Origin: Escherichia phage 132
Length of the DNA stretch: 64,000 nt
Sequence record: MZ417521
Reading direction: 5' to 3' (one strand)
The translations under genes were made by a program, and so were the position numbers. The number at the start of each line of letters is the position of its first letter. Positions within the stretch are counted from its first letter, which is position 1. The notes beneath the pieces were generated by a model, which saw nothing but the letters and a program-made list of their open reading frames with translations, was not told the origin of the DNA and searched no databases. Shown here piece after piece: positions 1 through 64,000 of this stretch.

Positions 1-578
1 TCTTTTTTAACATCAAGCACTTGGTTTTGTGAATTTAATTCACGTATTAGTGCTTTATTAAGCTTATCCATTTCAGCTAATGTTCCTACCTCGAGCAGGT
101 CTTCGACGAGTTTTCTTCTTGCAGGAGTGGATAGGCCCATGAAAGGGGTATATCCAGCCGTGCCGAGTACGACGATCTGTTTGAAACTGGCGTATGACAT
201 TCCGATAAGCTGTTCAAATTCTGCTTGGAAATCTTTACTGCTGGCAGATTCATTAAGACGTGTACCGTTAACGGTGATTTCGAAAACATTTGGTTTTTGT
301 CCTCTTTTGATATAGTACTTTTTCTCATCATATTCCATCCACAGTTCAACTAAAAGCTCTTTCTTATTTGTGCTGTTTATTAATTGGCCTTTCTTTACAT
401 CACGAAATGGCTTGCCAAAAAGCCCAAATGTGATGGCTTCTAACATAGTAGACTTACCACCACCATTTCGTCCAGTAATAAGAGTTTTTTGAACCTTATC
501 TAATTGAATGTCAATAGGATTTCCACCTACTGACATTATATTTTGATATCTAACTCGGTTTAGTTTAAAATTCTTCAC
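1..578 (-). CDS. 46: Recombination nuclease subunit gp46 (Rad50/SbcC-like ATPase), N-terminal ~192 codons; gene runs off the window start
   Basis: Not in the ORF track. Minus-strand translation from GTG at 576-578 (AGGAA SD upstream) reads MKNFKLNRVRYQNIMSVGGNPIDIQLDKVQKTLITGRNGGGKST (Walker A) with no stop to position 1; lies downstream of gene 47 as in T4. Confidence 0.75.
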   Translation of the reverse strand, partial: MKNFKLNRVRYQNIMSVGGNPIDIQLDKVQKTLITGRNGGGKSTMLEAITFGLFGKPFRDVKKGQLINSTNKKELLVELWMEYDEKKYYIKRGQKPNVFEITVNGTRLNESASSKDFQAEFEQLIGMSYASFKQIVVLGTAGYTPFMGLSTPARRKLVEDLLEVGTLAEMDKLNKALIRELNSQNQVLDVKK

Positions 579-838
579 AAAAGATTCCTTTTAATGTATC
601 TTTTAGACCATTCTATCATATCATCATAATCTAAAAAGTATTCATCAAATTCAGCCATGCAAACAACACCTTGTGCTGCTTTTGATGTGATATAAATTAT
701 TCCAACATATCTAGAATCTTCTTCGGTGTAATCAATATTTGCTATGAATTCATCGTTAATGTCAAATGTCGAAAACTTCACAGTATGCATCCTTAATACA
801 AGATACAGCCATATCTTGTAATGATTTAGGTGTGTCAT
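575..838 (-). CDS. Hypothetical small protein between genes 47 and 46
   Basis: 87-aa ORF; stop overlaps the gp46 GTG start; true start uncertain (alternative ATG at 790). Confidence 0.4.
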   Translation of the reverse strand: MTHLNHYKIWLYLVLRMHTVKFSTFDINDEFIANIDYTEEDSRYVGIIYITSKAAQGVVCMAEFDEYFLDYDDMIEWSKRYIKRNLL

Positions 839-1025
839 TATCTAAAATGTTGAAGTTAAAAGATACAGCCCAGTCAGTGCAGACCGTGACCTTTTTAATA
901 CAATTATCTTCAACCTCTAACGGTTCAAACCAATATTCAATAATTTCTTTATGCCCAATATCATCTTTTACTTCACATTCAAAATGCTGACTCATCATAA
1001 CATTTTTAAATTCATCAAAAGTCAT
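762..1025 (-). CDS. Hypothetical small protein between genes 47 and 46
   Basis: 87-aa ORF; ATG overlaps gene 47 stop (translational coupling). Confidence 0.5.
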   Translation of the reverse strand: MTFDEFKNVMMSQHFECEVKDDIGHKEIIEYWFEPLEVEDNCIKKVTVCTDWAVSFNFNILDNDTPKSLQDMAVSCIKDAYCEVFDI

Positions 1026-2041
1026 TGTGTTGCCTCTACATATAACTGATTTGCATATTGAATAAGTGCTTCACGGTCAGAATCAGTGATGTCTGGAATT
1101 GCATTAATGTATTCTTCCATCAATGTCTGAAGAGATTGAACTTCAACTTCTTCGCTATCATCTGACTCAACAGAGTTATCAATCTTTGACACAACTCGTA
1201 ATGAATGCACAACTTTTTCTAGTTCAGATTCGAACTTCGTTAGATTTTTGTCTACATCAGTTACTATAACACGTACTGATAGATTTGTAAAATCTTTATA
1301 GTCAATTTTTCCCTTAAATGGGTATTGAATTCGACGATGCCAGGTAGTGTTGTTTGGAATAAATTCCATTCGTTCTGTTTCTGTATCAAACATCCAGAAC
1401 CCACGAGGGTCATTCTCGTCACCTGCAGTTAATGTCCATGGTGTCCCAATATATCTGACGTTAGCAGCCTCAGAGATAGTATGGAAGTGACCAGACCACA
1501 CCTCTTTATAAGTCTTAAGGAAATCAGGTTCAAGACCGTGAGATTTCATTCCTTTATAAAAATAAAATCCATTCAGTTCCCAGTGACCAACACAAAAAGA
1601 AGCAGATGAAGTTTTGATATGTTCAAGAATTTCACCAGTATTTTCTTCACACATCCAAGGAATTAAATCAATCAAACATCCGTCAAAATCTACTGTAGTA
1701 GGCTTATCATATACTTTAACATTAGGATATTTAGCCAAAAGCTCAGTAGAAGCATTTGGAGTTAAAGTATTTTTAAAGTGCATATCATGGTTTCCTACAA
1801 CAGTATGTAGGGTAATACCAGCATCATCAAGCATTTGAACTATTTCACGGGCGAACTCCATAGTTTTATGTGTGATTGCTTTTCGCACATCAAAAATATC
1901 GCCATATTGAATCCATGTAGTAATTCCATTTTTCTTAGAATATTCTATCGCCTGCTTAATTCCATCCAACTGGATTGATTGAACCCACTCATCATCGGCT
2001 TTAACGCCTAAATGCCAATCACCTAAATTTAAAATTTTCAT
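1022..2041 (-). CDS. 47: Recombination endonuclease subunit gp47 (Mre11/SbcD-like phosphoesterase)
   Basis: 339 aa; metallophosphoesterase motifs (GDWHLG, GNHD); same length as T4 gp47. Confidence 0.9.
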   Translation of the reverse strand: MKILNLGDWHLGVKADDEWVQSIQLDGIKQAIEYSKKNGITTWIQYGDIFDVRKAITHKTMEFAREIVQMLDDAGITLHTVVGNHDMHFKNTLTPNASTELLAKYPNVKVYDKPTTVDFDGCLIDLIPWMCEENTGEILEHIKTSSASFCVGHWELNGFYFYKGMKSHGLEPDFLKTYKEVWSGHFHTISEAANVRYIGTPWTLTAGDENDPRGFWMFDTETERMEFIPNNTTWHRRIQYPFKGKIDYKDFTNLSVRVIVTDVDKNLTKFESELEKVVHSLRVVSKIDNSVESDDSEEVEVQSLQTLMEEYINAIPDITDSDREALIQYANQLYVEATQ

Positions 2042-2195
2042 ATATCAAGAACCGTCATTGAAATGCAAAATAAAATTATTGAAATAAATCCATCTGGAGT
2101 GCTAAAGAACCCAATCCAACATGCTCTAGTGAACAAATAAAATGCTAGAAAAAGTATCACATATCCAAGAAATATCATTATATCAAACTCCGTAT

Positions 2196-2218
2196 AAAGC
2201 TAAAGGGCCGAAGCCCTT
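2196..2218 (-). terminator. Intrinsic terminator after a-gt (UUCG tetraloop hairpin)
   Basis: AAGGGC-UUCG-GCCCUU hairpin on the minus strand followed by a U-rich tract; overlaps the a-gt stop. Confidence 0.5.
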
Positions 2219-3420
2219 TATTTTGTAATAATGTCAAACTGTTCTTTAAAGCAGAAGCTTGAATCTTGATGCTGATACAAAAATTCATAAGCTTTTTCAC
2301 GTTCACGGTCATAAAGAGCTCGGTCAGATGACAGTTCTTTAATACGTTCAAATGTTGATTCCATGTCATTTTCATCAAACCAAACGATACCGCTATCATG
2401 AGAAATTAATGGAGTATTATCAACACGGAATTTTAAATTTTCGCCCGTAGATTTCCAAAATACCGGAATTGTTCCACATGCACCAAGCTCGAGATGAGTG
2501 TATTCTAAAGAACGCTGTAGATATTTTTTGTCCAACTTACTCAGCTGATAACCAAATCCGGATTTACTCATGCGTTCAAGCATTTCGCTATTTACATAAC
2601 GGTCGAGAATTTGCGTTGGCAAATTAGGAGCAATTTTAATTTGGTCTACTTGATGAAGACGATAATACTCGTATGGAATTCCTTTTTCTTTAATAGGAAT
2701 GAACGCTGGAGAACGTTCCAGACCTTCCATAATAGTACTTAGTCCTGCAGGTTTAAGATGTTTTTCGTGAAAATCAAACATCTGATAAAAGCCTTTCCAT
2801 GTAGTAGTACGACCAATCCAACGGTTGATATTCATGTTAATTTCAGAAACATCTTTCCAGTAGGTTGATCGAACCTTCGCAATATCCATAGGAGGCTGGA
2901 AGTTATATACGGTCGGTGCTTCTTCAATATCATCAAACAGAGAAACTGTTTCTGGATACCATTCTTTCATTAAAACTTTATTAAAATCACCATTATCAGA
3001 ATGGCTAAAAATAACATCAGCTCGACGAACAGTTTCTTCTAATCCCAAATTTCGGCGTAAAGAAAGAGAAGAATGGTCATGCTGATAAACTACAACACGA
3101 ACCGAAGGTTTAATATTATCAATAATTTTTTTATAGTTATTAATTGTGTCTTCTTCAACTGAAGTAGCAGGAACTGAATTGATAATTAGAATATCACAAT
3201 CATTTACCAACTTAAGTGTTTTATCGTATTCTTTTGCCAATAAAACCGGAATTGAAAATGACTTATAATCATGTGCGCAATTACGAGTAAATGATTTATC
3301 TTTAGCATAAACCAAAGTTACTTCATGACCATTTTTAATAAACCAATCACGTTGCTCAAGAGAAAATTTAGTTACACCGCAACCTTCAAGACCTCGAGCC
3401 ATAAAAATACATACTTTCAT
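2218..3420 (-). CDS. a-gt: DNA alpha-glucosyltransferase (hmC-DNA glucosylation)
   Basis: 400 aa; recognised as T-even alpha-glucosyltransferase by sequence and by position after gene 47; followed by a hairpin terminator. Confidence 0.85.
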   Translation of the reverse strand: MKVCIFMARGLEGCGVTKFSLEQRDWFIKNGHEVTLVYAKDKSFTRNCAHDYKSFSIPVLLAKEYDKTLKLVNDCDILIINSVPATSVEEDTINNYKKIIDNIKPSVRVVVYQHDHSSLSLRRNLGLEETVRRADVIFSHSDNGDFNKVLMKEWYPETVSLFDDIEEAPTVYNFQPPMDIAKVRSTYWKDVSEINMNINRWIGRTTTWKGFYQMFDFHEKHLKPAGLSTIMEGLERSPAFIPIKEKGIPYEYYRLHQVDQIKIAPNLPTQILDRYVNSEMLERMSKSGFGYQLSKLDKKYLQRSLEYTHLELGACGTIPVFWKSTGENLKFRVDNTPLISHDSGIVWFDENDMESTFERIKELSSDRALYDREREKAYEFLYQHQDSSFCFKEQFDIITK

Positions 3421-3444
3421 TTAATATCCTCATTGTTTTGGTTT

Positions 3445-3470
3445 ATTTTACCAAAAATTTATAAAGCAAT
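3445..3470 (-). promoter_or_regulatory. Middle (MotA-dependent type) promoter candidate for a-gt
   Basis: Minus strand reads ATTGCTTTA (MotA-box-like), 11 nt, TAAAAT; ~25 nt upstream of the a-gt SD. Confidence 0.4.
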
Positions 3471-3471
3471 A

Positions 3472-3489
3472 TAGGAGCCGAAGCTCCTA
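3472..3489 (-). terminator. Hairpin / terminator upstream of a-gt
   Basis: UAGGAGC-UUCG-GCUCCUA hairpin followed by AU-rich sequence. Confidence 0.4.
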
Positions 3490-3660
3490 TCCGCATAATA
3501 CGCCATACAGAGGCTCATTAGAGCTTCTAAATTTTATACGCTTATATGTTATAGTTCCTTCTGCTTTAGCTTTATCATGAGACTCTTTAAAACGTCTCAT
3601 CATTTCTACTTTAGAGGAACGAATTTTATTATAATCTATTTCAGAAGTCTGGGTGTTCAT
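3487..3660 (-). CDS. Hypothetical 57-aa protein
   Basis: Not in the ORF track (below size cutoff). ATG at 3658-3660, TAG at 3487-3489, translation MNTQTSEIDYNKIRSSKVEMMRRFKESHDKAKAEGTITYKRIKFRSSNEPLYGVLCG; weak SD. Confidence 0.3.
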   Translation of the reverse strand: MNTQTSEIDYNKIRSSKVEMMRRFKESHDKAKAEGTITYKRIKFRSSNEPLYGVLCG

Positions 3661-3663
3661 CTT

Positions 3664-3870
3664 TCACAGTTGCCACCATTTTTTGACTTGATAAGAATCA
3701 ACCCACACTTTCATATTAGGGTCTGCTCTTACAATAGGAGGATTAACTTCTTTGATTGAACTATCATGGTATTCTTTTTCAGAAATTTTCACGCAAAGAT
3801 GACCATTCAAAGATTCAGTAAATCCTGCATTAATTTTAAGACGCTTGAATTTTACGTGTGTAAGCATCAA
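3664..3870 (-). CDS. Hypothetical 68-aa protein
   Basis: ORF track; overlaps upstream ORF by 35 nt, so start is uncertain. Confidence 0.3.
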   Translation of the reverse strand: MMLTHVKFKRLKINAGFTESLNGHLCVKISEKEYHDSSIKEVNPPIVRADPNMKVWVDSYQVKKWWQL

Positions 3871-4153
3871 TCATATCCTCAATCTGCGATCTAGTAGTCT
3901 TCCAAAGAATACTAATGAGTTCATCGTTATATGGCTGTTTTAGAATATCCCGACTTTTCTTGATAGCATATTCGTATTGAGCAAAATTATTGTTTTCAGC
4001 TGCAATCTGAGCGTGTTTATAAAGACGGTTCAGTTCGCGTTTATTTTTAGACAATAACTTATTTGCTTTTCTTTCTGCTTCAAGACGGTTCTTTTCTTCA
4101 ATAAAAGAAATAAGCTTTTCCACTTCATCATTAATTTCGGGTTTATCAGTCAT
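3836..4153 (-). CDS. Hypothetical 105-aa protein
   Basis: ORF track; same strand and orientation as neighbours. Confidence 0.5.
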   Translation of the reverse strand: MTDKPEINDEVEKLISFIEEKNRLEAERKANKLLSKNKRELNRLYKHAQIAAENNNFAQYEYAIKKSRDILKQPYNDELISILWKTTRSQIEDMIDAYTRKIQAS

Positions 4154-4154
4154 A

Positions 4155-4373
4155 TTATTTCTCTAATATAAAATAAAAATCATCATCTGTTAAATGATAC
4201 CGATAGTTTAATTCTACACCATTAGATTTAAAAGCGGTATCATACGGATTTTCTGGATCAATATCAATGTCAAGAGCTAAAACTTCCCTGAGATACATTT
4301 TAAGTAAATAGGGAATAGCTTCAACTTCAGGTATTTCTTCCAAGAATCCGGAGAGGTTAATCGTTAGCCTCAT
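4155..4373 (-). CDS. Hypothetical 72-aa acidic protein
   Basis: ORF track; lies immediately downstream of gene 55. Confidence 0.5.
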
Positions 4374-4914
4374 ATAAAAAATCCAAACTAGGAGAATCGT
4401 CTACAACACTTTTCTTTTCAGCCCCTGGTGTTCTATAGGTTGATTCTTCGTAATGCGTCATTTTATCGTAGATGTCTTGAATAAAAGTTTCATCTACTAA
4501 CGCAACCATATCGTCGTCACGACTGTCATAGACATTGTGAACGAAGTAACTATATTTCTTTGCAACTTCCTTACGTTCTTTTTTAATACGTTGGACGAAT
4601 GCATTAAAACAAGCTTGAGTTATATATGCATGTGGGTTTTTATATTTCGTTTCATCAAAATTATGAAGCCCCTTAATAGAAGCTTCTATACCATCTGCAA
4701 TCATTTCTTGTTTCCAAGATTGGGTGTATCCTGAAAAGTTGAAACGTTTAGATAAGCCTTCTGCAATAAGCATAATGGCTAATCCGATAGTATCATTCTG
4801 ACGAACTACTTTATTTGGGTCTTTATTATTTGCTAATTCTGTTTTCCAATCAATAATAGCTTGTAAAAGCTCTTTATTGTTTACGTAATTATATTTAGGC
4901 TTAGTTTCTGACAT
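4357..4914 (-). CDS. 55: Late-transcription sigma factor gp55
   Basis: 185 aa from the internal ATG ([18 protein letters not shown]...); GAGGTG SD; the ORF-track start at 4920 is a GTG two codons upstream. Confidence 0.9.
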
Positions 4915-4951
4915 TTTCACCTCTTAGCTCAATTCATAGATCTATTATATC

Positions 4952-4981
4952 ATAATATTTGAAGATCTATCTTAAAGCATA
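4952..4981 (-). promoter_or_regulatory. Possible middle promoter for gene 55
   Basis: Minus strand TATGCTTTA box followed by TATTAT, but spacing is 15 nt, longer than typical. Confidence 0.25.
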
Positions 4982-4992
4982 GAGGATATCAG

Positions 4993-5262
4993 TTATCTAA
5001 GTAAACAGTATGCTTGGAACACTTTCTCCATCATCTTTTTAAATTCATGAATATCTATATAATGACTAGTTAAATCAGCATGATATAAAAAGTCTAAAAA
5101 CTTTTCATGTGTGCTAACATATTCGCTTTCATTTAATTCAGAAACATGGCTTTCCCAATATCCAACACCAGTCTTATTTGGGAAAAATGAAATTTTCATA
5201 TATTGGTCAACATAGAAAATTCCATAATTTTCAATAGTAATAGAAATATTAATAAATTTCAT
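4993..5262 (-). CDS. Hypothetical 89-aa protein
   Basis: ORF track; first of three ORFs coupled by 4-nt overlaps. Confidence 0.5.
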   Translation of the reverse strand: MKFINISITIENYGIFYVDQYMKISFFPNKTGVGYWESHVSELNESEYVSTHEKFLDFLYHADLTSHYIDIHEFKKMMEKVFQAYCLLR

Positions 5263-5480
5263 ACATTCATCAACTTAGCCGCTTCAAGAGCTGCATCTAG
5301 TGAATCAAATTGGTCAACGTATTCAATCAATTCGCCATAATTAGCGTATAACCACCATTGGCTAAATTCATACTCAAGGATGAATCCGTTTCCTTCAATT
5401 TGAGTTAAACCAATGCCATTTGTATTTACTTCATATCCGGCAAGACGTAAATCGTTAATAAGAGCTTCGTTCATATTCAT
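5259..5480 (-). CDS. Hypothetical 73-aa protein
   Basis: ORF track; 4-nt overlaps with both neighbours. Confidence 0.5.
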   Translation of the reverse strand: MNMNEALINDLRLAGYEVNTNGIGLTQIEGNGFILEYEFSQWWLYANYGELIEYVDQFDSLDAALEAAKLMNV

Positions 5481-5803
5481 ACCTTAGTAATTTTCAGGTC
5501 AGCAAATTTTTTCTTGCGTTGATTTTTCATACGACGAATAGTTTTATCAGAAATTTCATGCTTTTGATAAGCTTTAGATTCTACACCAAAAGCTTTAACG
5601 TCAAATTCAGACAAGATATATTGAACCAACAATTCACGGATAGTATTTCGTCCAATTTTCTGATCATTCTGTTTCATCGTCTGATGAAGCTCTTTTTCCC
5701 ATTTATCCAAAATTTGAGGAGTTACAATATCGCCTTTTTCTAGCAAAGAAACTACTTTATCATATGCATAAGAATTGATGGCGTTTTTAATTTGAATAGT
5801 CAT
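5477..5803 (-). CDS. Hypothetical 108-aa basic protein
   Basis: ORF track; coupled to the downstream ORF. Confidence 0.55.
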   Translation of the reverse strand: MTIQIKNAINSYAYDKVVSLLEKGDIVTPQILDKWEKELHQTMKQNDQKIGRNTIRELLVQYILSEFDVKAFGVESKAYQKHEISDKTIRRMKNQRKKKFADLKITKV

Positions 5804-5831
5804 ACATTATCCTCAATTACATTAAAATTTT

Positions 5832-5857
5832 ATTATCCAAAAAGGGCCGAAGCCCTT
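5832..5857 (-). terminator. Intrinsic terminator
   Basis: AAGGGC-UUCG-GCCCUU hairpin followed by UUUUUGG on the minus strand. Confidence 0.65.
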
Positions 5858-6056
5858 AGCTAAACTGTTTGGCACCCTTCCAGCCTTCATACATCATTGC
5901 GGCTGATATTAATATTGCCCCTGAACAGCTTGAATATTTGTGATTCCAAAACCAGTTCAGAAAAACTTCGTCATCAATACCTTGGGCTATCATATTTTCA
6001 AAGAACTGACGACGAGCTTCGGCAATTCGTTGTGATAATTTAGATTCAGGATTCAT
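5856..6056 (-). CDS. Hypothetical 66-aa protein
   Basis: ORF track; stop overlaps a UUCG-loop terminator hairpin. Confidence 0.5.
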   Translation of the reverse strand: MNPESKLSQRIAEARRQFFENMIAQGIDDEVFLNWFWNHKYSSCSGAILISAAMMYEGWKGAKQFS

Positions 6057-6188
6057 TTAAATTTTCCAATTGCCATTTTCATCAATGAATTTAATCCAGT
6101 CATTTACTGACCACTTGGTCGTATCGCCTTTTGGAGCAACATTTAAAGTGTATAATCCTTGTTTAAAAAGCATACGTTTGATATTCAT
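6057..6188 (-). CDS. Hypothetical 43-aa protein
   Basis: Internal ATG of ORF 6057..6272 preceded by GAGGAAAAT SD; the longer ORF-track version overlaps the upstream gene. Confidence 0.4.
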   Translation of the reverse strand: MNIKRMLFKQGLYTLNVAPKGDTTKWSVNDWIKFIDENGNWKI

Positions 6189-6195
6189 ATTTTCC

Positions 6196-6489
6196 TCAGC
6201 TGTAACGATAGCACTCGTTTGATTTACGTTTAGCAACTCGTTGAGAAGTATTATAATCAAAATCGTCATCAATGTAAACTGATTTTTTCAACTTTCTTAC
6301 TTCACTACGCAATTGACGATTTAGCTCATCTTTAACTTCTGAATCAATGCCTTTCATTCTACGCCATTTATCAGAGCGAAAAATGTTTTCAACCATATCT
6401 TTATGACTTACACCATCAGGAGCTTTACGCTTTCCGAAATAGTCATAATCACGTACTTTTAAATCTTTACGACGATACGTTTTACCCAT
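6196..6489 (-). CDS. Hypothetical 97-aa basic protein
   Basis: Internal ATG (MGKTYRRKDL...) with AAGGA SD; the ORF-track start at 6534 lacks an SD. Confidence 0.5.
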   Translation of the reverse strand: MGKTYRRKDLKVRDYDYFGKRKAPDGVSHKDMVENIFRSDKWRRMKGIDSEVKDELNRQLRSEVRKLKKSVYIDDDFDYNTSQRVAKRKSNECYRYS

Positions 6490-6658
6490 GGAGTTTAATT
6501 TCCTTAGCAACTGAACTAAATACAGCACGGTCACAAATCATGTGTTTGTTCCATTTAAGTACAGTATAATGAACATCTAGATCATCTACTGCTGTAACAA
6601 TAACAATATGTCCGTTAACACGATAATACTGATCCTTTTTAATCTCTTTATCAACCAT
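6482..6658 (-). CDS. Hypothetical 58-aa protein
   Basis: Not in the ORF track. ATG at 6656-6658 with GAGGA SD, directly downstream of an early promoter (6689-6718); translation MVDKEIKKDQYYRVNGHIVIV... Confidence 0.45.
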   Translation of the reverse strand: MVDKEIKKDQYYRVNGHIVIVTAVDDLDVHYTVLKWNKHMICDRAVFSSVAKEIKLHG

Positions 6659-6688
6659 ATCAAATCCTCAAAGGCAATTCATATGTTA

Positions 6689-6718
6689 ATAATACCACAG
6701 TTTGAACTTCTTGTAAAC
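6689..6718 (-). promoter_or_regulatory. Early sigma70-type promoter
   Basis: Minus strand GTTTAC-N18-TGG-TATTAT; upstream of ORF 6482..6658. Confidence 0.6.
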
Positions 6719-6789
6719 AACTTTGTGAAATTATTTTAGGGAATGATAAGAAGTGAATGATAGTTAGAATGGTAATATACAGAATGTGA

Positions 6790-6811
6790 GAAAGAAAGGC
6801 CCAGAGGGCCC
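6790..6811 (-). terminator. Intrinsic terminator after nrdH
   Basis: GGGCC-UCU-GGCCC hairpin followed by UUUCUUUCUC. Confidence 0.55.
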
Positions 6812-6814
6812 GTC

Positions 6815-7123
6815 TTAGTCTTCTATGATATCTCTATCATATCCAAGTGAAATGAGAGTTTCTTTGAAGTGTTTAATGTTCTTTTGTCTAGAATCATTAA
6901 TGAAAATGACTGGATAACGAATGTTAAGAGATGTGAATCCAGCGCGTTTAGCAAGAGATACAATCAGTGGACGATCATACTCAATCTTACCATTATTTGT
7001 AAGAACTTTATAGAAAGTAAAAGGAGCATTGAGCTCCTTTAGAAGTTTTGTAACTGATTGACATCCAGGACAACGACCTACTTCATCTGGAATTCCATAG
7101 ACTTCAATCTTATTTTGTTTCAC
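6815..7123 (-). CDS. nrdH: Glutaredoxin-like protein (NrdH-type redoxin)
   Basis: 102 aa with CPGC redox motif; sits between gene 55 and nrdG; followed by a terminator hairpin. Confidence 0.6.
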   Translation of the reverse strand: MKQNKIEVYGIPDEVGRCPGCQSVTKLLKELNAPFTFYKVLTNNGKIEYDRPLIVSLAKRAGFTSLNIRYPVIFINDSRQKNIKHFKETLISLGYDRDIIED

Positions 7124-7125
7124 AA

Positions 7126-7338
7126 CTATTCCTTACTAAGAGCAGCATTCAGCTTGTTAGTAATTTTATCCAGACGCTTATTGAACTCACTAGAAGATAA
7201 GCCTTTTTCTGGAGAAATTAAGCTAATCACGAAAAATATAGCAATAAAAGGAATAAGAAAAATAGCACCAACTGCCATAAACAAAAAGAACGTTACAGTT
7301 GTAAGAAAATCAGCTAAACCTTTACGAAATTTATACAT
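7126..7338 (-). CDS. Small membrane protein (one or two TM helices)
   Basis: 70 aa, hydrophobic core FLFMAVGAIFLIPFIAIFFVISL. Confidence 0.5.
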   Translation of the reverse strand: MYKFRKGLADFLTTVTFFLFMAVGAIFLIPFIAIFFVISLISPEKGLSSSEFNKRLDKITNKLNAALSKE

Positions 7339-7453
7339 ATTTTACCCTTAATTGATTAACCAAGCATTGATAAGCACTAAACTATATTGCGAATAAAATT
7401 CTGGACCAAAATGAAAAATCATATCATTTATAGTATCCATAATATAATTCAAT

Positions 7454-7924
7454 TTAATCATGTTTCCACACCCCATCAGTATTTGACCAAAGCCGCTGAT
7501 TATCTGATCCTCGCCACAGCTTTTTAGTCGGAAGATTTTTCTTATACTTCCCATCAATAATAACATCAACATATTTAAGCATTTCTAGTTGTTTAATATC
7601 TTCAAACTTATATCCTGTCCACAACCAAATGCTTTTATTGGGATAAAGATTTTTTACTGTTTGAACGATGCAATGAATAACATCTCGGTTATCAGGATAG
7701 AGAGGGTCACCTCCGGTTATAGTCAATCCTTCTATATAATCATTATTCAAACATTCAATCAATTGTTCTAGTGTTTCACCAGTGAATGGAATACCATTTC
7801 TAGCATTCCATGTTGATTTATTATAACACCCTTCACATTTATGCAAACAACCTGTAACGAAAAGAACGACCCTGCATCCAGGACCATTAACAAAGCAGCA
7901 CGGGTATATTCTGTCATAATTCAT
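7454..7924 (-). CDS. nrdG: Anaerobic ribonucleotide reductase activating protein (radical SAM)
   Basis: Internal ATG gives MNYDRIYPCCFVNGPGCR... with a 4Fe-4S Cys cluster; ATGA overlap with the upstream homing-endonuclease ORF. Confidence 0.85.
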   Translation of the reverse strand: MNYDRIYPCCFVNGPGCRVVLFVTGCLHKCEGCYNKSTWNARNGIPFTGETLEQLIECLNNDYIEGLTITGGDPLYPDNRDVIHCIVQTVKNLYPNKSIWLWTGYKFEDIKQLEMLKYVDVIIDGKYKKNLPTKKLWRGSDNQRLWSNTDGVWKHD

Positions 7925-8751
7925 AATAATATCCAATTTTTCCAAGCTTCATCAGTAGAATTACAGCGTTTTAGTATAAGATGTCTAGAAACTTTTATGG
8001 CATTTGAGCACTTTTTAATTGAATCATATTTAATACCGTCAACTGAAACGGTTTTGCTAGTTGGAGAAATTTTTCCATACATTGGATTTTTTGAACCAAC
8101 TTGAAGTCCTTTTAAAGCTTTTGAAAGCTTTTGTCTAGATTCCAATGACATGGGAGAATTCTTTTTACCTTCAATAATTCGCTTGCGATGAAGTTCGCGT
8201 TCTTCTTCACTCAAAGAATTGTAATATTTTTTAACACCGTTTGATATAGATAATTTATCTTTCTCAGACCGCTCTCCAGCTAATTTACTTCTAACATCTT
8301 TTCGCTTCATAGCTATGCTTACGGCTTTATTTAAATTTGCTTGATGCTCTGGCGTACGTTTATATTTCTTTAAAGCACGTGAAATAGCTATTTTAGTTTC
8401 TTCTGTTCTCTTTTTACCTTTATTTGCTAAACTATTTTTGTGGCGATGTTCAAGTGTCTGTTCATAAGCAGTTCCACCTTTTCCACCGGGTTTAATATTA
8501 TATGTATTTTCTTTTAGACAATACTCTTCGGTTACAAGTTCAGCTTCTTTATCATACATTTGTTTTTCATTATCAAAAACATGTAAAATTTCTTTATTAA
8601 AATTTTTTCTACCATATTTTAATAAAGCGGCACGAATCAATGTTCCTGATCCCATATAACCGTCATTTATGTTATCGGTGCTATGCGCACCGATATATTC
8701 CTTTGAATTAATTATATTTGTTATTTTATAAATTATATAATACCTATGCAT
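7921..8751 (-). CDS. Free-standing GIY-YIG homing endonuclease
   Basis: 276 aa; N-terminal GIY-YIG module (YIIYKITN...EYIGAH), repeated basic DNA-binding motifs, C-terminal helix-turn-helix; wedged between nrdD stop and nrdG start with overlaps at both ends. Confidence 0.8.
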   Translation of the reverse strand: MHRYYIIYKITNIINSKEYIGAHSTDNINDGYMGSGTLIRAALLKYGRKNFNKEILHVFDNEKQMYDKEAELVTEEYCLKENTYNIKPGGKGGTAYEQTLEHRHKNSLANKGKKRTEETKIAISRALKKYKRTPEHQANLNKAVSIAMKRKDVRSKLAGERSEKDKLSISNGVKKYYNSLSEEERELHRKRIIEGKKNSPMSLESRQKLSKALKGLQVGSKNPMYGKISPTSKTVSVDGIKYDSIKKCSNAIKVSRHLILKRCNSTDEAWKNWILL

Positions 8752-10561
8752 GTTTTACTCGTTTTACCATTTCTTTCATTTTACCTAAATTCCATGGAAC
8801 AACGCTAGGAGTTCCAAGATATCCGCATGTTCTTCTTATGGTGTTCATCTTTTTAGGATCAGTTTCTCCACAAATAGAACAAACAAATCCGTTTTCAGTA
8901 GGAGTCATTTCATGGGTACTTCCGCATGTAAAACATTTATCTACTGGCATATTAACACCAAAATAATCTAAATGTTGTGCAGCATAATCCCATACAGCCT
9001 CAAGACCCTTTAGGTTATTTTTCATATCAGGAAGTTCAACATAAGAAATGTGACCACCTGTCGCAATGAAATGATATGGGGCTTCGCGAGAAATCTTTTC
9101 AAATGGAGTAATATTTTCTTCTACTGAAACGTGGAAACTGTTAGTGTACCAGCCTTTATCGGTAACATCTTTTACACTTCCATATTTTTCGGTATCAAGT
9201 TTACAGAAGCGATAGCACAGGTTTTCAGCAGGAGTAGAATACAAACTAAAAGCAAAACCAGTTCTTTCAGTCCATTGTTTAAGATGAGTATTCATTTTAG
9301 TTAAAATTTCTTGTCCAATATCACGACCAACAAGAATATTCAATTCGTGAATACCAATGTATCCTAGGGACACTGAACTTCTACCGTTTTTAAATAACTC
9401 AATTATGTCATCGTCAGGTTTAAGACGAACCCCGAATGCACCTTCTTGGTAAAGAATAGGAGCAACAGTCGCTTTAACTCCTTTTAAGGAACTAATTCTA
9501 CACATCAATACTTCAAAACATAAATCCATTCGTTCATTGAACAATTCAGTAAATTTCTGTTCATTGAACTGTGTTCCAATATAAGAATCTAACGCAATAC
9601 GAGGAAGATTCAGTGTTACAACACCAAGATTATTACGTCCATCAAGAATTTCATTACCAGTCGAATCTTTCCATACGCCCAAGAAACTACGGCAACCCAT
9701 TGGAGAAACAGGAATAGATGAACCTGTGATAGCTTTATTGTTCTTAGCCGAAATGATGTCAGGATACATTCTTTTGCTTGCACACTCTAGAGCAAGCTGC
9801 TTAATATCATAGTTCGGATCGTCTTTATAAAGATTAACACCTTCTTCAACGAACATAACAAGCTTAGGGAAAATAGGAGTTATCCCATCACGACCGAGAC
9901 CTTTAATGCGATTTTTCAGAATTGCTTTCTGAATCATTCGTTCAGTCCAGTCAGTTCCCGTACCAAATGTAATTGTTACAAAAGGCGTTTGTCCGTTTGA
10001 ACTAAAGAGAGTATTTACTTCATATTCATAAGCTTGGAACGCATCGTATACGTCTTTTTCTGTTTTAGACTGGGCGTAATTCAACGCGTCAGCGATTTGC
10101 CATTTTTCTGCGTCCTCAATATGTTTTGCATAGGTGCGTTTAACATAAGGAGAAAGGACTTTATCTACATTCGCAAAAGTCGTTCCACCATATTGATGGG
10201 AAGCAACCTGTGCAGTAATTTGTGCCATAATTGCAGTAGCAACGCCAATTGATTTAGGAGTTTCAATCTGTGCATTACCGAGCTTAAATCCGTTCTCAAG
10301 CATTCCTTTTAAATCTACTAAACAGCAATTAGTAAATGGAAGAGCAGGGGAATAATCAATATCGTGGAAATGGATAATTCCGCTTTCATGCGCTTTCATA
10401 ATAAAAGACGGGACCATATTTTTGGCAATGTGTTTAGACACAATACCAGCCATAAGGTCCCGTTGAGTTGGAAAAACACGAGAATCTTTATTAGCATTCT
10501 CGTTTAAAAGGTCTTTATTAGTTTTATGAATTAATCCTTCAATTTCTTTTTCAATTGTCAT
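8744..10561 (-). CDS. nrdD: Anaerobic ribonucleoside-triphosphate reductase (glycyl radical enzyme), uninterrupted
   Basis: 605 aa continuous ORF; C-terminal Zn-ribbon and glycyl radical region; no intron-sized interruption. Confidence 0.9.
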   Translation of the reverse strand: MTIEKEIEGLIHKTNKDLLNENANKDSRVFPTQRDLMAGIVSKHIAKNMVPSFIMKAHESGIIHFHDIDYSPALPFTNCCLVDLKGMLENGFKLGNAQIETPKSIGVATAIMAQITAQVASHQYGGTTFANVDKVLSPYVKRTYAKHIEDAEKWQIADALNYAQSKTEKDVYDAFQAYEYEVNTLFSSNGQTPFVTITFGTGTDWTERMIQKAILKNRIKGLGRDGITPIFPKLVMFVEEGVNLYKDDPNYDIKQLALECASKRMYPDIISAKNNKAITGSSIPVSPMGCRSFLGVWKDSTGNEILDGRNNLGVVTLNLPRIALDSYIGTQFNEQKFTELFNERMDLCFEVLMCRISSLKGVKATVAPILYQEGAFGVRLKPDDDIIELFKNGRSSVSLGYIGIHELNILVGRDIGQEILTKMNTHLKQWTERTGFAFSLYSTPAENLCYRFCKLDTEKYGSVKDVTDKGWYTNSFHVSVEENITPFEKISREAPYHFIATGGHISYVELPDMKNNLKGLEAVWDYAAQHLDYFGVNMPVDKCFTCGSTHEMTPTENGFVCSICGETDPKKMNTIRRTCGYLGTPSVVPWNLGKMKEMVKRVKHA

Positions 10562-11031
10562 TTTAAACTCTTTCTAAGCTGCTTCTTAAATGAAGCTATT
10601 AATTGTGTTTTAGTGTCAGATTCATTATATTCAAATCCTCTTTGAAGCATCTCAGCCATCATTTCCTCTTTTCCTAAACGAGAAAATTCCTTTGATTTAT
10701 CTCCAACAAAGTTAGGGTGAATATTATTTTGGGTGTAATCGGATTTTAAATAAGTAAGTAAATTTTCTAACCATTCAAGATAATCAACACCTTGTCCCTT
10801 TAAGCCAGAACGATTAAATTTGTGTTTCATTTGACCTTCTGCTGCATTACAGAGATTACAGAGCAATCCACGTACCTTTCCAGCTTTCGGTCCATTTAAT
10901 TCATGGTCATGGTCAAGGTGATTAGCTTGAACATCAGGATTTAATTCTCGTTGGCAAATTAAGCATTTACCGTTTTGTGCATTATAAAATTTTTGTTTTT
11001 CTTCTTTGTATAATTTGCCAGTCAATAACAT
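10558..11031 (-). CDS. 49: Endonuclease VII (Holliday junction resolvase) gp49
   Basis: 157 aa with Cys-rich N-terminus (CLICQ...CNLCN); start site sits inside a hairpin as in T4 gene 49. Confidence 0.9.
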   Translation of the reverse strand: MLLTGKLYKEEKQKFYNAQNGKCLICQRELNPDVQANHLDHDHELNGPKAGKVRGLLCNLCNAAEGQMKHKFNRSGLKGQGVDYLEWLENLLTYLKSDYTQNNIHPNFVGDKSKEFSRLGKEEMMAEMLQRGFEYNESDTKTQLIASFKKQLRKSLK

Positions 11032-11037
11032 AATAAA

Positions 11038-11062
11038 ACCCTTACCTTAAATAGATAAGGGT
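11038..11062 (-). terminator. Hairpin between upstream gene and gene 49; covers the gene 49 SD
   Basis: 7-bp stem ACCCTTA / TAAGGGT with 11-nt loop, followed by UUUUAUU then the gene 49 ATG; the 3' stem half is the only SD-like sequence (AAGGG). Confidence 0.5.
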
Positions 11063-11069
11063 ATTTATT
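11062..11069 (-). promoter_or_regulatory. Late-promoter-like box (AATAAATA) at the gene 49 hairpin
   Basis: One mismatch to TATAAATA; adjacent to the hairpin that covers the gene 49 SD. Confidence 0.3.
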
Positions 11070-11080
11070 ATTTTCAAGTA

Positions 11081-11527
11081 TTAAAACGCTCGGTCAGAAA
11101 AAGAAATTTGAGTTTCAAGCCATTCAATATATTCTGCCGCAGCTTGCATCAAATTTCCTTCATAACCATCGTTATTTTCTTGCGCAGCCAATTTAGCTAA
11201 TGCATATGAAATGCGTTCACCTTGAAAAGCGGCTTTAGGTTTATGAATAGCTTGATCAACTCGTTCTACAACTTCTTCAATTTCGCCATTTTCTACTGAT
11301 TCAGTATTCCACAAGCACCAATACGTAATTGGCTTATCATAGATGTTAATAATCTTTCCGTCAGAAAGTTCAATTTCAATAATTCCAGTATCAGGTTCTA
11401 TATCATCTTCGCATTCTTTTGCAAGTTCACGAACTTTAAAGACAGTACCTGCACTAAGTTCCGGCCAGTAATTACACAACCCTATATCAGCACGATTAAT
11501 TCTAAACCACTTATCTACTGTAATCAT
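11081..11527 (-). CDS. Hypothetical 148-aa acidic protein (position of T4 pin; not verified)
   Basis: ATG at 11527 with GGAG SD, downstream of an early promoter; the ORF-track start at 11545 is TTG. Confidence 0.5.
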   Translation of the reverse strand: MITVDKWFRINRADIGLCNYWPELSAGTVFKVRELAKECEDDIEPDTGIIEIELSDGKIINIYDKPITYWCLWNTESVENGEIEEVVERVDQAIHKPKAAFQGERISYALAKLAAQENNDGYEGNLMQAAAEYIEWLETQISFSDRAF

Positions 11528-11567
11528 GTCCCATCTCCATATCAATTAAGTCATTTATCGTTGGTTC

Positions 11568-11597
11568 ATTATATACTGTTTCTTCATCAGTGTAAAC
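11568..11597 (-). promoter_or_regulatory. Early sigma70-type promoter
   Basis: Minus strand GTTTAC-N18-TATAAT; upstream of gene 11081..11527. Confidence 0.6.
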
Positions 11598-11650
11598 CGG
11601 TTCTTCCGGCTCTGGCTCTACTGTTTCCCATCTAGCCGTCCACCAAGGTT

Positions 11651-11959
11651 TTATAGCGTAATCCATTCTCGTACTGTCTGAGTTACTACACGTTCTCGTA
11701 GTTCAACTAACTCAACAGTTGGAACTGCATAATACCAGTCAGAATGATAAGAACCTGAACGGCATTCATTTACGGAAACATGTACATTATGTTTTGGGCT
11801 AAAATAAACACACTGCCGATATTGGCATTTGCCATCTTGTACCCAGTCTTCTATTTCGACGGGTTTAAGATAATCCGAAAAATCGAAATCATAATTTTCT
11901 GAAAATGCATCATGGTCTTCGATTATTTCACTCAAAACTGCATCAACATCGTAAATCAT
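11651..11959 (-). CDS. Hypothetical 102-aa protein
   Basis: ORF track; coupled to the downstream ORF. Confidence 0.5.
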   Translation of the reverse strand: MIYDVDAVLSEIIEDHDAFSENYDFDFSDYLKPVEIEDWVQDGKCQYRQCVYFSPKHNVHVSVNECRSGSYHSDWYYAVPTVELVELRERVVTQTVREWITL

Positions 11960-11961
11960 AT

Positions 11962-12177
11962 TTACCCCAGTTTAACCATACAATCGCCATATTTCCATTT
12001 AGAAATAGACTTTTCACCATTAGAATAATAAACTTCGAGTTTAGCGCGGCCATTTTTAATTTGAATAACCTTTGCTGTCATCAAAGTTCCATATCCATAA
12101 TAAACTGCAACCTCATCACCCACATATACCGCGCTTCCGCGGTAGTCATGGATATAATCAGTTCCTTCAAGCATCAT
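11962..12177 (-). CDS. Hypothetical 71-aa protein
   Basis: ORF track; 4-nt overlap with nrdC. Confidence 0.5.
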   Translation of the reverse strand: MMLEGTDYIHDYRGSAVYVGDEVAVYYGYGTLMTAKVIQIKNGRAKLEVYYSNGEKSISKWKYGDCMVKLG

Positions 12178-12437
12178 TTAAAGTATTCCCGCAATTGGTC
12201 AAATCCACCAATATGACTTCCATCAGGAGCAAATACTTGTGGCATCGTCAAACCAATTTGAGTATCACGACCTAGTTTAGTCAGAAGCTCAGCGATTTTC
12301 TCATCATCAAAAACACCTTTTTCCGGCATAATGTTGATAAATTCAAACGGCTGTTTCTTCACGGTCAAAAGACGTTTTGCATTATCGCAATACACACATT
12401 TGTGGATGTTGCTATCATAACCATATACTTTAAACAT
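12174..12437 (-). CDS. nrdC: Thioredoxin/glutaredoxin (NrdC)
   Basis: 87 aa, CVYC redox motif; begins MFKVYGYDSNIHKCVYCDNAKRLL. Confidence 0.8.
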   Translation of the reverse strand: MFKVYGYDSNIHKCVYCDNAKRLLTVKKQPFEFINIMPEKGVFDDEKIAELLTKLGRDTQIGLTMPQVFAPDGSHIGGFDQLREYFK

Positions 12438-12438
12438 A

Positions 12439-12681
12439 TTATTCCTTAATTCCTAGTACTTGTTTAAAAATCTCGTCATAATCAAGACTTTGGCCCGTTT
12501 GTTCTTTATGTTTGTATATAATATCACTTACTTCTGATAGCATATTTTTATATGAACGAGTTAAAGCAGATTTAAGAACGCTATATCTATCAGGAAATTT
12601 ACCGTGTTCATTATAATAAGCTATTGCTAATTCACGGACTGCTTTTTCAGCAATCTCCATATATTCTTTACGCTTGGTCAT
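12439..12681 (-). CDS. Hypothetical 80-aa protein
   Basis: First ATG of ORF 12439..12729 (the track start is TTG); overlaps the upstream gene stop by 14 nt. Confidence 0.45.
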
Positions 12682-12985
12682 TTTCTTCTCTCTCAAATCG
12701 GTGTTTGCAATGACGACATTTATATTCAAGCTCTGGTTTACGCCAGTTAATCAATTGGACCTGTTCAGTACCACATTTTGGGCAGTTCGGAACATTCTTA
12801 GAAGCCCTTTCGCGGCGTTCAACCATAACCATAATGGCATCCCAAGCAGGAGGTTTAAAGTCTAGATCGTCACAGCCATGAATCTTTCCACGCATTTCTA
12901 AATCGTCTTCTTCACCAGCCATAATAATTTTAATTAGACTGGAATTACTTGAAGCTGCAATATCTTCTAATAAGCGCTTTTTCAT
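12668..12985 (-). CDS. Zn-ribbon protein
   Basis: 105 aa with CPKC...CRHC four-Cys motif. Confidence 0.5.
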
Positions 12986-13911
12986 TTCAATACCTCAATA
13001 GCATTACGTAAACCATTTGCTTTGGCGGTTAAAGCCTTAAGAACTTTAGTATGCTCTTCAATCTGTTTTTCAACTTCAATTAAGCGTGTATTAAGATATT
13101 CGCGTTCTTCACTCAGGTTATCAATCTTTTCTACTTTAGGTTCTTTTACAACTGGCTTATATGTATTAGGATTCTTCAGTTTAATTAGAATGCGTGAACT
13201 GTATAACATTGAACCATTATCTTCGGTTTCGTCATACATTTCTACTACGTCCATAATTTTTAACATCATGCGGAGTTTATAAGACAACGAACGAATAGTT
13301 TTGTTGTGCTTATTAATTTCTCTAGCGTTCATGGTGCCGAGATTACGTGAGTAATAATAAGGAACCTGGATATTAATTAATACTGATGAACCACCTGGCT
13401 TGTGTGTTACTTCATCAGCAATAACCCAGTCCTTAACATGAACTGTATTTGTACGGTCATCGCCCGCAGTAAATAGTTTACGAGCATGCTTAAAAAGCAT
13501 ATTCACTTGGTCATTGAATTGACAAGCGAATTTATCAGCAAATTTAGTTTCAGGAATGGTAGATAACCAATCAGCCAAATGGGTCTTTTTAACATCGTTA
13601 ACAATAGTAAATTCAACCAAATCGGTTATAGATGTCGCAGATTTAATGAAGCTCGGCTTCATAAAGTTTTTAATGTTATCGCGAGCTACGGTAGAAGATA
13701 ACATACGAGAACGTTTAAACCATTCAAGCAAATTGCCTAACGAATGAGAATAAGCGTTTTGAGTATCTTTACAGATATGATTTTCCTGGCCAACATATTG
13801 AAGGAAATCACGAAGAATATTATTGATTACTGCTCTGTGCCCGATTTGATAATTACGGTGTTTAGTAATAAGACTGTCAAAATAATCAATATAATGTTTA
13901 CGAGTTTTCAT
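12982..13911 (-). CDS. Coiled-coil protein, paralog 1 of a four-gene family
   Basis: 309 aa; N-terminus MKTRKHYIDYFDSLI resembles the next paralog; C-terminal ~50-aa heptad-like region. Confidence 0.6.
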   Translation of the reverse strand: MKTRKHYIDYFDSLITKHRNYQIGHRAVINNILRDFLQYVGQENHICKDTQNAYSHSLGNLLEWFKRSRMLSSTVARDNIKNFMKPSFIKSATSITDLVEFTIVNDVKKTHLADWLSTIPETKFADKFACQFNDQVNMLFKHARKLFTAGDDRTNTVHVKDWVIADEVTHKPGGSSVLINIQVPYYYSRNLGTMNAREINKHNKTIRSLSYKLRMMLKIMDVVEMYDETEDNGSMLYSSRILIKLKNPNTYKPVVKEPKVEKIDNLSEEREYLNTRLIEVEKQIEEHTKVLKALTAKANGLRNAIEVLK

Positions 13912-13963
13912 GTTCTTCTCACTTAGTTAATGATTTATACTCCGAGCCATCCTTGGCTTTAAA

Positions 13964-14965
13964 TTACTTAATTAACTGTAAAGCTTGTTCAAGACGATCC
14001 AGGCGATTAACAGATTCTTCCCAAATCCTTTTAGCCTGTTCATATTCTTTCTGCGCTTTATTAGAAATTTCTAGAGCTTCTTTATAAGCTTTTTCTAATG
14101 CAATAACTTCTGGACGAATTTCTACCGATTCAGGTGAATCATCAAGATTATCCATTAATTCCTCAAGGGTAGTTTCTTCTTTAGGAGTATTCACAATTTC
14201 TTCGCATTTTTGTTGGTAAATTTCTTTATCAGTTAGTGAATAAGCACACTTTACTTCACGAAGACTAACTACAATTTTGTATCCTTCCCAACCGCACACA
14301 TTCTTAAAAGGATAAGTATGAATATTTTCTACTGTTTCCATACAAAGTAGTGCAGTCTCTAATTGACGAGTTATATCACTAGCAATTGAGAAAAATTTAT
14401 TAATGTTCTTTTGATTAGCTTCTGGTGTAAAAAATCCATAATTCACAAAAATAGCTGCTTTATTTTTATCAAGTTCATATTCTTTTATGATAATCATATC
14501 AGAAGCCCAAGGATGAATTTGACGATAATCGCCATAGCATAATTTAGAAGCTGATTTTAGAATTTGCTTTTTGAAAAGTCTGAAATTACTAATCCAACGA
14601 CGAGTAAAAATATTCTCAGGGTCTTCTTTAATATTAAGATGATAAGAATTAACATCACCGAACCAATTATATCCTACTACATCTTTAGTTCGTTTAATTT
14701 CTTTCCCAAATTTACCAAGAATATCTTGATTAACTAAATATGAAAGAAGACGAGAACCTTTAAATGTTTCCTTAATGTCATCTTTATATTCGCGACTAGA
14801 AATTTTATGAACTTCATGGATAAATTTGCTGGAAGAAACAATGCTTACATCAATATTATTGAGCCATTGATTGATAATGGAAATCACGCTATTCTGACTA
14901 GACACAGGTTTAACTTTATCATCAATAACGCTGTTGAATGATTTGATATATTCATTACGAGTCAT
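13964..14965 (-). CDS. Coiled-coil protein, paralog 2
   Basis: 333 aa; N-terminus MTRNEYIKSFNSVI; central motif WISNFRLFKKQILKSASKL; C-terminal coiled coil; own early promoter. Confidence 0.6.
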   Translation of the reverse strand: MTRNEYIKSFNSVIDDKVKPVSSQNSVISIINQWLNNIDVSIVSSSKFIHEVHKISSREYKDDIKETFKGSRLLSYLVNQDILGKFGKEIKRTKDVVGYNWFGDVNSYHLNIKEDPENIFTRRWISNFRLFKKQILKSASKLCYGDYRQIHPWASDMIIIKEYELDKNKAAIFVNYGFFTPEANQKNINKFFSIASDITRQLETALLCMETVENIHTYPFKNVCGWEGYKIVVSLREVKCAYSLTDKEIYQQKCEEIVNTPKEETTLEELMDNLDDSPESVEIRPEVIALEKAYKEALEISNKAQKEYEQAKRIWEESVNRLDRLEQALQLIK

Positions 14966-14993
14966 ATTAATCTCCTCAGTAGAAAGTAAGAAT

Positions 14994-15023
14994 ATTATAC
15001 CACATCCCTGTGGTAAAGTAAAC
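14994..15023 (-). promoter_or_regulatory. Early sigma70-type promoter
   Basis: Minus strand GTTTAC-N18-TGG-TATAAT; upstream of coiled-coil paralog 2. Confidence 0.65.
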
Positions 15024-16051
15024 TAGTTCAGTGCATTTAGTGCATTGTTCAGTTTAGAACGTTGCTTCGTGAGATTTTTGACTTTTTCTTGAGCTTTTTC
15101 TAGTGCCTTTTCAACTTCTAACATTTCATTAGTTGCTTTAACGAGTTCATCATCTACTGCTTTAAGAGACTTCTCAATCGCATCTGCATGCCATTTTTCA
15201 ACAGGTTTAAGACTCGGATTTTCAATAGGAAGAAAATTCACTTTATTGAATTTCCATGCATCCTTATTACCTGAACTATACATCCAAAATTTAGGATCGT
15301 TTGATGAGTAATTGGATAAATTTAAATTTAAGTTATCTTGCACTTCTTGCTTTTTCTCTTGCGTGACTTCGTCCTTTCTCAAAAAATCGTATTTAAATGA
15401 AACGATCATATCAAGTTCATACGTTGTTGTATGTTCCCAATTTCGCTCAAAATGAGGTAAAATCTTAGACTGAACAGCGGCAACAACATCCATATACTTA
15501 AATGCTTCTGTTAACTGCGATTTAAGGCATTCGCAAATTGAAAGAGAATTTTTTGTATTAGGTTTAAAGCTAATTCGTGCAGTTCTATTATTTTCTTTTA
15601 ATGGTCTTACTTCCATCTGAAGAGTATAACCATCAAATTTCAGATTCTTTAAGTTAATATCAGAACCTTTTAATCGACTCGCAGTTGATAAAATTTGCTT
15701 TAATTGTCTACGGAACAGAGCAATAAATCTCCATTCAATACGATAATGATTTGGATTGAAAAATCCAGATGATAAATCGACCTTACTTTGACCAACGCCT
15801 TGAACAAATAGAGGATTTTTATAATCAATAGTTTTACAGAAATCGGTAAGCTGCTCACGAGCCGTCATTTGTGTAATATACCCTGCTTCGCTAAAATTAC
15901 GCACCCATTCGCTGCTGTTCAGATGCTTAAAGGCATGAATGGAACAATTAACTTTATCAGGGTCTAAATTATTTTGGCACAAAAATGTCATAACGTCACG
16001 AGTATAGCTGGCATTACGAACCATATCTTCAATTTGAGAACGAGTTTTCAT
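15023..16051 (-). CDS. Coiled-coil protein, paralog 3
   Basis: 342 aa; central motif EWRFIALFRRQLKQILSTASRL; C-terminal coiled coil. Confidence 0.6.
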   Translation of the reverse strand: MKTRSQIEDMVRNASYTRDVMTFLCQNNLDPDKVNCSIHAFKHLNSSEWVRNFSEAGYITQMTAREQLTDFCKTIDYKNPLFVQGVGQSKVDLSSGFFNPNHYRIEWRFIALFRRQLKQILSTASRLKGSDINLKNLKFDGYTLQMEVRPLKENNRTARISFKPNTKNSLSICECLKSQLTEAFKYMDVVAAVQSKILPHFERNWEHTTTYELDMIVSFKYDFLRKDEVTQEKKQEVQDNLNLNLSNYSSNDPKFWMYSSGNKDAWKFNKVNFLPIENPSLKPVEKWHADAIEKSLKAVDDELVKATNEMLEVEKALEKAQEKVKNLTKQRSKLNNALNALN

Positions 16052-16059
16052 GGTGTTCC

Positions 16060-16950
16060 TTAAGATTTAAGTAAATCAACAATTTTAATCAGCTTTTCAC
16101 GCTCAGATTTAGCTTTACTACTCAATCCAGATAGTCTGAAAATTTCATCGTCATATTGTTGAATAGAAATATTCAGCTCTTCAATCTGCTTATTAAAATA
16201 ATCAATTTGTTCAGAATGTTTTTCGTTACTACGAACTGGTACAGGTTTTGTAGGCAATTTGGTTGAACTGGATTCATCCGGGCGATAAATTAAAATACAA
16301 CTTGAACCAATAGGGCATTTTGCACCAGATGAATATTCTAATGTTCCAGCTTCTTTTAAAACTTCAAAAGCTAAACAGAGATGATGTCCCATATTAACAT
16401 AATCTGTAGAGCGAGCTCTGATGTAATAATCATCTCTGCGAATACTAAATTTAAAGCATTTAAGGTCTTCTGTATTATTGGTCTTAAAAATCATTTGTTT
16501 ATCTAGACCTTTAGCTAATCGAGCGCCTAATGCTAATAATCGTCGTTGATTTTCCCACAAATCCGCAATCATTTGATCGAATGATAATTTCGGCATTAGT
16601 CGACCATAAAGGTCATATCCTTTATTATAATTACGAAGAATTTCACTCGCATTAATACGAGACAACGCTCCAATTTTATTAAGGGCTTTCATAATGCGAT
16701 TAGATAAACTCATTCCAGACCCATTTGTTCGCTGTAGATGTTTTTCTAATCCAAACCCAATATCAACTTTAAATTTATCTAAAATTTCGGCATGAACATC
16801 TCTGTCAATAACATTCAAATCCAAAGTTGGGTTAAATTTATGAAAAAATTTATCTGGCTCTCCACGACGAAATACAGTCCATTCATTCATCATTTTTTTA
16901 TTAACTAAAGATTTAATTACTGCATTGACATTATTAATTACTACTGACAT
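16060..16950 (-). CDS. Coiled-coil protein, paralog 4 (more divergent)
   Basis: Start taken at internal ATG (MSVVINNV...) with GAGGAAAAT SD, 296 aa; central motif LWENQRRLLALGARLAKGL; C-terminal coiled coil. Confidence 0.55.
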   Translation of the reverse strand: MSVVINNVNAVIKSLVNKKMMNEWTVFRRGEPDKFFHKFNPTLDLNVIDRDVHAEILDKFKVDIGFGLEKHLQRTNGSGMSLSNRIMKALNKIGALSRINASEILRNYNKGYDLYGRLMPKLSFDQMIADLWENQRRLLALGARLAKGLDKQMIFKTNNTEDLKCFKFSIRRDDYYIRARSTDYVNMGHHLCLAFEVLKEAGTLEYSSGAKCPIGSSCILIYRPDESSSTKLPTKPVPVRSNEKHSEQIDYFNKQIEELNISIQQYDDEIFRLSGLSSKAKSEREKLIKIVDLLKS

Positions 16951-16957
16951 ATTTTCC

Positions 16958-17365
16958 TCACTCAATTTCAATTTTACTAAATACACAGAATATGATTGAA
17001 CAGACTACATAAGCGCCACACACGGATTGAACTAATACCATCCCAAAGAACCAAACAATATTATCAAACAATGTCTGTTTTACGTCGAAAGGACGTAAAC
17101 TTACAGTAATATTATCACCTTTTTCTATTGAAGAATACATCTCTGGGGAAATATATTCACTAAATCTATAACCATCTTTGAGTTCATATACGGCAATAAA
17201 CGATAAACTAGACCCTTTTCCTTGTGTTCCTGTAATGGTATTAACTACAGTAACATCATAATCTTTATAATGCATATAATCATTAATTGCGTAATAACCA
17301 TATGCAATTACTACACATAAACAACATATCAATAAATTCAATCTTTTAATTATCAACTGTTTCAT
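16958..17365 (-). CDS. Membrane protein (N- and C-terminal TM helices)
   Basis: 135 aa; hydrophobic segments LLICCLCVVIAYGYYAI and VWFFGMVLVQSVCGAYVVCSIIFCVF. Confidence 0.55.
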   Translation of the reverse strand: MKQLIIKRLNLLICCLCVVIAYGYYAINDYMHYKDYDVTVVNTITGTQGKGSSLSFIAVYELKDGYRFSEYISPEMYSSIEKGDNITVSLRPFDVKQTLFDNIVWFFGMVLVQSVCGAYVVCSIIFCVFSKIEIE

Positions 17366-17420
17366 AATAATCTCAATTAAAAGGGCTTAGAACCATTATA
17401 CCATCCTTGGTATAAAGCGG

Positions 17421-17948
17421 TTATGCGAGTACCGTCTTTAACCGTTCTTCAAACTTCCGAAGAGTATTTTGGCGTTCAGCTCTTTGCTTTTTGTAAGTTT
17501 CAATACGCTCTGAAATGAGAGTGTATCGTTCATTTACTGATTCTTTCATAAAATCAGGAATTTCACGAGAAGCTTTAATCTCGTCAAATTTATCAATAAC
17601 AGCTTGCTCTTCAGCAATTAAGTTATCATACATTAAAATATCTTTCTTGATAAACTCAATATCTTCTTGAGTTACACGAGATAATTTAGATGCTTTATCC
17701 TTTTTGTACTGTTCGTTAGTATCACGAGACCAGTGTAATGTACGATTTTTATTCGTATTTTTGTAAATTTCTACAATACCAATCTCATCAATAATAACGA
17801 TCCAATTCCAACGGGATTTGTAAATTTGTCCTCCATCAACAGTGATTTCACCTCCGATTGAGATGTCATTAAAGAACTTGCTTTGCGCTTCAGATTTAAA
17901 TTTACCATCGTTGTAATTTACTAAGTTGAAAATATCTTTAGCGTTCAT
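17421..17948 (-). CDS. Hypothetical 175-aa protein with C-terminal coiled coil
   Basis: ORF track; early promoter immediately upstream. Confidence 0.55.
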   Translation of the reverse strand: MNAKDIFNLVNYNDGKFKSEAQSKFFNDISIGGEITVDGGQIYKSRWNWIVIIDEIGIVEIYKNTNKNRTLHWSRDTNEQYKKDKASKLSRVTQEDIEFIKKDILMYDNLIAEEQAVIDKFDEIKASREIPDFMKESVNERYTLISERIETYKKQRAERQNTLRKFEERLKTVLA

Positions 17949-17976
17949 TTTCTGTTCCTCCGTAGTTGATAGTTGT

Positions 17977-18006
17977 ATAGTACCACAGAGGAACAGTCTT
18001 GTAAAC
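17977..18006 (-). promoter_or_regulatory. Early sigma70-type promoter
   Basis: Minus strand GTTTAC-N18-TGG-TACTAT; upstream of ORF 17421..17948. Confidence 0.6.
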
Positions 18007-18008
18007 CA

Positions 18009-18311
18009 CTAAAAGAAACTTCTTTCACAATTTTTTCCACTGAACCATGCGCTTACCGCTTTCTTAGTCTCAGGAGCAGTGTTATCCATAAACCATTCAA
18101 AGGCAGCCTTTTTATGATTCTGGAGGGCTTCTCGGGCTTTAATCTGCTCACGGTCTATTAACACTAACATATGAGCCTTTCTTGTCACCATGGGCTTCTT
18201 ATGATTTTTTGAATACTCCCAATCATTTGTCCATCGCATCGTTGTTGCGAACTGATGAACCGCGTCTTTAATTTTAGTTTCATAAATTTCACGAGCCTTT
18301 GAGTATAACAT
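18009..18311 (-). CDS. Hypothetical 100-aa basic protein
   Basis: ATG at 18311 with GGAGG SD; the ORF-track start is 4 codons upstream. Confidence 0.5.
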   Translation of the reverse strand: MLYSKAREIYETKIKDAVHQFATTMRWTNDWEYSKNHKKPMVTRKAHMLVLIDREQIKAREALQNHKKAAFEWFMDNTAPETKKAVSAWFSGKNCERSFF

Positions 18312-18354
18312 CATTACCTCCATTTACCAGTTTAATTCTAGTCATCTTTTTAAT

Positions 18355-18392
18355 GGCAGTCCATATAATCTATTTCTGAACTGCCTTTTTGT
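18355..18392 (+). terminator. Plus-strand-oriented intrinsic terminator inside the minus-strand early region
   Basis: GGCAGT ... ACTGCC stem (19-nt loop) followed by TTTTTGTCTT on the plus strand; no plus-strand gene upstream. Confidence 0.4.
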
Positions 18393-18393
18393 C

Positions 18394-19113
18394 TTAGGAT
18401 TCTTCTAAATGTCTTTTCTGAAAAGTTGATACCATACTACGATACGGTTCATTTGGATACCCGTGTTTTATAGCTTCCTTTGTAAATTTTCTCCATCCAT
18501 ATTTAGTTTCTTTCCAAAGCTCGAATAATTCATCTTCATATTGCCATATAGTTAAATGAGAACGCTTTGCAGCTTTAATTCCATTAATATGCTTTTCTTT
18601 TACTACAGGATTGCTTAGTTTCTTTTTAATAATATTACTAACTTTTCTAACAAAAACTGGGTCCTTATATCGTTGCGAAGTTTTTATTGAAGTGTTTAAT
18701 TTAGCTTCCGGCGTGGATGTGACCTCTTTCATCTTTTTCTTCATATGCTGTATATGATTAGGATTTTTCCATAAATTTATAGAATGCTTTTTGCATTTTA
18801 TCCTAGTTTCATCTGCAACCTTTCCTCCTTCACCCCCGTATGACAGGTTAACACAGTTTTTTCCATATTTCAATTTACCTGCCATGATATATAATATTTC
18901 AGCTTGTACCATTTTATCATAATTATCAAAAACTTCTAAAACCGTTTTTGATAATATGTGGTCATTTGACACTTTTACACGTTCTATATAATTTCCACTA
19001 CCAACATACGAATCATTGATGTTATTAGTTATATGTCGACCATAATAGTATTTCTTAATACCTGTCTTTAAATTTAATATTTCAGTTTTATAGATAGTAA
19101 AATATTTTTTCAT
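18394..19113 (-). CDS. Free-standing GIY-YIG homing endonuclease (seg-like)
   Basis: 239 aa; N-terminal GIY-YIG-like module (YFTIYK...YYYGRH...VGSG) and basic C-terminus; start overlaps the stop of the upstream ATPase gene. Confidence 0.7.
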   Translation of the reverse strand: MKKYFTIYKTEILNLKTGIKKYYYGRHITNNINDSYVGSGNYIERVKVSNDHILSKTVLEVFDNYDKMVQAEILYIMAGKLKYGKNCVNLSYGGEGGKVADETRIKCKKHSINLWKNPNHIQHMKKKMKEVTSTPEAKLNTSIKTSQRYKDPVFVRKVSNIIKKKLSNPVVKEKHINGIKAAKRSHLTIWQYEDELFELWKETKYGWRKFTKEAIKHGYPNEPYRSMVSTFQKRHLEES

Positions 19114-20078
19114 TTTAATAATACCGTTTCAGCAATTTCTTCCCAATGATTTTTGTCGGTCATAATGAAGTCAGCAAGATAAAGAGCAGTACGCAGTGAA
19201 ACATTGCGTAAACGATTAACATTGACTTTCATCCATGATAATGCTTTATAAGTTTCTTCATCAGAAAGACCGCGCTTTTGCATCATGTCAGTTGAAAGAA
19301 TAACATCTTCAACCCTGACCATAATTTCTTCATTAGTATGAACACCCAAATCTAAATAAACTGAGCGGGACACTAATGCTTGTAAATGTGGAGCAAGTTT
19401 AGTACCACGGTCTAATTCGCGGTCAATGTCAACGTTTGTGATAAAAACAATCGTTCCTTTAAATTCAAACTCACGGTCAATGCCTTTTTCTTCTAAGTAA
19501 GAAGATGCAGTGCTCCAGCAGACTTTACGGGTCTCTCCAGTGTCCAGAGCAGCTTTTAGAAGATTAAGAATGTCCATATCAGAGAAAACATCCACATCAT
19601 CAATCAAAAGGACAGAATTCTCTTCACGATTGTTCCAAAGCTGCTCATAAAGACCAATACCAGAGATTTTACCATTAATGCTTTTATATTCAATGTATCC
19701 ATTATCATTTGCTTTATTTAAAGCTTTATCTAAAGAATACGTTTTACCAATACCTGCTGCGCCAGAGATAATTAATGAACGAATATTTCCATTAATAATA
19801 CCATTCGTCATCATTCCCATAACATTAAATCTTTTATTAATGCGGGTTTTCATATCTTCATATGATTCTTTAACTTCTTCAACTTTTACACCATCATATG
19901 AAATATCTGATTTGTAAACCCAAACACCGCGACGTTTACCGTCAATTTCAACAAAAACTTTACCATCTCCTTGTGCATCTACCGGAGCATTATCTGGGAA
20001 CCATTCGCCTAAGAGCTCAAAAGTTCCAGAGATTTCTTTACCGAAGTAGATACCCTTATTGATAGTTACAGTTTTCAT
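19110..20078 (-). CDS. AAA+ family ATPase
   Basis: Start at internal ATG (MKTVTINKG...) with GGAGAA SD; Walker A GAAGIGKTYS and Walker B LLIDDVD; the ORF-track N-terminal extension is a read-through of the promoter/terminator sequence. Confidence 0.7.
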   Translation of the reverse strand: MKTVTINKGIYFGKEISGTFELLGEWFPDNAPVDAQGDGKVFVEIDGKRRGVWVYKSDISYDGVKVEEVKESYEDMKTRINKRFNVMGMMTNGIINGNIRSLIISGAAGIGKTYSLDKALNKANDNGYIEYKSINGKISGIGLYEQLWNNREENSVLLIDDVDVFSDMDILNLLKAALDTGETRKVCWSTASSYLEEKGIDREFEFKGTIVFITNVDIDRELDRGTKLAPHLQALVSRSVYLDLGVHTNEEIMVRVEDVILSTDMMQKRGLSDEETYKALSWMKVNVNRLRNVSLRTALYLADFIMTDKNHWEEIAETVLLK

Positions 20079-20112
20079 TTTATTCTCCAAATCTGTATCA
20101 GTTGATAGTTGT

Positions 20113-20142
20113 ATAGTACCATAAAGCTTTATGCTTGTAAAC
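20113..20142 (-). promoter_or_regulatory. Early sigma70-type promoter
   Basis: Minus strand GTTTAC-N18-TGG-TACTAT; upstream of the AAA+ ATPase gene, just after a terminator. Confidence 0.6.
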
Positions 20143-20164
20143 CGTTTTGTGAAAAAATTTCTGA

Positions 20165-20192
20165 AATAAAAAAAGGGAGCCCGAAGGCTCCC
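20165..20192 (-). terminator. Intrinsic terminator after the nucleotidyltransferase gene
   Basis: GGGAGCC-UUCG-GGCUCCC hairpin followed by UUUUUUUAUUU. Confidence 0.7.
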
Positions 20193-20194
20193 TA

Positions 20195-21208
20195 TCATTT
20201 ATAATAACTTCGGTGGTTTTCAAGATAAACCCTCTCAAGGAAGTCATCCCAGAAACCCATGTCTACTTTTTGCTGCATACCGTTCTTAGAAGCTTCAATG
20301 GATGCTGCTTCTACTTGATCGACCACATCTTCCAAAAACTCTTGAACAGTTTTAAATGGATGTTTACCCAACTTCACGTCGAGAATAAATGGAGCATCTT
20401 GGAGTGGATAAACCAAGTCGCCAGTTTTGTAAATTTCCAATAGTTGGAGTCCACCACGACAAGCATGACTCAAAGCTTTCCAGTCAATACCCTCATTCGC
20501 TTCAGCTTTACGAGCACGTTCGCCGTATTCAGCATCAAGTTTATTCAAAGACTGCTTAAGCTCAATAAGAGAAAGAGTTGTCTGATATTTACGACCCAAC
20601 ACAGTATAGAACGTTTGTGGGCCTGTTTTCTCATGATTGTGGAACACCCATTCACAGAACTCGTTTTCTGGAAGACGATGCTTAATATCTTCAACTTTAG
20701 TTCGACGCTGCTTAATGGAACCGTCTTCTTGGTAATCAACCCATTGCTCGGGGATTTGATTAACTACTTTCAATACATCACGTAATGCAGCCAAACGAGA
20801 ACCCTTGACACCGTATTTAGAAGCTTGCTTGCGGACATATCCTAAATATGATTTCATGTTAGTCGTATAAAAACGAGAACGGTTGTCTTGAATAAACTTC
20901 CACACATCAGGCAAATCAGATTTAACCACTAGTTCAGGTGGAGTGTGAAGCATATCTAATGCTACAGTTTCACCATCTGCTGCTAATTTAAAGAAATATT
21001 TAAGACTGTATAGTTCATGGTCAATATCATCTTTAGTGTTTTTAGATGATGTGTTGTTAGTATTTTTACTCATGTGCTCTTTAACATTTCCAATAAGAAT
21101 ATCGCGAGCAGGAGGAACAAAGATTTCTTTAAAATCTACATCAGATTCTGGAGTAGAAGTTCCATAAAGATGACTACCAAAATAGCTTTTCATTACTGTT
21201 TTCATCAT
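20195..21208 (-). CDS. Nucleotidyltransferase-fold protein (MNT-like N-terminus, helical C-terminus)
   Basis: 337 aa; GSHLYGTSTPESDVDF matches the GS...D.D signature of Pol-beta-type nucleotidyltransferases; C-terminal R-x5-H; followed by a strong terminator. Confidence 0.65.
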   Translation of the reverse strand: MMKTVMKSYFGSHLYGTSTPESDVDFKEIFVPPARDILIGNVKEHMSKNTNNTSSKNTKDDIDHELYSLKYFFKLAADGETVALDMLHTPPELVVKSDLPDVWKFIQDNRSRFYTTNMKSYLGYVRKQASKYGVKGSRLAALRDVLKVVNQIPEQWVDYQEDGSIKQRRTKVEDIKHRLPENEFCEWVFHNHEKTGPQTFYTVLGRKYQTTLSLIELKQSLNKLDAEYGERARKAEANEGIDWKALSHACRGGLQLLEIYKTGDLVYPLQDAPFILDVKLGKHPFKTVQEFLEDVVDQVEAASIEASKNGMQQKVDMGFWDDFLERVYLENHRSYYK

Positions 21209-21666
21209 TCAGCCTTATATTCAATAACAGGACATACTTTAGCTTTACGAGCTTTTAAAAATTCAACGATAACCGATTTCTTGGGTTGAATAGGAGGTAA
21301 ACCTTTATACGCCCTATCAATATTTTCTACGTGTAAAGCATAATCCTTTTTCCATTTATAATCTTTATATTTTTCACGCAAATGTACAGGAATAACAAAT
21401 GAACCGATAATAAGTAAAACGAGCAAAATGGCAAGTATAAATGCTGATGGAAGAAGAGTCCATAAACTACCGAAAATAAGCCAACGTTGTAGGCTTTCTG
21501 CACAAATAATTGTTAGCCCTACGAGTATAGCACATCCAAAAATAGAAACGAAAAATGTAGGAATGGCAATAGACCAAAAATATGCGCATAGTGTCTTAGG
21601 TCGTTGCCATTCATCGTTAAACAATTTGAATAATTTATAGTGCCAAGAGTTTTCATTAATAATCAT
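21205..21666 (-). CDS. Membrane protein (2-3 TM helices)
   Basis: 153 aa; 4-nt overlap with the nucleotidyltransferase gene. Confidence 0.55.
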   Translation of the reverse strand: MIINENSWHYKLFKLFNDEWQRPKTLCAYFWSIAIPTFFVSIFGCAILVGLTIICAESLQRWLIFGSLWTLLPSAFILAILLVLLIIGSFVIPVHLREKYKDYKWKKDYALHVENIDRAYKGLPPIQPKKSVIVEFLKARKAKVCPVIEYKAE

Positions 21667-21668
21667 AA

Positions 21669-22190
21669 TTATCCTTTCATTGAAGGCGTAACAGTTGTTA
21701 AATACCTAATCATAGCCTCAGCTTCTGATTTTGATAGTGAAATTTCTTCACCGTTTTGACGAATAGAAATAAAATCTGGATGACGGTCACCACCAGCTTT
21801 TAAAACACACATATAAGTATCAGTTTCATCTTCAATATCTGAAATAATTGAAGCAGTTCCGCATGAATGTGGTTTTTGATAAATCAATGCAGCTTTTCTT
21901 CCACCGTTTGACTGTTCATAAACTTTTAATACATCAAACAAATCACTTCTTTTATCAATAGCTAAAATGTTATTTTCATCTTCAATGTTAAATCCTTCGG
22001 ATACTTCATAAAGTGTTACCCATAAATCACCGATGTCAATAACAGCATTTACTTTTCCACGGCTTTCAAGAGTATGACAAATTTTCTTGATTTCGTCATA
22101 ACTCATTTTAATAATATCATCTCCTTGACTAAGAAAGATGTCATTTTTAAATTCAACACGAATTAAACCGCTTTCACTTGAAATAAACAT
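21669..22190 (-). CDS. Hypothetical protein, paralog A (shares C-terminus with 22197..22754)
   Basis: 173 aa; C-terminus ...SEAEAMIRYLTTVTPSM resembles ...KDEAIALKTYLDSVIPTM of its neighbour. Confidence 0.55.
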   Translation of the reverse strand: MFISSESGLIRVEFKNDIFLSQGDDIIKMSYDEIKKICHTLESRGKVNAVIDIGDLWVTLYEVSEGFNIEDENNILAIDKRSDLFDVLKVYEQSNGGRKAALIYQKPHSCGTASIISDIEDETDTYMCVLKAGGDRHPDFISIRQNGEEISLSKSEAEAMIRYLTTVTPSMKG

Positions 22191-22196
22191 ATTTCC

Positions 22197-22754
22197 TCAC
22201 TTTGAAATCATAGTTGGAATAACAGAATCAAGATAAGTCTTTAGTGCAATAGCTTCGTCTTTGGTAAATGTGACAATATGCGATCGAAAATCATCAATTT
22301 GACGAATAGTTAAGACATCTCCATCTTCATAACATTTTGATACGTTTAAAACAGTTTCATCATTCTGATTGCAAGCGTTAGTAATAATAGCATTGCAATT
22401 TTTAAACCATTTTAAACTATGTTTTCTTTCATTAGAATCATAAAAATATTTAATGTAAGTTATAAAATTATCCCAATTATTAATTGATAAGCACATTGAC
22501 TCGCTTTTAATATTAAATCCTGGGCATGAAGAATAAAAATGAATTTTATGCTCATCATTAATGCTTACAATTTTATCAGTATAAGGATATTCAATTTGGG
22601 TTAAATGAATGATTTCACTAGGTGTAAAATACAGCATATCGTCTTCTTGTGTCAAACGATACATATTATTTACTTTTTCTATAGCCAATTCACCAAAAAG
22701 CGGACTAACTTCTAATACTAATCGTTTCATATTGATTCTCTTTGACTCACTCAC
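22197..22754 (-). CDS. Hypothetical protein, paralog B
   Basis: 185 aa; GTG start with AAGGAG SD 9 nt upstream. Confidence 0.55.
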   Translation of the reverse strand: MSESKRINMKRLVLEVSPLFGELAIEKVNNMYRLTQEDDMLYFTPSEIIHLTQIEYPYTDKIVSINDEHKIHFYSSCPGFNIKSESMCLSINNWDNFITYIKYFYDSNERKHSLKWFKNCNAIITNACNQNDETVLNVSKCYEDGDVLTIRQIDDFRSHIVTFTKDEAIALKTYLDSVIPTMISK

Positions 22755-22889
22755 AATTACATACTCCTTTGAATAATATCAATAATGTTGTTCACCAGAT
22801 TATAAGTAAACATTGGGTAATTATATTGAATCATCACATACACAACAAACAAAATTTTCATTCTCTTCTCCTTGACAGTTGACAAGATT

Positions 22890-22919
22890 ACTATACCATA
22901 ACCTTGCCAACTTGTAAAC
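22890..22919 (-). promoter_or_regulatory. Early sigma70-type promoter
   Basis: Minus strand GTTTAC-N18-TGG-TATAGT; upstream of the 34-codon uORF and gene 22197..22754. Confidence 0.6.
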
Positions 22920-22921
22920 CA

Positions 22922-23095
22922 TTAAATGACGTTTTCAATAAAATTCTGAAGCTTTGTGTGAGCATCAACCATGATTTTCATTTCTTCTTTGGCGAAAGCT
23001 GTACCTCTTTCCCGAGCAGAATACTCATAGTCAGAAACTGCATTAGCATATTCTTCAATTAGCTTCATTAAAAACATCTGCTTTTCAGTTTTCAT
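22922..23095 (-). CDS. Hypothetical 57-aa protein
   Basis: Not in the ORF track; ATG at 23093-23095 with AGGTGG SD; translation MKTEKQMFLMKLIEEYANAVSDYEYSARERGTAFAKEEMKIMVDAHTKLQNFIENVI. Confidence 0.35.
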   Translation of the reverse strand: MKTEKQMFLMKLIEEYANAVSDYEYSARERGTAFAKEEMKIMVDAHTKLQNFIENVI

Positions 23096-23279
23096 TATTC
23101 CACCTAATCATTTCAAGATATTGAACTAACTTAGCTTTGGATTTATCCAAATCCTTTTTAGCTGCTTCTATACCGTCGTATGAATATCCTTCACAATGCT
23201 CAACTGCCAATTGATATGAATCTATTTCAATATCACGTGCTAATTTAATGATTTTTTCAAACTGTTCGCGTGTTAGCAT
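23085..23279 (-). CDS. Hypothetical 64-aa protein
   Basis: ORF track; part of a chain of coupled small ORFs. Confidence 0.45.
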   Translation of the reverse strand: MLTREQFEKIIKLARDIEIDSYQLAVEHCEGYSYDGIEAAKKDLDKSKAKLVQYLEMIRWNNEN

Positions 23280-23281
23280 AA

Positions 23282-23485
23282 TTAAACTCTCGTATTATGA
23301 TCGATAATTTCATCAAGAAACATATCTAACGCTTCTAAAGCATTATCAACTTTAGCTTCAAGTTCATCAATACCTTTATTTGCAATGCCTGACGAAAACC
23401 AAGCAAAGTCACTAAGTTCCTCATCTGCTTTACGAATTGAAGCCACTAATTCCTTAATTTTATCCGCTTGTTCGATACTAATCAT
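23282..23485 (-). CDS. Hypothetical 67-aa acidic protein
   Basis: Internal ATG with GGTGG SD; ATGA overlap with the upstream ORF. Confidence 0.45.
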   Translation of the reverse strand: MISIEQADKIKELVASIRKADEELSDFAWFSSGIANKGIDELEAKVDNALEALDMFLDEIIDHNTRV

Positions 23486-23673
23486 TATTCCACCACATAT
23501 GAAAGAGAGAATATTGCACATGCCATGTGAGTTGCAACTTCATCACACATATTATAACGTTTCTTAAGAAGTTCTACAAGTTCTTCACTAGTAACTTCAT
23601 CCATGTCGACGAAAAAATCACCATTAATGATGACGTAGATATTTCCTTCTTGATTGAGTGCTTCAATTTTCAT
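23485..23673 (-). CDS. Hypothetical 62-aa protein
   Basis: Internal ATG ([10 protein letters not shown]...) with AGGAG SD downstream of an early promoter; the ORF-track N-terminus reads through the promoter. Confidence 0.45.
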
Positions 23674-23701
23674 GATGTTCTCCTCTTTATCCGATAGTTG
23701 T

Positions 23702-23731
23702 ATAGTACCACGGCTCAAACGAAAAGTAAAC
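23702..23731 (-). promoter_or_regulatory. Early sigma70-type promoter
   Basis: Minus strand GTTTAC-N18-TGG-TACTAT; upstream of ORF 23485..23673. Confidence 0.6.
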
Positions 23732-23739
23732 CGGTAAAA

Positions 23740-23764
23740 TGAAAAAAGTCTCCCGAAGGAGACT
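23740..23764 (-). terminator. Intrinsic terminator after ORF 23769..24155
   Basis: AGUCUCC-UUCG-GGAGACU hairpin followed by UUUUUUC. Confidence 0.65.
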
Positions 23765-23768
23765 AATG

Positions 23769-24155
23769 TTATTCGAGGGAAAGAAGATATTTACTCTGGT
23801 AAAACATTCCAGTAATATCATCTATCGTGCTTTGGATGGCTGGAGGCATTTCTTTATAAATGCTGTTAGATTGGTCTAGTATGCGATCAATCATTTTAAT
23901 TGTGTCGGTAGGAAGTTTACTAGCATCTGGAATTGAAGGTGTGTATTTTCTACCAGAATACCCCAAATACTGCTCACCAAATTTGTCAATCAAATCTGGT
24001 AACTCAGAAAAAATAAAATCGTATGCTTTGTGCCTAGCATAACTTTTAGTTTCAAAATGTGCAGAATGAAAATAAGCTTGCGCAGCCATTAATAAACCTA
24101 AGTATTCATCTGCCTTTGAAGGTTTTCCACTTTGTGAAAAGTCGCTGAATTTCAT
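23769..24155 (-). CDS. Hypothetical 128-aa protein (position of T4 rI.-1)
   Basis: ORF track; 4-nt overlap with rI; followed by a UUCG-loop terminator. Confidence 0.55.
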
Positions 24156-24445
24156 TCAGTCTCCAATTTAATGTTCATAATTCTAGCGTATGATTGTGCC
24201 ATCTCCGCGCCTCGTTCTATACATTCAAAATCAGAAGAGCACGGGTCATTTTTATAGGTCGTTCTCATAAAACTATAGAACTGTTCAGATGATTCTACGC
24301 TTTTATTTTCAAAAAGCATATAAACGTGCCTAATACCAGATTCCATAAATTTATCAAAATGAGGATCGACATTCGCTTCAATCGATGGAGATAAAACAAA
24401 TGACAATCCTAGCATGGCAAAAAGTGCCGTTGCTTTTAAGGCCAT
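24152..24445 (-). CDS. rI: Lysis-inhibition regulator RI (periplasmic antiholin, signal-anchor N-terminus)
   Basis: 97 aa, MALKATALFAMLGLSFVLSPSIEA signal-anchor; length and sequence match my recollection of T4 RI; GGAGG SD. Confidence 0.7.
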   Translation of the reverse strand: MALKATALFAMLGLSFVLSPSIEANVDPHFDKFMESGIRHVYMLFENKSVESSEQFYSFMRTTYKNDPCSSDFECIERGAEMAQSYARIMNIKLETE

Positions 24446-24457
24446 AAAGGCCTCCTA

Positions 24458-24670
24458 TCATTTTTGTCCTGTATTTACTTTATGCCGATGCACGGCCTTA
24501 ACTTTATCAAGGTATTTTTCAAAATTTCGCAATCTAGTATAGTCTGCCGGAGATTGGTTGAGTGATACTTCTCGACGCAAAGCTGAAATGATATTTCCAA
24601 CTTCCCTACGAATTTCATCTAATTGAAGAACAGTAAGATTGCGAAGTTGCTTTTCAGTTAATTGTAGCAT
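24458..24670 (-). CDS. Hypothetical 70-aa basic protein (position of T4 rI.1)
   Basis: ORF track; AAGGGG SD; TATAAATA late-promoter box 25 nt upstream. Confidence 0.5.
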
Positions 24671-24695
24671 ATATACCCCTTTAGTTAGATAAACC

Positions 24696-24703
24696 TATTT
24701 ATA
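24696..24703 (-). promoter_or_regulatory. Late promoter (TATAAATA) upstream of ORF 24458..24670 and rI
   Basis: Exact TATAAATA on the minus strand 25 nt upstream of the ATG, with AAGGGG SD between. Confidence 0.4.
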
Positions 24704-24712
24704 ACTTTTGCA

Positions 24713-25294
24713 CTAACCGAGTTTTTTAGTTAATTCATTCCAATGTTTTCTACACAAAGAAACATAAATTTCATCACCAATACAGATTTGATTACCTTCT
24801 TTAACTGGTGTTCCATCTTCCATTAATCGAGCTGTCATAATCGCTTTTTTGCCGCAATGACAAACTGCCTTTAGTTCAATAAGTTTATCTGCAATCGCTA
24901 AAAGTTCTTTAGAACCTTCAAACAATTTTCCAGCGAAATCAGTCCTTAATCCATAAGCCATAACAGGAACATTATATGTATCAACAATTCGACTCAATTG
25001 ATGCACCTGTTCAGTTTTTAAAAACTGAGCTTCATCTACAAATACGCAATGAATATCTTTTTGTGCTTCAGCCCATTTATAGAACTCGAAAATATCCATA
25101 TCATCTGTAATAATATTCGCTTCCTGTTTAATTCCAATGCGAGAAACAACTTCACAGACAGAATCGCGAGTATCAATAGCGGGTTTAAGAACTAATACAC
25201 TCATTCCACGTTCTTTATAATTATGTGCGGCAGTCAAAAGAGAAGCAGATTTTCCAGCATTCATTGCTGCATAAGTAAAAATTAAACTCGCCAT
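24713..25294 (-). CDS. tk: Thymidine kinase
   Basis: 193 aa; P-loop NAGKSASLL; C-terminal Zn-binding Cys pairs. Confidence 0.9.
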   Translation of the reverse strand: MASLIFTYAAMNAGKSASLLTAAHNYKERGMSVLVLKPAIDTRDSVCEVVSRIGIKQEANIITDDMDIFEFYKWAEAQKDIHCVFVDEAQFLKTEQVHQLSRIVDTYNVPVMAYGLRTDFAGKLFEGSKELLAIADKLIELKAVCHCGKKAIMTARLMEDGTPVKEGNQICIGDEIYVSLCRKHWNELTKKLG

Positions 25295-25303
25295 ATCACC
25301 TTC

Positions 25304-25489
25304 TTAAAGCGTATTCACATAAGCTATTAATTCATTTTCTTTCTTATCAAACCGATCAGCAAATTCTTCCTGCTGTTCGGGAGATAACGGGCCGTATTCA
25401 TCATAAAAGGTGTTTGCTTCTGTATGCTCATCTAGAAGTTCATGGATAAGCTCAAATAATTTATCTTTTTGTTCTTTACTCAGACTCAT
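25304..25489 (-). CDS. Hypothetical 61-aa acidic protein
   Basis: ORF track. Confidence 0.5.
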   Translation of the reverse strand: MSLSKEQKDKLFELIHELLDEHTEANTFYDEYGPLSPEQQEEFADRFDKKENELIAYVNTL

Positions 25490-25659
25490 ATATTAATTTC
25501 CAGGAGTTTTAAAATAATTCGCTTTTGCTTAAATATTTCCATAGTTAAATGACCAGTATCTTTTTGACCGATTCCAATGGCAAAACCTTTATTAACAGCG
25601 AGTTCAATTAAATTATCAAGCTCACGTAACACTTCGTATTGTAACTCAAAACTATTCAT
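25486..25659 (-). CDS. Hypothetical 57-aa protein
   Basis: Not in the ORF track; ATGA overlaps at both ends; translation MNSFELQYEVLRELDNLIELAVNKGFAIGIGQKDTGHLTMEIFKQKRIILKLLEINI. Confidence 0.35.
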   Translation of the reverse strand: MNSFELQYEVLRELDNLIELAVNKGFAIGIGQKDTGHLTMEIFKQKRIILKLLEINI

Positions 25660-25862
25660 TTTGGTTTACCTTCTTTAACGAAATCTGGATAAGGATAAAA
25701 TCCCGAATAAAATCCTTCACCTTTATGATTGATACATCCTTTATTAGAACAATAGCACCAATAATCGAAATCACAAGCCATTTCATCGTTGCATAAAGCA
25801 AAAACAACCGGCCACTTACACTTTTCACAATAGGCATTTTTAAGAATACTAGTTTGGCTCAT
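25656..25862 (-). CDS. Cys-rich small protein (possible Zn-binding)
   Basis: Start at third ATG with AAGGTGA SD; Cys-rich CEKCKW...CND...CDFDYWCYCSNKGCINH. Confidence 0.45.
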   Translation of the reverse strand: MSQTSILKNAYCEKCKWPVVFALCNDEMACDFDYWCYCSNKGCINHKGEGFYSGFYPYPDFVKEGKPK

Positions 25863-26071
25863 AACCATGTCACCTTCAAGCAATATTCTTCTACATGCTG
25901 TTTACGACCTTTCTTATCAATAAAGGTATATTCAACGAATGTTCCAATGTAGTCTTTATCTACATCATGTAGGCTATTAATTGGGCATTTAGTACGGCAA
26001 ATGCGTTCCCATTGACGAATAATTTCTGCTTTGTTTTTAGGATCAAACGGATGCGGGTAATGCACTTTCAT
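25859..26071 (-). CDS. Hypothetical 70-aa protein
   Basis: ORF track; overlaps the macro-domain gene stop by 29 nt. Confidence 0.45.
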   Translation of the reverse strand: MKVHYPHPFDPKNKAEIIRQWERICRTKCPINSLHDVDKDYIGTFVEYTFIDKKGRKQHVEEYCLKVTWL

Positions 26072-26522
26072 AATCCACCACTATTAAATCAATATCAGGA
26101 GTAAACATGTCGATTAATTTAGAAACCTTATCCCAATCACCGCCAGCAATACCACAACCTATGCGTGGAATGTAAATTACTGGTTTAAACAAAAGGGTTT
26201 CTGCCTGTAGATTTAATTCTATCATGCAGTTTACTAAAGCACCATAATCAAGATTAGGACCTGGTTCGTATTGCGTATACAGGTTATAGCATATACCAAA
26301 ACCATTAGGTTTATGTTTAAAAACAATAGACATATCGCCTAATTTATCACGCGAACCATATTCAGTTGTGGTCTTATCTATTTCTAAAATTTTGGGATAG
26401 GCTCTTGCTAATTGACCCGCTACACCTGAACCCATAGTATGAAAACAGTTACACCCATGCGCAATAATATTACCTTGAAGAAATAGGGCGACAATATCGC
26501 CCTTGATATATTTTACAATCAT
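26043..26522 (-). CDS. Macro-domain-like protein (putative ADP-ribose binding/hydrolase)
   Basis: 159 aa; motifs GDIV...NIIAHGCNC, GSGVAGQL, IYIPRIGCGIAGG line up with macro-domain signatures. Confidence 0.5.
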   Translation of the reverse strand: MIVKYIKGDIVALFLQGNIIAHGCNCFHTMGSGVAGQLARAYPKILEIDKTTTEYGSRDKLGDMSIVFKHKPNGFGICYNLYTQYEPGPNLDYGALVNCMIELNLQAETLLFKPVIYIPRIGCGIAGGDWDKVSKLIDMFTPDIDLIVVDYESALPASV

Positions 26523-26866
26523 CTAGTACTCAATCCTCGATTATAAGAATCTACCAAACGGTCAACCATTGAATGACAAGCGGCTTTATCTTTCTCCTCC
26601 GCAACTGAACATTCTAAGGTATTCCACTTTTTAGCATATCGTTTTAATAATGTATCGTTTTTGTATCTGCTTGATTTATCTCTTTCTCCGTCTTTATATG
26701 CATATATTAATTTCTGTGCAAATTCAGCTTGGCATGCTTTATTTTTCCCACAATAATCTGCCGCAGTGCGGTTTACATATTCTCTAATTTCAGTATATGA
26801 TGTATCTGCTGACGCAGAAGCAGAAAATGAAATTAATCCTATACATAAAACCAAAATTTTAGTCAT
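26519..26866 (-). CDS. Secreted/periplasmic small protein with signal peptide (position of T4 vs)
   Basis: 115 aa; N-terminus MTKILVLCIGLISFSASASA; several Cys. Confidence 0.5.
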   Translation of the reverse strand: MTKILVLCIGLISFSASASADTSYTEIREYVNRTAADYCGKNKACQAEFAQKLIYAYKDGERDKSSRYKNDTLLKRYAKKWNTLECSVAEEKDKAACHSMVDRLVDSYNRGLSTR

Positions 26867-27404
26867 TTACTATTTCCAAAAGTTTATTATTTTTAAGGTA
26901 ATTAGCCTTTTCTAGGACTTCAGAAGCATATTTAGAACCTGCTTTAACATTCCATCCCGAATTATAAGAGGATATTGCTTTTCTTATATCGCCCTTATGT
27001 ATATTTAACCAATAAGAAAGTTCAATGTACGCCCAGGAAGCTGAATTGGACCGTTTATTCAACATTCTTTTTATTTCAGCATCAGTCATATTATAACCAA
27101 GTTCCTTAACTCTTGCTCGCATAGTAGGCAAATAATTTTGGAACATTCCATAAGCGTGATGCTTTGGTTTAGATTTTAAATTAACTCCGCCAGAGCTTTC
27201 TTGCCATAAAATGGCTGCCATTATATGACCCAATCCACTCTTGTGGATATTTTTGTGTGTTTTATATTTTCCATCCTTAGAAAATTGTTCCCCGAATTGA
27301 TACGCGTAACGCATGTTATCGAGTTGGACATTACTGAAAGTATGCTCGGAGCTATGTGCCATCATTGAAATGGCCAATAGACCAGCGAGTAGTGCTTTTC
27401 TCAT
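26859..27404 (-). CDS. Periplasmic lytic transglycosylase-like protein (lysozyme-like fold) with signal peptide
   Basis: 181 aa; signal peptide MRKALLAGLLAISMMAHS; transglycosylase-like motifs ILWQESSGG and SYNSGW. Confidence 0.55.
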   Translation of the reverse strand: MRKALLAGLLAISMMAHSSEHTFSNVQLDNMRYAYQFGEQFSKDGKYKTHKNIHKSGLGHIMAAILWQESSGGVNLKSKPKHHAYGMFQNYLPTMRARVKELGYNMTDAEIKRMLNKRSNSASWAYIELSYWLNIHKGDIRKAISSYNSGWNVKAGSKYASEVLEKANYLKNNKLLEIVND

Positions 27405-27411
27405 GCTTACC

Positions 27412-27873
27412 TCATTGAGTTTTAATTACTGCTTTAGAAGCCTTTCCTGGTAAACGACGACTGTTGATAATTGCCATCCTGCATTGAAGTGACGGGTTTT
27501 TGAACTTCTCATTAGGCTTACAAACTGTAAATCCAAGCCAAAGATTTCCATCTGTGATTTCTAAACGCCCAGGACGATATTCAACACCATCAATAAAATC
27601 CTCGTCAATGTCAGGACGCGGAGGCATACTCAGGAATTCATTAACTTCTAAAACATGGTCTTTTATTTTATGGAATAATTCAAAAACATATGTCTCATCA
27701 ATCTCCCGTTGAATTGCGCGATCAAGAAGATGCTGAGAATATTTTAGATGAAACGATGAGACCCCTGCTGCTTTTGATGCCTCACGAATCTCATTGTTAA
27801 TTTGACGAAACTCCGACTCAAAGTGACGACGAAGCTTATTTCGACGGATAAAAACTTCTGTATTGATAGTCAT
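27412..27873 (-). CDS. regB: RegB site-specific endoribonuclease
   Basis: 153 aa; matches my recollection of T4 RegB; early promoter immediately upstream. Confidence 0.75.
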   Translation of the reverse strand: MTINTEVFIRRNKLRRHFESEFRQINNEIREASKAAGVSSFHLKYSQHLLDRAIQREIDETYVFELFHKIKDHVLEVNEFLSMPPRPDIDEDFIDGVEYRPGRLEITDGNLWLGFTVCKPNEKFKNPSLQCRMAIINSRRLPGKASKAVIKTQ

Positions 27874-27900
27874 GTTATTCTCCTCTTAACTGATAGAAAA

Positions 27901-27930
27901 ATTATACCACAGTCAAGAGGAAAAGTAAAC
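27901..27930 (-). promoter_or_regulatory. Early sigma70-type promoter
   Basis: Minus strand GTTTAC-N18-TGG-TATAAT; upstream of regB. Confidence 0.65.
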
Positions 27931-27932
27931 AG

Positions 27933-28211
27933 TTATTCTTTAAATCTAATCAATTTATTCATAGACTTTGAAACTTCTGCACGAACCTCATGCAGATTTT
28001 TGAGCTGTTCAAGACGCTGCGTATAGTAAGCAATTTCATCTTCTTCGAGACAGTCCTGTGAATCTTCTTTAAGATAACGTGCATAGTCCTGAAAAGCGTT
28101 ACGAACTACTTCCTGGAAATCATCAAGACTTTGAATTTTCTTAGGAGCAGCAGATACACGACGAGGGGCAGTATAATACTCATAACCAAACCCTGCGCTT
28201 AATTGAGCCAT
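27933..28211 (-). CDS. Hypothetical 92-aa protein (first gene after regB)
   Basis: Internal ATG ([13 protein letters not shown]...) with ATGA overlap to the upstream gene. Confidence 0.5.
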
Positions 28212-28477
28212 TAGTATTTTTCCTCTGGTTGGAACACTGCACGACAAGCCCACATACTGGCTTCTTTGAGTTTCGCTTTAGCAATAGTTAACTGATCGAG
28301 GCTTTCAGCATAATTCTTCGCGAATTCACAGTCTTCGCAATTATCTAGTGCTTCCCAAAATTCATCATATAAAGCGTCAAAGATAAGTCCTAAACGAACT
28401 TCAGCGTCTTTAATAGCATTTACTTTACCGATTTTTTCGTCGGTATGTGGCTTATAACCTTTAATATCTTCAATCAT
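28211..28477 (-). CDS. Hypothetical 88-aa protein at the T4 vs.4 (Acb2) position
   Basis: Internal ATG with GAGGAAG SD; second gene after regB; identity as a cyclic-oligonucleotide sponge is positional only. Confidence 0.45.
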
Positions 28478-28691
28478 ATTTGACTTCCTCACCAGTGCAT
28501 AAATCATATTCAACTAAACGAATAGGTTCATGAATGCCATATCCTTGAACAGAAATTTCTGTAGTAGGATAAATTCCATTAATATCACCCATGTTCCATG
28601 CTTCGTTAAATTGCTGTTCGCCTGAATTACTAAACCATTCGGCGAAAGCATTTAGCACATCTTCAGAACCTTCAATAATTATCTTTGCCAT
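28470..28691 (-). CDS. Hypothetical 73-aa acidic protein
   Basis: ORF track; TAATG overlap with the upstream gene. Confidence 0.5.
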   Translation of the reverse strand: MAKIIIEGSEDVLNAFAEWFSNSGEQQFNEAWNMGDINGIYPTTEISVQGYGIHEPIRLVEYDLCTGEEVKYD

Positions 28692-29053
28692 TACAAACTC
28701 TCGGTAAAGGTACGAGCGATAACGTCGCGCTGCTGTTCCGGAGTCAGAGAGTTAAAGCGAACTGCATAACCGGATACACGGATGGTCAGCTGCGGATATT
28801 TTTCCGGATGCTTAACTGCATCTTCCAGAGTTTCACGACGCAGAACGTTAACGTTCAGGTGTTGACCACCTTCAATTTTAACTGTAGGCTGTGGCTCAAT
28901 TTCAATTTCACGGGCATGCAAACCATAGAAAATTTCTGGGTCTACAAAAGAGTCCTCTTTAAAGGTTTTAGAAACGATAATTCGTGCTTGAATACCATCT
29001 TCAAAATAAATAGTACCTTTATGTGTGCCTTCAAGAATTTGATATGCTTTCAT
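28691..29053 (-). CDS. Autonomous glycyl-radical cofactor (GrcA/YfiD-like)
   Basis: 120 aa; C-terminal half ...[60 protein letters not shown] carries the RVSGY glycyl-radical motif and matches E. coli GrcA as I recall it; 3' part of the gene is visibly more GC-rich than its surroundings. Confidence 0.75.
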
Positions 29054-29060
29054 ATAAACC

Positions 29061-29390
29061 TCAATTAGAAAATAAATTTATCCAAGATTGTTCTTTAATT
29101 AAAAACGGCTCAGAATCATATGCCATTAAACTTTGGGTAATTAATCCTTTAAAAGGTCCATCAATAAATTCCATGGTAAAATATGGAATTTTATTCATTA
29201 ATCTTGCATTAGGAGCAGTGCACAAAACTCTGCATCCTTTGAATACGCCTTTTTGTAATTTGTATTGCTTAGGATAAAATTCGCTCAAGACGTTGTTATT
29301 TGCCAAAATTTCAAAATGATTCACCAATTTATTTTTAATAGTTTTTGGCGAAAAATAAAGATATTCGAAAAGTTGCGTATCTGTCATCAT
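29061..29390 (-). CDS. Hypothetical 109-aa protein
   Basis: Start at ATGATGA overlap with the upstream gene; the ORF-track start is further upstream. Confidence 0.45.
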
Positions 29391-29926
29391 TGCATCCCAA
29401 TTACGAAAAACTGTGGACGAGTAATACCACCAATGCAACATTTACTATTGCAGCAGTAATGTACAGTGTCAATATGGACACTATAAATTTTATCCATATC
29501 AGGAGCTTTAACAGGCTCATCAATTATATACAAAATTCGCGAAAGCAATAAACCCCTGAACTTGCTTCCTTTATTGCCAATAAAACTACGGACAGAATCA
29601 GTAAATAAGCGGAATCGAATATCATCGCTAGAATAACGAGAAAATTCTTTTTTAATGTGGCCTGCAGAAATTTTAGCATAAGCTGAAGTATTAGAAAGAA
29701 CAATAACTGTTCCACCGTCATACAGCCAATTAACAGCAAAATTAGTTACTGCGGTCGATTTACCTGATTGTCTGCCACCGTCTAAACGAAGTGTACAATA
29801 CTGCTTGAGTACGTCTTCAAATGGTGGGGCATAACCGTTCTTACAAATTTCTTCTACTCTAGCATCAGAATGGTGTGTAAAAGCATTCATCAGGGATAGA
29901 TAAGGACCAGTTAAAAATGTTCTCAT
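29387..29926 (-). CDS. P-loop NTPase-like protein
   Basis: Walker A GGRQSGKST and Walker B-like ILYIIDEP; start chosen at the ATG with the best (weak) SD; early-type promoter upstream. Confidence 0.45.
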   Translation of the reverse strand: MRTFLTGPYLSLMNAFTHHSDARVEEICKNGYAPPFEDVLKQYCTLRLDGGRQSGKSTAVTNFAVNWLYDGGTVIVLSNTSAYAKISAGHIKKEFSRYSSDDIRFRLFTDSVRSFIGNKGSKFRGLLLSRILYIIDEPVKAPDMDKIYSVHIDTVHYCCNSKCCIGGITRPQFFVIGMQ

Positions 29927-30006
29927 TTTATTCTCTCTAAGTTTGGGCCATTCCATGGCGCATGAATTGTCCATTTCTGTATTTACCACTCCAAGTAATT
30001 ATGAAT

Positions 30007-30036
30007 ATACTATCACAATTCTAGGAGAAAGTAAAC
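30007..30036 (-). promoter_or_regulatory. Early-type promoter (weaker -10)
   Basis: Minus strand GTTTAC-N18-TAGTAT; upstream of the P-loop gene 29387..29926. Confidence 0.4.
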
Positions 30037-30038
30037 TG

Positions 30039-30341
30039 TTATTTACCTTTAATTACTTTAGCTGCTTCGATAGCCGCTTGCTGAAGGTCATCCATAGACA
30101 TACCGAATTTAGAAGCAAAGTTATCAATTTTCTTTTCGACAGCATTCAAAGGCTTGGCCTGTTTACCTTCATTAGCGCCAGGAAGAGCGAGAATACGCTC
30201 TTTGTCAATATAAAGGCTTACAAGTTTCTTACGGTCTTTATCGGACAAATCGTGAAATGAATGAGCCTTTTTATTTATAGCGGCTTCTAATTTACCTGCA
30301 CTCACTCGCGCTTCAGTAATAAATTCTTGATATGTTTTCAT
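30039..30341 (-). CDS. ipII: Internal protein II-like (capsid-targeted, injected with DNA)
   Basis: 100 aa; N-terminal capsid-targeting sequence MKTYQEFITEA; same size and position as T4 IPII. Confidence 0.6.
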   Translation of the reverse strand: MKTYQEFITEARVSAGKLEAAINKKAHSFHDLSDKDRKKLVSLYIDKERILALPGANEGKQAKPLNAVEKKIDNFASKFGMSMDDLQQAAIEAAKVIKGK

Positions 30342-30354
30342 ATGTTTCCTTTAA

Positions 30355-30378
30355 ATGTAAATAGGCCGTATAGGCCTT
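30355..30378 (-). terminator. Possible terminator after ipIII-like gene
   Basis: AGGCC-UAUAC-GGCCU hairpin with a moderately U-rich tail. Confidence 0.3.
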
Positions 30379-30379
30379 A

Positions 30380-30958
30380 TTAATTACCACGGGCTGCATT
30401 AGCAACGGCGTAAGCGTACTGAACATTAGCGTCTTTAAACGTACCTTTAGAGGTGTCTATTTCTGCCTTAAAGCCGCCTTTAGCCATAACATCGGCAAAT
30501 TCTTTACGGAAAGCCATTGCATCAAGACCTTTCCATGATGATTTATGCTTGGCAAATTCAAGACCAGCGTAGTTGACAGCTTTAGCCAATTTATTATCAA
30601 TGACCCATTTACCAGCTTTAGGCACAAACACCGGGCCTTTCTGTTTAGAGAATAGTTTTAAATTCCAGCGACGAAGGTCACCGTCGGCTTTAACAAAAGC
30701 TGCGTCTAAGTTACTAGCAACAACATCTTCAATATGAGCAAATTTAAGCCCATCAACTTCAATATTTAGATCGTTACGCCAGCGTAGTCCTTCCCAAGCG
30801 AAGGCTTTAAAATCAGAAGCTTTTGTGGCTAGATATCGTTCAAGTGGAGCAGTTTTAGGATCAAAGCCGTTTCCGCCACGATAATTCCACTCGTCCTTAT
30901 TAATGCCTTGGACTTTTCCTGCAAAGGCCTCGGCGATAAATTCTTTATATGTTTTCAT
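30380..30958 (-). CDS. ipIII: Internal protein III-like (capsid-targeted)
   Basis: 192 aa; N-terminus MKTYKEFIAEA; basic Ala/Lys-rich; early promoter upstream. Confidence 0.6.
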   Translation of the reverse strand: MKTYKEFIAEAFAGKVQGINKDEWNYRGGNGFDPKTAPLERYLATKASDFKAFAWEGLRWRNDLNIEVDGLKFAHIEDVVASNLDAAFVKADGDLRRWNLKLFSKQKGPVFVPKAGKWVIDNKLAKAVNYAGLEFAKHKSSWKGLDAMAFRKEFADVMAKGGFKAEIDTSKGTFKDANVQYAYAVANAARGN

Positions 30959-30989
30959 TTTTTGTTTCCTTGTTTGTTTTGATAGAGTA

Positions 30990-31019
30990 ATTATACCATA
31001 TTAATACTTAAGCGTAAAC
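30990..31019 (-). promoter_or_regulatory. Early sigma70-type promoter
   Basis: Minus strand GTTTAC-N18-TGG-TATAAT; upstream of ipIII-like gene. Confidence 0.65.
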
Positions 31020-31022
31020 AAT

Positions 31023-31283
31023 TTAAGCTTTACCGCCAGAAATAATTCCGAAGTTGTTAAAATCGTATTCAATATCGTCAACATCTACTTTAGGACTTGC
31101 TACGACATAAGCAATTTCACTACGTTTTGCATAGGTGTTGATTTCTTTACCATCGCCACCTAAGAAAGAATACCCATTACGTTTTAATGAGCCAAAGTCT
31201 TCCGCATCACCAATGAAAGCTTTAACTTTAAATTTTGGACCTTTGGCATCTGCTTCAATGATAAATTCTTGGTACATTTTCAT
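31023..31283 (-). CDS. Additional capsid-targeted internal protein candidate
   Basis: 86 aa; N-terminus MKMYQEFIIEA; starts directly after the denV stop. Confidence 0.55.
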   Translation of the reverse strand: MKMYQEFIIEADAKGPKFKVKAFIGDAEDFGSLKRNGYSFLGGDGKEINTYAKRSEIAYVVASPKVDVDDIEYDFNNFGIISGGKA

Positions 31284-31289
31284 TTTTCC

Positions 31290-31703
31290 TTAGTAAATTG
31301 ATTTACCATAGTATTTGTACCAAGTCGGGCGCTGAGCAATTTTTTCATCTAAGCGAGCTTGACTTATCGCAATGGACGCTTCGGACGGGACATAATTATT
31401 ACGAAATTCGACAGGGATGTCGGAAATATCCTGGACAGTCGTGTCCTTGATTTTGAAACCACGTTTCAAGCATTCAGCGATTAGCTCGATTTGACGTAAA
31501 CGTAAAAATTCGAGTTTGTCGTAAAAGAATGTTACGTGACCTGTGCCTAAGATAAATGTTGGAGAGATTTTAAAATCCTTTACACGTTTACCGTTTTGAA
31601 CATGTTTACGGACTGCACCAAATACGCGTGGTAATTCACGATACTCAGCCATAAGATGTTGGTCGGTCAGTTCAGAAACAAGTGTTAAATTGATACGAGT
31701 CAT
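31290..31703 (-). CDS. denV: Endonuclease V (pyrimidine-dimer DNA glycosylase/AP lyase)
   Basis: Start at [12 protein letters not shown]... (GGAGGAAATT SD); matches T4 DenV; early promoter upstream. Confidence 0.9.
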
Positions 31704-31730
31704 AATTTCCTCCAAGTAGTTGATGAATGT

Positions 31731-31760
31731 ATAGTATCAAAGTCCTTGGAGGAAGTAAAC
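31731..31760 (-). promoter_or_regulatory. Early sigma70-type promoter
   Basis: Minus strand GTTTAC-N18-TGA-TACTAT; upstream of denV. Confidence 0.6.
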
Positions 31761-31761
31761 A

Positions 31762-33002
<1,241 letters not shown>

Positions 33003-33006
<4 letters not shown>

Positions 33007-33491
33007 TTTAATTTCCTGCATTCAGTGATAAAGTTATTTAAATTTTGAGCATATTTCTTTTCATCAAAAATCTTTTGTTGTCTGCGTAGCCGCCATGGCA
33101 TTTCAATGAACGTGTACCATATCCCAGATAATATTGCTGCTGTAAAAATATTAACAAGTATGGTTAAAAGAATCCAATCTCCTATTCTGTCCATTGGATT
33201 TTTTATAAAAAAGTAAAATACGAATGATGTCACAGGAAGACTAATAATATACCACAGAATCATAATTTTATCTGTGAACCAATCAGCGTTCGTTAACTTA
33301 GCGCGACTATTATAAATACACACGAATTTATCATCTGTTGCAGTAGATGGCTTAACTGGTTGATATCCCATTCTAAACTCCCTAATCAGCAAATTTTTCA
33401 TATCTTCGGAACAGCCATTCCAGTCAACTCTATCAACTGAAATGCCATCATCCCCATCATCTAAATCATACCAGCGAGTTTTTAAAATCAT
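33003..33491 (-). CDS. Two-TM membrane protein (member of a tandem family)
   Basis: 162 aa; two hydrophobic helices then basic segment; C-terminus ...ITECRKLK. Confidence 0.55.
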
Positions 33492-33850
33492 TTAATTTTC
33501 CTACAATCACTCACAAACTCTTCCATTGATTCTTTTTCAATATAAGACATGTAGCTATTATATTCTTTTAATTGTATTTTGTAATCTTTTTTTCTTTGCC
33601 AATTTATTTTAAAATTATCATAATGAAAATATAACATGGTACCAAAGAATGAAAACAATGAAATAATTTTGGTATAGTGAAGTTCACTCCAAACTTCTAT
33701 TATATTTACTGTGCCGTCAATGTTTAAAATAAGACAGTCAATTAACAATCCAAAAAGACTACCCGCAAGAGCTGCAGCCAACGCCACAGCAAAAATTAAA
33801 AATAACTCAGGAAGCGAATATTTGACTTTATTTAGTTTTGGCTTTTGCAT
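33488..33850 (-). CDS. Two-TM membrane protein (tandem family)
   Basis: 120 aa; C-terminus ...VSDCRKIK; ATGA coupling. Confidence 0.55.
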   Translation of the reverse strand: MQKPKLNKVKYSLPELFLIFAVALAAALAGSLFGLLIDCLILNIDGTVNIIEVWSELHYTKIISLFSFFGTMLYFHYDNFKINWQRKKDYKIQLKEYNSYMSYIEKESMEEFVSDCRKIK

Positions 33851-34224
33851 CGTGATTCCTTAACAAATTTCATAATTTCGTTAAATTCATGCATATCAAG
33901 TTTAAGCTGGTGTTCCTTTTTAATCTTTTTACACTGAGCTTTCCATTCACGTACGCGTTTACGATAATGTCTTCCTTGATACCAGTATCCTACCCAATTT
34001 ACAGGTACTAATAAAAGCGGAATTATTAATGGAAGAATTAGCGTTGCTCCAAATATTACACCGGATTCAATATCAGTCATAAAGTCTATAACCATTCCAA
34101 CAATCAATAGAATTACAAATGATATAGCTGTCACAGGACCTATTAATACATCAGTAGGAATTAGCTGACGCTTTAGTTCATACTTCACAGGTTCACTTGG
34201 AAGGTATAGTGATGGCTTTGACAT
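33832..34224 (-). CDS. Two-TM membrane protein (tandem family)
   Basis: Start at internal ATG (MSKPSLYL...); C-terminus ...KESRCKSQN. Confidence 0.5.
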   Translation of the reverse strand: MSKPSLYLPSEPVKYELKRQLIPTDVLIGPVTAISFVILLIVGMVIDFMTDIESGVIFGATLILPLIIPLLLVPVNWVGYWYQGRHYRKRVREWKAQCKKIKKEHQLKLDMHEFNEIMKFVKESRCKSQN

Positions 34225-34801
34225 ATTCTCTACATTCCTTAACAAATTTTTCTAATAATAAATCGCTTTCAAAATTAGGATTTTCTACGAATTTATCAAA
34301 AAGATCATCAACAATAGTTAAGATATTCTTTTTACTAAGAATACGTTTATTTTCATGCTTTGTTTCAGAATCAACTATAAGAGTAAAGAAATATTTCTTT
34401 CCCTGAAATTTTACCGTAGTATCAATATAAAATAAATTTGACTTTTGTAAATTACGTTTAAACCATGCGTCACTTAAACTATAAACGCCAAGATAATCAT
34501 AATCGTCGTTTAAATAACAAACCGTCCATTCAGGAGAAATGAAATCAGTAAATTCAACATCAAAATCACATGTCAATGAATGAATTGATTCAATACTGTT
34601 AATAAGTATTCCAGGACGTATTAAGGACTTTTTACCTCTATAAAATCTTCCAGAAAGACTTTCGTCAGTTTCATACGAAGACCCCCAATAGTAATTACGC
34701 CCTTCTGCCATACGTTTAAGAGCATTTAGTAATTGGTCTGGAACATCAACATGTCTTTGGAACTCTTCAAACATTGAATTGAAATCATTTTGCATTCTCA
34801 T
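34193..34801 (-). CDS. Hypothetical 202-aa protein
   Basis: ORF track; C-terminus ...FVKECREYV encodes the SD for the next gene. Confidence 0.55.
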   Translation of the reverse strand: MRMQNDFNSMFEEFQRHVDVPDQLLNALKRMAEGRNYYWGSSYETDESLSGRFYRGKKSLIRPGILINSIESIHSLTCDFDVEFTDFISPEWTVCYLNDDYDYLGVYSLSDAWFKRNLQKSNLFYIDTTVKFQGKKYFFTLIVDSETKHENKRILSKKNILTIVDDLFDKFVENPNFESDLLLEKFVKECREYVKAITIPSK

Positions 34802-34819
34802 TCCTATTTACTCCAGTAA

Positions 34820-34837
34820 TAGGGGCCGAAGCCCCCT
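34820..34837 (-). terminator. Stable hairpin (weak terminator) after gene 34842..35435
   Basis: GGGGC-UUCG-GCCCC hairpin; downstream tract only moderately U-rich. Confidence 0.3.
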
Positions 34838-34841
34838 ATCA

Positions 34842-35435
34842 TTATTTCAGAGAATTAATGTATTCCTGAACATCGGCAGAGGTGGTTTCAACCCCAGAAA
34901 TATTGCCATTAAAGGTTTCAACTCGAGCAAGAGTATCTTCAATATCAACCTTAGTCAGTGCTGCAATTTCAACTACATCATCAGCAGTACTAATTCCAAG
35001 GGCATTCGCGGCGCGAGTTTCACGGATATATTCCAATTTAACTGCAAGTTCTTGGCGAGCATCATCTAACTCAACTACTTTCTTGGCGATTTCAATTCGC
35101 ATTTCAGCATAACCATCAGCTTTAGTAGTCAACTGCTCAGCTGTTCGACGATATAGTAAACCAAGTTTAGCATGCATTGTTACATCTTGACCTTCCGAAA
35201 GGAGCTTGCGAATTTCACGCTCTTTTGATTCGGCCTGCTTATTCTTTTCGACAATAAGTTCACGAATACGCTTTTCTTCATTAATAGATTTAACAGAAGC
35301 AGTTTTTAGATCTTTAATTTTATCAAGCAATTTTGCTGCTGCGGCAGTATACTGCTCTTCAACAGATAGATTTTTAGCCATAGCAGAACCAAGTTTAGTG
35401 CGAATAAACTCAACAATTTTCTTCAGTGTGTTCAT
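34842..35435 (-). CDS. Coiled-coil protein (Ala/Lys/Glu-rich)
   Basis: 197 aa; long heptad-like helical sequence; early promoter upstream. Confidence 0.55.
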
Positions 35436-35477
35436 AGTATTTCCTTAGGTTGATTAGAAATTAAAATCTGCAGAAGA

Positions 35478-35507
35478 ATTATATCATGCTACTTAAGAGA
35501 TGTAAAC
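35478..35507 (-). promoter_or_regulatory. Early sigma70-type promoter
   Basis: Minus strand GTTTAC-N18-TGA-TATAAT; upstream of gene 34842..35435. Confidence 0.6.
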
Positions 35508-35997
35508 TATTTTTAATTTTACAAATTCGTTCAGCTTCTTCAACAGCGGCAGTGATAATGCTTTTAGCTATAGGAGTACTAATACTAGTAGCTTTTACAC
35601 TTAACACGATTTCTTTATCTTTACCAGGCCAACCCCACGATTTTTCACCATGGGTGCCTTTAATTACAGCAGACACCTCAAGTGAGCATCCATTATCGCA
35701 TGTTTTTACATTAACAACCCAAGTGTCACTTTTCTCAACCGGTTTATCCCAGTAAATATTAAGAATACGTGGAACATCAAATTTAGCAGGGCAAATCTTA
35801 ACCGTAAGACCTTCGCTTTCTAGCCAATTAATAAGAGGGCGTTCATACATGCGGCGATGTGGGCTTTGAACTCGACAAGCTTTGTACCCATTGCTTGCGG
35901 CTTCACTAAGCTCTTCTAATACCTGCTTTTGCATTATTGATAAGATACCATCAAAAGATTTTTCGGAAGTTTCATTCAGTTCGGTATAAAGAGACAT
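35479..35997 (-). CDS. Hypothetical 172-aa protein
   Basis: Start at ATG with GAGGAAAA SD (the track start is TTG); early promoter upstream. Confidence 0.5.
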   Translation of the reverse strand: MSLYTELNETSEKSFDGILSIMQKQVLEELSEAASNGYKACRVQSPHRRMYERPLINWLESEGLTVKICPAKFDVPRILNIYWDKPVEKSDTWVVNVKTCDNGCSLEVSAVIKGTHGEKSWGWPGKDKEIVLSVKATSISTPIAKSIITAAVEEAERICKIKNSLHLLSSMI

Positions 35998-36023
35998 AAC
36001 AGTTTTCCTCAAATTATAGGCTC

Positions 36024-36053
36024 ATAATATCTCAATCATGAGCCTATGTAAAC
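36024..36053 (-). promoter_or_regulatory. Early sigma70-type promoter overlapping a 9-bp-stem inverted repeat
   Basis: Minus strand GTTTAC-N18-TATTAT; inverted repeat TAGGCTCAT / ATGAGCCTA (about 36017-36046) spans the -10; upstream of gene 35479..35997. Confidence 0.5.
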
Positions 36054-36317
36054 TTATTTCATATTATTGAAATATTCTTCTGCGATTTCGTCGTTATCAT
36101 GGTAAACTTTAGAAGACAGTTTAACATAACCTTCAGCAGTGAACATGTTAATCACAACCTTTACAGTATACCACTGACCATCTTCATTACCCATTACTGC
36201 GTAAGTTTCAAACATCGGATGGTCAGGACCGATAACTTTAATATCATTCACCGTACGACCGAAATCTTCTGAAACACATTTCATAAAGAAGTTGAACAGT
36301 TCGCCGTAATTATCCAT
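36054..36317 (-). CDS. Hypothetical 87-aa protein
   Basis: Start at internal ATG (MDNYGELFNFF...); the ORF-track 43-aa N-terminal extension is a read-through of the early promoter. Confidence 0.5.
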   Translation of the reverse strand: MDNYGELFNFFMKCVSEDFGRTVNDIKVIGPDHPMFETYAVMGNEDGQWYTVKVVINMFTAEGYVKLSSKVYHDNDEIAEEYFNNMK

Positions 36318-36360
36318 TTTATTCTCCAAGTTGTTTTCTGTATCAGTAGTTGATATTGAT

Positions 36361-36390
36361 ATAGTACCATGGAAGAACAGGGATGTAAAC
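36361..36390 (-). promoter_or_regulatory. Early sigma70-type promoter
   Basis: Minus strand GTTTAC-N18-TGG-TACTAT; upstream of gene 36054..36317. Confidence 0.6.
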
Positions 36391-36521
36391 CATTTTGTGA
36401 AAAATTTTTTTAAAGTTTTAGGGAATTCTAGGGCAGGGAGGGGCAATTAAAGGATAGGATAATATATTATAAAGGGTAGAAACTAAATGATGCCTAGAGA
36501 GGTCCAAAAAGGCCTAGATAC

Positions 36522-36550
36522 TAAAAAGCCCCAACCTTTCGGCTGGGGCT
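36522..36550 (-). terminator. Intrinsic terminator at the distal end of the tRNA / small-RNA region
   Basis: AGCCCCA ... UGGGGCU hairpin followed by UUUUUA on the minus strand. Confidence 0.5.
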
Positions 36551-36856
36551 AAGCCTTGCGGCAACCTTGTCGGGGTTCCACCTGCTAAGGCAAGTGTTTG
36601 TACGAAACGCCGGGATTCGAACCCGGTTATTGAGCAGTTGACGCTACTCAATATTTTTAAAAGGCCATATCTCGACCATATCCGAACGTTCCGTCAAAAA
36701 CGCTACTCGGCTTACGGCAAAGATATTTCCTCGAATCGATAATTCGGTGCGCCGTTTCTGCTGTGATAGTAAAGAATCAGAACACAGTAAAACTGTGGGA
36801 GAAACTATACTCCAGGGAACATCAGTCCGACGACTTACCGGTAGCGACCCGGTTTC

Positions 36857-37207
36857 TTAGTATTCTTTTAAAGCATCAACCTGTCCACGACGTTTACGCC
36901 ATAAATCAATTACTTCATACGCAGATTCAGCATTTCGAATTGGACGGCATTTATATAAAGACTTGTGATTTTGATATTGTGTAGATAATGGAATTTTATC
37001 TAAAAGGTCTTTACGTTCAAAGTATTCGTAACCATCTAAACCAAATGAACGATTTTTGAGAAATTGCCAATGACCGTATTCGTTTTCGACATAAACATAA
37101 TCTGCATGCTGATAAAGTAAATTAATTACACGTTCAGAAATAACAGTGTCATTATGATTAAAATAGAATGTTAAATCATGAACTACTAAATAAACATTAC
37201 CTTTCAT
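36857..37207 (-). CDS. Hypothetical 116-aa protein directly downstream of tRNA-Arg
   Basis: ATG at 37205-37207 with GAGGAAAAT SD, 17 nt after the tRNA-Arg 3' end. Confidence 0.55.
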   Translation of the reverse strand: MKGNVYLVVHDLTFYFNHNDTVISERVINLLYQHADYVYVENEYGHWQFLKNRSFGLDGYEYFERKDLLDKIPLSTQYQNHKSLYKCRPIRNAESAYEVIDLWRKRRGQVDALKEY

Positions 37208-37223
37208 ATTTTCCTCACTTAAT

Positions 37224-37299
37224 TGGTCGAGGCAGTAGGGATCGAACCTACGACCTAGGACTTAGAAGGTCCTTGCTCTTCCTTCTGAGCTATGCCTCG
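37224..37299 (-). tRNA. tRNA-Arg (anticodon TCT)
   Basis: Cloverleaf folded by hand: D stem GCTC/GAGC, anticodon loop CTTCTAA, T arm GTAGG-TTCGATC-CCTAC, 3' CCA encoded. Confidence 0.8.
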
Positions 37300-37303
37300 G
37301 ATT

Positions 37304-37378
37304 TGGCGGACGTGATAGGATTCGAACCTATAACCAATCGCTTAACAGGCGATCGCTCTGCCATTGAGCTACACATCC
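37304..37378 (-). tRNA. tRNA-Asn (anticodon GTT)
   Basis: Acceptor GGATGTG/CACGTCC, anticodon stem ATCGC/GCGAT with loop CTGTTAA, T loop TTCGAAT, CCA encoded. Confidence 0.75.
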
Positions 37379-37382
37379 AAAT

Positions 37383-37469
37383 TGGTGGGGAGTGATGGAG
37401 TCGAACCACCCGAGTCGCAATGACAATGGATTTACAGTCCACACCGCTACCTCTACGGGATAACTCCCC
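37383..37469 (-). tRNA. tRNA-Tyr (anticodon GTA), long variable arm
   Basis: Acceptor GGGGAGT/ACTCCCC, anticodon loop CTGTAAA, long variable arm, T loop TTCGACT, CCA encoded. Confidence 0.7.
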
Positions 37470-37478
37470 AAATTAATT

Positions 37479-37553
37479 TGGTGGCCCTGGGTGGAATTGA
37501 ACCACCATCTGGCGATTATGAGTCGCTTGCTTGAACCTTCCAGCTACAGGGCC
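37479..37553 (-). tRNA. tRNA-Ile/Met (anticodon CAT; likely the lysidine-modified AUA-reading Ile as in T4)
   Basis: Acceptor GGCCCTG/CAGGGCC, anticodon loop CTCATAA, CCA encoded; 1 nt from tRNA-Thr. Confidence 0.75.
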
Positions 37554-37554
37554 T

Positions 37555-37630
37555 TGGTGCTGATTGACGGAATCGAACCGCCGACGTCCTCATTACAAGT
37601 GAGGTGCTCTACCTACTGAGCTAAATCAGC
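37555..37630 (-). tRNA. tRNA-Thr (anticodon TGT)
   Basis: Acceptor GCTGATT/AATCAGC, anticodon stem-loop CCTCA-CTTGTAA-TGAGG, CCA encoded. Confidence 0.8.
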
Positions 37631-37635
37631 AAAAC

Positions 37636-37725
37636 TGGCGGAGGCGATAGGATTTGAACCTATGAGTCGCCGGAGCGACTGCCGGTTTTCAAGACCGGTG
37701 CATTAAACCACTCTGCCACGCCTCC
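37636..37725 (-). tRNA. tRNA-Ser (anticodon TGA), long variable arm
   Basis: Acceptor GGAGGCG/CGCCTCC, anticodon loop CTTGAAA, long variable arm, CCA encoded. Confidence 0.8.
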
Positions 37726-37727
37726 AG

Positions 37728-37801
37728 TCTCCGCGGCAGGATTTGAACCTGCGACATTCTGCTCCCAAAGCAGACGCTCTACCAAACTGAGCTACACGGA
37801 G
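37728..37801 (-). tRNA. tRNA-Pro (anticodon TGG)
   Basis: Anticodon stem TCTGC/GCAGA with loop TTTGGGA, T loop TTCAAAT; CCA not encoded; 2 nt from tRNA-Ser. Confidence 0.75.
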
Positions 37802-37811
37802 TAAATTAAAT

Positions 37812-37885
<74 letters not shown>

Positions 37886-37890
37886 AAATT

Positions 37891-37977
37891 TGGTGCGAGA
37901 AGTGGGACTCGAACCCACAAGGAAATCATTCCGCAGCATTTTAAGTGCTGTGCCTTTACCAATTTGACCATTCTCGC
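37891..37977 (-). tRNA. tRNA-Leu (anticodon TAA), long variable arm
   Basis: Acceptor GCGAGAA/TTCTCGC, anticodon loop CTTAAAA, long variable arm, CCA encoded. Confidence 0.8.
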
Positions 37978-37978
37978 G

Positions 37979-38051
37979 CTGGGAATAAAGGACTCGAACC
38001 TTTGCATCCTGGAATCAAAATCCAGTGCCTTACCAACTTGGCTAATTCCCA
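37979..38051 (-). tRNA. tRNA-Gln (anticodon TTG)
   Basis: Acceptor TGGGAAT/ATTCCCA, anticodon stem-loop CTGGA-TTTTGAT-TCCAG; CCA not encoded; 1 nt from tRNA-Leu. Confidence 0.8.
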
Positions 38052-38120
38052 ATTATTAACAAAGGCTCTCAAGCAAGAACCCTTGATGATAGAGGGTATT
38101 AATCAGTGCGATATGAGTTA

Positions 38121-38146
38121 ATAATAACAAATAATTCTTAAAGCAT
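38121..38146 (-). promoter_or_regulatory. Middle-promoter-like element upstream of the tRNA cluster
   Basis: Minus strand ATGCTTTA box, 12 nt, TATTAT; located about 70 nt upstream of tRNA-Gln. Confidence 0.35.
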
Positions 38147-38148
38147 AT

Positions 38149-38436
38149 TTACCATTTATGATAATACATGTTTACGATGCATTCAAGACCCAAAGGATTC
38201 TTGAAAATATCATATTCAAGAGGACCTTTTTCTGTTTCAATAAAGAAATCAAAATTTACTGTATTAAATTTACGGTCTTCCTTCACTAATTTAACTTGAG
38301 AAGATGAACGGTCAATGTAAACCTTTTCAACTTCAAAACACGTTAAAATGCCATAATCATCAATCAAGGCTTTAGCTGCTTCTTGATCATATTTATATCC
38401 ATTTTCAATGGACGATACTTTCGCATAAAGAATCAT
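38149..38436 (-). CDS. Hypothetical 95-aa protein
   Basis: ORF track. Confidence 0.5.
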   Translation of the reverse strand: MILYAKVSSIENGYKYDQEAAKALIDDYGILTCFEVEKVYIDRSSSQVKLVKEDRKFNTVNFDFFIETEKGPLEYDIFKNPLGLECIVNMYYHKW

Positions 38437-38438
38437 TA

Positions 38439-38846
38439 TTAACCTTTATCAACAATAGTATGTGTATGGGCATTTACGATTTGCCACCAGTCAAAACTAT
38501 CGCCAAATCGTTTTGATTTATTGTCTTCAATAATTTGGCGTAATTCATCTTCTGTTTCAGCATACGCAATCAAATCATCATATCCACCGCAAGGATAGTA
38601 ATTATCGCCTGCGAACAAAAGAAAATTTACTTTAGATGGGTCTACATAATAATGCTCTTTAGGATATTTAGTTCCTTTCCAATCAGTTACTTCAACATAA
38701 CGATAAGAAATTCCGTCTTTATTACTTTCAACCCAGCTCCATGCTTCAAAAGGAGTATTAAAAACTTTATCAGGTATTAAATTACCTTCAAAATGAGAAG
38801 GATTTGCATAATACCCAGCATAAACATAATATTCGTTAATACTCAT
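38439..38846 (-). CDS. Hypothetical 135-aa protein
   Basis: ORF track. Confidence 0.5.
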   Translation of the reverse strand: MSINEYYVYAGYYANPSHFEGNLIPDKVFNTPFEAWSWVESNKDGISYRYVEVTDWKGTKYPKEHYYVDPSKVNFLLFAGDNYYPCGGYDDLIAYAETEDELRQIIEDNKSKRFGDSFDWWQIVNAHTHTIVDKG

Positions 38847-39032
38847 TTATTCACCTTTAGAAATTTTATCCATAACAATAGCAATTAAACCAATTAAAAA
38901 TGCTACTACAAGTGAAAACACATTTTCTGCTGTAGTTAATAATCCGCATATAAATCCAACAAACATTGAAAAACTAAAAGCGGAAGCAGAAATTGCAATA
39001 GCAACATTTCGAATTAATTCACAACGTTTCAT
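38847..39032 (-). CDS. Small membrane protein (2 TM)
   Basis: 61 aa, hydrophobic; early promoter upstream. Confidence 0.45.
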   Translation of the reverse strand: MKRCELIRNVAIAISASAFSFSMFVGFICGLLTTAENVFSLVVAFLIGLIAIVMDKISKGE

Positions 39033-39060
39033 TTTATTCTCCTCAGTAGTTGATAGGGTA

Positions 39061-39090
39061 ATAGTATCACTACCCTATCTAAAAGTAAAC
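39061..39090 (-). promoter_or_regulatory. Early sigma70-type promoter
   Basis: Minus strand GTTTAC-N18-TGA-TACTAT; upstream of gene 38847..39032. Confidence 0.6.
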
Positions 39091-39102
39091 TGTTTTTATA
39101 AA

Positions 39103-39411
39103 CTATTTTATTCCGCGTGATGCAATTGTATTCTGTCGTTTAGCACCAGTTTGTTTAAAGTCATGATTATCGATTTGATCGGTACGAGCAACACCGAATG
39201 ATGATTTAATCTTAGCTTTAGATCCTTTAGTTATAGAAATAAACATCTCGGAAGCCCCTTTCTTAAAGTCCGAAGCAATTACTTCAACACCGTTCTTAGC
39301 AAGTGACTTCAGAATTGCCTCCGCGTATTCATCGTCAAGACTCGCCTGAGTATTAATAACGAATGTCTTTGGTGCAGCCGCTTCATTGATAAATTCTTTA
39401 AATGTTTTCAT
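39103..39411 (-). CDS. Capsid-targeted internal protein candidate (ipI locus position)
   Basis: 102 aa; N-terminus MKTFKEFINEA; own early promoter. Confidence 0.6.
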   Translation of the reverse strand: MKTFKEFINEAAAPKTFVINTQASLDDEYAEAILKSLAKNGVEVIASDFKKGASEMFISITKGSKAKIKSSFGVARTDQIDNHDFKQTGAKRQNTIASRGIK

Positions 39412-39441
39412 TTTATTTTCCTAATTAATTTTGATGAGATA

Positions 39442-39471
39442 ATAGTACCACAACCCTATTTAAAAGTAAAC
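39442..39471 (-). promoter_or_regulatory. Early sigma70-type promoter
   Basis: Minus strand GTTTAC-N18-TGG-TACTAT; upstream of the internal-protein gene 39103..39411. Confidence 0.6.
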
Positions 39472-39744
39472 TCATTTTAAATAAATTGCATATTTTTTAT
39501 AACCCGCTGACTCATGACGAAGACCCTTATCATTAGCAAAACGCTCAATGTTGTTAATTTGATTCTGGTCAAGTTCAGAGATGTCAAACACGAAAAAGTT
39601 ACGTTTGTTACCAACTGTTACATAGTCAGTTAAATCAATATCATATAGGTAATTGATGTCAGCAATCAAAGTCTTGACAGCTTTGCTAATTTTTACTTTT
39701 TCGTTAAAAGTAGCTTCATTGATAAATTCTTTAAATGTTTTCAT
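39472..39744 (-). CDS. Capsid-targeted internal protein candidate (second gene at the ipI locus)
   Basis: 90 aa from internal ATG, N-terminus MKTFKEFINEA; GGAGAA SD; own early-type promoter. Confidence 0.55.
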   Translation of the reverse strand: MKTFKEFINEATFNEKVKISKAVKTLIADINYLYDIDLTDYVTVGNKRNFFVFDISELDQNQINNIERFANDKGLRHESAGYKKYAIYLK

Positions 39745-39780
39745 TTTATTCTCCAATCACTCATTTGTTTTGATAGGGTA

Positions 39781-39810
39781 ATAGTATCACAACTAAAACC
39801 CCGTGTAAAT
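39781..39810 (-). promoter_or_regulatory. Early-type promoter (-35 variant ATTTAC)
   Basis: Minus strand ATTTAC-N18-TGA-TACTAT; upstream of the internal-protein gene 39472..39744. Confidence 0.5.
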
Positions 39811-39822
39811 AACTTTGTGAAA

Positions 39823-40507
<685 letters not shown>

Positions 40508-40508
<1 letters not shown>

Positions 40509-41233
40509 TATAGTACCTTTAGTGTATTTTTAATTTTAGAAAAAAGTTCTTCAAGAGAACCATCGTTTGTAATTACTAAATCGCCATCACGAATTGGCAA
40601 TCCAGCTTCTGTAATATGAGTATCATTGGATTTTTGACCAGGACGAACTACATGAATTACTGTAGCACCCATCGCCCTAGCCGCATCCATTTCATGATCT
40701 TGACGAGTATCAGGAACGATATAATAATCATAACCTGAGTTAAATTTATCAAGATAATCTAAAGCAAATAATTTTACCCAATACATGCGGTCGAAGTTAT
40801 TAACAATCAAATCCGTACCTAGGGCTTGCATCAGACGACGGACTGACCATTGATCTTCAATATTATTTATAACGTCAGCAATCTTGTTGAATGCTACGAA
40901 ATTAACTGATTCTTTTCCTTCGTCATCAAAAACGAATACACCTTTAATTGGGCTTTTACTATTAAGATAGCAAAATGCTTGTTCCATAATAGTAATTACT
41001 TCTAATTTAGTCAGATTTAAATTAGTCTCACGATCATAGTCAATTCCTTCAAACTCTTTACGAGTTAAGCAAGGATAGTCAGTGTTTGCCGCAAATACGC
41101 CCCATGCATAAGCCAATGCATCCTTAATAGGACCAGCAAGTTGATATTTAACTGCAGAATAATTATTCATGATAAAATCTGCAGTAGTATCTTTTCCACT
41201 ACGCTTTACACCACTTAAAAAGATTAGTTTCAT
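40508..41233 (-). CDS. 1: Deoxynucleoside monophosphate kinase gp1
   Basis: 241 aa; P-loop GVKRSGKDT; T4 gp1 length. Confidence 0.9.
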
Positions 41234-41258
41234 ATGTTTCTCCTCAAATTTAGTTAAG

Positions 41259-41284
41259 ATTATAACACATGAAACTGAAGCATT
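41259..41284 (-). promoter_or_regulatory. Middle (MotA-dependent type) promoter candidate for gene 1
   Basis: Minus strand AATGCTTCA box, 11 nt, TATAAT; overlaps the gene 3 stop codon. Confidence 0.45.
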
Positions 41285-41813
41285 AAACTTCTGCTATAAT
41301 TTTACCATCTTTTTCTACTTGAAAATACGTATAAGGAATCGTTGCTGTACATACTAAAGCTGGGTCTGAATCTTCAGTGTAGCTAAATTCTACTTCAGAC
41401 AAGTCAGAAACCCAAGGCTTATAAAAATTTATTGACATTACAATTTCAGTTTTACTATTATCTAAAATGTAAAGCGTAATGTATTCGGGACCTGTTTTTT
41501 GGGCAGTATTTTCGCCTGTAAGATAGTTACTAGTTCCTAGCATCCATTCATACATTCCTATCCACGACTTAAGCTCTTCATCAACTATAAATCTCACAAT
41601 GAGTGGGTCGTACTCAAATGTAACACCTGGACGTTGTGCTCGGCCTAGTCCAAACGGCCCAGTCACGGTATCAGTAACAGGTATTCTAATTCCTGGAATA
41701 GGAACTGACTGAGCATTTAAAGTAAAAGCAGATGTAGTATTACTATGTGGTATTGATACTACAAAGTTAGTTGTATTTGCTTGGTTAAAAATTTGTTGTA
41801 GTGCTTGCGACAT
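41283..41813 (-). CDS. 3: Tail completion / sheath stabiliser gp3
   Basis: 176 aa from internal ATG with GAGGAAT SD (T4 gp3 is 176 aa); the ORF-track N-terminal extension lacks an SD. Confidence 0.75.
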   Translation of the reverse strand: MSQALQQIFNQANTTNFVVSIPHSNTTSAFTLNAQSVPIPGIRIPVTDTVTGPFGLGRAQRPGVTFEYDPLIVRFIVDEELKSWIGMYEWMLGTSNYLTGENTAQKTGPEYITLYILDNSKTEIVMSINFYKPWVSDLSEVEFSYTEDSDPALVCTATIPYTYFQVEKDGKIIAEV

Positions 41814-41919
41814 ATATTCCTCATAATGCTTCATAAATGTTGGTGGTATAATGGGTCTAAGTCCCTTCCATTCAATTCCAATTAGAACAAACAATAGAAA
41901 AGAATGGAAGATAATAGAA

Positions 41920-42744
41920 TTAGATATTTGACCAGACTTTGTTCGCAGAGAAACGTTTTCCTTTTGAAACGAACTGCTGAAGTGGCATTAACACAACGTT
42001 CGCCCAGTCTTTCGGGGCGATTTCAACAAGGCTACCCATAATATTACCAGGTATATATGCCTTAATCATTTGGTCTGCACCCCTAAATCCTTTCACTTGA
42101 CTCCAATCAATTTTTAATTTCGTTTTATTAGTAATAGTAGGTGTATTTGAATATTGCTTTAAAAGCTCTTCTAGAAATTGCTGACGAGCTTTAGGTGGAA
42201 TATAGTGCAAGTTCAATCCGTACATTAAATTATGTTTACCTAAACCAAGGTAAATTATCAAAGGAAATTTATCCCAATAAGGAAGAGTTTCTTTGTGTTT
42301 AGCATCGTAAGCAAAAGCATATATTCGTCCCGGCTGCGGGCGAACAACTTTATGTCCTTTTACTTGCTTAATAGTTTCAGCAAACCACTTTCTGGTTTTA
42401 TTATTAATTGCTGCACCTTCATTACGAATTTTATCACGTAATGTTTGTCTGAACGAATTTATCATAAGCAGTTGTCTTTCTTGCTTATTGAGTTTATTCA
42501 TTGGTTTTGATTCAAGCTTTTGAATCTTTTCAGCCGTTTTAATTCCTGAAGCATATTTTGACATTGCCGAAGTAAACGTAGAATATTTAATTCCTCTTTC
42601 TTCAGCAAATTGCTTTCCTGTCATTCCTTTTGCTTTGGCCTTTTTGTATTCAAGACCTATTTGAATCCATTTCTTTTCGTTTAATGATTGCTTAACCTTT
42701 GGAACTTGGGGAGTGCTTTCATTAATTATTTGAAAAATAGCCAT
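41920..42744 (-). CDS. 2: DNA end-protector protein gp2
   Basis: 274 aa; basic; order 1-3-2-4 as in T4. Confidence 0.75.
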
Positions 42745-43196
42745 TATGCCCCCTTAAAGCCAAGAGCTCGTAATCCATCTTCTGTTAAAATTCTAAATTT
42801 TATTCCACGCTTTTCAGCTAAAGCTTGCGCTGCTTTCCATTTGTCAGTATTAACGGAATATGTATAAATTTCATTCATAAATCTTTTCTTCGCTGCGGTT
42901 GTTAGATGTGCTGGTTTAACTGGTGGTTGTGTTTCTTTTTTAGGCTTTATTTCAATAAAAAATTCTTGTCCAGAAGAATCTTTCATCCAAATATCCATGA
43001 AGTATCTACGTTTTTTCCCTTCTGCATTACAAAAATAAGGAATTACTGCTGTTTCACTACCCCATGCAATAATTTCTGGATTTTTATCTAACCATTCAAA
43101 AAAGAATTTTTCCCAATTTGATCTATACGTAATTTTTTTAGGGTCACCTCTATATTTTGATATATTTTTAGGAACCCATTTTCCAGAATATGCCAT
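42744..43196 (-). CDS. 4: Head completion protein gp4
   Basis: 150 aa; AAGGAG SD; TATAAATA late box on the minus strand upstream. Confidence 0.75.
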
Positions 43197-43207
43197 TGGA
43201 TTCTCCT

Positions 43208-43215
43208 TATAAATA
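43208..43215 (+). promoter_or_regulatory. Late promoter (TATAAATA) for gene 53
   Basis: Exact TATAAATA on the plus strand 28 nt upstream of the gene 53 ATG; back-to-back with the gene 4 late promoter. Confidence 0.6.
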
Positions 43216-43222
43216 GATAATA

Positions 43223-43230
43223 TATTTATA
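43223..43230 (-). promoter_or_regulatory. Late promoter (TATAAATA) for gene 4
   Basis: Exact TATAAATA on the minus strand 26 nt upstream of the gene 4 ATG. Confidence 0.55.
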
Positions 43231-43243
43231 AACAGGAGGGCCC

Positions 43244-43834
43244 ATGCTCTTTACATTTTTTGATCCGATTGAATATGCGGCCAAAACGGTGAATAAAAAC
43301 GCGCCGACTATTCCTATGACAGATATTTTTAGAAACTATAAAGACTATTTTAAACGCGCTCTTGCGGGATACCGCTTACGTACTTATTATATTAAAGGTT
43401 CACCACGCCCGGAAGAATTAGCAAATGCTATATATGGAAATCCGCAGTTGTATTGGGTTTTATTGATGTGTAATGATAATTACGATCCGTATTATGGATG
43501 GATTACTTCGCAGGAAGCTGCTTATCAAGCATCTATACAAAAATACAAAAATGTAGGTGGAGACCAAATAGTATATCACGTGAATGAGAATGGTGAAAAA
43601 TTTTATAATTTAATATCATACGATGATAATCCGTATGTTTGGTATGACAAAGGTGATAAAGCTAGAAAATATCCTCAATATGAAGGAGCTCTTGCTGCGG
43701 TCGATACGTATGAAGCTGCTGTTCTTGAAAATGAAAAACTTCGTCAAATAAAAATAATAGCAAAATCAGACATCAATTCATTTATGAACGACCTTATACG
43801 TATAATGGAGAAATCTTATGGAAATGATAAGTAA
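43244..43834 (+). CDS. 53: Baseplate wedge protein gp53
   Basis: 196 aa (T4 gp53 length); AGGAGGG SD; TATAAATA late promoter 29 nt upstream. Confidence 0.85.
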   Translation: MLFTFFDPIEYAAKTVNKNAPTIPMTDIFRNYKDYFKRALAGYRLRTYYIKGSPRPEELANAIYGNPQLYWVLLMCNDNYDPYYGWITSQEAAYQASIQKYKNVGGDQIVYHVNENGEKFYNLISYDDNPYVWYDKGDKARKYPQYEGALAAVDTYEAAVLENEKLRQIKIIAKSDINSFMNDLIRIMEKSYGNDK

Positions 43835-45545
43835 TAACCTTAATTGGTTTGTTGGTGTTGTTGAAGATAGAATGGACCCATTAAAATTAGGTCGCGTTCG
43901 TGTTCGTGTGGTTGGTCTGCATCCACCCCAAAGAGCGCAAGGCGATGTAATGGGTATTCCAACCGATAAATTGCCATGGATGTCAGTTATTCAACCGATA
44001 ACTTCTGCAGCAATGTCTGGAATTGGAGGCTCCGTTACTGGTCCGGTAGAAGGAACTAGAGTATATGGTCATTTTTTAGACAAATGGAAAACTAACGGAA
44101 TTGTCCTTGGCACATATGGTGGAATAGTTCGCGAAAAACCTAATAGACTTGAAGGATTTTCTGACCCAACTGGGCAGTATCCTAGACGTCTAGGAAATGA
44201 TACTAACGTATTAAACCAAGGCGGAGAAGTAGGATATGATTCGTCTTCTAACGTTATCCAAGACAGTAATTTAGACACTGCGATAAATCCCGATGATAGA
44301 CCGCTATCAGAGATTCCAACTGATGATAATCCAAATATGTCAATGGCTGAAATGCTTCGCCGTGATGAAGGATTAAGACTAAAAGTTTATTGGGATACAG
44401 AAGGATATCCGACAATTGGTATTGGTCATCTTATCATGAAGCAGCCAGTTCGTGATATGACCCAAATTAATAAAGTTTTATCAAAACAAGTTGGTCGTGA
44501 AATTACCGGAAATCCAGGTTCTATTACAATGGAAGAAGCGGTAACTTTATTTGAACGCGATTTGGCTGATATGCAACGTGACATTAAATCACATTCTAAA
44601 GTTGGCCCAGTTTGGCAAGCAGTTAATCGTTCTCGTCAAATGGCGTTAGAAAATATGGCATTCCAAATGGGCGTTGGTGGCGTAGCTAAATTTAACACAA
44701 TGTTAACTGCTATGTTAGCCGGAGATTGGGAAAAAGCATACAAAGCCGGTCGTGATTCATTATGGTATCAACAAACAAAAGGCCGTGCATCCCGTGTTAC
44801 CATGATTATTCTTACAGGTAATTTGGAATCATACGGTATTGAAGTTAAAACACCAGCTAGGTCTTTGTCAGCAATGGCTGCTACTGTAGCAAAGTCTTCT
44901 GACCCGGCTGACCCTCCTATTCCGAATGATTCGAGAATTTTATTCAAAGAACCTGTTTCTTCATATAAAGGTGAATATCCGTATGTTCACACAATGGAAA
45001 CTGAAAGCGGTCATATTCAGGAATTTGATGATACCCCTGGGCAAGAACGATACAGATTAGTTCATCCGACTGGAACGTATGAGGAAGTATCACCATCAGG
45101 AAGAAGAACAAGAAAAACTGTTGATAATTTGTATGATATAACAAATGCTGATGGTAATTTTTTAGTAGCCGGCGATAAAAAGACTAACGTCGGTGGATCA
45201 GAAATTTATTACAACATGGATAATCGTCTTCACCAAATAGATGGAAGCAACACAATATTTGTGCGTGGCGATGAAACTAAGACAGTTGAAGGTAATGGAA
45301 CTATCCTAGTCAAAGGTAATGTTACTATTGTAGTTGAAGGTAATGCTGACATTACAGTTAAAGGGGATGCTACCACTTTAGTTGAAGGAAATCAGACTAA
45401 TACAGTAAATGGAAATCTTTCTTGGAAAGTTGCTGGGACAGTTGATTGGGACGTTGGTGGTGATTGGACAGAAAAAATGGCATCTATGAGTTCTATTTCA
45501 TCTGGTCAATACACAATTGATGGATCGAGGATTGACATTGGCTAA
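43818..45545 (+). CDS. 5: Baseplate hub / tail-associated lysozyme gp5
   Basis: 575 aa; central lysozyme domain paralogous to gene e; C-terminal beta-helix VEGN repeats. Confidence 0.9.
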   Translation: MEMISNNLNWFVGVVEDRMDPLKLGRVRVRVVGLHPPQRAQGDVMGIPTDKLPWMSVIQPITSAAMSGIGGSVTGPVEGTRVYGHFLDKWKTNGIVLGTYGGIVREKPNRLEGFSDPTGQYPRRLGNDTNVLNQGGEVGYDSSSNVIQDSNLDTAINPDDRPLSEIPTDDNPNMSMAEMLRRDEGLRLKVYWDTEGYPTIGIGHLIMKQPVRDMTQINKVLSKQVGREITGNPGSITMEEAVTLFERDLADMQRDIKSHSKVGPVWQAVNRSRQMALENMAFQMGVGGVAKFNTMLTAMLAGDWEKAYKAGRDSLWYQQTKGRASRVTMIILTGNLESYGIEVKTPARSLSAMAATVAKSSDPADPPIPNDSRILFKEPVSSYKGEYPYVHTMETESGHIQEFDDTPGQERYRLVHPTGTYEEVSPSGRRTRKTVDNLYDITNADGNFLVAGDKKTNVGGSEIYYNMDNRLHQIDGSNTIFVRGDETKTVEGNGTILVKGNVTIVVEGNADITVKGDATTLVEGNQTNTVNGNLSWKVAGTVDWDVGGDWTEKMASMSSISSGQYTIDGSRIDIG

Positions 45546-45579
45546 TATACTTCCAATGAGCGCTGATTTAGGAGAATCC

Positions 45580-46074
45580 ATGGAAGGTTCTTCTATCGAC
45601 GTCACCTTTACCGCTCAATTAGAAACAGGTGAAACGTTAGTATCTATAAATATAAATAGTTACGAAGAAACTCCTGGGGTTTTAGTAGAAGAAAATCGTT
45701 TATATGGAACGTATGAATCTGTATTTGGATTTGGAAATGACGCATTGAAATATCGTTTAGATAATGAATTTAAAACTGCTGCTTCATGGGAAGACCTTCC
45801 AACTGATTCTAATACTCAGTTATATCTATGGAAAGCTCCTCAAAACCTCCAGAAGACATTCACTTATGAAGTAACATTAATATATGACTATCAAGAACAA
45901 AGTGAATCTGGAGGTTCTGGCAGTAATTCTAGGTCATCTTCTGATACTACTGAACCAACGGATCCTCCTGCTCCAATAAGAAAAACTCTTGTTAAAAATT
46001 ACACAAAAACTATAGTTGGAAATTGGAGTCGTTGGGCTAATAAATTGAGAAGCTACGTATATGAGAGGCAATAA
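45580..46074 (+). CDS. Hypothetical protein at the T4 5.1 position
   Basis: Start chosen at the ATG with GGAGAA SD; the longer ORF-track version overlaps gene 5; Ser/Gly-rich linker. Confidence 0.45.
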
Positions 46075-46368
46075 ATGTCAGGATTAAGTTATGATAAGTG
46101 TGTTACTGCTGGCCATGAAGCGTGGCCTCCAACAGTTGTGAATGCCACACAAAGTAAAGTATTCACTGGAGGAATTGCTGTTCTCGTAGCAGGTGATCCA
46201 ATTACAGAACATACAGAAATTAAAAAGCCATATGAAACACATGGCGGAGTGACACAACCTAGAACTTCTAAGGTATATGTCACTGGAAAGAAAGCTGTTC
46301 AAATGGCTGATCCAATATCATGCGGTGATACTGTGGCTCAGGCATCATCTAAAGTATTCATTAAATAG
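46075..46368 (+). CDS. 5.4: PAAR-repeat spike-tip protein gp5.4
   Basis: 97 aa, small Gly-rich protein in the 5.4 position. Confidence 0.7.
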
Positions 46369-46376
46369 GATTCAAA

Positions 46377-48359
46377 ATGGCAAATACCCCTGTAAATTAT
46401 CAATTAACAAGAACAGCAAATGCTATTCCCGAGATATTCGTCGGGGGTACATTTGCTGAAATAAAACAAAACCTCATTGAATGGCTTAATGGTCAAAATG
46501 AATTTTTGGATTATGATTTTGAAGGCTCAAGATTAAACGTTCTGTGCGACCTTTTGGCTTATAACACATTATACATTCAGCAGTTTGGTAATGCTGCTGT
46601 GTATGAAAGCTTTATGCGTACTGCTAACTTACGTAGTTCAGTAGTTCAAGCTGCACAAGATAATGGATATTTACCTACTTCAAAATCAGCTGCTCAAACT
46701 GAAATTATGCTAACTTGTACAGATGCATTGAATAGAAATTACATTACTATTCCTCGCGGTACTCGCTTTTTAGCATATGCAAAGGATACTTCTGTTAATC
46801 CTTATAACTTTGTATCTACTGAAGATGTTATTGCTATTCGTGATAAAAATAACCAATATTTTCCACGTTTAAAATTGGCCCAAGGACGTATAGTAAGAAC
46901 TGAAATCATTTATGATAAATTAACACCTATTATCATTTATGACAAAAATATAGATAGAAACCAAGTTAAACTATACGTTGATGGAGCAGAATGGATTAAC
47001 TGGACAAGAAAGTCAATGGTTCATGCTGGTTCTACATCAACAATTTACTACATGCGTGAAACTATTGATGGAAATACTGAGTTTTATTTTGGTGAAGGCG
47101 AGATTTCTGTTAATGCGGCAGAAGGAGCATTGACTGCTAATTATATTGGAGGTCTTAAACCTACTCAGAACTCTACGATTGTTATTGAGTATATCAGTAC
47201 TAACGGTGCAGATGCGAATGGTGCAGTCGGATTTTCATACGCAGATACATTAACAAATATAACTGTCATCAATATTAACGAAAACCCAAACGATGACCCA
47301 GATTTTGTTGGGGCAGATGGCGGCGGCGATCCAGAAGATATTGAGCGTATTCGCGAATTGGGCACTATTAAACGCGAAACCCAGCAACGCTGCGTAACTG
47401 CAACCGACTATGATACATTCGTTTCAGAAAGATTCGGTTCTATTATTCAAGCGGTTCAGACTTTCACTGATTCTACTAAACCTGGTTATGCATTTATTGC
47501 TGCTAAACCTAAATCAGGACTATATTTAACTACTGTACAACGTGAAGATATTAAAAATTATCTCAAAGATTATAATTTAGCTCCTATTACACCATCAATT
47601 ATTTCTCCTAATTATCTTTTTGTTAAGACTAATTTAAAAGTCACATATGCTTTAAATAAGCTGCAAGAATCAGAACAGTGGCTAGAAGGTCAAATAATTG
47701 ATAAAATTGATCGTTATTATACCGAAGATGTAGAAATTTTTAACTCATCTTTTGCTAAATCTAAGATGTTGACATACGTAGATGATGCAGATCATTCTAT
47801 CATTGGCTCATCCGCGACAATTCAAATGGTTCGTGAAGTACAAAACTTCTATAAAACGCCTGAAGCAGGTATTAAATACAATAATCAAATAAAAGATCGT
47901 TCTATGGAATCTAATACGTTTTCATTTAATTCCGGACGAAAGGTTGTAAATCCTGATACTGGCTTAGAAGAAGATGTATTATATGACGTTCGTATAGTAT
48001 CAACAGACCGAGATTCTAAAGGAATTGGTAAAGTTATTATTGGTCCATTTGCTTCGGGTGATGTTACAGAAAATGAAAACATTCAGCCATATACAGGCAA
48101 TGATTTTAATAAATTAGCAAGTTCCGATGGACGCGACAAATACTACGTTATCGGTGAAATAAATTATCCAGCTGACATGATTTATTGGAATATCGCTAAA
48201 ATTAATTTAACATCCGATAAATTTGAGGTTCAGACTATTGAGCTATATTCTGATCCAATAGACGATGTTATTTTCACACGCGATGGTTCACTGATTGTAT
48301 TTGAAAATGATTTACGTCCACAATACTTAACTATCGATTTGGAGCCTATATCACAATGA
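46377..48359 (+). CDS. 6: Baseplate wedge protein gp6
   Basis: 660 aa (T4 gp6 length), syntenic. Confidence 0.9.
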   Translation: MANTPVNYQLTRTANAIPEIFVGGTFAEIKQNLIEWLNGQNEFLDYDFEGSRLNVLCDLLAYNTLYIQQFGNAAVYESFMRTANLRSSVVQAAQDNGYLPTSKSAAQTEIMLTCTDALNRNYITIPRGTRFLAYAKDTSVNPYNFVSTEDVIAIRDKNNQYFPRLKLAQGRIVRTEIIYDKLTPIIIYDKNIDRNQVKLYVDGAEWINWTRKSMVHAGSTSTIYYMRETIDGNTEFYFGEGEISVNAAEGALTANYIGGLKPTQNSTIVIEYISTNGADANGAVGFSYADTLTNITVININENPNDDPDFVGADGGGDPEDIERIRELGTIKRETQQRCVTATDYDTFVSERFGSIIQAVQTFTDSTKPGYAFIAAKPKSGLYLTTVQREDIKNYLKDYNLAPITPSIISPNYLFVKTNLKVTYALNKLQESEQWLEGQIIDKIDRYYTEDVEIFNSSFAKSKMLTYVDDADHSIIGSSATIQMVREVQNFYKTPEAGIKYNNQIKDRSMESNTFSFNSGRKVVNPDTGLEEDVLYDVRIVSTDRDSKGIGKVIIGPFASGDVTENENIQPYTGNDFNKLASSDGRDKYYVIGEINYPADMIYWNIAKINLTSDKFEVQTIELYSDPIDDVIFTRDGSLIVFENDLRPQYLTIDLEPISQ

Positions 48360-51300
48360 CAGTAAAAGCACCTTCAGTCACTAGTCTCAGAATTTCCAAG
48401 TTATCCGCAAATCAGGTGCAAGTACGCTGGGATGACGTTGGTGCTAATTTCTACTATTTTGTAGAAATCGCTGAGACAAAAACAAACTCGGGGGAAAATC
48501 TCCCGAGTAATCAATACAGATGGATTAACTTAGGATATACTGCAAATAACAGCTTCTTTTTTGATAATGCTAATCCATTGACATCGTACATTATTAGAGT
48601 AGCTACAGCTGCGCAGGATTTTGAGCAGTCTGATTGGATTTATACTGAAGAGTTTGAAACTTTTGCTACAAACGCTTATACATTTCAAAACATGATTGAA
48701 ATGCAATTAGCTAATAAATTCATTCAGGAAAAATTTACTCTTAATAATTCTGACTATGTCAATTTTAACAATGACACTATAATGGCTGCATTGATGAATG
48801 AATCGTTTCAATTCAGCCCATCATATGTTGATGTTTCATCAATAAGTAATTTTATTATTGGTGAAAATGAGTATCATGAAATACAAGGTTCTATTCAGCA
48901 AGTATGTAAGGATATTAACCGAGTTTATTTGATGGAATCAGAAGGGATTCTATATCTTTTTGAGCGTTATCAACCTGTAGTTAAAGTATCTAATGATAAA
49001 GGACAAACCTGGAAAGCTGTAAAGCTCTTCAATGACCGTGTAGGATATCCTTTATCTAAGACTGTATATTACCAATCTGCAAACACAACATACGTTCTAG
49101 GATACGACAAGATTTTCTATGGCCGCAAATCTACTGATGTTAGATGGTCAGCTGATGATGTCAGATTTAGTTCGCAGGATATAACATTTGCTAAACTTGG
49201 CGACCAATTACATCTAGGATTTGATGTAGAAATTTTTGCCACTTACGCGACTTTGCCAGCTAATGTATATCGCATTGCAGAAGCTATTACTTGCACTGAT
49301 GATTACATTTACGTTGTCGCCAGAGACAAAGTTAGATACATAAAAACGAGTAATGCACCTATAGATTCTGACCCATTATCTCCAACATATTCGGAACGGC
49401 TATTTGAACCTGATACGATGACTATAACCGGAAATCCTAAAGCAGTATGTTATAAAATGGATTCTATTGGTGATAAAGTTTTTGCTCTTATTATCGGAGA
49501 AGTTGAAACATTAAATGCTAATCCTAGAACATCAAAAATAATTGATTCTGCTGATAAAGGAATATATGTTTTAAATCATGCCACGAAAACATGGAAAAGA
49601 GTTTTTGGCAACACTGAAGAAGAAAGAAGACGTATTCAACCTGGATATGCGAATATGTCAACTGACGGTAAATTAGTTTCTCTATCTTCGAGTAATTTTA
49701 AATTTTTAAGTGATAACATTGTTAATGACCCTGAAACTGCGGTGAAGTATCAGTTAATCGGTGCTGTTAAATATGAATTTCCTCGTGAATGGCTAGCTGA
49801 TAAGCACTATCATATGATGGCATTTATAGCAGATGAAAAGTCTGATTGGGAAACTTTTACTCCTCAGCCGATGAAATACTATGCAGAACCATTCTTTAAC
49901 TGGTCTAAAAAATCTAACACACGTTGTTGGATAAACAACTCTGACAGAGCTGTAGTAGTTTATGCTGATTTAAAATACACTAAAGTTATAGAAAATATTC
50001 CTGAAACATCACCAGATAGATTAGTTCATGAATACTGGGATGATGGCGATTGTACTATAGTAATGCCAAATGTTAAATTCACGGGATTTAAAAAATACGC
50101 ATCTGGGATGCTTTTTTATAAGTCTTCTGGTGAAATAATTTCTTACTATGATTTTAACTATCGTGTTAGAGACACGGTTGAAATAATTTGGAAGCCAACT
50201 GAAATATTTTTAAAAGCATTTTTACAAAACCAAGAGCATGAAACTCCTTGGTCGCCTGAAGAAGAGCATGGATTAGCTGACCCTGATTTAAGACCATTGA
50301 TTGGCACAATGATGCCTGATTCTTATTTGCTACAGGATTCGAATTTTGAGGCATTTTGCGAAGCATATATTCAGTATCTTTCTGATGGATATGGAACTCA
50401 GTATAACAATTTACGAAATTTAATTCGTAACAAATATCCACGAGAAGAGCATGCATGGGAATATTTGTGGTCAGAGATATATAAAAGAAACATTTATTTA
50501 AATGCTGACAAACGCGATGCTGTTGCAAGATTTTTCGAATCACGTAGCTATGATTTTTATTCTACTAAAGGAATTGAAGCATCATACAAATTTCTTTTTA
50601 AAGTTCTTTATAATGAAGAGGTTGAAATTGAAATTGAGTCTGGGGCTGGTACTGAATATGATATAATCGTTCAATCTGATTCTTTGACTGAAGATTTAGT
50701 AGGACAAACGATTTATACAGCTACAGGAAGATGTAATGTTACTTATATAGAAAGAAGCTATTCTAATGGTAAATTGCAATGGACCGTAACTATTCATAAT
50801 CTTTTGGGAAGATTAATTGCCGGTCAAGAAGTTAAAGCAGAAAGACTCCCTAGTTTCGAAGGCGAAATTATTCGCGGGGTTAAAGGAAAGGATTTGCTTC
50901 AAAATAATATAGACTATATTAATAGAAGTAGATCATATTATGTAATGAAAATTAAATCCAATTTACCTTCTTCCCGCTGGAAATCTGACGTTATTCGTTT
51001 TGTTCATCCAGTAGGATTTGGATTTATAGCAATTACTCTTTTAACAATGTTTATTAATGTCGGTTTAACTCTTAAACATACAGAGACTATAATTAATAAA
51101 TACAAAAACTATAAATGGGATTCTGGATTGCCTACTGAATATGCTGATAGAGTAGCTAAATTAACTCCAACCGGCGAAATTGAGCATGACTCAGTAACAG
51201 GCGAAGCAATTTATGAACCTGGCCCAATGGCTGGTGTAGAATATCCTCTTCCTGATGACTATAATGCTGAAAATAATAATTCAATATTTCAAGGTCGATT

Positions 51301-51454
51301 GCCTTCTGAACGACGCAAGTTAATGAGTCCTCTATTTGATGCATCTGGAACAACATTTGCGCAATTTAGGGATTTAGTTAATAAACGTCTAAAAGATAAT
51401 ATAGGAAATCCAAGAGACCCTGAAAATCCAACACAGGTTAAAATAGATGAATGA
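48356..51454 (+). CDS. 7: Baseplate wedge initiator gp7
   Basis: 1032 aa (T4 gp7 length), ATGA overlap with gene 6. Confidence 0.9.
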   Translation: MTVKAPSVTSLRISKLSANQVQVRWDDVGANFYYFVEIAETKTNSGENLPSNQYRWINLGYTANNSFFFDNANPLTSYIIRVATAAQDFEQSDWIYTEEFETFATNAYTFQNMIEMQLANKFIQEKFTLNNSDYVNFNNDTIMAALMNESFQFSPSYVDVSSISNFIIGENEYHEIQGSIQQVCKDINRVYLMESEGILYLFERYQPVVKVSNDKGQTWKAVKLFNDRVGYPLSKTVYYQSANTTYVLGYDKIFYGRKSTDVRWSADDVRFSSQDITFAKLGDQLHLGFDVEIFATYATLPANVYRIAEAITCTDDYIYVVARDKVRYIKTSNAPIDSDPLSPTYSERLFEPDTMTITGNPKAVCYKMDSIGDKVFALIIGEVETLNANPRTSKIIDSADKGIYVLNHATKTWKRVFGNTEEERRRIQPGYANMSTDGKLVSLSSSNFKFLSDNIVNDPETAVKYQLIGAVKYEFPREWLADKHYHMMAFIADEKSDWETFTPQPMKYYAEPFFNWSKKSNTRCWINNSDRAVVVYADLKYTKVIENIPETSPDRLVHEYWDDGDCTIVMPNVKFTGFKKYASGMLFYKSSGEIISYYDFNYRVRDTVEIIWKPTEIFLKAFLQNQEHETPWSPEEEHGLADPDLRPLIGTMMPDSYLLQDSNFEAFCEAYIQYLSDGYGTQYNNLRNLIRNKYPREEHAWEYLWSEIYKRNIYLNADKRDAVARFFESRSYDFYSTKGIEASYKFLFKVLYNEEVEIEIESGAGTEYDIIVQSDSLTEDLVGQTIYTATGRCNVTYIERSYSNGKLQWTVTIHNLLGRLIAGQEVKAERLPSFEGEIIRGVKGKDLLQNNIDYINRSRSYYVMKIKSNLPSSRWKSDVIRFVHPVGFGFIAITLLTMFINVGLTLKHTETIINKYKNYKWDSGLPTEYADRVAKLTPTGEIEHDSVTGEAIYEPGPMAGVEYPLPDDYNAENNNSIFQGRLPSERRKLMSPLFDASGTTFAQFRDLVNKRLKDNIGNPRDPENPTQVKIDE

Positions 51455-52451
51455 TTCAAGTGTTATCTATCGTGCGATAGTTACTTCAAAATTTAGAACA
51501 GAAAAAATGTTGAATTTTTATAATTCAATTGGAAGTGGTCCGGATAAAAACACTATCTTTATTACATTTGGAAGATCAGAACCGTGGTCATCAAACGAAA
51601 ATGAGGTGGGATTTGCCCCACCTTATCCCACCGATTCTGTGTTAGGTGTAACTGACATGTGGACTCATATGATGGGAACCGTGAAGGTTCTTCCATCTAT
51701 GCTTGATGCAGTTATTCCTCGTCGAGATTGGGGAGATACTAGATATCCGGATCCATACACATTTAGAATTAACGATATTGTAGTGTGTAACTCAGCTCCT
51801 TACAACGCTACCGAATCAGGCGCAGGCTGGTTAGTATATCGTTGTTTAGATGTTCCTGATACTGGAATGTGCTCAATTGAGTCTTTAACTAATAAGGATG
51901 AATGCCTTAAGCTAGGTGGAAAATGGACTCCTTCTGTTAGGTCAATGACTCCTCCTGAAGGTCGAGGAGACGCGGAAGGAACAATCGAACCTGGAGACGG
52001 GTATGTATGGGAATATCTTTTTGAGATTCCGCCTGATGTATCTATAAACAGATGCACGAATGAATATATCGTGGTTCCTTGGCCCGAGGAATTAAAAGAA
52101 GACCCGACTAGATGGGGGTATGAAGATAACCTCACTTGGCAGCAAGATGATTTTGGATTAATTTACCGGGTTAAGGCAAATACTATTCGTTTTAAAGCAT
52201 ACTTAGATTCAGTTTATTTTCCTGAAGCTGCATTGCCAGGAAATAAAGGATTTAGACAAATATCGATAATCACGAATCCTCTTGAAGCTAAAGTTCATCC
52301 AAATGACCCAAACGTTAAAGCTGAAAAGGATTACTATGATCCGGAAGATTTAATGAGGCATTCGGGCGAAATGATTTATATGGAAAATAGGCCACCTATT
52401 ATTATGGCAATGGATCAAACAGAAGAAATCAATATTCTGTTTACATTTTAA
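51447..52451 (+). CDS. 8: Baseplate wedge protein gp8
   Basis: 334 aa; followed by a strong terminator. Confidence 0.9.
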   Translation: MNDSSVIYRAIVTSKFRTEKMLNFYNSIGSGPDKNTIFITFGRSEPWSSNENEVGFAPPYPTDSVLGVTDMWTHMMGTVKVLPSMLDAVIPRRDWGDTRYPDPYTFRINDIVVCNSAPYNATESGAGWLVYRCLDVPDTGMCSIESLTNKDECLKLGGKWTPSVRSMTPPEGRGDAEGTIEPGDGYVWEYLFEIPPDVSINRCTNEYIVVPWPEELKEDPTRWGYEDNLTWQQDDFGLIYRVKANTIRFKAYLDSVYFPEAALPGNKGFRQISIITNPLEAKVHPNDPNVKAEKDYYDPEDLMRHSGEMIYMENRPPIIMAMDQTEEINILFTF

Positions 52452-52456
52452 ATTAA

Positions 52457-52483
52457 GGGAGCCCATGGGCTCCCTTTTTCTTT
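52457..52483 (+). terminator. Intrinsic terminator after gene 8
   Basis: Perfect 18-nt palindrome GGGAGCCCA|TGGGCTCCC followed by TTTTTCTTT. Confidence 0.75.
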
Positions 52484-52490
52484 ATAAATA
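52483..52490 (+). promoter_or_regulatory. Late promoter (TATAAATA) for gene 9
   Basis: Exact TATAAATA directly after the gene 8 terminator, 24 nt upstream of the gene 9 ATG. Confidence 0.65.
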
Positions 52491-52514
52491 CTATAAACTC
52501 ATAAGGAAACCGCT

Positions 52515-53381
52515 ATGTTCATTCAAGAACCAAAGAAATTGATTGATACCGGCGAAATTGGTAACGCTTCTACTGGTGATATCTTATTCGACGGTGGTAA
52601 TAAAATTAATAGTGATTTTAATGCAATTTATAACGCGTTTGGCGATCAGCGTAAAATGGCAGTAGCAAATGGTACTGGTGCTGACGGCCAAATTATCCAT
52701 GCTACTGGATATTATCAAAAGCATTCTATCACAGAGTACGCAACTCCAGTAAAAGTTGGCACTAGACATGATATTGATACCTCTGCTGTTGGTGTTAAAG
52801 TTATCATTGAAAGAGGAGAACTCGGCGACTGTGTTGAATTCATTAATTCTAATGGATCGATATCAGTTACTAATCCTTTAACAATTCAAGCCATTGATTC
52901 AATTAAAGGTGTTTCGGGTAATTTGGTAGTAACTAGCCCATATAGTAAAGTAACTTTGCGCTGTATTTCATCTGATAATTCTACGTCAGTTTGGAATTAT
53001 TCTATTGAAAGTATGTTTGGCCAAAAGGAATCACCTGCCGAAGGTACATGGAATATTTCTACATCTGGATCAGTTGACATTCCATTATTTCATCGTACTG
53101 AATACAATATGGCTAAATTGCTAGTTACTTGTCAATCGGTAGATGGAAGAAAAATTAAAACGGCAGAAATAAATATTCTTGTAGATACTGTTAATTCAAC
53201 GGTCATTTCTTCTGAATATGCTGTCATGCGGGTTGGGAATGAAACCGAAGAAGACGAAATCGCTAATATTGCATTTAGTATTAAAGAAAATTATGTAACG
53301 GCGACTATAAGTTCTTCAACTGTCGGTATGAGAGCAGCAGTTAAAGTTATCGCTACGCAGAAAATCGGGGTGGCTCAATAA
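52515..53381 (+). CDS. 9: Baseplate wedge / long tail fiber attachment protein gp9
   Basis: 288 aa; TATAAATA late promoter and AAGGAAA SD upstream. Confidence 0.9.
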   Translation: MFIQEPKKLIDTGEIGNASTGDILFDGGNKINSDFNAIYNAFGDQRKMAVANGTGADGQIIHATGYYQKHSITEYATPVKVGTRHDIDTSAVGVKVIIERGELGDCVEFINSNGSISVTNPLTIQAIDSIKGVSGNLVVTSPYSKVTLRCISSDNSTSVWNYSIESMFGQKESPAEGTWNISTSGSVDIPLFHRTEYNMAKLLVTCQSVDGRKIKTAEINILVDTVNSTVISSEYAVMRVGNETEEDEIANIAFSIKENYVTATISSSTVGMRAAVKVIATQKIGVAQ

Positions 53382-55186
53382 TGAAACAAAATATTAATAT
53401 CGGTAATGTTGTTGATGATGGTACCGGTGACTACCTGCGTAAAGGTGGTATAAAAATAAATGAAAACTTTGATGAACTTTATTATGAACTTGGTGATGGA
53501 GATGTTCCATATTCAGCCGGTGCCTGGAAAACTTATGATGCTTCATCTGGACAAACACTAACGGCAGAATGGGGAAAATCATATGCCATTAATACTTCGT
53601 CTGGAAGAGTAACTCTACAACTTCCTAAAGGAACTGTTAATGATTACAACAAGGTAATTAGAGCTAGAGACGTATTCGCTACATGGAACATCAATCCAGT
53701 TACTTTAGTAGCTGCTTCCGGAGATACAATTAAAGGGTCGTCATCGTCAGTTGAAATTAATATTCAATTTAGCGATTTAGAGCTCGTTTATTGCGCTCCA
53801 GGACGTTGGGAATATGTCAAAAACAAACAAATTGACAAAATTGTTAGTTCAGATATTAGTAATGTAGCTCGCAAAGAATTTTTAGTTGAAGTTCAAGGAC
53901 AAACTGACTTTTTAGATGTTTTCAATGGAACTAGTTATAATGTCAATAACATCAGAGTAAAACATCGTGGTAACGAATTGTATTACGGTGATGTATTTAG
54001 CGAAAACAGTGACTTTGGCTCTCCGGGCGAAAATGAAGGCGAATTAGTTCCTCTTGATGGATTTAATATTAGGCTAAGACAGCCATGTAATATTGGTGAC
54101 ACCGTTCAAATTGAAACATTTATGGATGGTGTATCACAATGGAGAAGTTCATATACAAGACGCCAAATAAAAGTACTAGATTCAAAACTAACATCAAAGA
54201 CTTCTTTAGAAGGAAGCATTTATGTTACTGATTTATCGGCGATGAAATCAATTCCATTTTCTGCATTTGGATTAATTTCTGGTGAACCTATTAATCCTAA
54301 CTCTCTTGAGGTTCGTTTTAATGGAATTTTACAGCAGCAGGCTGGAACAGCTGGATATCCTCTGTTTTTGTGTGAAGGCGCTAATTCAGATACGCAAGAA
54401 GGATGTATATCTCTTGGTGGCGAATGGAAAGAATCAAACACGGATTATTCTATAGAATATGAAGACGGAAAACCTATCAGTCTTTTATTTGATAGAAAAT
54501 TTGAATCCGGCGACATTATCGTTATAACATGGTTCAATAATGATTTAGGAACTCTTTTAGAAAAAGATGACATTATTGAATTAACGGATGACCGTTATGT
54601 TAGCAAAGGATCATCTACCGAAGTTACTGGTGATGTAGCCTTAACCGATTTTGATAAAATCGGTTGGCCAAATGTTGAAAAAGTTGATTCTTATACTAGA
54701 ACGTATAATTCAATATCATCTATTTTCGATAGCATTTATCCTGTAGGTTCAATTTATGAAAATGCTATAAATCCAAATAATCCGGTGACTTATATGGGAT
54801 TTGGTTCATGGAAATTATTTGGTAAAGGACAAGTTTTAGTAGGATGGAATGATGATGTTACGGATCCAAACTTTGCTTTAAACAATAATGATTTAGATTC
54901 TAGCGGAAATCCTTCACATACTGCCGGTGGAACGGTTGGAACAACAACGGTGACACTTGAAAACGCAAATCTTCCTGCGACTAAAACCGACGAAAGAGTT
55001 TTAATTGAAGACGAAAATGGATCGGTTATTATTGGGGGTTGCCAATATGACCCAGATGAAACTGGTCCTATATATACAAAATATCGTGAAGATTACGCAA
55101 CAACAAACTCTTCACATACTCCTCCTGCTAATATTAGTAATATTCAACCGTCTATTACTGTATACCGTTGGATAAGGATTGCATAA
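53381..55186 (+). CDS. 10: Baseplate wedge / short tail fiber attachment protein gp10
   Basis: 601 aa; TAATG overlap with gene 9. Confidence 0.9.
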
Positions 55187-55845
55187 TGAGTTTACTTAAT
55201 AATAAAGCGGGAGTTATTTCCCGCTTAGCAGATTTTCTTGGTTTTAGAACTAAGAAAAATGATATTTCGGTTATGAATAATCAGCCAGTAGGTGCTGTAA
55301 CAATTTCACAAATAGCAAAAGGTTTTTATGACCCAAATGTAGAATCTGCTATCAATGATGTTAGAAATATGGCAGAGCAACAGGTTGGAGCTGTATTAGT
55401 TAATATAAGTGGCGTATCTCCTACTGGCGTGCAGCAAACAGACTATTGGTCATTTGAAGGAACTGTCAATGATACTTCAGCCAAACCAGGTGACCCAGTT
55501 ATTGTTAACATGTTTGGCATTCCTGTTAAAGCTACTAATGGAATGACTTCAATCGAATTTACCAGTGCCGTTAGAACAGCTCTGCAGGAAATGGTTGCAA
55601 AATTTATTGCAATTGATTCATTTGAAGACCATCCTACCATAGGAAATAAAATACAAGTTAAGTATTTAGATAACCAAGAACATATCTTAGAACAATACTC
55701 TGATAAAGGAATTACTTTCAAACAAGAAATAATTTCTCCTTCTAAACCTGGATACGGAACTTGGCAATTATTAGGTGCGCAAACTGTCACGCTAGATAGT
55801 CACACACAACCTACGGTATTTTATTATTTTGAGAGAATAGCATGA
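55186..55845 (+). CDS. 11: Baseplate wedge protein gp11
   Basis: 219 aa from [20 protein letters not shown] (T4 gp11 length); TAATG overlap with gene 10. Confidence 0.9.
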
Positions 55846-57392
55846 GTAACAATACATATCAGCACGTATCAAATGAATCAAAATATGTTAAATTCGATCC
55901 AGTAGGATCGAATTTTCCTGACACTGTCACGACAGTGCAGTCTGCATTATCAAAAATAAGTAATATCGGTGTAAATGGTATTCCTGATGCAACTATGGAA
56001 GTTAAAGGAATAGCAATGATTGCGTCAGAGCAAGAGGTTTTAGATGGAACTAATAATTCTAAAATCGTTACACCAGCTACATTAGCAACAAGATTATTGT
56101 ATCCAAATGCTACTGAAACTAAGTATGGTTTAACGCGCTATTCAACAAATGAAGAAACATTAGAAGGCTCAGATAATAATTCATCAATAACGCCGCAAAA
56201 ACTGAAATACCATACTGACGATGTGTTCCAAAATAGATATTCGTCTGAGTCATCAAACGGGGTTATTAAAATATCATCAACACCTGCAGCTTTAGCTGGA
56301 GTTGATGATACTACGGCAATGACTCCATTAAAAACGCAAAAACTTGCAATAAAATTAATTTCACAAATAGCTCCTTCCGAAGATACTGCATCAGAATCTG
56401 TGAGAGGTGTAGTTCAATTATCTACTGTTGCGCAAACTCGTCAAGGAACTCTCCGCGAAGGATATGCAATTTCTCCGTATACCTTTATGAATTCTGTTGC
56501 AACACAAGAATATAAGGGTGTTATACGTTTAGGAACACAATCGGAAATTAACAGTAATTTAGGAGATGTTGCAGTAACAGGTGAAACACTAAATGGTCGA
56601 GGAGCTACTGGTTCTATGCGTGGGGTGGTAAAATTAACGACGCAAGCCGGTATTGCCCCCGAGGGTGATAGCTCTGGAGCATTAGCATGGAACGCAGATG
56701 TAATTAATACTCGTGGTGGACAAACTATTAATGGTTCTTTAAATTTAGACCATCTTACAGCAAACGGAATTTGGTCACGCGGCGGTATGTGGAAAAATGG
56801 CGATCAACCTGTTGCCACTGAAAGATATGCGTCCGAAAGAGTTCCAGTTGGAACTATTATGATGTTTGCGGGTGATTCAGCACCTCCGGGTTGGATTATG
56901 TGCCACGGCGGAACCGTGTCAGGAGATCAATATCCTGATTATAGAAACACAGTTGGAACAAGATTTGGTGGTGATTGGAATAACCCTGGCATTCCTGATA
57001 TGCGAGGTCTTTTCGTCAGAGGAGCTGGCACGGGCGGTCATATTTTAAATCAACGAGGACAAGATGGCTATGGGAAGGATAGACTTGGTGTAGGATGTGA
57101 CGGAATGCATGTTGGTGGTGTTCAGGCACAACAAATGTCATACCATAAACATGCTGGTGGTTGGGGTGAATATAACAGAAGTGAAGGCCCATTTGGCGCG
57201 TCAGTTTATCAAGGATATCTTGGAACTAGAAAATATTCCGACTGGGATAATGCTTCATACTTCACTAATGATGGATTTGAATTAGGTGGACCGAGAGATG
57301 CTCATGGTACACTTAATCGTGAAGGATTAATTGGTTATGAAACTAGACCATGGAATATATCATTAAACTATATTATTAAAGTTCATTACTAA
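55842..57392 (+). CDS. 12: Short tail fiber gp12
   Basis: 516 aa; syntenic between 11 and wac. Confidence 0.9.
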
Positions 57393-57401
57393 GGATTACA
57401 A

Positions 57402-58859
57402 ATGATTGAATTAAAAGAGTTACCTTTTGTTGATAGCGTTCCTGGCGAAGGTCAGGAACGTATTTCATGGATTAAAAATGGTGAAGAAATATTAGGAGCT
57501 AGTACTAAGTATGGAAACGATGGGTCAATGAATAGACCAACTGTTTCCGTGTTTAAAAATGTCGAGGTTCTCGACGAAAATGTAGGAATTCTTAAAACTG
57601 CCATTGAAACATCTCAGGAAGATATTAAAACCATTCAAGGCATTTTAGATGTATCAGGAGATATAGAAGCGCTATCACAGATCAGCATTAATAAAAATGA
57701 TATATCAAATTTAAAGACACTCACGAATGAACACACTGATATATTAAATGGCACAAATACTACGGTTGATAATATTCTTTCTGATATTGGTCCATTTAAT
57801 TCGCAAGCAAATTCAGTTTATAGAACGATTAGAAATGATTTGTTATGGATTAAAAGAGAATTAGGACAATATGCTGGGCAAGACATTAATGGTCTTCCTG
57901 TTGTAGGAAATAGCAGCACGGGTATGAAGCACCGCATCATTAATAATACAGATGCTATAACTTCCCAAGGAATACGTCTAAGTGATTTGGAAGAAAAATT
58001 TATTGAATCTGATGTAGGTTCACTGACAATTGAAGTCGGAAATCTTAGACAAGAACTTGGACAAAGACCATCTTCATTCAGTGAAAGCATATATTCACGT
58101 GTTCATAATTTAGATCAATCGCAGATTAATCTTAGTTCCGAAATTAAATCTATCAAAACTTCTATTGGATATCCAGGAAATACTTCAATAATCACAGATG
58201 TTAACACTAATACACGAGAAGTTTCAGCTTTAAATGATGAACTAAATAAAAGCGGAGGTATTAAACAACGATTGACTGTCATTGAAACGTCAATTGGCTC
58301 AGATGATATTCCTTCTAGTATTAAAGGTAGAATTAAAGATAATACCACATCAATTGAGTTTTTAAATGGAATTGTTGGTGAAAACACTTCATCTGGACTA
58401 CGAGCAAACGTTTCATGGCTAAACCAAATCGTTGGAACTGATTCTAGTGGAGGTCAGCCTTCTCCTCCTGGGTCTCTTTTAAATAGGGTTTCAACTGTTG
58501 AAACTTCAGTTAATAGACTGAACAATGATGTTCAAAACTTACAAGTTGAAATTGGTAATAACACTACTGGAATTAAAGGCCAAGTTGTTGCACTAAATAA
58601 ACTAGTAAGCGGCACAAATCCAAATGGTTCAACAGTAGAAGAGCGCGGATTAACTAATTCAATAAAAGCTAATGAAACTAACATTTCTTCTATTAATCAA
58701 GAAATGCGTAGTATTAAAAGTAATGTATCTTCATTACAGGGGGATGTTCAGACTTTACAGGAAGCAGGTTATATTCCTGAAGCTCCAAAAGATGGCCAAG
58801 CTTACGTTCGTAAAGACGGCGAATGGGTACTACTTTCTACCTTTTTATCACCAGCATAA
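57402..58859 (+). CDS. wac: Fibritin (whisker antigen control), trimeric coiled coil with C-terminal foldon
   Basis: 485 aa; heptad repeats; C-terminus [27 protein letters not shown] is the foldon motif. Confidence 0.9.
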
Positions 58860-58862
58860 CAT

Positions 58863-58890
58863 GGGGCCGCAAGGCCCCAAAGGATTTTTA
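58863..58890 (+). terminator. Intrinsic terminator after wac
   Basis: GGGGCC-GCAA-GGCCCC hairpin followed by AAAGGATTTTT. Confidence 0.45.
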
Positions 58891-58891
58891 A

Positions 58892-60591
<1,700 letters not shown>

Positions 60592-60593
<2 letters not shown>

Positions 60594-60606
60594 TAAATAT
60601 TATAAA
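60592..60606 (+). promoter_or_regulatory. Late-promoter-like sequence upstream of gene 15
   Basis: AATAAATA / TATAAAC, near-matches to TATAAATA, about 30 nt upstream of the gene 15 ATG. Confidence 0.25.
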
Positions 60607-60634
60607 CTAATTAAAGCCCAGATTAGGAGAAATC

Positions 60635-63775
<3,141 letters not shown>

Positions 63776-63804
63776 TATTAAAGCATATTAAAGAGGATTA
63801 AAAA

Positions 63805-64000
63805 TGACTTTATTATCTCCGGGCATTGAGCTCAAAGAAACTACGGTTCAAAGCACCGTGGTTAATAACTCTACTGGTACAGCAGCTTTGGCCGGTAAAT
63901 TCCAGTGGGGTCCTGCTTTTCAGATCAAACAGGTTACAAATGAAGTAGATTTAGTTAATACTTTTGGTCAACCTACAGCTGAAACTGCTGACTATTTTAT
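63805..64000 (+). CDS. 18: Tail sheath protein gp18, N-terminal fragment (continues past window end)
   Basis: ATG at 63805 after AAGAGGA SD; MTLLSPGIELKETTVQSTVVNNSTG...; TATAAATA late promoter at 63768. Confidence 0.85.

Follow-up and report, generated by a model that had tools for sequence, protein, structure and literature searches.

The 276-codon open reading frame (ORF) lying between nrdD and nrdG in the window (the whole 64-kb stretch of DNA analysed here) is very probably segH, a free-standing GIY-YIG homing endonuclease gene that is mobile in T-even phages; to this explanation, taken as a whole, we assign a probability of about 0.93. The location of segH between nrdD and nrdG is a real observation, and an already known one. 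The arrangement had been seen before: SegH of phage LZ2 is 100% identical and the gene is annotated as segH in T6 and PP01. The observation is thus ordinary, since segH was named and published, together with its position, in 2005, and annotations of it exist in T6 and in some 70-80 further sequenced phages. SegH is named in Sandegren et al. 2005 (NAR 33:6203), whose title marks it as a homing endonuclease and places segH in the position of mobC in several T4-related phages; PMC2988022 cites this study for seg and mob endonucleases that target nrdD/nrdG.

The gene order in this AT-rich region (GC 0.29-0.33) is gp49-nrdD-segH-nrdG-55.9, which is colinear with T6, as seen from the ORF list and the T6 record. 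The DNA of the locus is 97-98% identical to, and colinear with, that of T6, PP01, RB3, and others, and in the colinear records the gene is annotated as segH (T6 and PP01 among them) or as homing endonuclease. On the minus strand, nrdD (8744..10561), encoding the large subunit of the anaerobic ribonucleotide reductase, forms a single ORF of 605 amino acids, matched by the Pfam families NRDD (PF13597, E 1e-170) and Gly_radical (the glycine-radical domain). It is followed on the same strand by segH (7921..8751; 276 amino acids) and by nrdG, the activase of the anaerobic reductase (156 amino acids, minus strand; Pfam match to Fer4_12/radical SAM, E 4e-48). The automatic ORF call for nrdG runs up to a TTG at 7945, giving a 25-nt overlap with segH; because nrdG is annotated from the ATG in T6, LZ2, and other records, 7454..7924 is the likely extent of the gene.

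The junctions can be read directly from the sequence. The stop of nrdD and the start of segH overlap by 8 nt (8744-8751, common letters ATGCATAG), while the stop of segH and the ATG of nrdG overlap by 4 nt (7921-7924, common letters ATGA), which bears out the prediction of a 276-amino-acid frame overlapping both neighbours. The description of nrdD as one continuous gene of 605 codons is likewise confirmed by the single ORF and by Rfam, which detects no group I intron anywhere in the 64-kb window (the nrdD genes of T4 and EC128, used as positive controls, are detected). The endonuclease gene is free-standing in the sense that it has an ORF to itself, flanked by two complete genes and not embedded in an intron.

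The assignment to segH relies primarily on identity with deposited proteins. In tblastn searches, the 276-amino-acid protein is 100% identical over 276 amino acids to SegH of LZ2 (AY262139.2), the two genes differing by 0 amino acids and 4 nt, and it is 98.6% identical to the segH product of T6 (98.6-99.6% for T6, RB7, and others). It also matches PHROG 314 'homing endonuclease' (E 4e-60), and its N-terminal domain is 41-53% identical to the products of genes annotated segB, segD, or segE. Phage U5 is reportedly another SegH carrier. In LZ2 and T6, SegH occupies the same nrdD/nrdG position, with the same 8-nt and 4-nt overlaps and the same divergent nrdD tail (see below) as in the window; nothing of substance differs, the flanking nrdD and nrdG being about 3-4% different in DNA, and the first 40 nt of the window nrdG representing a haplotype unlike that of LZ2.

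Pfam evidence for the catalytic domain is sub-threshold: SegE_GIY-YIG (PF19835) scores 18.6 bits on SegH, below its cut-off of 25, and no match to SegH is reported for the canonical GIY-YIG model, PF01541. Many homologues at 35-65% identity do have PF01541 or PF19835. Comparison of the single SegH sequence with PDB sequences also yields only noise (best E 0.13). Structure prediction and fold search were used because of this sub-threshold Pfam evidence. In the AlphaFold2 model, residues 1-90 reach a pLDDT of 95-98, and low confidence is found for the last 17 residues and for residues 154-168. The best Foldseek matches of the model are the I-TevI catalytic domain structures 1MK0 and 1LN0 (probability 1.00, TM (target) 0.62-0.67, about 100 aligned columns), and the profile of SegH homologues matches 1MK0 at E 4e-4. 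Structure model, fold search, and profile match together support a predicted GIY-YIG catalytic domain at residues 1-95 (8467..8751, minus strand). The GIY-YIG identity proposed in the original prediction, for which Pfam support is weak, is thus firmly supported by the profile match to I-TevI and by the fold search of the predicted structure.

The motif residues of SegH are IIY at 6-8, YIG at 19-21, E69/E71, and N85; across 49 homologues, Y8, Y19-I20-G21, E69/E71, and N85 show little or no variation. In this 49-sequence family alignment, from which a T4 sequence was left out, the window copy retains 21 of the 21 invariant columns. The gene is neither degenerate in its motif nor fixed in all relatives, as the invariant residues are intact and most relatives lack it. 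In the profile alignment, Y8, Y19, G21, and N85 align with Y6, Y17, G19, and N90 of I-TevI, and a SegH glutamate lies no more than one or two positions away from E75. Arg27 of I-TevI lies opposite a 9-residue gap in the SegH-family profile: SegH-type domains are devoid of the first helix, which bears Arg27 in I-TevI; a DGYMGSG loop takes its place. Among conserved basic residues, R40, on the sole helix between strands 2 and 3, lies nearest; residue 40 is K in most homologues, and the KM16 variant, at 90% identity, has Q. Judging from the aligned sequences, the lack of an assignable Arg27 equivalent is a trait of the whole Seg-like subfamily, rather than a defect of the window copy.

Downstream of the catalytic domain, a NUMOD3 DNA-binding motif is predicted at residues 200-228 (8068..8154, minus strand; Pfam PF07460, E 1.2e-7, 32 bits, above the cut-off of 20.4). 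A putative C-terminal I-TevI-like DNA-binding (helix-turn-helix) region follows at residues 226-273 (7933..8076, minus strand); it scores 21.1 bits with PF20987 (I-TevI_DNA-bd, E 2.9e-4), short of the cut-off of 27, and gives a weak Foldseek match to 1I3J in a part of the model that is of low confidence. SegH would thus have the same modular plan as its best structural match, I-TevI of the td intron (1MK0, 1LN0, 1I3J), an N-terminal GIY-YIG domain some 95 residues long being joined through a linker to DNA-binding modules at the C-terminus. The two proteins are nevertheless only 24-26% identical, and I-TevI is intron-encoded, whereas SegH is free-standing.

SegH is found at no less than 90% identity in 72 records, and segH+ records number 72-80 among about 840 related phage records (about 9%), the arrangement being repeated in about 70 complete genomes. 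The empty site is the commonest state: the majority of the 840 records have an uninterrupted nrdD/nrdG junction (recovered as one 796-nt piece), and in most relatives nrdD and nrdG overlap directly, by 4 nt. All eight close IMG/VR relatives (8/8) have an empty segH site, and the NrdG-anchored IMG/VR loci are all empty-site or intron-only. Close SegH was not found in the IMG/VR viral contigs (best match 54% over 90 residues), so segH+ comparisons were drawn from GenBank phage records.

Presence of segH goes along with an unusual nrdD 3' end. Over the last 69 nt of nrdD (8744..8812, minus strand), which correspond to the last 22 codons and the stop (TPSVVPWNLGKMKEMVKRVKHA followed by the stop codon), identity to empty-site phages falls abruptly to 58%, versus 96% over the remaining nrdD; empty-site phages and phages with mobC have the alternative tail, NPNERGFNLGKNKEIMHRVKHQ followed by the stop codon. 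The divergent version was found in 80 phage records, each at no less than 95% identity, a number similar to that of segH carriers, with the overlap of the two sets checked on sampled rows. In these sampled rows, segH appears linked with the recoded 22-codon nrdD 3' end. The RRTCGYLG codons of the NrdD glycyl-radical motif (8813..8836, minus strand, from the translation) stand immediately 5' of the divergence break and may represent the neighbourhood of the SegH target. In a comparison of four segH+ phages, the cassette formed by the nrdD tail and segH is 0.5-0.9% divergent, versus about 3.8% for the part of nrdD upstream of it. In LZ2, the 'empty-site' nrdG haplotype sets in directly after the segH stop; this switch and the abrupt fall in identity within nrdD indicate recombination breakpoints at the borders of the element. 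This conservation above the flanks and the patchy distribution fit an apparently active mobile element. Together, the carriage of about 9%, the link with the recoded tail, and the conserved cassette provide a database-wide view, which is a mild addition to what was known.

Two further readings of the junction were set aside. Insertion of segH at nrdD codons 599-601, suggested by a shared 10-mer (CATGCATAGG, chance expectation roughly 0.02-0.05), leaves the divergence farther upstream unexplained. The nrdG 5' haplotype (DRIYPCC vs DRFYPCD) is not a strict marker of the SegH target, because the segH+ phage LZ2 shows the empty-site form and the mobC-like SA20RB that of the window.

A further proposal is that the mobile unit comprises segH and a replacement of the NrdD C-terminus, the 22 recoded codons serving as a portable target-site immunity patch. 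SegH would then recognise the standard nrdD tail or the junction, the cassette would bring a functional, unrecognisable substitute, and the end of an essential enzyme would be rewritten at every homing event. We consider this improbable; segH+ DNA is reportedly also cut by SegH in the 2005 work of Sandegren, Nord and Sjöberg, which would count against an immunity role.

As regards expression, no T4 late promoter (TATAAATA) for segH is found in 7400-11100, and the sole good sigma-70/middle-like site, at 7847-7820, is inside nrdG. The gene would thus have no promoter of its own and be read from the nrdD message. Because the segH start codon is 8 nt inside the nrdD end, translation would be carried out by ribosomes terminating on nrdD, probably at a low level. 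The protein is proposed to join a catalytic domain of the I-TevI type to DNA-binding modules, NUMOD3 and helix-turn-helix. In a mixed infection, SegH would cut the nrdD/nrdG region of the co-infecting phage, perhaps with its recognition or cleavage site in the nrdD 3' end near the glycyl-radical codons, and repair of the break by recombination with the segH+ genome would copy segH, along with neighbouring markers, into the cleaved DNA. Sandegren and colleagues reportedly observed both DNA cleavage by SegH and its homing during mixed infection.

Among the alternatives to an active homing endonuclease gene, the most serious is a difference of emphasis: an active nuclease may be selected mainly for its benefit to the phage, by cutting the nrd region of a competitor during co-infection, thereby causing marker exclusion and favouring linked genes. 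The linkage of segH with its own nrdD 3' end is what hitch-hiking of flanking markers would produce, and marker exclusion has been described for SegF and SegG, two Seg enzymes of T4. Nevertheless, the majority of relatives thrive without segH, and the sequence does not tell an advantage for the phage apart from mere selfishness; as the main force of selection, we regard phage benefit as possible, but rather unlikely. It is compatible with the homing explanation, which it extends.

It is far less probable that segH is a defunct or domesticated remnant, no longer cutting DNA and kept since its loss would disturb nrdG expression. Overlap of both segH ends with genes of an essential pathway would suit such a remnant, as would the unidentifiable Arg27 equivalent and the sub-threshold Pfam GIY-YIG scores, but the 276-codon ORF is full length, no family-invariant position has been lost (21/21), and the model of the catalytic domain is very confident. 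Moreover, most relatives evidently work without segH, with nrdD and nrdG overlapping directly, and the cassette is conserved above its flanks across diverged backgrounds, which speaks for recent spread, not decay. That the ORF is not a gene, having arisen as a chance open frame or as part of a mis-assembled nrdD/nrdG junction, can be practically dismissed: the sole point in its favour is an AT-rich composition, which favours long chance ORFs, whereas the protein has 504 homologues at E ≤1e-5 and a confident predicted fold, and an identical protein was deposited independently, with the arrangement recurring in complete genomes.

The comparison of the junction with T4 and relatives that had been called for places mobC in T4, no insert in most phages, and segH in 72-80 records. 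The original prediction had opposed this arrangement to the group I intron of T4 nrdD, as a different mobile element at the same hotspot. The hotspot part stands, but the choice of the intron as the T4 counterpart does not. The counterpart is mobC, a free-standing gene in exactly the same nrdD/nrdG slot, promoter-less and overlapping its neighbours like segH. MobC is nevertheless an HNH enzyme and SegH a GIY-YIG enzyme, the two families being unrelated, and with mobC the standard nrdD tail is intact, and mobC itself starts with a second copy of nrdG codons 1-7. T4-type MobC is present in 32 records only; its cleavage activity is entered as ND in Table 1 of PMC2988022.

The intron site itself was mapped by aligning nrdD with the spliced nrdD of T4, EC128, and L012 (intron removed), and corresponds to nrdD nt 538|539. 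In the window, the vacant site of the T4-type intron thus lies between 10024 and 10023 (within 10003..10044, minus strand), 1.3 kb upstream of the segH slot. The window, T6, and empty-site phages have one exon haplotype around this site and intron-bearing phages another. EC128 has segH and the nrdD intron together. Since the sites are independent and EC128 has both, segH and the intron are not alternative arrangements of one element. I-TevII, encoded by the T4 nrdD (sunY) group I intron, resembles SegH in being a GIY-YIG enzyme that targets nrdD at the same hotspot, but it is intron-encoded, while SegH is free-standing, and the two align at 23% identity. The locus can be viewed as a textbook case in which several selfish nucleases vie for the genes of ribonucleotide reductase in T-even phages, the nrdD/nrdG junction being empty or containing segH or mobC, and the I-TevII intron occurring independently inside nrdD. 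In Cronobacter phage leE, a 47%-identical SegH homologue is also found directly 3' of nrdD, with nrdG 2.8 kb away.

The source phage of the window is T4-like (genus Tequatrovirus), and in a search of phage records the 3.3-kb region around segH is colinear with that of T6, PP01, RB3, EC128, and many others, at 97-98% identity. On the minus strand, gp49 (10558..11031, from the ORF list; endonuclease VII confirmed by Pfam) is followed by nrdD (8744..10561; Pfam PF13597 at E 1e-170, together with a glycine-radical domain), segH (7921..8751), and, directly after it, nrdG (Pfam 4Fe-4S/radical SAM). The original prediction placed here a 276-aa ORF overlapping both the nrdD stop and the nrdG start, which sequence reading bears out at both junctions: the nrdD stop and segH start share 8 nt (ATGCATAG), and the segH stop and nrdG ATG share 4 nt (ATGA). 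The TTG listed as the nrdG start at 7945 is an upstream extension, the ATG being annotated in T6 and LZ2. nrdD is, as predicted, continuous (a single ORF of 605 aa), and the ORF was rightly recognized as a free-standing GIY-YIG homing endonuclease. It is SegH.

In a tblastn search of a phage collection, the protein is 100% identical to the product annotated as 'segH: SegH' in phage LZ2, whose 2.7-kb entry (AY262139.2) covers a partial nrdD, the complete segH, and a partial nrdG; the window differs from LZ2 segH DNA by four substitutions, all synonymous. The same gene is also named segH in the T6 and PP01 records. The ORF is the already published SegH, at its published position, in a phage close to T6, RB3, and PP01, and the arrangement is already known rather than new. 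SegH made in vitro is reported to cut near its own locus and to cut segH+ and segH- DNA alike, and segH reportedly homes during mixed infections. Records of the RB3 group (KM606994-KM606999, NC_025419: RB3, RB5, RB6, RB7, RB9, and RB10) label the orthologue 'segD', and the T6 record AP018814 carries unrelated feature names at the locus (nrdD, for instance, is labelled 'RNA ligase 1 and tail fiber attachment catalyst'); both look like annotation errors.

Pfam detects NUMOD3 above threshold in SegH (residues 200-228), and, below threshold, an I-TevI DNA-binding domain (residues 226-273) and a SegE-type GIY-YIG match. Homologues number 504 at E <= 1e-5, many of them with PF01541 or PF19835. The window SegH keeps every position that is invariant in a 49-sequence alignment (Y8, T11, Y19, G21, H23, T25, D30, Y32, G34-S35-G36, G47, F51, M65, E69, V73, Y84, N85, G89, G90, and G93). 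The family profile matches the I-TevI catalytic domain (1MK0, 1LN0; E 4e-4), aligning SegH Y8, Y19, G21, and N85 with I-TevI Y6, Y17, G19, and N90. In the AlphaFold2 model (pLDDT 95-98 over residues 1-90), the closest PDB folds are again those of this domain (probability 1.00, TM 0.62-0.67), the I-TevI DNA-binding domain being a weak fourth match. No counterpart of the I-TevI Arg27 helix can be assigned in the SegH subfamily; as this is common to the whole Seg-like group, it does not by itself mark the window copy as degenerate. Between strands 2 and 3 SegH has just one helix, with R40 at a position where most homologues have K. SegH of Salmonella phage KM16 (90% identical) has Q at R40, the sole conserved basic residue of that helix; this variant may be altered or have lost activity.

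The T4 nrdD intron (1033 nt, with I-TevII) interrupts the gene after nt 538, equivalent to the boundary between window positions 10024 and 10023. Rfam finds the intron in T4 and EC128, both positive in the same search that returned no intron across the whole window. One exon haplotype at this site, intron-less, is common to the window, T6, and empty-site phages (those without a gene between nrdD and nrdG); the other, in the intron-bearing T4, EC128, and an additional locus (L012), differs by eight synonymous substitutions, all lying between 1 nt upstream and 20 nt downstream of the site. In at least four further records (RPN226, GRNsp7, SYGD1, and N2), the match falls into two pieces whose total span exceeds the query by about 1 kb, which suggests that they too carry the intron and segH; their annotation is consistent with this. 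The original prediction treated segH as an alternative to the T4 intron, wrongly: the two sites are 1.3 kb apart and EC128 has both elements, which are therefore independent.

The positional alternative to segH is mobC, an HNH-type gene occupying the nrdD/nrdG slot of T4 and SA20RB; the T4 type of MobC is limited to 32 records. T4 mobC opens with a copy of the first seven nrdG codons, MNYDRIY (T4 locus L002, 4519-4539 minus vs 3897-3917), and its overlap with the nrdD stop is the ATGA also seen where nrdD meets nrdG in empty-site phages; mobC thus seems to have entered nrdG just within its 5' end, with a short duplication.

Patchy distribution, use of the same slot by other elements, and an age below that of the surroundings all argue for segH being mobile. 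SegH is found at >=90% identity in 72 phage records. A composite empty-site query, joining the nrdD 3' end to the nrdG 5' end, gives a single 796-nt match in the bulk of 840 records (in vB_Eco_CP, for example, the two genes share 4 nt). All eight close relatives from IMG/VR are empty here, and in more distant relatives other genes fill 1.3-3.9 kb. The cassette of nrdD tail and segH diverges by 0.5-0.9% among the window, T6, LZ2, and EC128, versus about 3.8% for upstream nrdD, and in LZ2 the nrdG haplotype changes to the empty-site type right after the segH stop; this pattern points to an element younger than its surroundings. The first ~40 nt of nrdG (window 7885-7924) exist as two haplotypes: DRIYPCCFVN is shared by the window, T6, EC128, and SA20RB; LZ2 and the empty-site phages have DRFYPCDFVN. 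The two are separated by 7-8 substitutions in 30 nt, including a Cys/Asp change, and their linkage to segH is not strict.

In the Pseudotevenvirus leE, a Cronobacter phage (L055 1294-7609), nrdD and nrdG lie 3.7 kb apart. Between them come a SegH-like gene immediately next to nrdD, four hypothetical genes, and, adjoining nrdG, a second putative homing endonuclease; an IMG/VR locus (L032) shares this arrangement. In an IMG/VR contig (L013 2687-2930), nrdD diverges strongly from that of the window over its first ~240 nt (14-27 mismatches in every 60 nt, elsewhere 0-9), which marks a mosaic boundary close to where gp49 meets nrdD. Elsewhere in the window, ten tRNA matches, one barely over threshold (30.2 bits), are packed within 825 nt (37227-38051, minus), too tightly for a segB-type endonuclease gene to fit among them.

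All segH+ phages examined have an nrdD whose final 22 codons encode TPSVVPWNLGKMKEMVKRVKHA*, versus NPNERGFNLGKNKEIMHRVKHQ* in empty-site and mobC phages. Between the window and empty-site phages, the last 69 nt of nrdD are 58% identical, versus 96% for the remainder. The divergent tail is present, always at >=95% identity, in 80 phage records, approximately the number of segH-carrying records when totals, rather than individual records, are compared; it is absent from all sampled relatives of other genera. Divergence starts directly after the RRTCGYLG codons (window 8813-8836), which encode the glycyl-radical motif of NrdD, Gly580 being the radical site in T4. In Cronobacter phage leE, the 47%-identical SegH homologue follows nrdD immediately on its 3' side, and nrdG comes 2.8 kb later. 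From the tail linkage, this break point, and the leE homologue, we infer, at roughly even odds, that SegH-family genes are linked to the nrdD 3' end, with a recognition or cleavage site in or close to the conserved glycyl-radical codons. The only possibly novel angle is what the recoded NrdD tail does, and this may well be covered by the 2005 paper on SegH.

Where the nrdD stop meets the segH start (window 8742-8751, minus) lies the 10-mer CATGCATAGG, which recurs in empty-site phage nrdD, 16 nt further upstream (L004 1876-1885), where ATG-CAT-AGG is in frame and encodes NrdD M-H-R; SegH also starts with M-H-R. The chance expectation is roughly 0.02-0.05; the repeat might be a trace left by the original insertion. 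In Escherichia phage FL18 (PP400780.1, 105304-105380), the segH-linked tail lies beneath two 'homing endonuclease' features, which suggests that the locus has been rearranged there in yet another way.

No T4 late-promoter consensus was found in 7400-11100, and the sole strong sigma-70/middle-like site lies within nrdG, so that segH looks like a promoter-less cassette transcribed with nrdD. Its AUG is 8 nt inside nrdD, with only a weak GAG upstream, and resembles the overlapping starts of segC, segF, mobA, and mobC, which have been suggested to limit endonuclease translation (PMC2988022). About 36 nt inside nrdG, a hairpin that resembles a terminator and has a T-run after it (window 7865-7888, minus) is near-conserved in empty-site phages and recalls the intragenic terminator of T4 mobE (PMC2790892).

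Follow-up and report, generated by a model that had tools for sequence, protein, structure and literature searches.

The window analysed here is a 64,000 nt stretch of Escherichia phage 132 (MZ417521). Four adjacent open reading frames (ORFs) on the minus strand fill positions 12982-16950 and encode proteins of 309, 333, 342, and 296 aa. The gene order is that of the T4 record NC_000866 (nrdC.3, nrdC.4, nrdC.5, nrdC.6, nrdC.7). The nrdC.3-type paralog A (309 aa; 12982..13911, minus strand; phrog_1435, 393 bits) is followed by the nrdC.4-type paralog B (333 aa; 13964..14965, minus strand; phrog_1435, 547 bits). Next are the nrdC.5-type paralog C (342 aa; 15023..16051, minus strand; Pfam DUF7235, PF23882) and the nrdC.6-type paralog D (296 aa; 16060..16950, minus strand; phrog_2257, 503 bits). 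The longest ORF of D opens with a GTG at 16986. Because the orthologs and the phrog_2257 alignment begin at M13 of this ORF, translation was taken to start at the ATG at 16950, which gives the length of 296 aa. The original prediction had placed four consecutive genes of these lengths here and had equated them by position with T4 nrdC.x ORFs. Both points hold: the ORFs lie exactly where they had been placed, all on the minus strand, and correspond to nrdC.3-nrdC.6 plus nrdC.7.

The closest relative of A is B. The A allele shares just 63% identity with T4 nrdC.3 and 75% with its Mosigvirus counterpart. On the evidence of sequence and position C is the ortholog of T4 NrdC.5, with approximately 92% (92.5%) identity and the same place between nrdC.6 and nrdC.4. 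It matches the DUF7235 model over residues 1-342 (model positions 1-307) with 415.2 bits against a gathering cut-off of 30 bits. The other three proteins fall below this cut-off in the Pfam search and are paralogs of NrdC.5. Precomputed labels assign PF26897 to P0120 and P0058, whose identity to A and B is 96-98%. In the same way, PF26899 is assigned to a protein 96.5% identical to D (P0156) and to 50%-identical orthologs. D is the most diverged member of the array. The nrdC.6 gene of the T4 reference record is naturally truncated.

A fifth gene, nrdC.7 (16958..17365, minus strand; phrog_2547), lies 7 nt upstream of D. It encodes a 135 aa protein with two hydrophobic segments in the hydropathy profile (residues ~3-27 and 104-132), and it is the two-TM membrane protein that had been noticed immediately upstream of the array. 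It is not a member of the array family. It scores <=0 bits against the family profiles and has a different phylogenetic distribution and position, being missing from the arrays of Dhakavirus and Gaprivervirus and adjoining nrdC in Mosigvirus. The gaps between nrdC.7, nrdC.6, and nrdC.5 are 7-8 nt, and nrdC.7 probably shares a transcript with D and C. Within the 55-nt gap that precedes nrdC.7, the sequence reads TGGTATAAT (17395..17403, minus strand), which resembles an extended -10 promoter element. From its position, this element is a putative early promoter of the nrdC.7-nrdC.6-nrdC.5 unit. A T4-early-type promoter-like site precedes nrdC.4 (14994..15022, minus strand), with a -35 (G)TTTACT, a 17-nt hairpin-containing spacer, and TG-TATAAT. 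The site before nrdC.3 (13934..13963, minus strand) has TTTAAA, an 18-nt hairpin-containing spacer, and TATAAA. Because a region-wide scan for the sigma-70 consensus was at the chance level (32 sites found, 31.5 expected), these promoter calls stand on position and T4-early-like sequence.

The sequence features that first drew attention to the array are unevenly shared. A and B clearly show the N-terminal motif M(K)TR..YI..F; C keeps just MKTR, and D, which begins MSVVINN, lacks it. Strict matches to the central motif are seen in B (W-ISNF-RLFKKQILKSASKL) and C (W-RFIALFRRQLKQILSTASRL), whereas the versions in A (NMLFKHARKLFTAGD) and D (LWENQRRLLALGARLAKGLD) are degenerate. In A and D the shared motifs are much weaker than the original description implied. 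A signature nearer to [LIF][LIF]..[AG][ASR][KR]L..G.D describes the superfamily better.

In the AlphaFold2 (AF2) model of B (pLDDT 84.4, pTM 0.68), residues 3-84 form an N-terminal helical bundle and residues 88-235 an alpha/beta domain; a disordered linker spans ~261-283, and the C-terminal helix occupies 285-332. AF2 with the family's own alignment gave a pLDDT of 43 overall for C, and its fold is for this reason taken from homology. One long C-terminal helix is predicted in C (283-341), with a pLDDT of just 54-89. Heptad scores exceed those of shuffled sequences in A (p=0.005), C (p<0.005), and D (p=0.035). A C-terminal coiled coil in all four, as proposed, thus has the heptad signal in A, C, and D and the long helix in B and C behind it, although the heptad score of B is weak. 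The C-terminal helix of approximately 50 residues most likely forms a coiled-coil oligomer. Within the globular head, residues ~20-60 and 180-280 are variable hot spots, and region 60-180 of nrdC.5 is a nearly invariant core.

No enzymatic or DNA-binding domain was detected in the four proteins with Pfam, NCBIfam, or PADLOC. The defence and anti-defence models of PADLOC-DB returned coiled-coil noise (BrxC 14 bits, JetC 9 bits), and nothing in PADLOC and NCBIfam exceeded threshold, an XerD N-terminal match of 17.7 bits being among the noise. Profile searches of PDB sequences yielded no match, the best being a keratin coiled coil (E=0.07).

The genes nrdC.3-nrdC.6 are real, very diverged paralogs of one superfamily, as judged from profile comparisons and predicted structure. 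A and B are linked by BLASTP (E=1e-6) and, in the globular part, by HHalign (98.5%, E=3e-15). B and C are linked by HHalign along collinear alignments (83-86%, E=5e-6 to 9e-6). Reversed-profile controls gave HHalign E>=0.02, and neighbouring genes scored <=3.5 bits against all nine profiles. The proposed paralogy and shared homology are therefore statistically supported beyond chance by pairwise alignment and HHalign with the coiled coil excluded, directly for A-B and B-C and through bridges and structure for D. The homology of the globular part of the NrdC.3-6 superfamily, as seen in the profiles, is independent of the coiled coil. The gene nrdC.8 also has a coiled-coil-like end and was considered as a possible truncated relative; at <=2.3 bits it was ruled out.

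D is joined to the family by bridge sequences and structure alone, since direct HHalign comparisons of D with B and with C were not significant (E=0.04-0.15). Those values would suit a D that is no true paralog and resembles the others by convergence in size and coiled-coil tail. We regard this as very unlikely. The bridge proteins are metagenomic and Klebsiella-phage sequences recovered by exhaustive search. They match two families each and carry both the C-type HYAD and the D-type FRLS motifs, and the Pfam DUF7235 model also detects them. With the coiled-coil tails removed, bridge group E matches D (HHalign 95%, E=4e-8), B (92%), and C (82%). Foldseek aligns the B model with the model of JS10 NrdC.6 (prob 1.00, E=2.7e-5). 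Against BFVD, it finds full-length matches of the B model at prob 1.00 to NrdC.3-type and NrdC.6-type models from many T4-like genera. The tandem position of D is also kept in four genera.

All 31 representatives found among 1.84 billion proteins come from T4-like phages (Straboviridae), to which the superfamily is restricted. The family and joint HMMs score <=16 bits on relatives found by Foldseek in other genera, so that the outer limits of the superfamily cannot be drawn by sequence search. Genomes carry one to four copies, differing across genera, and array content and copy number vary among Tequatro-, Dhaka-, Gapriver-, Mosig-, and Tegunavirus and Klebsiella phages. The slot for nrdC.3-nrdC.6-type genes is nevertheless retained in many genera. 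Natural fusions and internal duplications also exist in the family, and nrdC.3 alleles are deeply diverged within the genus, as the comparison of phage 132 with T4 illustrates. The dN/dS of array genes is 0.10-0.29 against 0.01-0.06 in gp49, nrdC, nrdC.1, nrdC.8, and nrdC.9, which is 3-10x that of the neighbours yet well below 1 throughout. The description as a diversifying family is accordingly apt in a loose sense, for copy number, alleles, fusions, and rate relative to neighbours, and not in the strict sense of dN/dS. As a pattern read from sequence, this suggests an arms-race-like evolution.

The original prediction also held the T4 nrdC.x ORFs to be uncharacterised, which is outdated for nrdC.5, as it counteracts the Dsr1 sirtuin defence (PMC9391042). 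When T4 nrdC.5 is expressed in trans, a deletion mutant plates again on MG1655 that carries dsr1 from ECOR17 (Srikant et al. 2022, eLife, PMC9391042). Counter-defence is known for the T4 protein as this plating phenotype, and the experiment establishes sufficiency in trans; the point of action could also be the trigger or NAD metabolism instead of Dsr1. The major capsid protein activates Dsr1 via a TPR sensor, and the Dsr1-type sensor domain occurs in about 9,000 proteins (PMC12803255). NrdC.5 is the only phage countermeasure specific to Dsr1 that we found reported, and it is not listed in the EVADES anti-defence catalogue. The literature searched describes neither its mechanism, nor its paralogy with nrdC.3, nrdC.4, and nrdC.6, nor its spread in Straboviridae. 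In published T4 data, nrdC.3-nrdC.7 are all non-essential, with viable insertion mutants, and one HIDEN-SEQ comparison gives no significant fitness change for them (adjusted value 1.0).

We propose that the array is an early, dispensable battery of four anciently diverged paralogs that act as stoichiometric protein inhibitors of host immune proteins, an interpretation that we hold to be probable though well short of certain. The proteins would each consist of a soluble globular body (helical bundle plus alpha/beta domain), a flexible linker, and the C-terminal helix. The variable head would give target specificity, and the coiled coil may provide avidity or a block on target assembly. For NrdC.5 the predicted target is the SIR2 NADase Dsr1. 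By analogy with DSAD1 acting on DSR2, NrdC.5 would most likely bind Dsr1 before late proteins arise and so keep the major capsid protein from activating the TPR sensor. Because their paralog nrdC.5 disarms Dsr1, nrdC.3, nrdC.4, and nrdC.6 are good candidate inhibitors of other host defences. The proposal is further supported because the array sits in a stretch with experimentally supported counter-defence genes; nrdC.1, two genes downstream, inhibits Septu. The early-type promoters, the non-essentiality in T4, the arms-race-like evolution, and the lack of any detected enzymatic or DNA-binding domain also speak for it. Against it, only one of the four array genes (nrdC.5) has any phenotype, the HIDEN-SEQ comparison shows no significant fitness change for nrdC.3-nrdC.7, dN/dS stays under 1 throughout, and D is no less conserved within the genus than an ordinary gene.

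DSAD1 of an SPbeta-group phage is the nearest functional analogue, as it blocks DSR2, a SIR2 NADase that, like Dsr1, senses a structural protein made late in infection. The phage groups differ, and so do the targets (DSR2 senses the tail tube, Dsr1 the capsid protein); no sequence or fold relationship between DSAD1 and the array was detected. Direct binding is established for DSAD1, whereas for NrdC.5 and Dsr1 we infer it from this analogy. Within T4, the dmd-tifA-adfA anti-TA island and nrdC.1 with its effect on Septu resemble the array in consisting of small, individually dispensable early accessory genes, each directed (in the array, by our proposal) at a host defence. The inhibitors of those T4 anti-defence islands are unrelated to each other, whereas the four array genes are mutual paralogs.

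Alternatively, counter-defence may be confined to nrdC.5 as a case of neofunctionalisation. The ancestral and main role of the family would then lie elsewhere, in early host takeover or in housekeeping; the coiled coil might, for instance, serve to scaffold or regulate a complex of the host or the phage. We consider this unlikely, although it deserves serious attention. The sole phenotype is that of nrdC.5, nrdC.6 is conserved within the genus like an ordinary gene (dN/dS 0.10), the gene slot persists across genera, and the HIDEN-SEQ comparison mentioned above shows no fitness change. Such a role is harder to reconcile with the dispensability of all four genes on the laboratory host, with the absence of the family outside T4-like phages, and with its freely changing copy number. 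The neighbourhood enriched in counter-defence genes and a rate of evolution above that of the flanking genes point in the same direction.

Instead of binding host immune proteins, NrdC.5 and its relatives might bind proteins of the phage that act as triggers, such as monomers of the capsid protein, and hide them from the sensors. The trigger of Dsr1 is indeed the major capsid protein, oligomeric coiled-coil proteins could be chaperone-like shields, and the core of nrdC.5 is nearly invariant. This reading is disfavoured because the array genes carry early-type promoters whereas the capsid protein is late. T4 structural proteins are also highly conserved, and a protein that binds them should not require four diverged paralogs, swapped alleles, or variable surface blocks. 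On balance we find it improbable.

Of comparably low probability, in our judgement, is a more speculative possibility in which the family members would be early decoys whose alpha/beta fold imitates a virion protein, namely a tail terminator. Assembled through their coiled coils into oligomers, they would fill the fold-recognising TPR-type sensors of bacterial pattern-recognition immune proteins and leave these inactive. The sensors concerned would be those of Dsr1 and of relatives with the Avs7-type sensor, and perhaps of other Avs families, with a separate sensor clade for every paralog. If this were true, the array would amount to a decoy battery with which the phage counters immune recognition of structure.

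That the proteins are themselves virion, tail, or assembly proteins akin to tail terminators (lambda gpU, T5 p142, SPP1 gp17-like) is hardly credible: a confident match to a structural-protein family, named at the outset as the finding that would overturn the prediction, was sought in the PDB by Foldseek and profile searches and none was found. Lambda gpU is listed by Foldseek only at ranks 20, 36, and 43, with prob <=0.35 and no sequence signal; we see in this a similarity of fold at most. The genes lie outside the structural module in the early region (nrdC-mobD), have early-type promoters, and are non-essential in T4, and their helical bundle and coiled-coil tail are additions that terminators lack.

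With the inhibitor battery as the preferred interpretation, the T4 dark matter genes nrdC.3, nrdC.4, and nrdC.6 become concrete candidate defence inhibitors. The same holds for their relatives in phages of Klebsiella, Yersinia, and Acinetobacter and in other therapeutic-candidate phages. The variable head blocks, the invariant core helix motif, and the coiled-coil tail provide a domain map for experiments. Current libraries split the superfamily in three, as PF26897 (nrdC.3/nrdC.4), PF23882 or DUF7235 (nrdC.5), and PF26899 (nrdC.6), and as PHROGs 1435, 2351, and 2257. Each of the four array proteins falls clearly within one of these families, to which the libraries give neither a function nor a mutual relationship, whereas chains of profile-profile matches and structure place them in one superfamily, which suggests that the three DUF families could merge into one clan.

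The five genes at this locus all lie on the minus strand, and comparison with NC_000866 identifies them as T4 nrdC.3 to nrdC.7, in line with the original prediction, which had placed them by position among the T4 nrdC.x ORFs. They encode protein A (nrdC.3, 12982-13911, 309 aa), B (nrdC.4, 13964-14965, 333 aa), C (nrdC.5, 15023-16051, 342 aa), D (nrdC.6, 16060-16950, 296 aa) and NrdC.7 (16958-17365, 135 aa). The source phage is T4-like, of the genus Tequatrovirus, and across 12400-18400 it shares 97% identity with Salmonella phage pSe_SNUABM_01 and exceeds 90% identity with about 500 records. The longest ORF of D has a GTG start at 16986. In the PHROG alignment and in every ortholog the start is the ATG at 16950, which upholds the predicted length of 296 aa. 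The same length is found in other Tequatroviruses and in the HIDEN-SEQ T4 annotation (891 nt). The T4 reference nrdC.6 (NC_000866 10067-10894) is 275 aa long with an unrelated C-terminal end (...EELIFLFNNMMMKFSDYLD), and thus lacks the coiled-coil end. This probably reflects a frameshift or strain variant in the reference record.

Proteins A to D are very probably all true paralogs, with D a very distant one. By pairwise BLAST only A-B is supported (E=1e-6 over 226 aa); the B-C match is borderline, and D matches none of A, B or C. PHROGs assigns A and B to phrog_1435, C to phrog_2351 and D to phrog_2257, and the Pfam labels are divided likewise (PF26897 for A and B, DUF7235/PF23882 for C, PF26899 for D). 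Family alignments were built from three protein-database searches and the loci of Tequatro-, Dhaka- and Gapriverviruses, and profiles were compared with the last 60 residues cut, to keep the coiled coil from producing a similarity of its own. A-B then scored 98.5% (E=3e-15) and B-C 83% (E=9e-6, collinear across 145 columns); direct B-D (E=0.04) and C-D (E=0.15) comparisons were not significant, and reversed-profile controls gave E=0.05-0.7.

A joint profile, run with HMMER exhaustively against 1.84 billion representatives, returned only 31 proteins at E<=1e-3. About 10 of these are new full-length relatives (285-365 aa), encoded by T4-like phages of Klebsiella or on metagenomic contigs of about 170 kb, and several match two family HMMs simultaneously. 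One (P0232) scores 32 bits with the globular part of B and 29 bits with C, and three (P0240, P0241, P0245) match D as well as C. Profiles of such relatives, the bridge groups E, F, H and I, connect the families: D-E 95% (E=4e-8), B-E 92% (E=6e-7), C-E 82%, B-H 95%, and C-F and C-I 87%, with reversed-profile controls at E>=0.02. The curated Pfam DUF7235 model scores 48, 30, 23 and 22 bits on bridge proteins. The flanking nrdC.1, nrdC.2, nrdC.7, nrdC.8 and nrdC.9 reach at most 3.5 bits against all nine profiles. The predicted four-gene paralogy is thus borne out, by direct profiles for A-B and B-C and through group E for D. The array does not represent a system of a new type, since these are known T4 ORFs, one with a published phenotype. 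The joining of three families of "unknown function" into one Straboviridae-wide, tandemly expanding superfamily with an anti-Dsr1 member appears to be previously undescribed, and the initial observation is in this respect extended.

From an alignment of 44 A and B sequences, AlphaFold2 gave a confident model of B (pLDDT 84.4, pTM 0.68). It predicts an N-terminal bundle of six helices at residues 3-84 and an alpha/beta domain at 88-235; a linker of low confidence (261-283) then leads to one long helix (285-332). Foldseek against BFVD gave 16 matches at E<=1e-3, all to uncharacterised T4-like phage proteins, mostly full-length to proteins of about 300 aa and at only 10-16% identity. These include an NrdC.3-type protein (6e-8), JS10 NrdC.6 (2.7e-5, prob 1.00) and proteins of Acinetobacter phages Acj61 (two, consecutive accessions), Acj9 and fHyAci03, Pectobacterium PM2, Erwinia Cronus, Serratia PS2 and CBH8, Klebsiella P545, Enterobacter IME523 and Yersinia fHe-Yen9-01. 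Family HMMs score at most 16 bits on relatives of this type. At such identities the modelled fold of B is common to proteins far past the range of sequence searches. The relatives keep the core helix (Yersinia gp94 NRLIAQGARLCSGNDR, D RRLLALGARLAKGLDK, B KQILKSASKLCYGDYR), some start MTTR or MTR, and their terminal helix mostly ends in ...LK. The model of C is poor (pLDDT 43) because its alignment was confined to near-identical sequences, and the fold proposed for C rests on homology. The predicted C-terminal coiled coil is supported for three proteins: over their last 35-60 residues the heptad pattern is stronger than in shuffled sequences (A p=0.005, C p<0.005, D p=0.035). In B the pattern is weak, yet the modelled tail is a single 48-residue helix.

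The family is present in four copies in Tequatroviruses and in three in Dhaka- and Gapriverviruses, namely nrdC.6, nrdC.4 (45-52% identity) and an nrdC.5-like gene (25-30%). Mosigviruses have another set of three (nrdC.6-like, 33%; nrdC.5-like, 25%; nrdC.3-like). In one Klebsiella and one Yersinia phage, one or two members are detectable close to the corresponding position. Across seven Tequatrovirus genomes dN/dS is 0.29 for nrdC.3, 0.17 for nrdC.4, 0.18 for nrdC.5 and 0.10 for nrdC.6, and 0.01-0.06 for gp49, nrdC, nrdC.1, nrdC.8 and nrdC.9. The nrdC.3 alleles are deeply diverged, the window copy being 63% identical to T4 and 75% to Mosigvirus. Within-genus variation in nrdC.5 is concentrated at residues of about 20-60 and 180-280; residues 60-180 are almost invariant. 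A 167-kb contig encodes a natural in-frame fusion (P0056) in which nrdC.5, truncated at its N-terminus, is joined to the C-terminal two-thirds of nrdC.3 and nrdC.4 is deleted. In Shigella phage Sf25, nrdC.6 (P0156) reaches 378 aa because about 80 internal residues are duplicated in tandem. The small protein nrdC.2 (12668-12985), with a C-terminal zinc ribbon by weak Pfam hits, varies within the genus as much as nrdC.3 does (lowest amino-acid identity 62%, dN/dS 0.20), and the two may be swapped jointly between lineages as a cassette.

The description of these genes as uncharacterised is outdated for one member. A T4 deletion clone fails to plate on ECOR17 unless dsr1 is removed, cloned dsr1 protects MG1655 from this clone, and T4 nrdC.5 in trans restores infection of dsr1-carrying MG1655 (Srikant et al., eLife 2022, PMC9391042). 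A literature search found no paper that links nrdC.5 to nrdC.3, nrdC.4 or nrdC.6 or gives its mechanism. The family is, on balance, probably devoted mainly to counter-defence. The foremost alternative is a non-defence ancestral role from which nrdC.5 alone was recruited. Nearby nrdC.1 of T4 was identified as a Septu inhibitor (HIDEN-SEQ transposon screen, 2025); the window ortholog (12439-12681) is 97.5% identical to it, which gives the stretch from pin to nrdC.6 the character of an anti-defence island.

No enzymatic or nucleic-acid-binding signature was found in A to D. The members are soluble, dispensable, phage-restricted and variable in discrete blocks, would be made early and have a putatively oligomerising end helix. 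Most simply, they would form a family of stoichiometric inhibitors: the head domain of each would attach to a single host immune protein, and the coiled coil would add multivalency or sterically hinder target activation. By analogy with DSAD1, a phage inhibitor of DSR2, NrdC.5 may bind Dsr1 before the capsid protein appears. Such direct sensor blocking is put forward tentatively, at somewhat less than even chances, and shielding of the phage's own trigger is a rival to it. A virion role is the least favoured reading; nrdC.3-nrdC.7 are non-essential in the HIDEN-SEQ supplementary tables. A superfamily anchored by an anti-Dsr1 protein offers directly testable candidates.

NrdC.7 has two strongly hydrophobic segments, in agreement with the predicted two-TM membrane protein, and is unrelated to the nrdC.3-nrdC.6 family by its profile scores. 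It is absent from Dhaka- and Gaprivervirus arrays and in Mosigviruses lies elsewhere, adjoining nrdC. It is a neighbour of the array and not a partner conserved with the family.

In each of the gaps upstream of nrdC.4, nrdC.3 and nrdC.7, which are 52-60 nt long, a strong -10 element comes after a hairpin. The promoter-like sites, all on the minus strand, are at 15022-14994 before nrdC.4 (GTTTACT, 17 nt, TG-TATAAT), 13963-13934 before nrdC.3 (TTTAAA, 18 nt, TATAAA) and 17403-17395 before nrdC.7 (TGGTATAAT). These putative promoters are assigned by position, since a region-wide consensus scan performed no better than chance. nrdC.7, nrdC.6 and nrdC.5 are spaced 7-8 nt apart. The arrangement agrees with a scheme in which host RNA polymerase transcribes these genes early and nrdC.7-6-5 form a single unit, and nrdC.5 has been termed an early gene (PMC9391042). 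The same layout is repeated at 13934-13963, 14994-15022 and 17395-17420, where short GC-containing hairpins (e.g. TACCACAGGGATGTGGTA, GCCAAGGATGGC, TACCAAGGATGGTA) lie within or just before the promoter spacer and run directly into the -10 element. They are candidates for an upstream-gene terminator, a regulatory hairpin or a recombination hotspot.

Further upstream, a 239-aa ORF (18394-19113, minus strand) lies between nrdC.9 and an nrdC.10-like ATPase gene, where T4 is empty. It has no Pfam match at E<=0.01 and is annotated in related records as a homing or "intron-like" DNA endonuclease. The longest nrdC.10 ORF (19110-20198) has an N-terminal extension abutting it. The nrdC.10-like gene (19113-20078, minus strand) matches Pfam models of AAA and STAND-type NTPases below threshold (21-22 bits) and is conserved at 33-100% identity across more than 1300 phage records, jumbo phages included.

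Follow-up and report, generated by a model that had tools for sequence, protein, structure and literature searches.

Escherichia phage 132 (record MZ417521) was analysed over a stretch of 64,000 nucleotides, here called the window, which holds a run of four minus-strand genes between mobD.2a on the upstream side and nrdC.11 on the downstream side (Table 1). An earlier examination of the letters alone, to which we refer as the sequence-only reading, had described four open reading frames (ORFs) here, and all of them are present with the boundaries it gave. Megablast of the region matched 516 records of Tequatrovirus-type phages, with AR1 as the top match (96.9%). Gene names were taken from annotations (AR1, T4, RB6, the T4 reference record) and from matches to Pfam and PHROG. 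All four are previously annotated early genes of T4-like phages, and none is new: in T4 and related phages mobD.2, mobD.1 and the genes beside them have carried annotations for a long time, and three of the four belong to existing Pfam and PHROG families. A search of NCBIfam returned nothing useful.

Table 1. Genes, protein segments and expression signals of the mobD.2a-nrdC.11 region; coordinates are positions in the window.
Feature	Coordinates	Strand	Description and basis
mobD.2a, upstream flank, 57 aa, DUF7438	22922..23095	-	Pfam DUF7438 E 3.5e-16; annotated mobD.2a in RB6
Sigma-70 early-type promoter-like site	22890..22919	-	GTTTACA, 17-nt spacer, TGgTATAGT; predicted transcription start ~22883
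Shine-Dalgarno AAGGAG of mobD.2	22868..22873	-	6 nt 5' of ATG; read from sequence; identical in T4, AR1, RB6, T2
mobD.2, 34-aa microprotein gene, ATG start (MKILFVVYVMIQYNYPMFTYNLVNNIIDIIQRSM)	22757..22861	-	Ortholog of T4 MobD.2 (P39239); PHROG 3515 E 6.4e-22; annotated mobD.2 in T4, RB6, RB14
Shine-Dalgarno AAAGGAG of mobD.1	22764..22770	-	Within mobD.2 codons 31-33; 9 nt 5' of GTG
mobD.1 (Y05I family), 185 aa, GTG start	22197..22754	-	Three predicted beta-beta-beta-beta-alpha repeats
MobD.1 N-terminal domain, residues 11-108	22431..22724	-	Two beta-beta-beta-beta-alpha repeats; type I PC4/Whirly/PUR-like (predicted)
MobD.1 C-terminal domain, residues 113-181	22212..22418	-	Third beta-sheet-plus-helix repeat; most conserved motif of the family
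173-aa mobD.1 paralog (= AR1_101)	21669..22190	-	Absent from T4; BLASTP and Pfam
153-aa membrane protein (= AR1_100), two transmembrane helices	21205..21666	-	PHROG 944 'membrane protein' E 5.6e-50; PHROG 22816; absent from T4
Transmembrane segment 1, ~residues 29-56 of 153-aa protein	21499..21582	-	Kyte-Doolittle 19-residue means 1.6-2.6, windows starting at residues 25-42
Transmembrane segment 2, ~residues 63-93 of 153-aa protein	21388..21480	-	Kyte-Doolittle means 1.9-3.1, windows starting at residues 62-80; Hessa-scale sum -4.4, residues 74-92
nrdC.11, downstream flank	20195..21208	-	RlaP-type nucleotidyltransferase; Pfam RlaP E 3.3e-11; PHROG 388 E 7e-137; annotated nrdC.11 in AR1, T4

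The end of mobD.2a immediately precedes a promoter-like site that scores 10/12, carries an extended -10 TG and is joint top of the region scanned. The site is retained by T4, AR1, RB6 and T2 and has similar counterparts in Mosigvirus, CHI14 and S16; in phage Lutter another annotator has marked a promoter at the equivalent place. The early promoter that had been proposed upstream of the 34-codon ORF is supported by its score, its extended -10 element and the Lutter annotation. In T4, the RNA of mobD.2 is classed as early, as are both the RNA and the protein of MobD.1 (PMC9697503, Table S2). The translation signals named in the sequence-only reading also held: the strong Shine-Dalgarno (SD) of the 34-codon ORF stands at ideal spacing, and the final codons of this ORF contain the SD for the GTG start behind it. 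Two relatives back that GTG: T2 has an ATG in its place, and in T4 the stop codon runs into the start (TAATG). In other genera a GAG-containing SD of the next gene, whichever gene that is, lies in the same mobD.2 codons. Some annotators use a longer, 42-aa form of mobD.2 with a TTG start (22885). We rejected it: this TTG coincides with the predicted start of transcription, and outside Tequatrovirus the extension is unconserved. The PHROG 3515 profile (78.2 bits) aligns residues 9-42 of the 42-aa form to its positions 2-35 of 35.

We take the locus to be a T4-type early block reaching from mobD.2a to nrdC.11, in the common form, which lacks the mobD endonuclease. Transcription from a host sigma-70 early promoter at 22919-22890 would give rise to an mRNA carrying mobD.2, mobD.1, the 173-aa mobD.1 paralog, a two-helix inner-membrane protein of 153 aa and nrdC.11. 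Intergenic gaps in the block are 2-6 nt, or the genes overlap, as where the stop of the 153-aa gene meets the start of nrdC.11 (ATGA), and each SD lies inside the end of the preceding gene. Because of this layout, ribosomes are probably passed from gene to gene.

The first gene of this series is among the smallest annotated in T4, where MobD.2 (mobD.2 or tk.-8; AAD42594.1) occupies the same position behind the same promoter, is likewise 34 aa long and is 88% identical, with the four substitutions I3V, V7I, D28N and I29M separating it from the phage 132 protein. Its stop overlaps the ATG of mobD.1 in T4, whereas in phage 132 it lies 2 nt before the GTG. Gene order around mobD.2 matches that of T4, AR1 and RB6, with rI.-1 and mobD.5-mobD.2a upstream and the nrdC.11 side of the early region downstream. 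An ORF of 34 codons is not above chance in the AT-rich DNA found here, and dozens of similar ones were listed; we judge it real because it is conserved, length alone giving no such ground. The sequence-only reading had allowed that the ORF might prove unconserved in any relative, and this is not the case. A tblastn search recovered mobD.2 from 843 phage records, with Tequatrovirus, Mosigvirus, Karamvirus, Winklervirus, Gelderlandvirus and Klebsiella phages among them. Each of the 30 loci examined has kept both the start and the stop codon, and the product measures 32-36 aa. Besides M1, nine residues are invariant (Y8, Q12, Y13, P16, F18, T19, Y20, N21, V23).

The pattern of substitution is that of a coding sequence. 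Variable sites number 20, 6 and 27 at codon positions 1, 2 and 3, and between genera pS ranges over 0.4-0.96 vs 0.18-0.36 for pN. MobD.2 identity (47-58%) can be set against that of rI (27-51%), which makes its conservation equal to or above that of rI. Judged from these alignments, the amino-acid sequence of MobD.2 is under purifying selection across six genera. That the ORF might instead be an untranslated chance product of AT-rich intergenic DNA, as many ORFs of 25-50 codons in the window are, is effectively refuted by the comparative data, namely by conservation as such and by a second codon position far less variable than the other two (6 vs 20 and 27), and the strong, ideally spaced SD speaks against it as well. 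What such a reading could still draw on is that the protein went undetected in T4 proteomics, where it is entered as 'NA' (PMC9697503, Table S2), and that knockdown was without effect, T4 mobD.2, mobD.1 and mobD all being classed 'Not Fit' by CRISPRi-ART (PMC11879866, supplement). The non-detection is weak evidence because trypsin, as read from the sequence, would yield a single hydrophobic peptide of 30 residues from MobD.2. The knockdown result counts against our own account of mobD.2 as well. A full-text literature search found no mention of mobD.2 and one of mobD.1, and no ribosome-profiling study of T4.

The gene that follows mobD.2 varies, with Mosigvirus, Karamvirus, Winklervirus, Gelderlandvirus, the Klebsiella phages, RB6 and Manna as examples: a DksA-like zinc-finger gene stands there in Karamvirus and the Klebsiella phages, and an ORF of 59-61 aa in Mosigvirus, RB6 and AdolfPortmann. 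In Manna mobD.2 is intact, yet mobD.1, its paralog and the membrane gene are all absent; in T2 it is intact while the same three genes carry five frameshifting deletions. These comparisons bear on the suggestion, made in the sequence-only reading, that the ORF is a leader peptide, a regulatory element whose translation would matter solely for the control of mobD.1 through attenuation or coupling. The position of the ORF directly between the promoter and mobD.1, the mobD.1 SD in its final codons, the 2-nt gap, the TAATG overlap in T4 and the peptide's absence from T4 proteomics all fit such a role, which is nevertheless very unlikely given purifying selection on the amino-acid sequence in six genera, a downstream gene that differs in most of them and an ORF that stays intact where mobD.1 is missing or frameshifted. 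Comparably tight coupling is moreover found between every gene pair of the block. An explanation at the level of an RNA element was also rejected: folding of the mobD.2 region gave an unremarkable z-score of +0.87, Rfam returned no match at E up to 1, a scan found no terminator-like site between mobD.2 and mobD.1, and there is no space for a terminator/antiterminator arrangement.

Amino-acid conservation with no stable product would be accounted for if MobD.2 were a nascent arrest peptide whose conserved core stalls the ribosome in the exit tunnel and tunes whichever gene follows. The conserved block is contiguous (residues 12-24) and not limited to one helical face, and the final mobD.2 codons invariably contain the SD for the following gene. 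We nonetheless hold an arrest function to be highly improbable: the distance from motif to stop varies between genera from 8 to 13 residues, unrelated downstream genes would have to share a need for identical control, and a ribosome stalled past the motif would be expected to hide the downstream SD, not to expose it. To our knowledge, MobD.2 matches no arrest motif. It resembles leader and arrest peptides of the trpL, ermCL, TnaC and SecM type in that its short ORF immediately precedes another gene and is coupled to it, and the arrest peptides also in its conserved contiguous motif, but differs from them in having no alternative RNA structure, no constant regulated gene and a variable motif-to-stop distance. 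On the comparative evidence, mobD.2 is a true protein gene that selection has maintained for its amino-acid sequence, whichever gene follows.

As stated in the sequence-only reading, T4 has an endonuclease in this region; the HNH homing endonuclease gene mobD (P39241) sits between nrdC.11 and mobD.1 in T4, RB6 and 45 other records, exactly in the slot that the 153-aa and 173-aa genes fill here. The window has no mobD, and MobD is unrelated in sequence to either protein. The same reading supposed that mobD had been replaced by these genes, and here the direction has to be reversed. The membrane-plus-paralog pair occurs in 449 phage records at 90-97% identity; T4 mobD DNA is restricted to 47, none of them below 99% identity. 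By this difference in spread and divergence, mobD is the recent mobile insertion, and it displaced the pair.

The 153-aa product had been called a membrane protein, and its two hydrophobic spans and the PHROG 944 match agree with that. Mosigvirus, Karamvirus, Winklervirus, Gelderlandvirus and Klebsiella phages have orthologs in the corresponding location, which share the motifs NSWH(Y/F)K, LCxYFW and KA(R/K)KxK(V/F)CP. The protein is 98% identical to AR1_100 and belongs with a two-helix family of T4-like phages (PHROG 944/22816; AR1_100; S16 gp58; myPSH1140 gp083) whose members lie beside nrdC.11 or a counterpart of it and share their N- and C-terminal motifs. No family in Pfam or NCBIfam covers it. 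T4 and Manna lack the gene, and T2 has a frameshifted copy; among the genes of the block, this one and mobD.2 are the two present in all six genera.

The 185-aa ORF is the ortholog of T4 MobD.1 (Y05I_BPT4, P39240; PHROG 1502), with 91% identity and, compared with T4, five inserted residues close to its N-terminus. T4 has a single Y05I copy followed by mobD; in phage 132, as in most Tequatroviruses, there is a second, divergent one, here the 173-aa protein, which forms a separate clade (P0041-P0047). The two ORFs had been described as paralogs with a shared C-terminus. Paralogy was upheld, but the likeness is not confined to the C-terminus: BLASTP aligns them at 28% identity over 176 columns (E 1e-10), related over the full length. 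Both contain T4_y05I_N and T4_y05I_C (PF24449 and PF24448; gathering cut-offs 24.9 and 27 bits), scoring 143.7 and 74.8 bits in the 185-aa ORF and 115.2 and 82.4 bits in the 173-aa ORF. The best-conserved part of both is indeed the C-terminal motif (F/L)(T/S)K.EA.A...YL..V.P(T/S)M. The family comprises 30 clusters among 1.84 billion representatives and is confined to a few T4-like genera; a profile search of the same set found only T4_y05I proteins and one spurious repeat protein. The latter, the 1572-aa P0082 with 12 matched stretches, was discarded as a repeat artefact with beta-helix/NosD Pfam domains and no T4_y05I domain. MobD.1 carries a net charge of -6 and the paralog one of -11, which is unusual among nucleic-acid binders of the PC4/Whirly/PUR-like fold.

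This fold is suggested for both proteins by structure prediction. The strongest structural matches of the MobD.1 model are the single-strand nucleic-acid binders Pur-alpha, MRP1/2 and Whirly, and the predicted layout of three beta-beta-beta-beta-alpha repeats, with I and II forming one domain, is that of Pur-alpha. Repeats 1 and 2 would thus form a PC4/Whirly/PUR-like domain and leave repeat 3 available for dimerisation. The C-terminal domain of the model is of moderate confidence, and a Foldseek search of the model against the PDB gave nothing significant. At the sequence level the internal repeats are weakly supported (hhalign E 0.0011 for repeat 1 vs 3, nothing for the other pairs). The PurA profile of Pfam matches neither MobD.1 nor the paralog at E up to 0.1, and no Whirly-domain match or other sequence link to the Whirly family was found. 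Most likely, judging from the predicted fold, MobD.1 and its paralog use their beta-sheets to bind a protein ligand or single-stranded nucleic acid; for the latter, the acidic net charge calls for caution. That they bind no nucleic acid at all and use a Whirly-like fold as a protein-binding adaptor or decoy, for example against a host factor, is a serious possibility, though one to which we give less than even odds. It would suit the net charges, the conserved acidic residues (E26, D38, D39, E47, E83, E85, D146) and the narrow range of the family, which we regard as typical of host-specific accessory factors, and it sits less well with top structural matches that are all single-strand binders, with the three-repeat layout mirroring Pur-alpha and with the name 'putative transcription factor' that the Pfam curators gave to the family. 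The Y05I family as predicted PC4/Whirly/PUR-like three-repeat proteins offers a lead at the level of the fold.

What MobD.2 itself could do may be approached through its composition. The sequence-only reading had called the ORF hydrophobic and possibly a small membrane peptide. The first description holds in its strong form only for the N-terminal ~11 residues: the best 19-residue Kyte-Doolittle mean is 1.03 (0.69-1.04 in the orthologs), below the usual transmembrane cut-off of 1.6, and neither of the two simple scales used, Kyte-Doolittle and Hessa, predicts a span, so that the evidence leans against the second. An AF2 single-sequence model shows one helix of 32 residues (pLDDT 92.9), to which we give little weight; the invariant proline P16 in the middle of the peptide is at odds with a single helix. 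A single conserved helical face was considered for the invariant residues and dropped (R 0.35, p 0.13-0.25 vs random position sets).

Polar and aromatic residues in hydrophobic helices are typical of helix-helix contacts in membranes, and Q, Y, T and N would be so placed in MobD.2 if it were an integral single-pass microprotein that modulates either the two-helix phage protein next to it or a membrane protein of the host. With the very hydrophobic N-terminal run K-ILFVVYVMI (11-residue mean 2.44), the AF2 helix and the joint presence of mobD.2 and the two-helix gene in all six genera, this idea has some appeal; we still consider it unlikely in view of the low 19-residue mean, a Hessa-scale sum of +8.3 kcal/mol vs -4.4 for the span of the neighbouring 153-aa protein, the invariance of proline 16 and the retention of mobD.2 in Manna, which has no two-helix protein. 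A peripheral or partner-assisted membrane location may apply. With low confidence, then, MobD.2 would most likely act early as a small, probably helical, partly hydrophobic peptide whose invariant core QYxxPxFTYNxV binds a partner; the most plausible candidates are a conserved enterobacterial protein and the membrane surface. The motif had no match in 185,579 bacterial and archaeal species genomes. In IMG/VR it occurs in only 15 contigs, all but two of them at least 84 kb long, with the same ortholog types as the T4-like phages compared here.

Taken as a whole, our account describes a mobD-less early block with probably coupled expression, in which mobD.2 is a genuine gene, the Y05I proteins are predicted to be PUR-like and all four genes are accessory, dispensable in the laboratory and in several cases lost or degraded in T4 and T2. 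We assign it a probability of roughly 0.78. Its contribution is comparative evidence that an ORF ranking among the smallest annotated in T4 codes for a protein under purifying selection and is not a leader peptide.

A more far-reaching combination is offered tentatively and is, in our estimate, rather improbable as a whole. MobD.2 would be an early, phage-only effector of 32-36 residues that docks through its QYxxPxFTYNxV core on a shared host component, and the Y05I proteins would be the first Pur-alpha-type three-repeat proteins of phages, acting early on single-stranded nucleic acid. The target of MobD.2 would be a component common to Escherichia, Klebsiella, Enterobacter, Serratia and Salmonella, for example a membrane-associated or defence protein. 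If true, such an effector role would explain why mobD.2 is retained in six genera despite the loss of its neighbours and is nonetheless dispensable on laboratory E. coli. Should a conserved host component indeed be the target, MobD.2 would be one of the few phage microproteins whose targets are defined, and T4 genetics would provide an easy test.

Judged by sequence, the window comes from a T4-like phage. With 2.4 kb around the locus as query, 516 phage records matched, almost all of them of Tequatrovirus type; AR1 was the best at 96.9%. The minus strand carries all genes of the region, and those of the block are already known and annotated. Since mobD.2a and mobD.3 both match the same Pfam family, they make up a second tandem paralog pair in the region. 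In the T4 reference annotation mobD.2a spans 117 nt, in the window its ORF has 174 nt. The window ORF for nrdC.10 (19110-20198) encodes 362 aa, with a PHROG 1250 match limited to residues 41-362; AR1 and T4 annotate ~322-325 aa and leave an intergenic gap of ~115 nt between nrdC.11 and nrdC.10. The 40 codons ahead of the match are probably untranslated.

Features of the locus in the direction of transcription, followed by loci (L, own coordinates) and homologous proteins (P) of relatives
Feature	Coordinates	Strand	Source or remark
mobD.3	23085-23279	-	Pfam DUF7438
mobD.2a	22922-23095	-	Pfam DUF7438
Promoter-like site GTTTACA-17-TGgTATAGT	22919-22890	-	Motif scan
mobD.2 (= tk.-8), 34 codons	22757-22861	-	Names from AR1, T4, RB6 and T4 reference annotations
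mobD.1 (= tk.-9, Y05I_BPT4), 185 aa, GTG start	22197-22754	-	Same annotation sources
173-aa ORF (= AR1_101)	21669-22190	-	Annotation names
153-aa ORF (= AR1_100)	21205-21666	-	Annotation names
nrdC.11, RlaP-type nucleotidyltransferase	20195-21208	-	Followed by nrdC.10
DksA/TraR-like gene (Karamvirus, Klebsiella phages, apparently Serratia phage CHI14)	L010 2608-2877; L013 2599-2865; L014 2587-2853; L011 ~2600 onward		
Extra-ORF slot	RB6 L003 2044-2497; AdolfPortmann L030 844-1029; L031 2044-2229		
Stand-alone Y05I C-terminal repeats (P0080, P0084, P0085, P0087-P0090, P0094-P0100)			BFVD and representative matches

By length alone, a 34-codon ORF is not above chance in AT-rich DNA, so the reality of mobD.2 rests on conservation. 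Comparison among relatives, the check proposed by the sequence-only reading, revealed a gene conserved under purifying selection across genera. With tblastn the peptide is present in 843 phage records, at 88-100% identity in Tequatrovirus, falling to ~60% for Mosigvirus and to 47-54% for Karamvirus, Winklervirus, Gelderlandvirus and Klebsiella phages, and the ORF is intact, with 32-36 codons, at every relative locus examined. The alignment has an invariant core of Y8, Q12, Y13, P16, F18, T19, Y20, N21 and V23. Between genera, pS is 0.4-0.96 (at or near saturation) against a pN of 0.18-0.36, and variable sites fall 20/6/27 on codon positions 1/2/3, a signature of selection on the protein. Conservation of MobD.2 equals or exceeds that of the nearby, well-studied rI (47-58% versus 27-51% identity). 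Its motif appears phage-restricted in the sequences searched: the back-translated DNA pattern had no match among 185,579 species genomes of bacteria and archaea. IMG/VR gave 15 matches, 13 of them on contigs of at least 84 kb, and all 15 belong to ortholog types known from the T4-like phages compared. On this sequence evidence we consider mobD.2 a well-supported microprotein gene. Because of its small size it is under-annotated; it is intact yet unannotated in Manna (L031 1940-2044) and AR1 (L001 2940-3044), as well as in the CC31 RefSeq record, ECP52 and others.

The sequence-only reading was borne out in all its sequence features, expression signals included, and in part of its interpretation. 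The early promoter upstream of mobD.2 scores 10/12 with an extended -10 TG, equal-highest in the scanned region; the site is kept in relatives, and phage Lutter has an annotated promoter at the equivalent position. Karamvirus and Klebsiella phages showed no promoter-like site upstream of mobD.2, which there overlaps the end of a ~150-aa gene. A strong Shine-Dalgarno (SD) sequence, AAGGAG, precedes the mobD.2 ATG by 6 nt, and the last mobD.2 codons contain that of mobD.1 (AAAGGAG, 9 nt upstream of the GTG). T2, with an ATG in the equivalent position, and T4, with the overlap TAATG, support this start. A single early transcript would run from this promoter, with the tightly packed genes passing ribosomes along.

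A leader-peptide role, which had been suggested for the 34-codon ORF, does not hold up: the following gene varies, the ORF is kept without mobD.1, and there is no space for an attenuator at mobD.2/mobD.1. Folding of the mRNA segment concerned is not more stable than that of shuffled sequence (z +0.87), and an Rfam search gave no match. In the window and in T4, mobD.2 is followed by mobD.1; Mosigvirus, RB6, AdolfPortmann and Manna have a 59-61-aa ORF there, S16 has a different small ORF, and Karamvirus and Klebsiella phages have a DksA-like zinc-finger gene, as CHI14 probably does too, in a reading frame left unannotated. Across these loci, codons 31-33 of mobD.2 hold the SD of whichever gene follows, which imposes a double constraint on the C-terminal end of the peptide. 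The DksA/TraR-like C4 zinc-finger gene follows mobD.2 directly, with overlapping stop and start, and its product begins (N)GWGPSD(D/E)GF.

Salmonella phage Manna has mobD.2 without mobD.1, the paralog or the membrane gene. In T2 (PV648363, L004) mobD.2 is intact, while five deletions of 1-2 nt (window equivalents 22629-22628, 22398, 22040, 21811-21810 and 21564-21563) shift the frame of its three neighbors: mobD.1 and the 173-aa paralog have two each, the 153-aa membrane gene has one. The truncated products are independently recorded in NCBI and UniRef (P0050, P0057), which argues for genuine gene decay and against sequencing error. In some Tequatroviruses mobD.2 and mobD.1 are separated by extra small ORFs, one or two in number (61 aa, 88 aa); among the loci compared, this slot is a small hot spot of gene gain and loss. 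From mobD.2 to nrdC.11 there are at least five different architectures.

The other suggested role, a small membrane peptide, is uncertain and we lean against it. The ORF is strongly hydrophobic at residues 3-11, but not in the rest of the peptide. Its best 19-residue Kyte-Doolittle mean is 1.03 (usual threshold 1.6), and its Hessa-scale sum is +8.3 versus -4.4 for a true span in the neighboring 153-aa protein. Single-sequence AF2 predicts one helix over residues 2-33 (pLDDT 92.9), which is weak evidence for a short peptide modeled with no alignment. An invariant proline lies mid-peptide, and the invariant residues did not cluster on one face in a helical-face test. Peripheral or partner-dependent membrane association is possible.

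The full-text literature search found no paper discussing mobD.2. Time-resolved omics of T4 classifies its RNA as early and its protein as NA, not detected (PMC9697503 Table S2); non-detection is expected, as the peptide, read from its sequence, offers trypsin just two cutting sites, after K2 and after R32. For MobD.1 and MobD, RNA and protein are both classed as early (PMC9697503 Table S2). In T4 CRISPRi-ART, mobD.2 (fitness 0.006, p 0.52), mobD.1 (-0.04, p 0.25) and mobD were all classed 'Not Fit' (PMC11879866), and are hence dispensable on a laboratory strain.

The sequence-only reading also held that T4 mobD is replaced here. T4 does carry mobD, an HNH endonuclease gene, in this slot, but the direction is the reverse. 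In T4, RB6 and 45 other records mobD lies exactly where the window has the 153-aa and 173-aa genes, and all copies are at least 99% identical, whereas the pair occurs in 449 records at 90-97% identity, typical of core-genome divergence, and the membrane gene is syntenic in five other genera. The pair therefore represents the older common state and mobD a recent invader, in agreement with PMC2988022, where mobD is described as a free-standing endonuclease gene and as an insertion that separates nrdC.11 from mobD.1.

The paralogy of the two larger ORFs extends beyond the shared C-terminus to their full length (28% identity, E 1e-10), and both far exceed the Pfam cut-offs for T4_y05I_N and T4_y05I_C. 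The C-terminal motif (F/L)(T/S)K.EA.A...YL..V.P(T/S)M is the most conserved in the Y05I family, which, from the databases searched, appears tiny and phage-confined: a word-indexed search gave 53 clusters, and a profile scan of 1.84 billion representatives 30 clusters at E <=0.001, all true matches scanned having either both Pfam domains or just the C-terminal domain. A hybrid protein, P0022, encoded on six metagenome contigs, joins the N-terminal part of MobD.1 to the C-terminal part of the 173-aa paralog (junction ...NQNDET|DTYMC...). At this junction mobD.1 (22197-22754) and the 173-aa gene (21669-22190) both have GATGAAACTG, read by eye and not confirmed by computed search; further along, the two genes share a 12-nt string, CTATTCGTCAAA. 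P0022 has apparently arisen by a short-repeat deletion between the two tandem paralogs.

An AF2 model of MobD.1 (185 aa, 31 sequences; mean pLDDT 80.7, pTM 0.64; 87-95 in the N-terminal and 62-83 in the C-terminal domain) consists of three sheet-plus-helix repeats, the first two beta-beta-beta-beta-alpha and the third with five strands before the helix (DSSP). The model would place MobD.1 in the PC4-like fold class, in which type I domains are built from a single chain with two repeats and type II domains from single repeats that dimerise (PMC7549692). MobD.1 appears to share the layout of Pur-alpha, the sole known protein combining both types (PMC7549692). Other T4-like phages (Yersinia phage fHe-Yen9-01, Serratia phage X20, Erwinia phage Cronus) and metagenomes encode the third repeat by itself, as a 65-90-aa protein, consistent with an independent, possibly dimerising module. 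Pfam labels the family 'putative transcription factor'. Binding of single-stranded nucleic acid is a reasonable hypothesis, not a conclusion, because the likeness is model-based, neither Pfam nor the profile scan of 1.84 billion representatives found a sequence link to PurA or Whirly, Foldseek against the PDB found nothing significant, both proteins are acidic (net charge -6 for MobD.1, -11 for the paralog), and the structural matches include fold members not described as nucleic-acid binders. Both paralogs would bind single-stranded nucleic acid or protein via PC4/PUR-like beta-sheets, with repeat 3 mediating dimerisation.

That the 153-aa product is a membrane protein is supported by two clear hydrophobic spans and a match to PHROG 944 'membrane protein'. 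Invariant positions in the six genera are H9, G122, K138, K141, K143, C145 and P146; C27, in the motif LCxYFW, is found in all full-length orthologs. Both termini would be cytoplasmic by the positive-inside rule, read off the sequence by eye; H9, C27 and C145 could then form a metal or redox site.

MobD.2 itself would act as a small peptide whose invariant core binds a partner. The most useful outcome of this analysis is a well-supported microprotein gene that offers a tractable target for T4 genetics.

Follow-up and report, generated by a model that had tools for sequence, protein, structure and literature searches.

The window analysed here is a stretch of 64,000 nucleotides from Escherichia phage 132 (sequence record MZ417521), a Tequatrovirus in which positions 24000-28000 show ~98.5% identity to RB3 and related phages. 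The leftward vs-tk gene run, with all genes on one strand, includes an ORF whose 159-residue product, Tk.4, matched PHROG 335 with E=2e-71. The counterpart in the RB3 RefSeq record is RB3_116, which carries the note "tk.4" and the product name "phosphatase" and is flanked by vs and tk.3. T4 tk.4 (product accession NP_049723) occupies the equivalent slot, where the T4 record states "contains A1pp phosphatase motif", and the order vs, tk.4, tk.3 is common to the window, RB3, T4, T2 and T6. The window and T4 proteins aligned without gaps over 155 residues with 57% identity. On the grounds of its locus and of homology over the full length, the window gene is identified as the orthologue of T4 tk.4 (adfM). 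The gene and its likely role were already known before the present analysis. A paper of 2006 had already assigned tk.4 orthologues to the A1pp/macro domain (PMC1524935), and many GenBank records label tk.4 homologues "macro domain protein". The additions made here are the divergent RB3-type form, its cassette-like mosaic setting and what appears, from the residues, to be a Gln-type active site. The coordinates of the features are collected in Table 1. The best database match to window Tk.4 (99.4%) was PV654520.1, titled 'Pseudomonas phage vB_PSGBLB0006' with P. aeruginosa ATCC 9027 as host; this record is essentially Tequatrovirus sequence and may be mislabelled or contaminated.

Table 1. Features of the tk.4 locus in window coordinates
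Feature	Position	Strand	Basis or remark
tk.4 / adfM CDS, 159 aa, stand-alone macrodomain, RB3-type form	26043..26522	-	ATG-initiated ORF, Pfam Macro, PHROG 335
ATGA overlap of vs stop and tk.4 start	26519..26522	-	Sequence and ORF coordinates
GC-rich hairpin AGGGCGATATTGTCGCCCT, codons 7-13 of tk.4, followed by a T-rich run	26485..26503	-	Flagged as terminator-like; edge of the divergent cassette
Residues 18-26, NIIAHGCNC	26445..26471	-	H22 and N25 invariant, aligned with SCO6735 H24 and N27
Residues 31-38, GSGVAGQL, putative GxG loop of the ADP-ribose cleft	26409..26432	-	G31 and G33 kept in reference macrodomains
Residues 80-84, NLYTQ	26271..26285	-	Q84 invariant; at the position of TARG1 K84, DarG K80 and SCO6735 Q85
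Residues 116-130, IYIPRIGCGIAGGDW, putative phosphate-binding loop	26133..26177	-	Near-identical to SCO6735 PRIGCGLAGGTW
Island divergent from T4: tk.2-like ORF, 57-aa ORF, 75-aa zinc-binding ORF, (conserved tk.3 core), tk.4	25295..26490	-	Per-gene and sliding DNA identity

The start of tk.4 overlaps the stop codon of vs, and at its 3' end tk.4 shares 29 nt with the next ORF. In the predicted RNA fold of 26460-26560 (minus strand), a Shine-Dalgarno-like GAGGA and the AUG are paired with the 3' end of vs; the minimum free energy was -25.8 kcal/mol (z = -2.57), and 1 of 200 shuffles did as well. The ATGA overlap and the predicted pairing of the start site suggest that translation of tk.4 depends on, and is coupled to, that of vs. 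The first 38 nt of tk.4 (26485-26522), including the hairpin, are identical in the window, RB3, T4, T2 and T6. The hairpin lies at the cassette edge and may mark a boundary of recombination or act as a regulatory RNA structure. A scan of 24600-29200 for sigma-70 promoters found 16 sites against 18.5 expected from shuffled sequences, that is, no excess. One good sigma-70-like site lies upstream of regB (TTTACT-17-TATAAT with TG, 27929-27901), for which no promoter is claimed.

Relative to T4, the tk.4 region forms a sharply bounded mosaic island. The flanking genes rI.-1, rI, rI.1, tk, vs, vs.1 and regB encode proteins that are 99-100% identical to those of T4, against 54% for tk.2, 57% for tk.4 and 93% for tk.3. 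At the DNA level, a sliding comparison with T4 gave 100% identity from 26492 upward, 40-70% over most of tk.4 (below about 26400), a return to high values in the tk.3 core and low values from there down to tk. T4 tk.1 has no counterpart in the window, where two other small ORFs stand instead. The stretch between tk and tk.3 (25304-25883, minus strand) is a variable islet adjoining the anti-defence gene. It holds the tk.2-like ORF (54% to T4 tk.2, Pfam DUF7438), a 57-aa ORF (PHROG 3452; the Pfam search gave no match) and a 75-aa ORF that matched the Pfam 'Phage zinc binding domain' and is probably 68-70 aa long from an internal start. In T2 and T6, too, additional small ORFs lie between tk and tk.3. 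Elsewhere in the window, vs.1 (26859-27404, minus strand) has a signal-like segment at the N-terminus and an SLT lytic transglycosylase domain whose match was weak but passed the threshold, and vs.6 (28691-29053, minus strand) encodes a GrcA-like glycyl-radical cofactor protein, both as annotated in T4. Ten tRNA genes (Arg, Asn, Tyr, Met, Thr, Ser, Pro, Gly, Leu and Gln) lie at 37224-38051 (minus strand); the T2 stretch has 9, without Thr, and the T6 stretch 7, which is ordinary T-even variation.

Two forms of Tk.4 are found at this locus. The RB3-type form, present in the window and RB3, has 159 residues and is 98.7% identical between the two; the T4-type form, present in T2, T4 and T6, has 155 residues, with 98.7-100% identity among the three. 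The window protein is 57% identical to the T2, T4 and T6 proteins. Between window and T4 Tk.4, 43% of the residues differ, and the window form has four extra C-terminal residues. These differences fall mostly at columns that are variable in the family (mean conservation 0.37 versus 0.66). The most conserved of the differing columns are 126 and 127, in the phosphate loop (PRIGCGIAGGDW in the window form, PRIGAGIGKGNW in T4), where the window keeps the consensus GCGIAGG and T4 deviates to GAGIGKG. The T4-type protein (4923-5390 in T4; also in T2 and T6) thus has a Lys at 127 against a loop consensus that is 93-97% conserved. Both forms share the invariant residues H22, N25, Q84, G122, G124 and W130. 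In the phage collection the RB3-type form was found in 312 records (at least 90% identity) and the T4-type form in 224, so RB3-type tk.4 is at least as common as T4-type.

The earlier note on this DNA had described a 159-residue protein with macro-domain motifs, quoting those that lie at Tk.4 residues 8-11, 18-26, 31-38 and 116-128. Profile, fold and binding-loop motifs all bear this description out. Tk.4 matched Pfam Macro (PF01661) over profile positions 2-117 of 118 with 33.1 bits (E=6.1e-8), above the curated gathering score of 22 bits. Searched against the PDB as a single sequence, Tk.4 matched BT1257 (1e-10), Poa1p (1e-9), SCO6735 (1e-7), Mycobacterium tuberculosis DarG (2e-5) and TARG1 (9e-3); with a profile of 90 homologues the corresponding values were 1.8e-18, 2.2e-14, 3.9e-15, 2.6e-12 and 1.2e-16. 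The AlphaFold2 model, computed from a homologue alignment that did not contain the T4 Tk.4 row, has the three-layer α/β/α macro fold with a mean pLDDT of 94 and a pTM of 0.89, and its top Foldseek neighbours were TARG1, BT1257, Poa1p and DarG. By structure and sequence together, the nearest neighbours of Tk.4 are TARG1, DarG, SCO6735, Poa1p and BT1257. From these profile, PDB and Foldseek matches and the model, Tk.4 therefore belongs to the Macro domain family and, within it, to the TARG1/DarG-like ("ALC1-like") class. Assignment as a DarG equivalog (NCBIfam NF048014, which requires two domains and 250 bits) was rejected, the match being 27.6 bits over positions 2-138 of 338, with neither the second domain nor the catalytic Lys.

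Conserved residues were read from an alignment of 90 diverse Tk.4 family homologues and from a joint alignment with nine reference macrodomains. H22, N25, Q84, G122 and G124 are each present in 90 of 90 family members, and G31 and G33 are kept in all nine of the reference proteins. The segments G31-S-G33 and G122-C-G-I-A-G-G128 align with the equivalent loops of TARG1, DarG and SCO6735. The GxG motif is part of the ADPr-binding cleft (PMC9503650), and both of the ADP-ribose-binding loops, GxG and glycine-rich phosphate loop, appear to be present in Tk.4. The catalytic lysine of TARG1 (K84) and DarG (K80) is absent; all 90 family members have Gln84 there instead. In the profile alignment Q84 and A126 fall on TARG1 K84 and D125, the catalytic dyad of the human enzyme (TARG1/OARD1, PDB 4j5r). 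The joint alignment has Gln at this key position in both Tk.4 forms, in a bacterial family member, in SCO6735 and in BT1257, and Lys in TARG1, both DarGs and PhiKZ AdfM. The direct phmmer alignment of Tk.4 with SCO6735 covered the C-terminal loop only, and the Q85 region was aligned via the family member P0088 and the joint alignment; the resulting correspondences, given as SCO6735 to Tk.4, are H24 to H22, N27 to N25, Q85 to Q84, G126 to G122 and G128 to G124.

Mutational work on SCO6735 gives these positions a meaning. The enzyme cleaves ADP-ribose from thymidine in DNA by hydrolysis and shields Streptomyces against DarT; Gln85 is essential, the Q85A variant being dead, and is positioned by Asn27 (PMC9411070). 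The N27S substitution nearly abolished activity and G128E reduced it, the mutant of His24, a residue adjacent to the site, was misfolded, and a water-initiated mechanism has been proposed (PMC9411070). Having the Gln, the stabilising Asn, the His and the Gly-rich loop, Tk.4 fits a site of this SCO6735 (Gln) type. Such an assignment should guide the design of mutants and studies of inhibitors or specificity.

What the gene does in infection is indicated by genetics of the T4 orthologue. In a 2025 preprint, a T4 transposon library was screened by HIDEN-SEQ on a host expressing DarTG2, and tk.4 was the single significant hit; a clean T4 tk.4 knockout was sensitised to DarTG2, and the gene was named adfM, for anti-DarT factor Macrodomain (bioRxiv 10.1101/2025.11.20.689424). 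In the words of that preprint the removal of ADP-ribose from DNA by T4 AdfM "seems likely", an inference of its authors (bioRxiv 10.1101/2025.11.20.689424). T4 and T2 without adfN, and T4 without both adfA and adfN, stay DarTG2-resistant (PMC11825919), which fits the tk.4 result. The T4 form that was tested is only 57% identical to the window form, and the phenotype is therefore extrapolated to RB3-type Tk.4, which may be expected to share it.

We consider it probable that RB3-type Tk.4 removes DarT2-made ADP-ribose from thymidines of single-stranded DNA through a Gln-type, lysine-independent site. On expression of the vs-tk gene run, Tk.4 would be made, probably by coupling to vs. The bacterial DarT2 toxin attaches ADP-ribose to thymidines of single-stranded phage DNA and so blocks replication; Tk.4 would cut the ADP-ribose off again and thereby stand in, on the phage side, for the DarG2 antitoxin. 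By analogy with SCO6735, N25 would hold Q84 so that it positions the distal ribose, and hydrolysis would be initiated by an activated water instead of a lysine. DNA ADP-ribosylation by DarT is a widespread anti-phage defence, in which phage-borne erasers decide host range; as an eraser, Tk.4 would explain the DarTG2 resistance of T-even phages.

Several observations run counter to this probable role, and some of them would favor small soluble ADPr derivatives (ADP-ribose 1''-phosphate, O-acetyl-ADP-ribose, or ADPr-based immune signals or toxins) as the main substrates. Tk.4 lacks the catalytic Lys of DarG, scores 27.6 rather than 250 bits with the DarG equivalog, and is without the DarT-binding C-terminal domain. 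Its sequence similarity to yeast Poa1p (PDB 6lfq), a 1''-phosphatase acting on a small molecule, is as strong as that to DarG. In an alignment read by eye, allowing a chain offset of three residues, H22 of Tk.4 falls on the Poa1p His (H23) and T29 on S30, the residues mutated in the Poa1p structural study. Soluble substrates are implied by the database labels 'phosphatase', 'A1pp' and 'O-acetyl-ADP-ribose deacetylase', and the comparative-genomics survey of Iyer/Aravind argues for soluble ADPr derivatives as the targets of most phage macrodomains (PMC9503650). The gene neighbourhood of Vibrio phage homologues points the same way. The 'phosphatase' label, however, is an old domain name (SMART A1pp) rather than an assayed activity, the one genetic phenotype known for tk.4 is DarTG2 sensitivity, and DarTG2 ADP-ribosylates DNA, and the invariant residues of Tk.4 match those for dT-ADPr-DNA cleavage in SCO6735. 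We therefore regard soluble derivatives as improbable main substrates, although the two activities are not mutually exclusive.

The Vibrio neighbourhood is of interest in its own right. In Vibrio phage Chester (NC_055830, 3132-6138), the gene for a homologue with 40% identity to Tk.4 (84% of the query aligned) is immediately flanked by genes labelled 'ribose-phosphate pyrophosphokinase' on one side and 'nicotinamide phosphoribosyl transferase' on the other, and Vibrio phages Dax, Ceto and VPMCC14 have the same arrangement. The two flanking genes resemble the phage pathway NARP1 (Adps and Namat), which reconstitutes NAD+. This suggests a part in NAD+ salvage, feeding or tidying ADP-ribose, for some macrodomains of this clade. 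A literature search for a link between NARP1 and macrodomains found none.

The divergence of the two forms bears on how DarT2 is countered. One reading is that Tk.4 neutralises DarT2 mainly by binding the toxin, a stoichiometric inhibition, with the forms diverging by co-evolution with different DarT2 surfaces. Forms that are 43% different in otherwise 99-100% identical genomes are typical of arms-race interaction interfaces, and DarT is inhibited in vitro by each of the catalytically dead variants SCO6735 Q85A, DarG K80A and TARG1 K84A, most strongly by that of SCO6735 (PMC9411070). Against this, the active-site residues are invariant in 90 diverse homologues, pointing to selection on catalysis, and Tk.4 is without the DarT-binding domain of DarG; we judge binding as the main mode of action very improbable. 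A different reading takes RB3-type and T4-type tk.4 as functionally distinct cassettes, swapped among otherwise near-identical T-even genomes under pressure from different DarT toxins, with a lysine-independent, water-mediated (SCO6735-like) chemistry that would be new for phage counter-defence. This we hold to be speculative and on balance unlikely; the forms might, for example, be suited to different DarT2 variants or different modified bases, or one might bind the toxin where the other acts by catalysis. That two very different tk.4 forms circulate in otherwise near-identical phages is relevant when the DarTG sensitivity of T4-like phages for therapy is to be predicted.

T-even phages themselves encode three ADP-ribosyltransferases, Alt, ModA and ModB, which modify arginine. 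The ADP-ribosyl-arginine linkage is cleaved by ARH-type enzymes, and to our knowledge macrodomains do not cleave it. The earlier note had offered two roles for the protein, reversal of host defence and reversal of the phage's own Alt/ModA/ModB modifications. The first is supported by the published genetics of the T4 orthologue; the second found no support. That Tk.4 reverses or edits this ADP-ribosylation of host proteins, or RNAylation, would be in keeping with the presence of the three enzymes and with the ability of TARG1-class enzymes to act on protein-linked ADPr (PMC9411070). We nevertheless find it scarcely credible, given the arginine linkage, the absence of alt and mod genes from the neighbourhood of tk.4 in the window region examined, and a phenotype in the T4 screen that appeared only with DarTG2. 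T4 is strongly restricted by CmdTAC, and Tk.4 therefore evidently does not neutralise the mRNA ADP-ribosylation of that system; in the CmdTAC paper macrodomains appear in the reference list only.

A phage protein that parallels the probable DNA-eraser role is gp104 of the jumbo phage PhiKZ, also named AdfM. Like Tk.4 it is a stand-alone macrodomain; it counters DarTG2 and removes DarT2-made ADP-ribose from a DNA oligonucleotide in vitro (PMC13309987). Unlike Tk.4, PhiKZ gp104 is of the Lys type and DarG-like (FPTKDNW; E=9e-25 to M. tuberculosis DarG), and the two proteins were barely alignable by BLASTP (27% over 33 aa). As a DarG relative that hardly aligns with Tk.4, PhiKZ AdfM therefore represents a different macrodomain lineage, and the name AdfM covers two separately acquired lineages. 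The DarG2 macrodomains themselves (Thermus aquaticus, PDB 5m31, and M. tuberculosis, PDB 5m3i) have catalytic Lys80 where Tk.4 has Gln and Asn at the position of Tk.4 H22, and DarG has in addition the C-terminal DarT-binding domain.

The better match is Streptomyces coelicolor SCO6735 (PDB 5e3b), likewise a stand-alone macrodomain. The identity between the two is ~27%, and they have in common the Gln at the TARG1 K84 / DarG K80 position, the His and the Asn, and a near-identical PRIGCG(L/I)AGGxW loop (PRIGCGIAGGDW in Tk.4, PRIGCGLAGGTW in SCO6735). The differences lie around the DNA-contacting residues: Lys34 and Lys89 of SCO6735 are not kept in Tk.4, which has S32 at the position of Lys34 and a shorter loop after the Gln, whereas the longer mobile loop of SCO6735 bears Lys89. 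SCO6735 is moreover a cellular, DNA-damage-regulated enzyme and Tk.4 the product of a phage gene. As far as the residues can tell, Tk.4 would work like SCO6735, and we assign it provisionally to the Gln type of that enzyme rather than to the Lys type of DarG.

Follow-up and report, generated by a model that had tools for sequence, protein, structure and literature searches.

Does the small T4-type gene annotated as a valyl-tRNA synthetase (ValRS) modifier act in the cytoplasm, or is its product exported together with that of the gene directly in front of it? The question is raised by two overlapping minus-strand open reading frames in the 64,000-nucleotide stretch of Escherichia phage 132 DNA (sequence record MZ417521) that we analysed and refer to here as the window. 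The initial annotation had placed two ORFs at 26519-27404, and both its coordinates and its description of them proved exact. Judged by protein identity, they are the well-known T4 genes vs.1 and vs, a match that the initial annotation had not made. The first (26859..27404, 181 aa, T4 ORF 61.4) encodes a predicted Sec-exported, single-domain SLT/GH23 lytic transglycosylase, and the second (26519..26866, 115 aa, T4 ORF 60.9) is the one annotated as the ValRS modifier. Each protein is 100% identical to its counterpart in X04567, the T4 'early region' record, and the DNA is ~98% identical to that of numerous Tequatrovirus genomes. In RB3, as in other genomes, the same genes are labelled vs.1 (hypothetical) and vs (valyl-tRNA synthetase modifier) and stand in the order regB, vs.1, vs, tk.4; Pfam searches on the neighbours in the window accordingly returned REGB_T4 upstream and a Macro domain downstream. 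Vs belongs to PHROG 1256 (E 1.7e-39) and its family corresponds to Pfam PF26829.

The arrangement of the genes suggests that they are expressed together. The stop of vs.1 and the start of vs overlap by 8 nt (ATGACTAA, 26859..26866, minus strand), an overlap that we read as translational coupling, and vs in turn overlaps tk.4 by ATGA. Upstream of regB, an early-type promoter (GTTTACT and TGgTATAAT separated by 17 nt; 27901..27929, minus strand) shows 10/12 consensus matches and an extended -10 element. It is probably the start of a regB-vs.1-vs-tk.4 transcript, which we treat as a lead and not as proof; a promoter scan of the window gave no enrichment over shuffled sequences (8 found, 9.8 expected), and the regB promoter was the only notable one. 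This promoter and the location of both genes in the T4 early region agree with their initial description as early genes.

The enzyme prediction for vs.1 is sound, but it is already known. Its SLT similarity has been in print since 2003-2006: Nolan et al. 2006 described it in six T4-like phages, with reference to PSI-BLAST matches made earlier (PMC1524935), and UniRef names several Vs.1 homologues 'Transglycosylase SLT domain-containing protein'. The window protein matched Pfam SLT (PF01464) over residues 61-154 with 25.1 bits against a gathering threshold of 21.3 (E 1.4e-5). Residue invariance was assessed in an alignment of 33 homologues, down to 40% identity, in which the key residues of the transglycosylase-like stretches singled out by the initial annotation, ILWQESSGG (residues 65-73) and SYNSGW (residues 146-151), were invariant. 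Motif I, LWQESSGG (27186..27209, minus strand), contains Glu69 (codon 27198-27200), invariant in the 33 homologues, and the E69-S70 pair is invariant or nearly so. Motif II, AYGMFQNY (27132..27155, minus strand), is comparable to the G-L-M-Q of family 1 transglycosylases, and its residues G86, F88, Q89, N90 and Y91 are invariant, as are Y147, N148 and G150 of motif III, SYNSGW (26952..26969, minus strand; compare A-Y-N-x-G). Using hhalign, the WQES...GMFQ segment of Vs.1 was placed on RQES...GLMQ of Slt70 in a weak pairwise match (E 0.29), in which motif II aligned with GLMQ and E69 with precursor E505, the mature catalytic E478; the catalytic Glu on which the earlier motif reading depended is thus present on alignment. 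In a profile comparison motif III matched the corresponding part of goose-type lysozyme, though weakly.

The structural model led to the same superfamily. For the AlphaFold2 (AF2) model of Vs.1 (pLDDT 89.6, pTM 0.83), the best 33 Foldseek matches in the PDB were all of the lysozyme superfamily (transglycosylases, g-type lysozyme, GH23 and GH19 chitinases, muramidases), headed by MltD, g-type lysozyme, a GH23 chitinase, Slt, LtgA, phi6 P5 and T7 gp16, at scores that are modest to marginal (E from 8.7e-3 at best to 0.5, TM 0.42-0.53). In PHROGs, tail proteins and internal virion proteins matched weakly through their lytic domains. Sequence searches of the PDB, started from Vs.1 and from its profile, yielded no significant match, and an NCBIfam search nothing useful. 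We consider Vs.1 a bona fide candidate for an SLT/GH23-type enzyme of the lysozyme-like superfamily carrying all three family 1 motifs. The motifs E-S, G-x-x-Q and Y-N-x-G, together with a helical fold like that of lysozyme, are common to it and to family 1 lytic transglycosylases such as E. coli Slt70 and P. aeruginosa MltD, but it differs from them in having ~160 mature residues without a superhelical, LysM or lipoprotein module, and in being phage-encoded and early; its identity to solved enzymes is 13-16%.

Export signals were sought with a fixed heuristic (a positive n-region, an uncharged 10-residue hydrophobic core and small residues at -3/-1) complemented by comparison of homologues. 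Six of the 102 long ORFs of the window passed, including vs.1, vs and RI, a T4 protein known to be exported, which provided a positive control; neither Vs.1 nor Vs has a further membrane segment. Of the six, three (7126..7338, 16958..17365 and 38847..39032) resemble membrane anchors and not cleavable signals. Vs.1 begins with MRK, continues with ALLAGLLAISMMA and ends its predicted signal peptide with AHS before a serine (residues 1-18, MRKALLAGLLAISMMAHS, then S; 27351..27404, minus strand), in an n/h/c architecture. Vs begins with MTK, followed by ILVLCIGLISF and by SASASA before an aspartate, again an n/h/c arrangement with a predicted A-S-A cleavage site (residues 1-20, MTKILVLCIGLISFSASASA, then D; 26807..26866, minus strand). 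Cleavage at these sites would reduce Vs from a calculated 13.1 kDa to ~11.0 kDa (after ASA) and leave a mature Vs.1 of ~18.8 kDa (after AHS). In the AF2 models, residues 1-20 of Vs lie outside the fold with pLDDT <50 and those of Vs.1 have pLDDT ~60.

Both patterns are kept by the homologues. The n/h/c pattern persists across the 33 aligned Vs.1 proteins while the sequence drifts, and the Vs.1 relatives of Felixounavirus, Kuttervirus and Aeromonas phages also begin with signal peptides. A signal-like N-terminus is present in 43/43 distinct Vs-family proteins, with a positive n-region and an uncharged core of 11-20 residues in every one, although the sequence there is variable. In four distinct Vs proteins (loci L037, L038, L041 and L053) the signal-peptidase I site is replaced by an LSGC lipobox (...ALSGC followed by K), which the T4-type Vs of the window lacks. 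We note that Vs carrying a His tag at its N-terminus proved insoluble in E. coli (PMC8076793), as would be expected if the tag blocked a signal peptide, though the observation is not specific. The initial annotation had seen cleavable-looking signal peptides on both proteins, and as predictions these stand: both are of the Sec type by our heuristic and conserved in homologues. We consider it likely, with good though not full confidence, that Vs is exported.

To examine how closely the two genes are associated, we surveyed 51 T4-like viral loci with Vs.1 relatives. A Vs-family ORF lay directly downstream of vs.1 in 49 of them by Vs profile, and in the other two the ORF was an obvious relative on inspection. 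In all 51 loci vs started between -8 and +3 nt from the stop of vs.1, whereas the spacing of vs and tk.4 ranged from -4 to +646 nt; tk.4 went undetected in nine loci, six of which also had no detected regB. Across T4-like phages the vs.1-vs pair is therefore inseparable. Such tight linkage shows co-expression and is not proof of physical interaction. More distant phages carry one to three further exported ORFs after vs. Outside the T4-like phages the association dissolves: Vs.1 is found in 2045 phage records from several families and Vs in 795, a disparity that points to Vs as an accessory specific to T4-like phages. No recognisable Vs was found beside the Vs.1 relative in Felixounavirus, Kuttervirus or Aeromonas phage 31, so Vs is not needed for the enzyme as such; the predicted lipoprotein at the vs position in Aeromonas phage 31 was considered and is not a Vs relative. 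What is new here is this comparative evidence for vs as an exported protein locked to vs.1, which calls the textbook annotation into question.

The product of vs was modelled by AF2 as four helices (residues 22-39, 43-63, 70-86 and 91-112) with pLDDT >90. Alignment and model together place four conserved cysteines, C39-x5-C45 and C86-x10-C97 (26576..26752, minus strand), at two helix-loop-helix corners. Among 13 close homologues none of the four varies; across 19 diverse members C39, C45 and C97 are invariant and C86 was not flagged, which we take to be an alignment offset. We infer that the cysteines form disulfides, and they could instead bind metal. Fold searches with the model returned no informative neighbour, PDB sequence searches with two Vs profiles gave nothing significant, and HMMER searches of 1.84 billion representatives yielded only 8 Vs relatives and no cellular homologues detectable at that sensitivity. 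What emerges is a phage-restricted protein of four helices in which four cysteines are conserved. The initial annotation had spoken of murein-active proteins in the plural; this holds for Vs.1, by homology, and fails for Vs, which bears no similarity to any wall enzyme.

The LprI/DUF1311 lysozyme inhibitors are likewise helical proteins with four cysteines. Membership of Vs in this family (PF07007) was considered and found no support: none of 19 diverse Vs proteins gave a Pfam match to it with E up to 10, and hhalign assigned a probability of 6% to the comparison of Vs with E. coli YecT (DUF1311). Against a YecT-family profile, shallow and built from close YecT relatives only, the signal peptides were all that aligned.

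Taken together, we lean, with somewhat better than even confidence, towards reading vs.1 and vs as an early, translationally coupled exported pair made up of a lytic transglycosylase and a small accessory protein; Vs itself we read as an exported, four-cysteine, four-helix accessory protein, a description drawn from alignments and models. According to this scheme, regB, vs.1 and vs would be transcribed early together with vs.1 and vs coupled in translation, and Sec would move both proteins across the membrane, where signal peptidase I would cut Vs.1 after AHS and Vs after ASA, Vs being lipidated instead in some relatives. Oxidation in the periplasm would then let disulfides staple the Vs helices. 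Vs.1 would cleave MurNAc-GlcNAc bonds with Glu69 as single acid/base, leaving 1,6-anhydro-MurNAc ends, and Vs would bind Vs.1 and tune or target it, in analogy to the action of Spackle on the gp5 lysozyme domain. A functional link of Vs to Vs.1 has, in our estimate, about an even chance. The likely outcome would be limited, local wall remodelling in the infected cell during the latent period and not release lysis. Latent-period wall remodelling, tolerance of envelope stress in poor media, exclusion and lysis timing are all candidate roles; the superinfection exclusion or wall remodelling initially proposed is, for the present, pure conjecture.

The fitness data available from T4 bear on these possibilities. 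In a T4 transposon study both vs and vs.1 were non-essential. Insertions were recovered at 46 of the 52 TA sites of vs.1, and since the gene is dispensable, the role other than end-of-cycle lysis that the initial annotation had suggested is plausible. During competition in liquid LB, insertions in vs and vs.1 were ~10-fold fewer than in regB, tk.4 and vs.3. In M9 glucose, vs insertions reached a log2FC of -2.19 (adjusted p printed as 0.00000) and vs.1 insertions a log2FC of -0.87 (p 0.0055, adjusted p 0.155), and a clean vs deletion plaqued poorly on M9. These data fit a shared vs/vs.1 pathway and argue against a pure toxin-antidote pair. It should be added that a polar effect on vs may be all that the vs.1 insertions reveal, and that the insertion counts may be biased.

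The reading of vs.1 and vs as an exported pair is at odds with the accepted picture of Vs, that of a factor which binds ValRS in the cytoplasm. In the textbook system the vs product, tau, binds ValRS and converts it to a urea-stable form. The purified factor has a size of ~10 kDa, and a temperature-sensitive valS host does not support normal growth of vs mutants; the window Vs is 100% identical to the T4 ORF so named. Were the annotation correct, Vs would be the cytoplasmic tau, its N-terminus would not be a working signal or its export would be partial, its adjacency to vs.1 would reflect operon packing, and Vs.1 would act alone in the periplasm. In favour of this, the failure of vs mutants on the valS host implies cytoplasmic action in vivo, the vs deletion is defective specifically in minimal medium, where amino-acid supply matters, and other phage families carry Vs.1 relatives without Vs. 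The label itself, with binding of Vs to the host ValRS, goes back to classical work by Muller and Marchin (1975, 1977), as cited in PMC8076793.

Binding of ValRS needs a cytoplasmic location, and the predicted features of Vs point elsewhere throughout the family. A signal or lipobox, four cysteines and coupling to an exported enzyme are not what one would expect of a cytoplasmic ValRS binder. All 43 relatives hold the signal pattern despite drift, four of them having exchanged it for a canonical lipobox, and a cytoplasmic protein offers hardly any reason for this; the only methionines of Vs are M1 and M100, leaving no internal Met from which a signal-less isoform could start. The size of tau is closer to that of the cleaved protein than to that of the precursor, and such cleavage takes place outside the cytoplasm. 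In addition, the 1986 record X04567 left ORF 60.9 without a gene name. Full-text literature searches returned nothing on the localisation of Vs. On this balance we hold it unlikely that the annotation is correct as it stands. If it is correct, one has to explain why a cytoplasmic protein should carry a signal peptide or lipobox throughout its family.

Should Vs instead be the periplasmic partner of Vs.1, the ValRS-modifier label would sit on the wrong ORF, describe a secondary role or reflect binding by Vs molecules that escape export. A misassigned ORF, a dual location or a non-functional signal could each account for the conflict. The boldest form of the proposal, that the 'ValRS modifier' ORF is an exported, disulfide-stapled partner of Vs.1, that a conserved envelope-remodelling module and not ValRS modification underlies the vs minimal-medium defect, and that the classical vs/tau function belongs to another ORF or is a side activity, appears to us possible but somewhat doubtful. 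A periplasmic partnership with Vs.1 would require a long-standing T4 gene assignment to be re-examined and would give the recently reported minimal-medium phenotype of vs a different explanation, and the annotation carried by hundreds of genomes (~800 phage genomes) would be misleading.

An exported Vs might also be a dedicated inhibitor of Vs.1, comparable to Spackle for gp5 or to Ivy and LprI, that silences the enzyme until some trigger, in which case loss of vs would be harmful by letting Vs.1 run free. Strict linkage and coupling, by which Vs would be made just after the enzyme, are in keeping with such an arrangement, as are the stronger phenotype of the vs knock-out in M9 and the precedent of Spackle. 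However, vs.1 insertions are themselves depleted in LB and M9, whereas a pure toxin-antidote pair predicts that loss of the enzyme, or of both proteins through polarity, be neutral; moreover, the comparisons above revealed no homology of Vs to LprI. We regard this alternative as unlikely, and within the exported pair Vs would more likely be a helper than a pure antidote.

A further possibility is that Vs.1 is a membrane-tethered auxiliary lysin of the SAR type, concerned with lysis timing rather than early remodelling. Its h-region, Ala/Gly/Ser-rich, resembles SAR domains, T4 RI, encoded two kb away, reportedly uses such a domain, and in Felixounavirus the relative, situated ~1.2 kb upstream of spanin genes, bears the annotation 'putative lysin'. 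Nevertheless, the Vs.1 h-region is followed by a good A-x-S cleavage site, and vs.1 is dispensable and lies in the early region, not beside t or e. Since T4 e mutants fail to lyse, Vs.1 is no substitute for the endolysin. We judge a SAR-type function very unlikely. Just as improbable is a peptidoglycan-binding or hydrolytic goose-lysozyme-like protein in place of a lytic transglycosylase: GH23 comprises both lysozymes and transglycosylases, g-type lysozyme ranks high in both the fold and the profile searches and a second acidic residue, E128, is invariant in the 33 homologues, but this alignment shows no conserved Asp after E69 at the position where g-type lysozymes have one, which favours a transglycosylase, and the motifs fit family 1.

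The proposed exported pair can be set against several known systems. VirB1, IpgF/IagB, EtgA and P19 are specialised transglycosylases of secretion and pilus systems, proteins of 150-200 aa that consist of one SLT domain behind a Sec signal; they are believed to open the wall locally, often under the control of a partner protein. Vs.1 would resemble them as a small exported protein with a single SLT domain. Unlike these enzymes, it is encoded without secretion or assembly genes nearby, its neighbours being regB and a macro-domain anti-defence gene, and its proposed partner Vs has no counterpart in VirB1-type systems. For Vs a parallel is Spackle (gp61.3), an early, all-helical 97-aa protein with a disulfide and a novel fold, which acts in the periplasm after cleavage of a signal peptide of ~20 residues and binds the gp5 lysozyme domain 1:1 (PMC7650644, PMC7677548). 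Vs, as described by sequence and model, would likewise be an early helical protein of ~100 aa with a signal peptide and cysteines. Two muralytic proteins, e and gp5, are commonly ascribed to T4 (PMC7650644), and Vs.1 would add a third, early and exported, and present in >2000 phage records across several families. The catalytic fold of Vs.1 is also common to the N-terminal domain of T7 gp16, to phi6 P5 and to the phiKZ-type SLT endolysins; those proteins are virion components or late lysis enzymes, whereas Vs.1 is small, free-standing, early and dispensable, and begins with a predicted signal peptide.

Signal-peptide-bearing relatives of Vs.1, the predicted exported lytic transglycosylase encoded between regB and vs, were also found beyond Straboviridae, in Felixounavirus finno and Kuttervirus Det7 (viral loci L004, 2501-3049, and L005, 2453-3070). 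The Felixounavirus finno gene, annotated as 'putative lysin', lies directly after rIIA-rIIB, with spanin genes approximately 1.2 kb downstream, and the Kuttervirus Det7 relative, gp70, is a protein of 205 aa with additional cysteines. No Vs-like neighbour of the Vs.1 relative was detected in the Felixounavirus finno or Kuttervirus Det7 locus.

A third conserved predicted exported protein of ~130-147 aa is encoded after vs in non-Tequatrovirus T4-like phages (loci L034, L035, L039, L043, L047 and L051-L057, at about 3270-4350 in each); its signal is followed by A|WE..., and a GYPE motif is often present. At L051, L052 and L054-L057, where Vs.1 is only ~40% identical, this third ORF is followed by two more small ORFs, mostly signal-bearing, so that four or five consecutive ORFs are predicted to be exported. 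The vs gene itself is replaced between vs.1 and tk.4 in Aeromonas phage 31 (L006, 3356-3796) by two ORFs, one encoding a predicted lipoprotein of 146 aa (MKKSIATLIAIGMYGC...) unrelated to Vs and the other a protein of 75 aa. A Vs variant of 85 aa, encoded at L022 (3041-3298), carries an in-frame deletion that removes helix 2 and the first pair of cysteines; its signal peptide is retained.

On the minus strand of the window, a candidate promoter of the T4 early type (GTTTACT, 17 nt, TGgTATAAT; 27901-27929) precedes the regB start by ~30 nt. At the other end of this gene group, tk.4 (26043-26522, minus strand) encodes a macro-domain protein matching Pfam Macro, of 159 aa here and 155 aa in some T4 records; its product was described in a 2025 preprint as AdfM, an anti-DarTG2 factor. 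The minus-strand RNA spanning the vs stop and tk.4 start (26460-26560) is predicted to fold more stably than shuffled sequences (z -2.57), and in the predicted structure the Shine-Dalgarno sequence and AUG of tk.4 both fall within one stem. A G+C-rich terminator-like hairpin (26485-26503, minus strand) is located within the first codons of tk.4. The structure at this junction may control tk.4 translation or cause partial transcription termination.

The same fixed signal-peptide rule as was used for vs and vs.1 picked out hydrophobic N-termini in other minus-strand ORFs of the window, namely rI (24152-24445) and three ORFs at 7126-7338, 16958-17365 and 38847-39032, the last three of which look like small membrane-anchored proteins. 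In public records, vs is frequently named 'valyl-tRNA synthetase', that is, the enzyme itself, and some vs.1 homologues are named 'endoribonuclease', 'RegB' or 'C-type lysozyme/alpha-lactalbumin family protein'; these labels are annotation drift.
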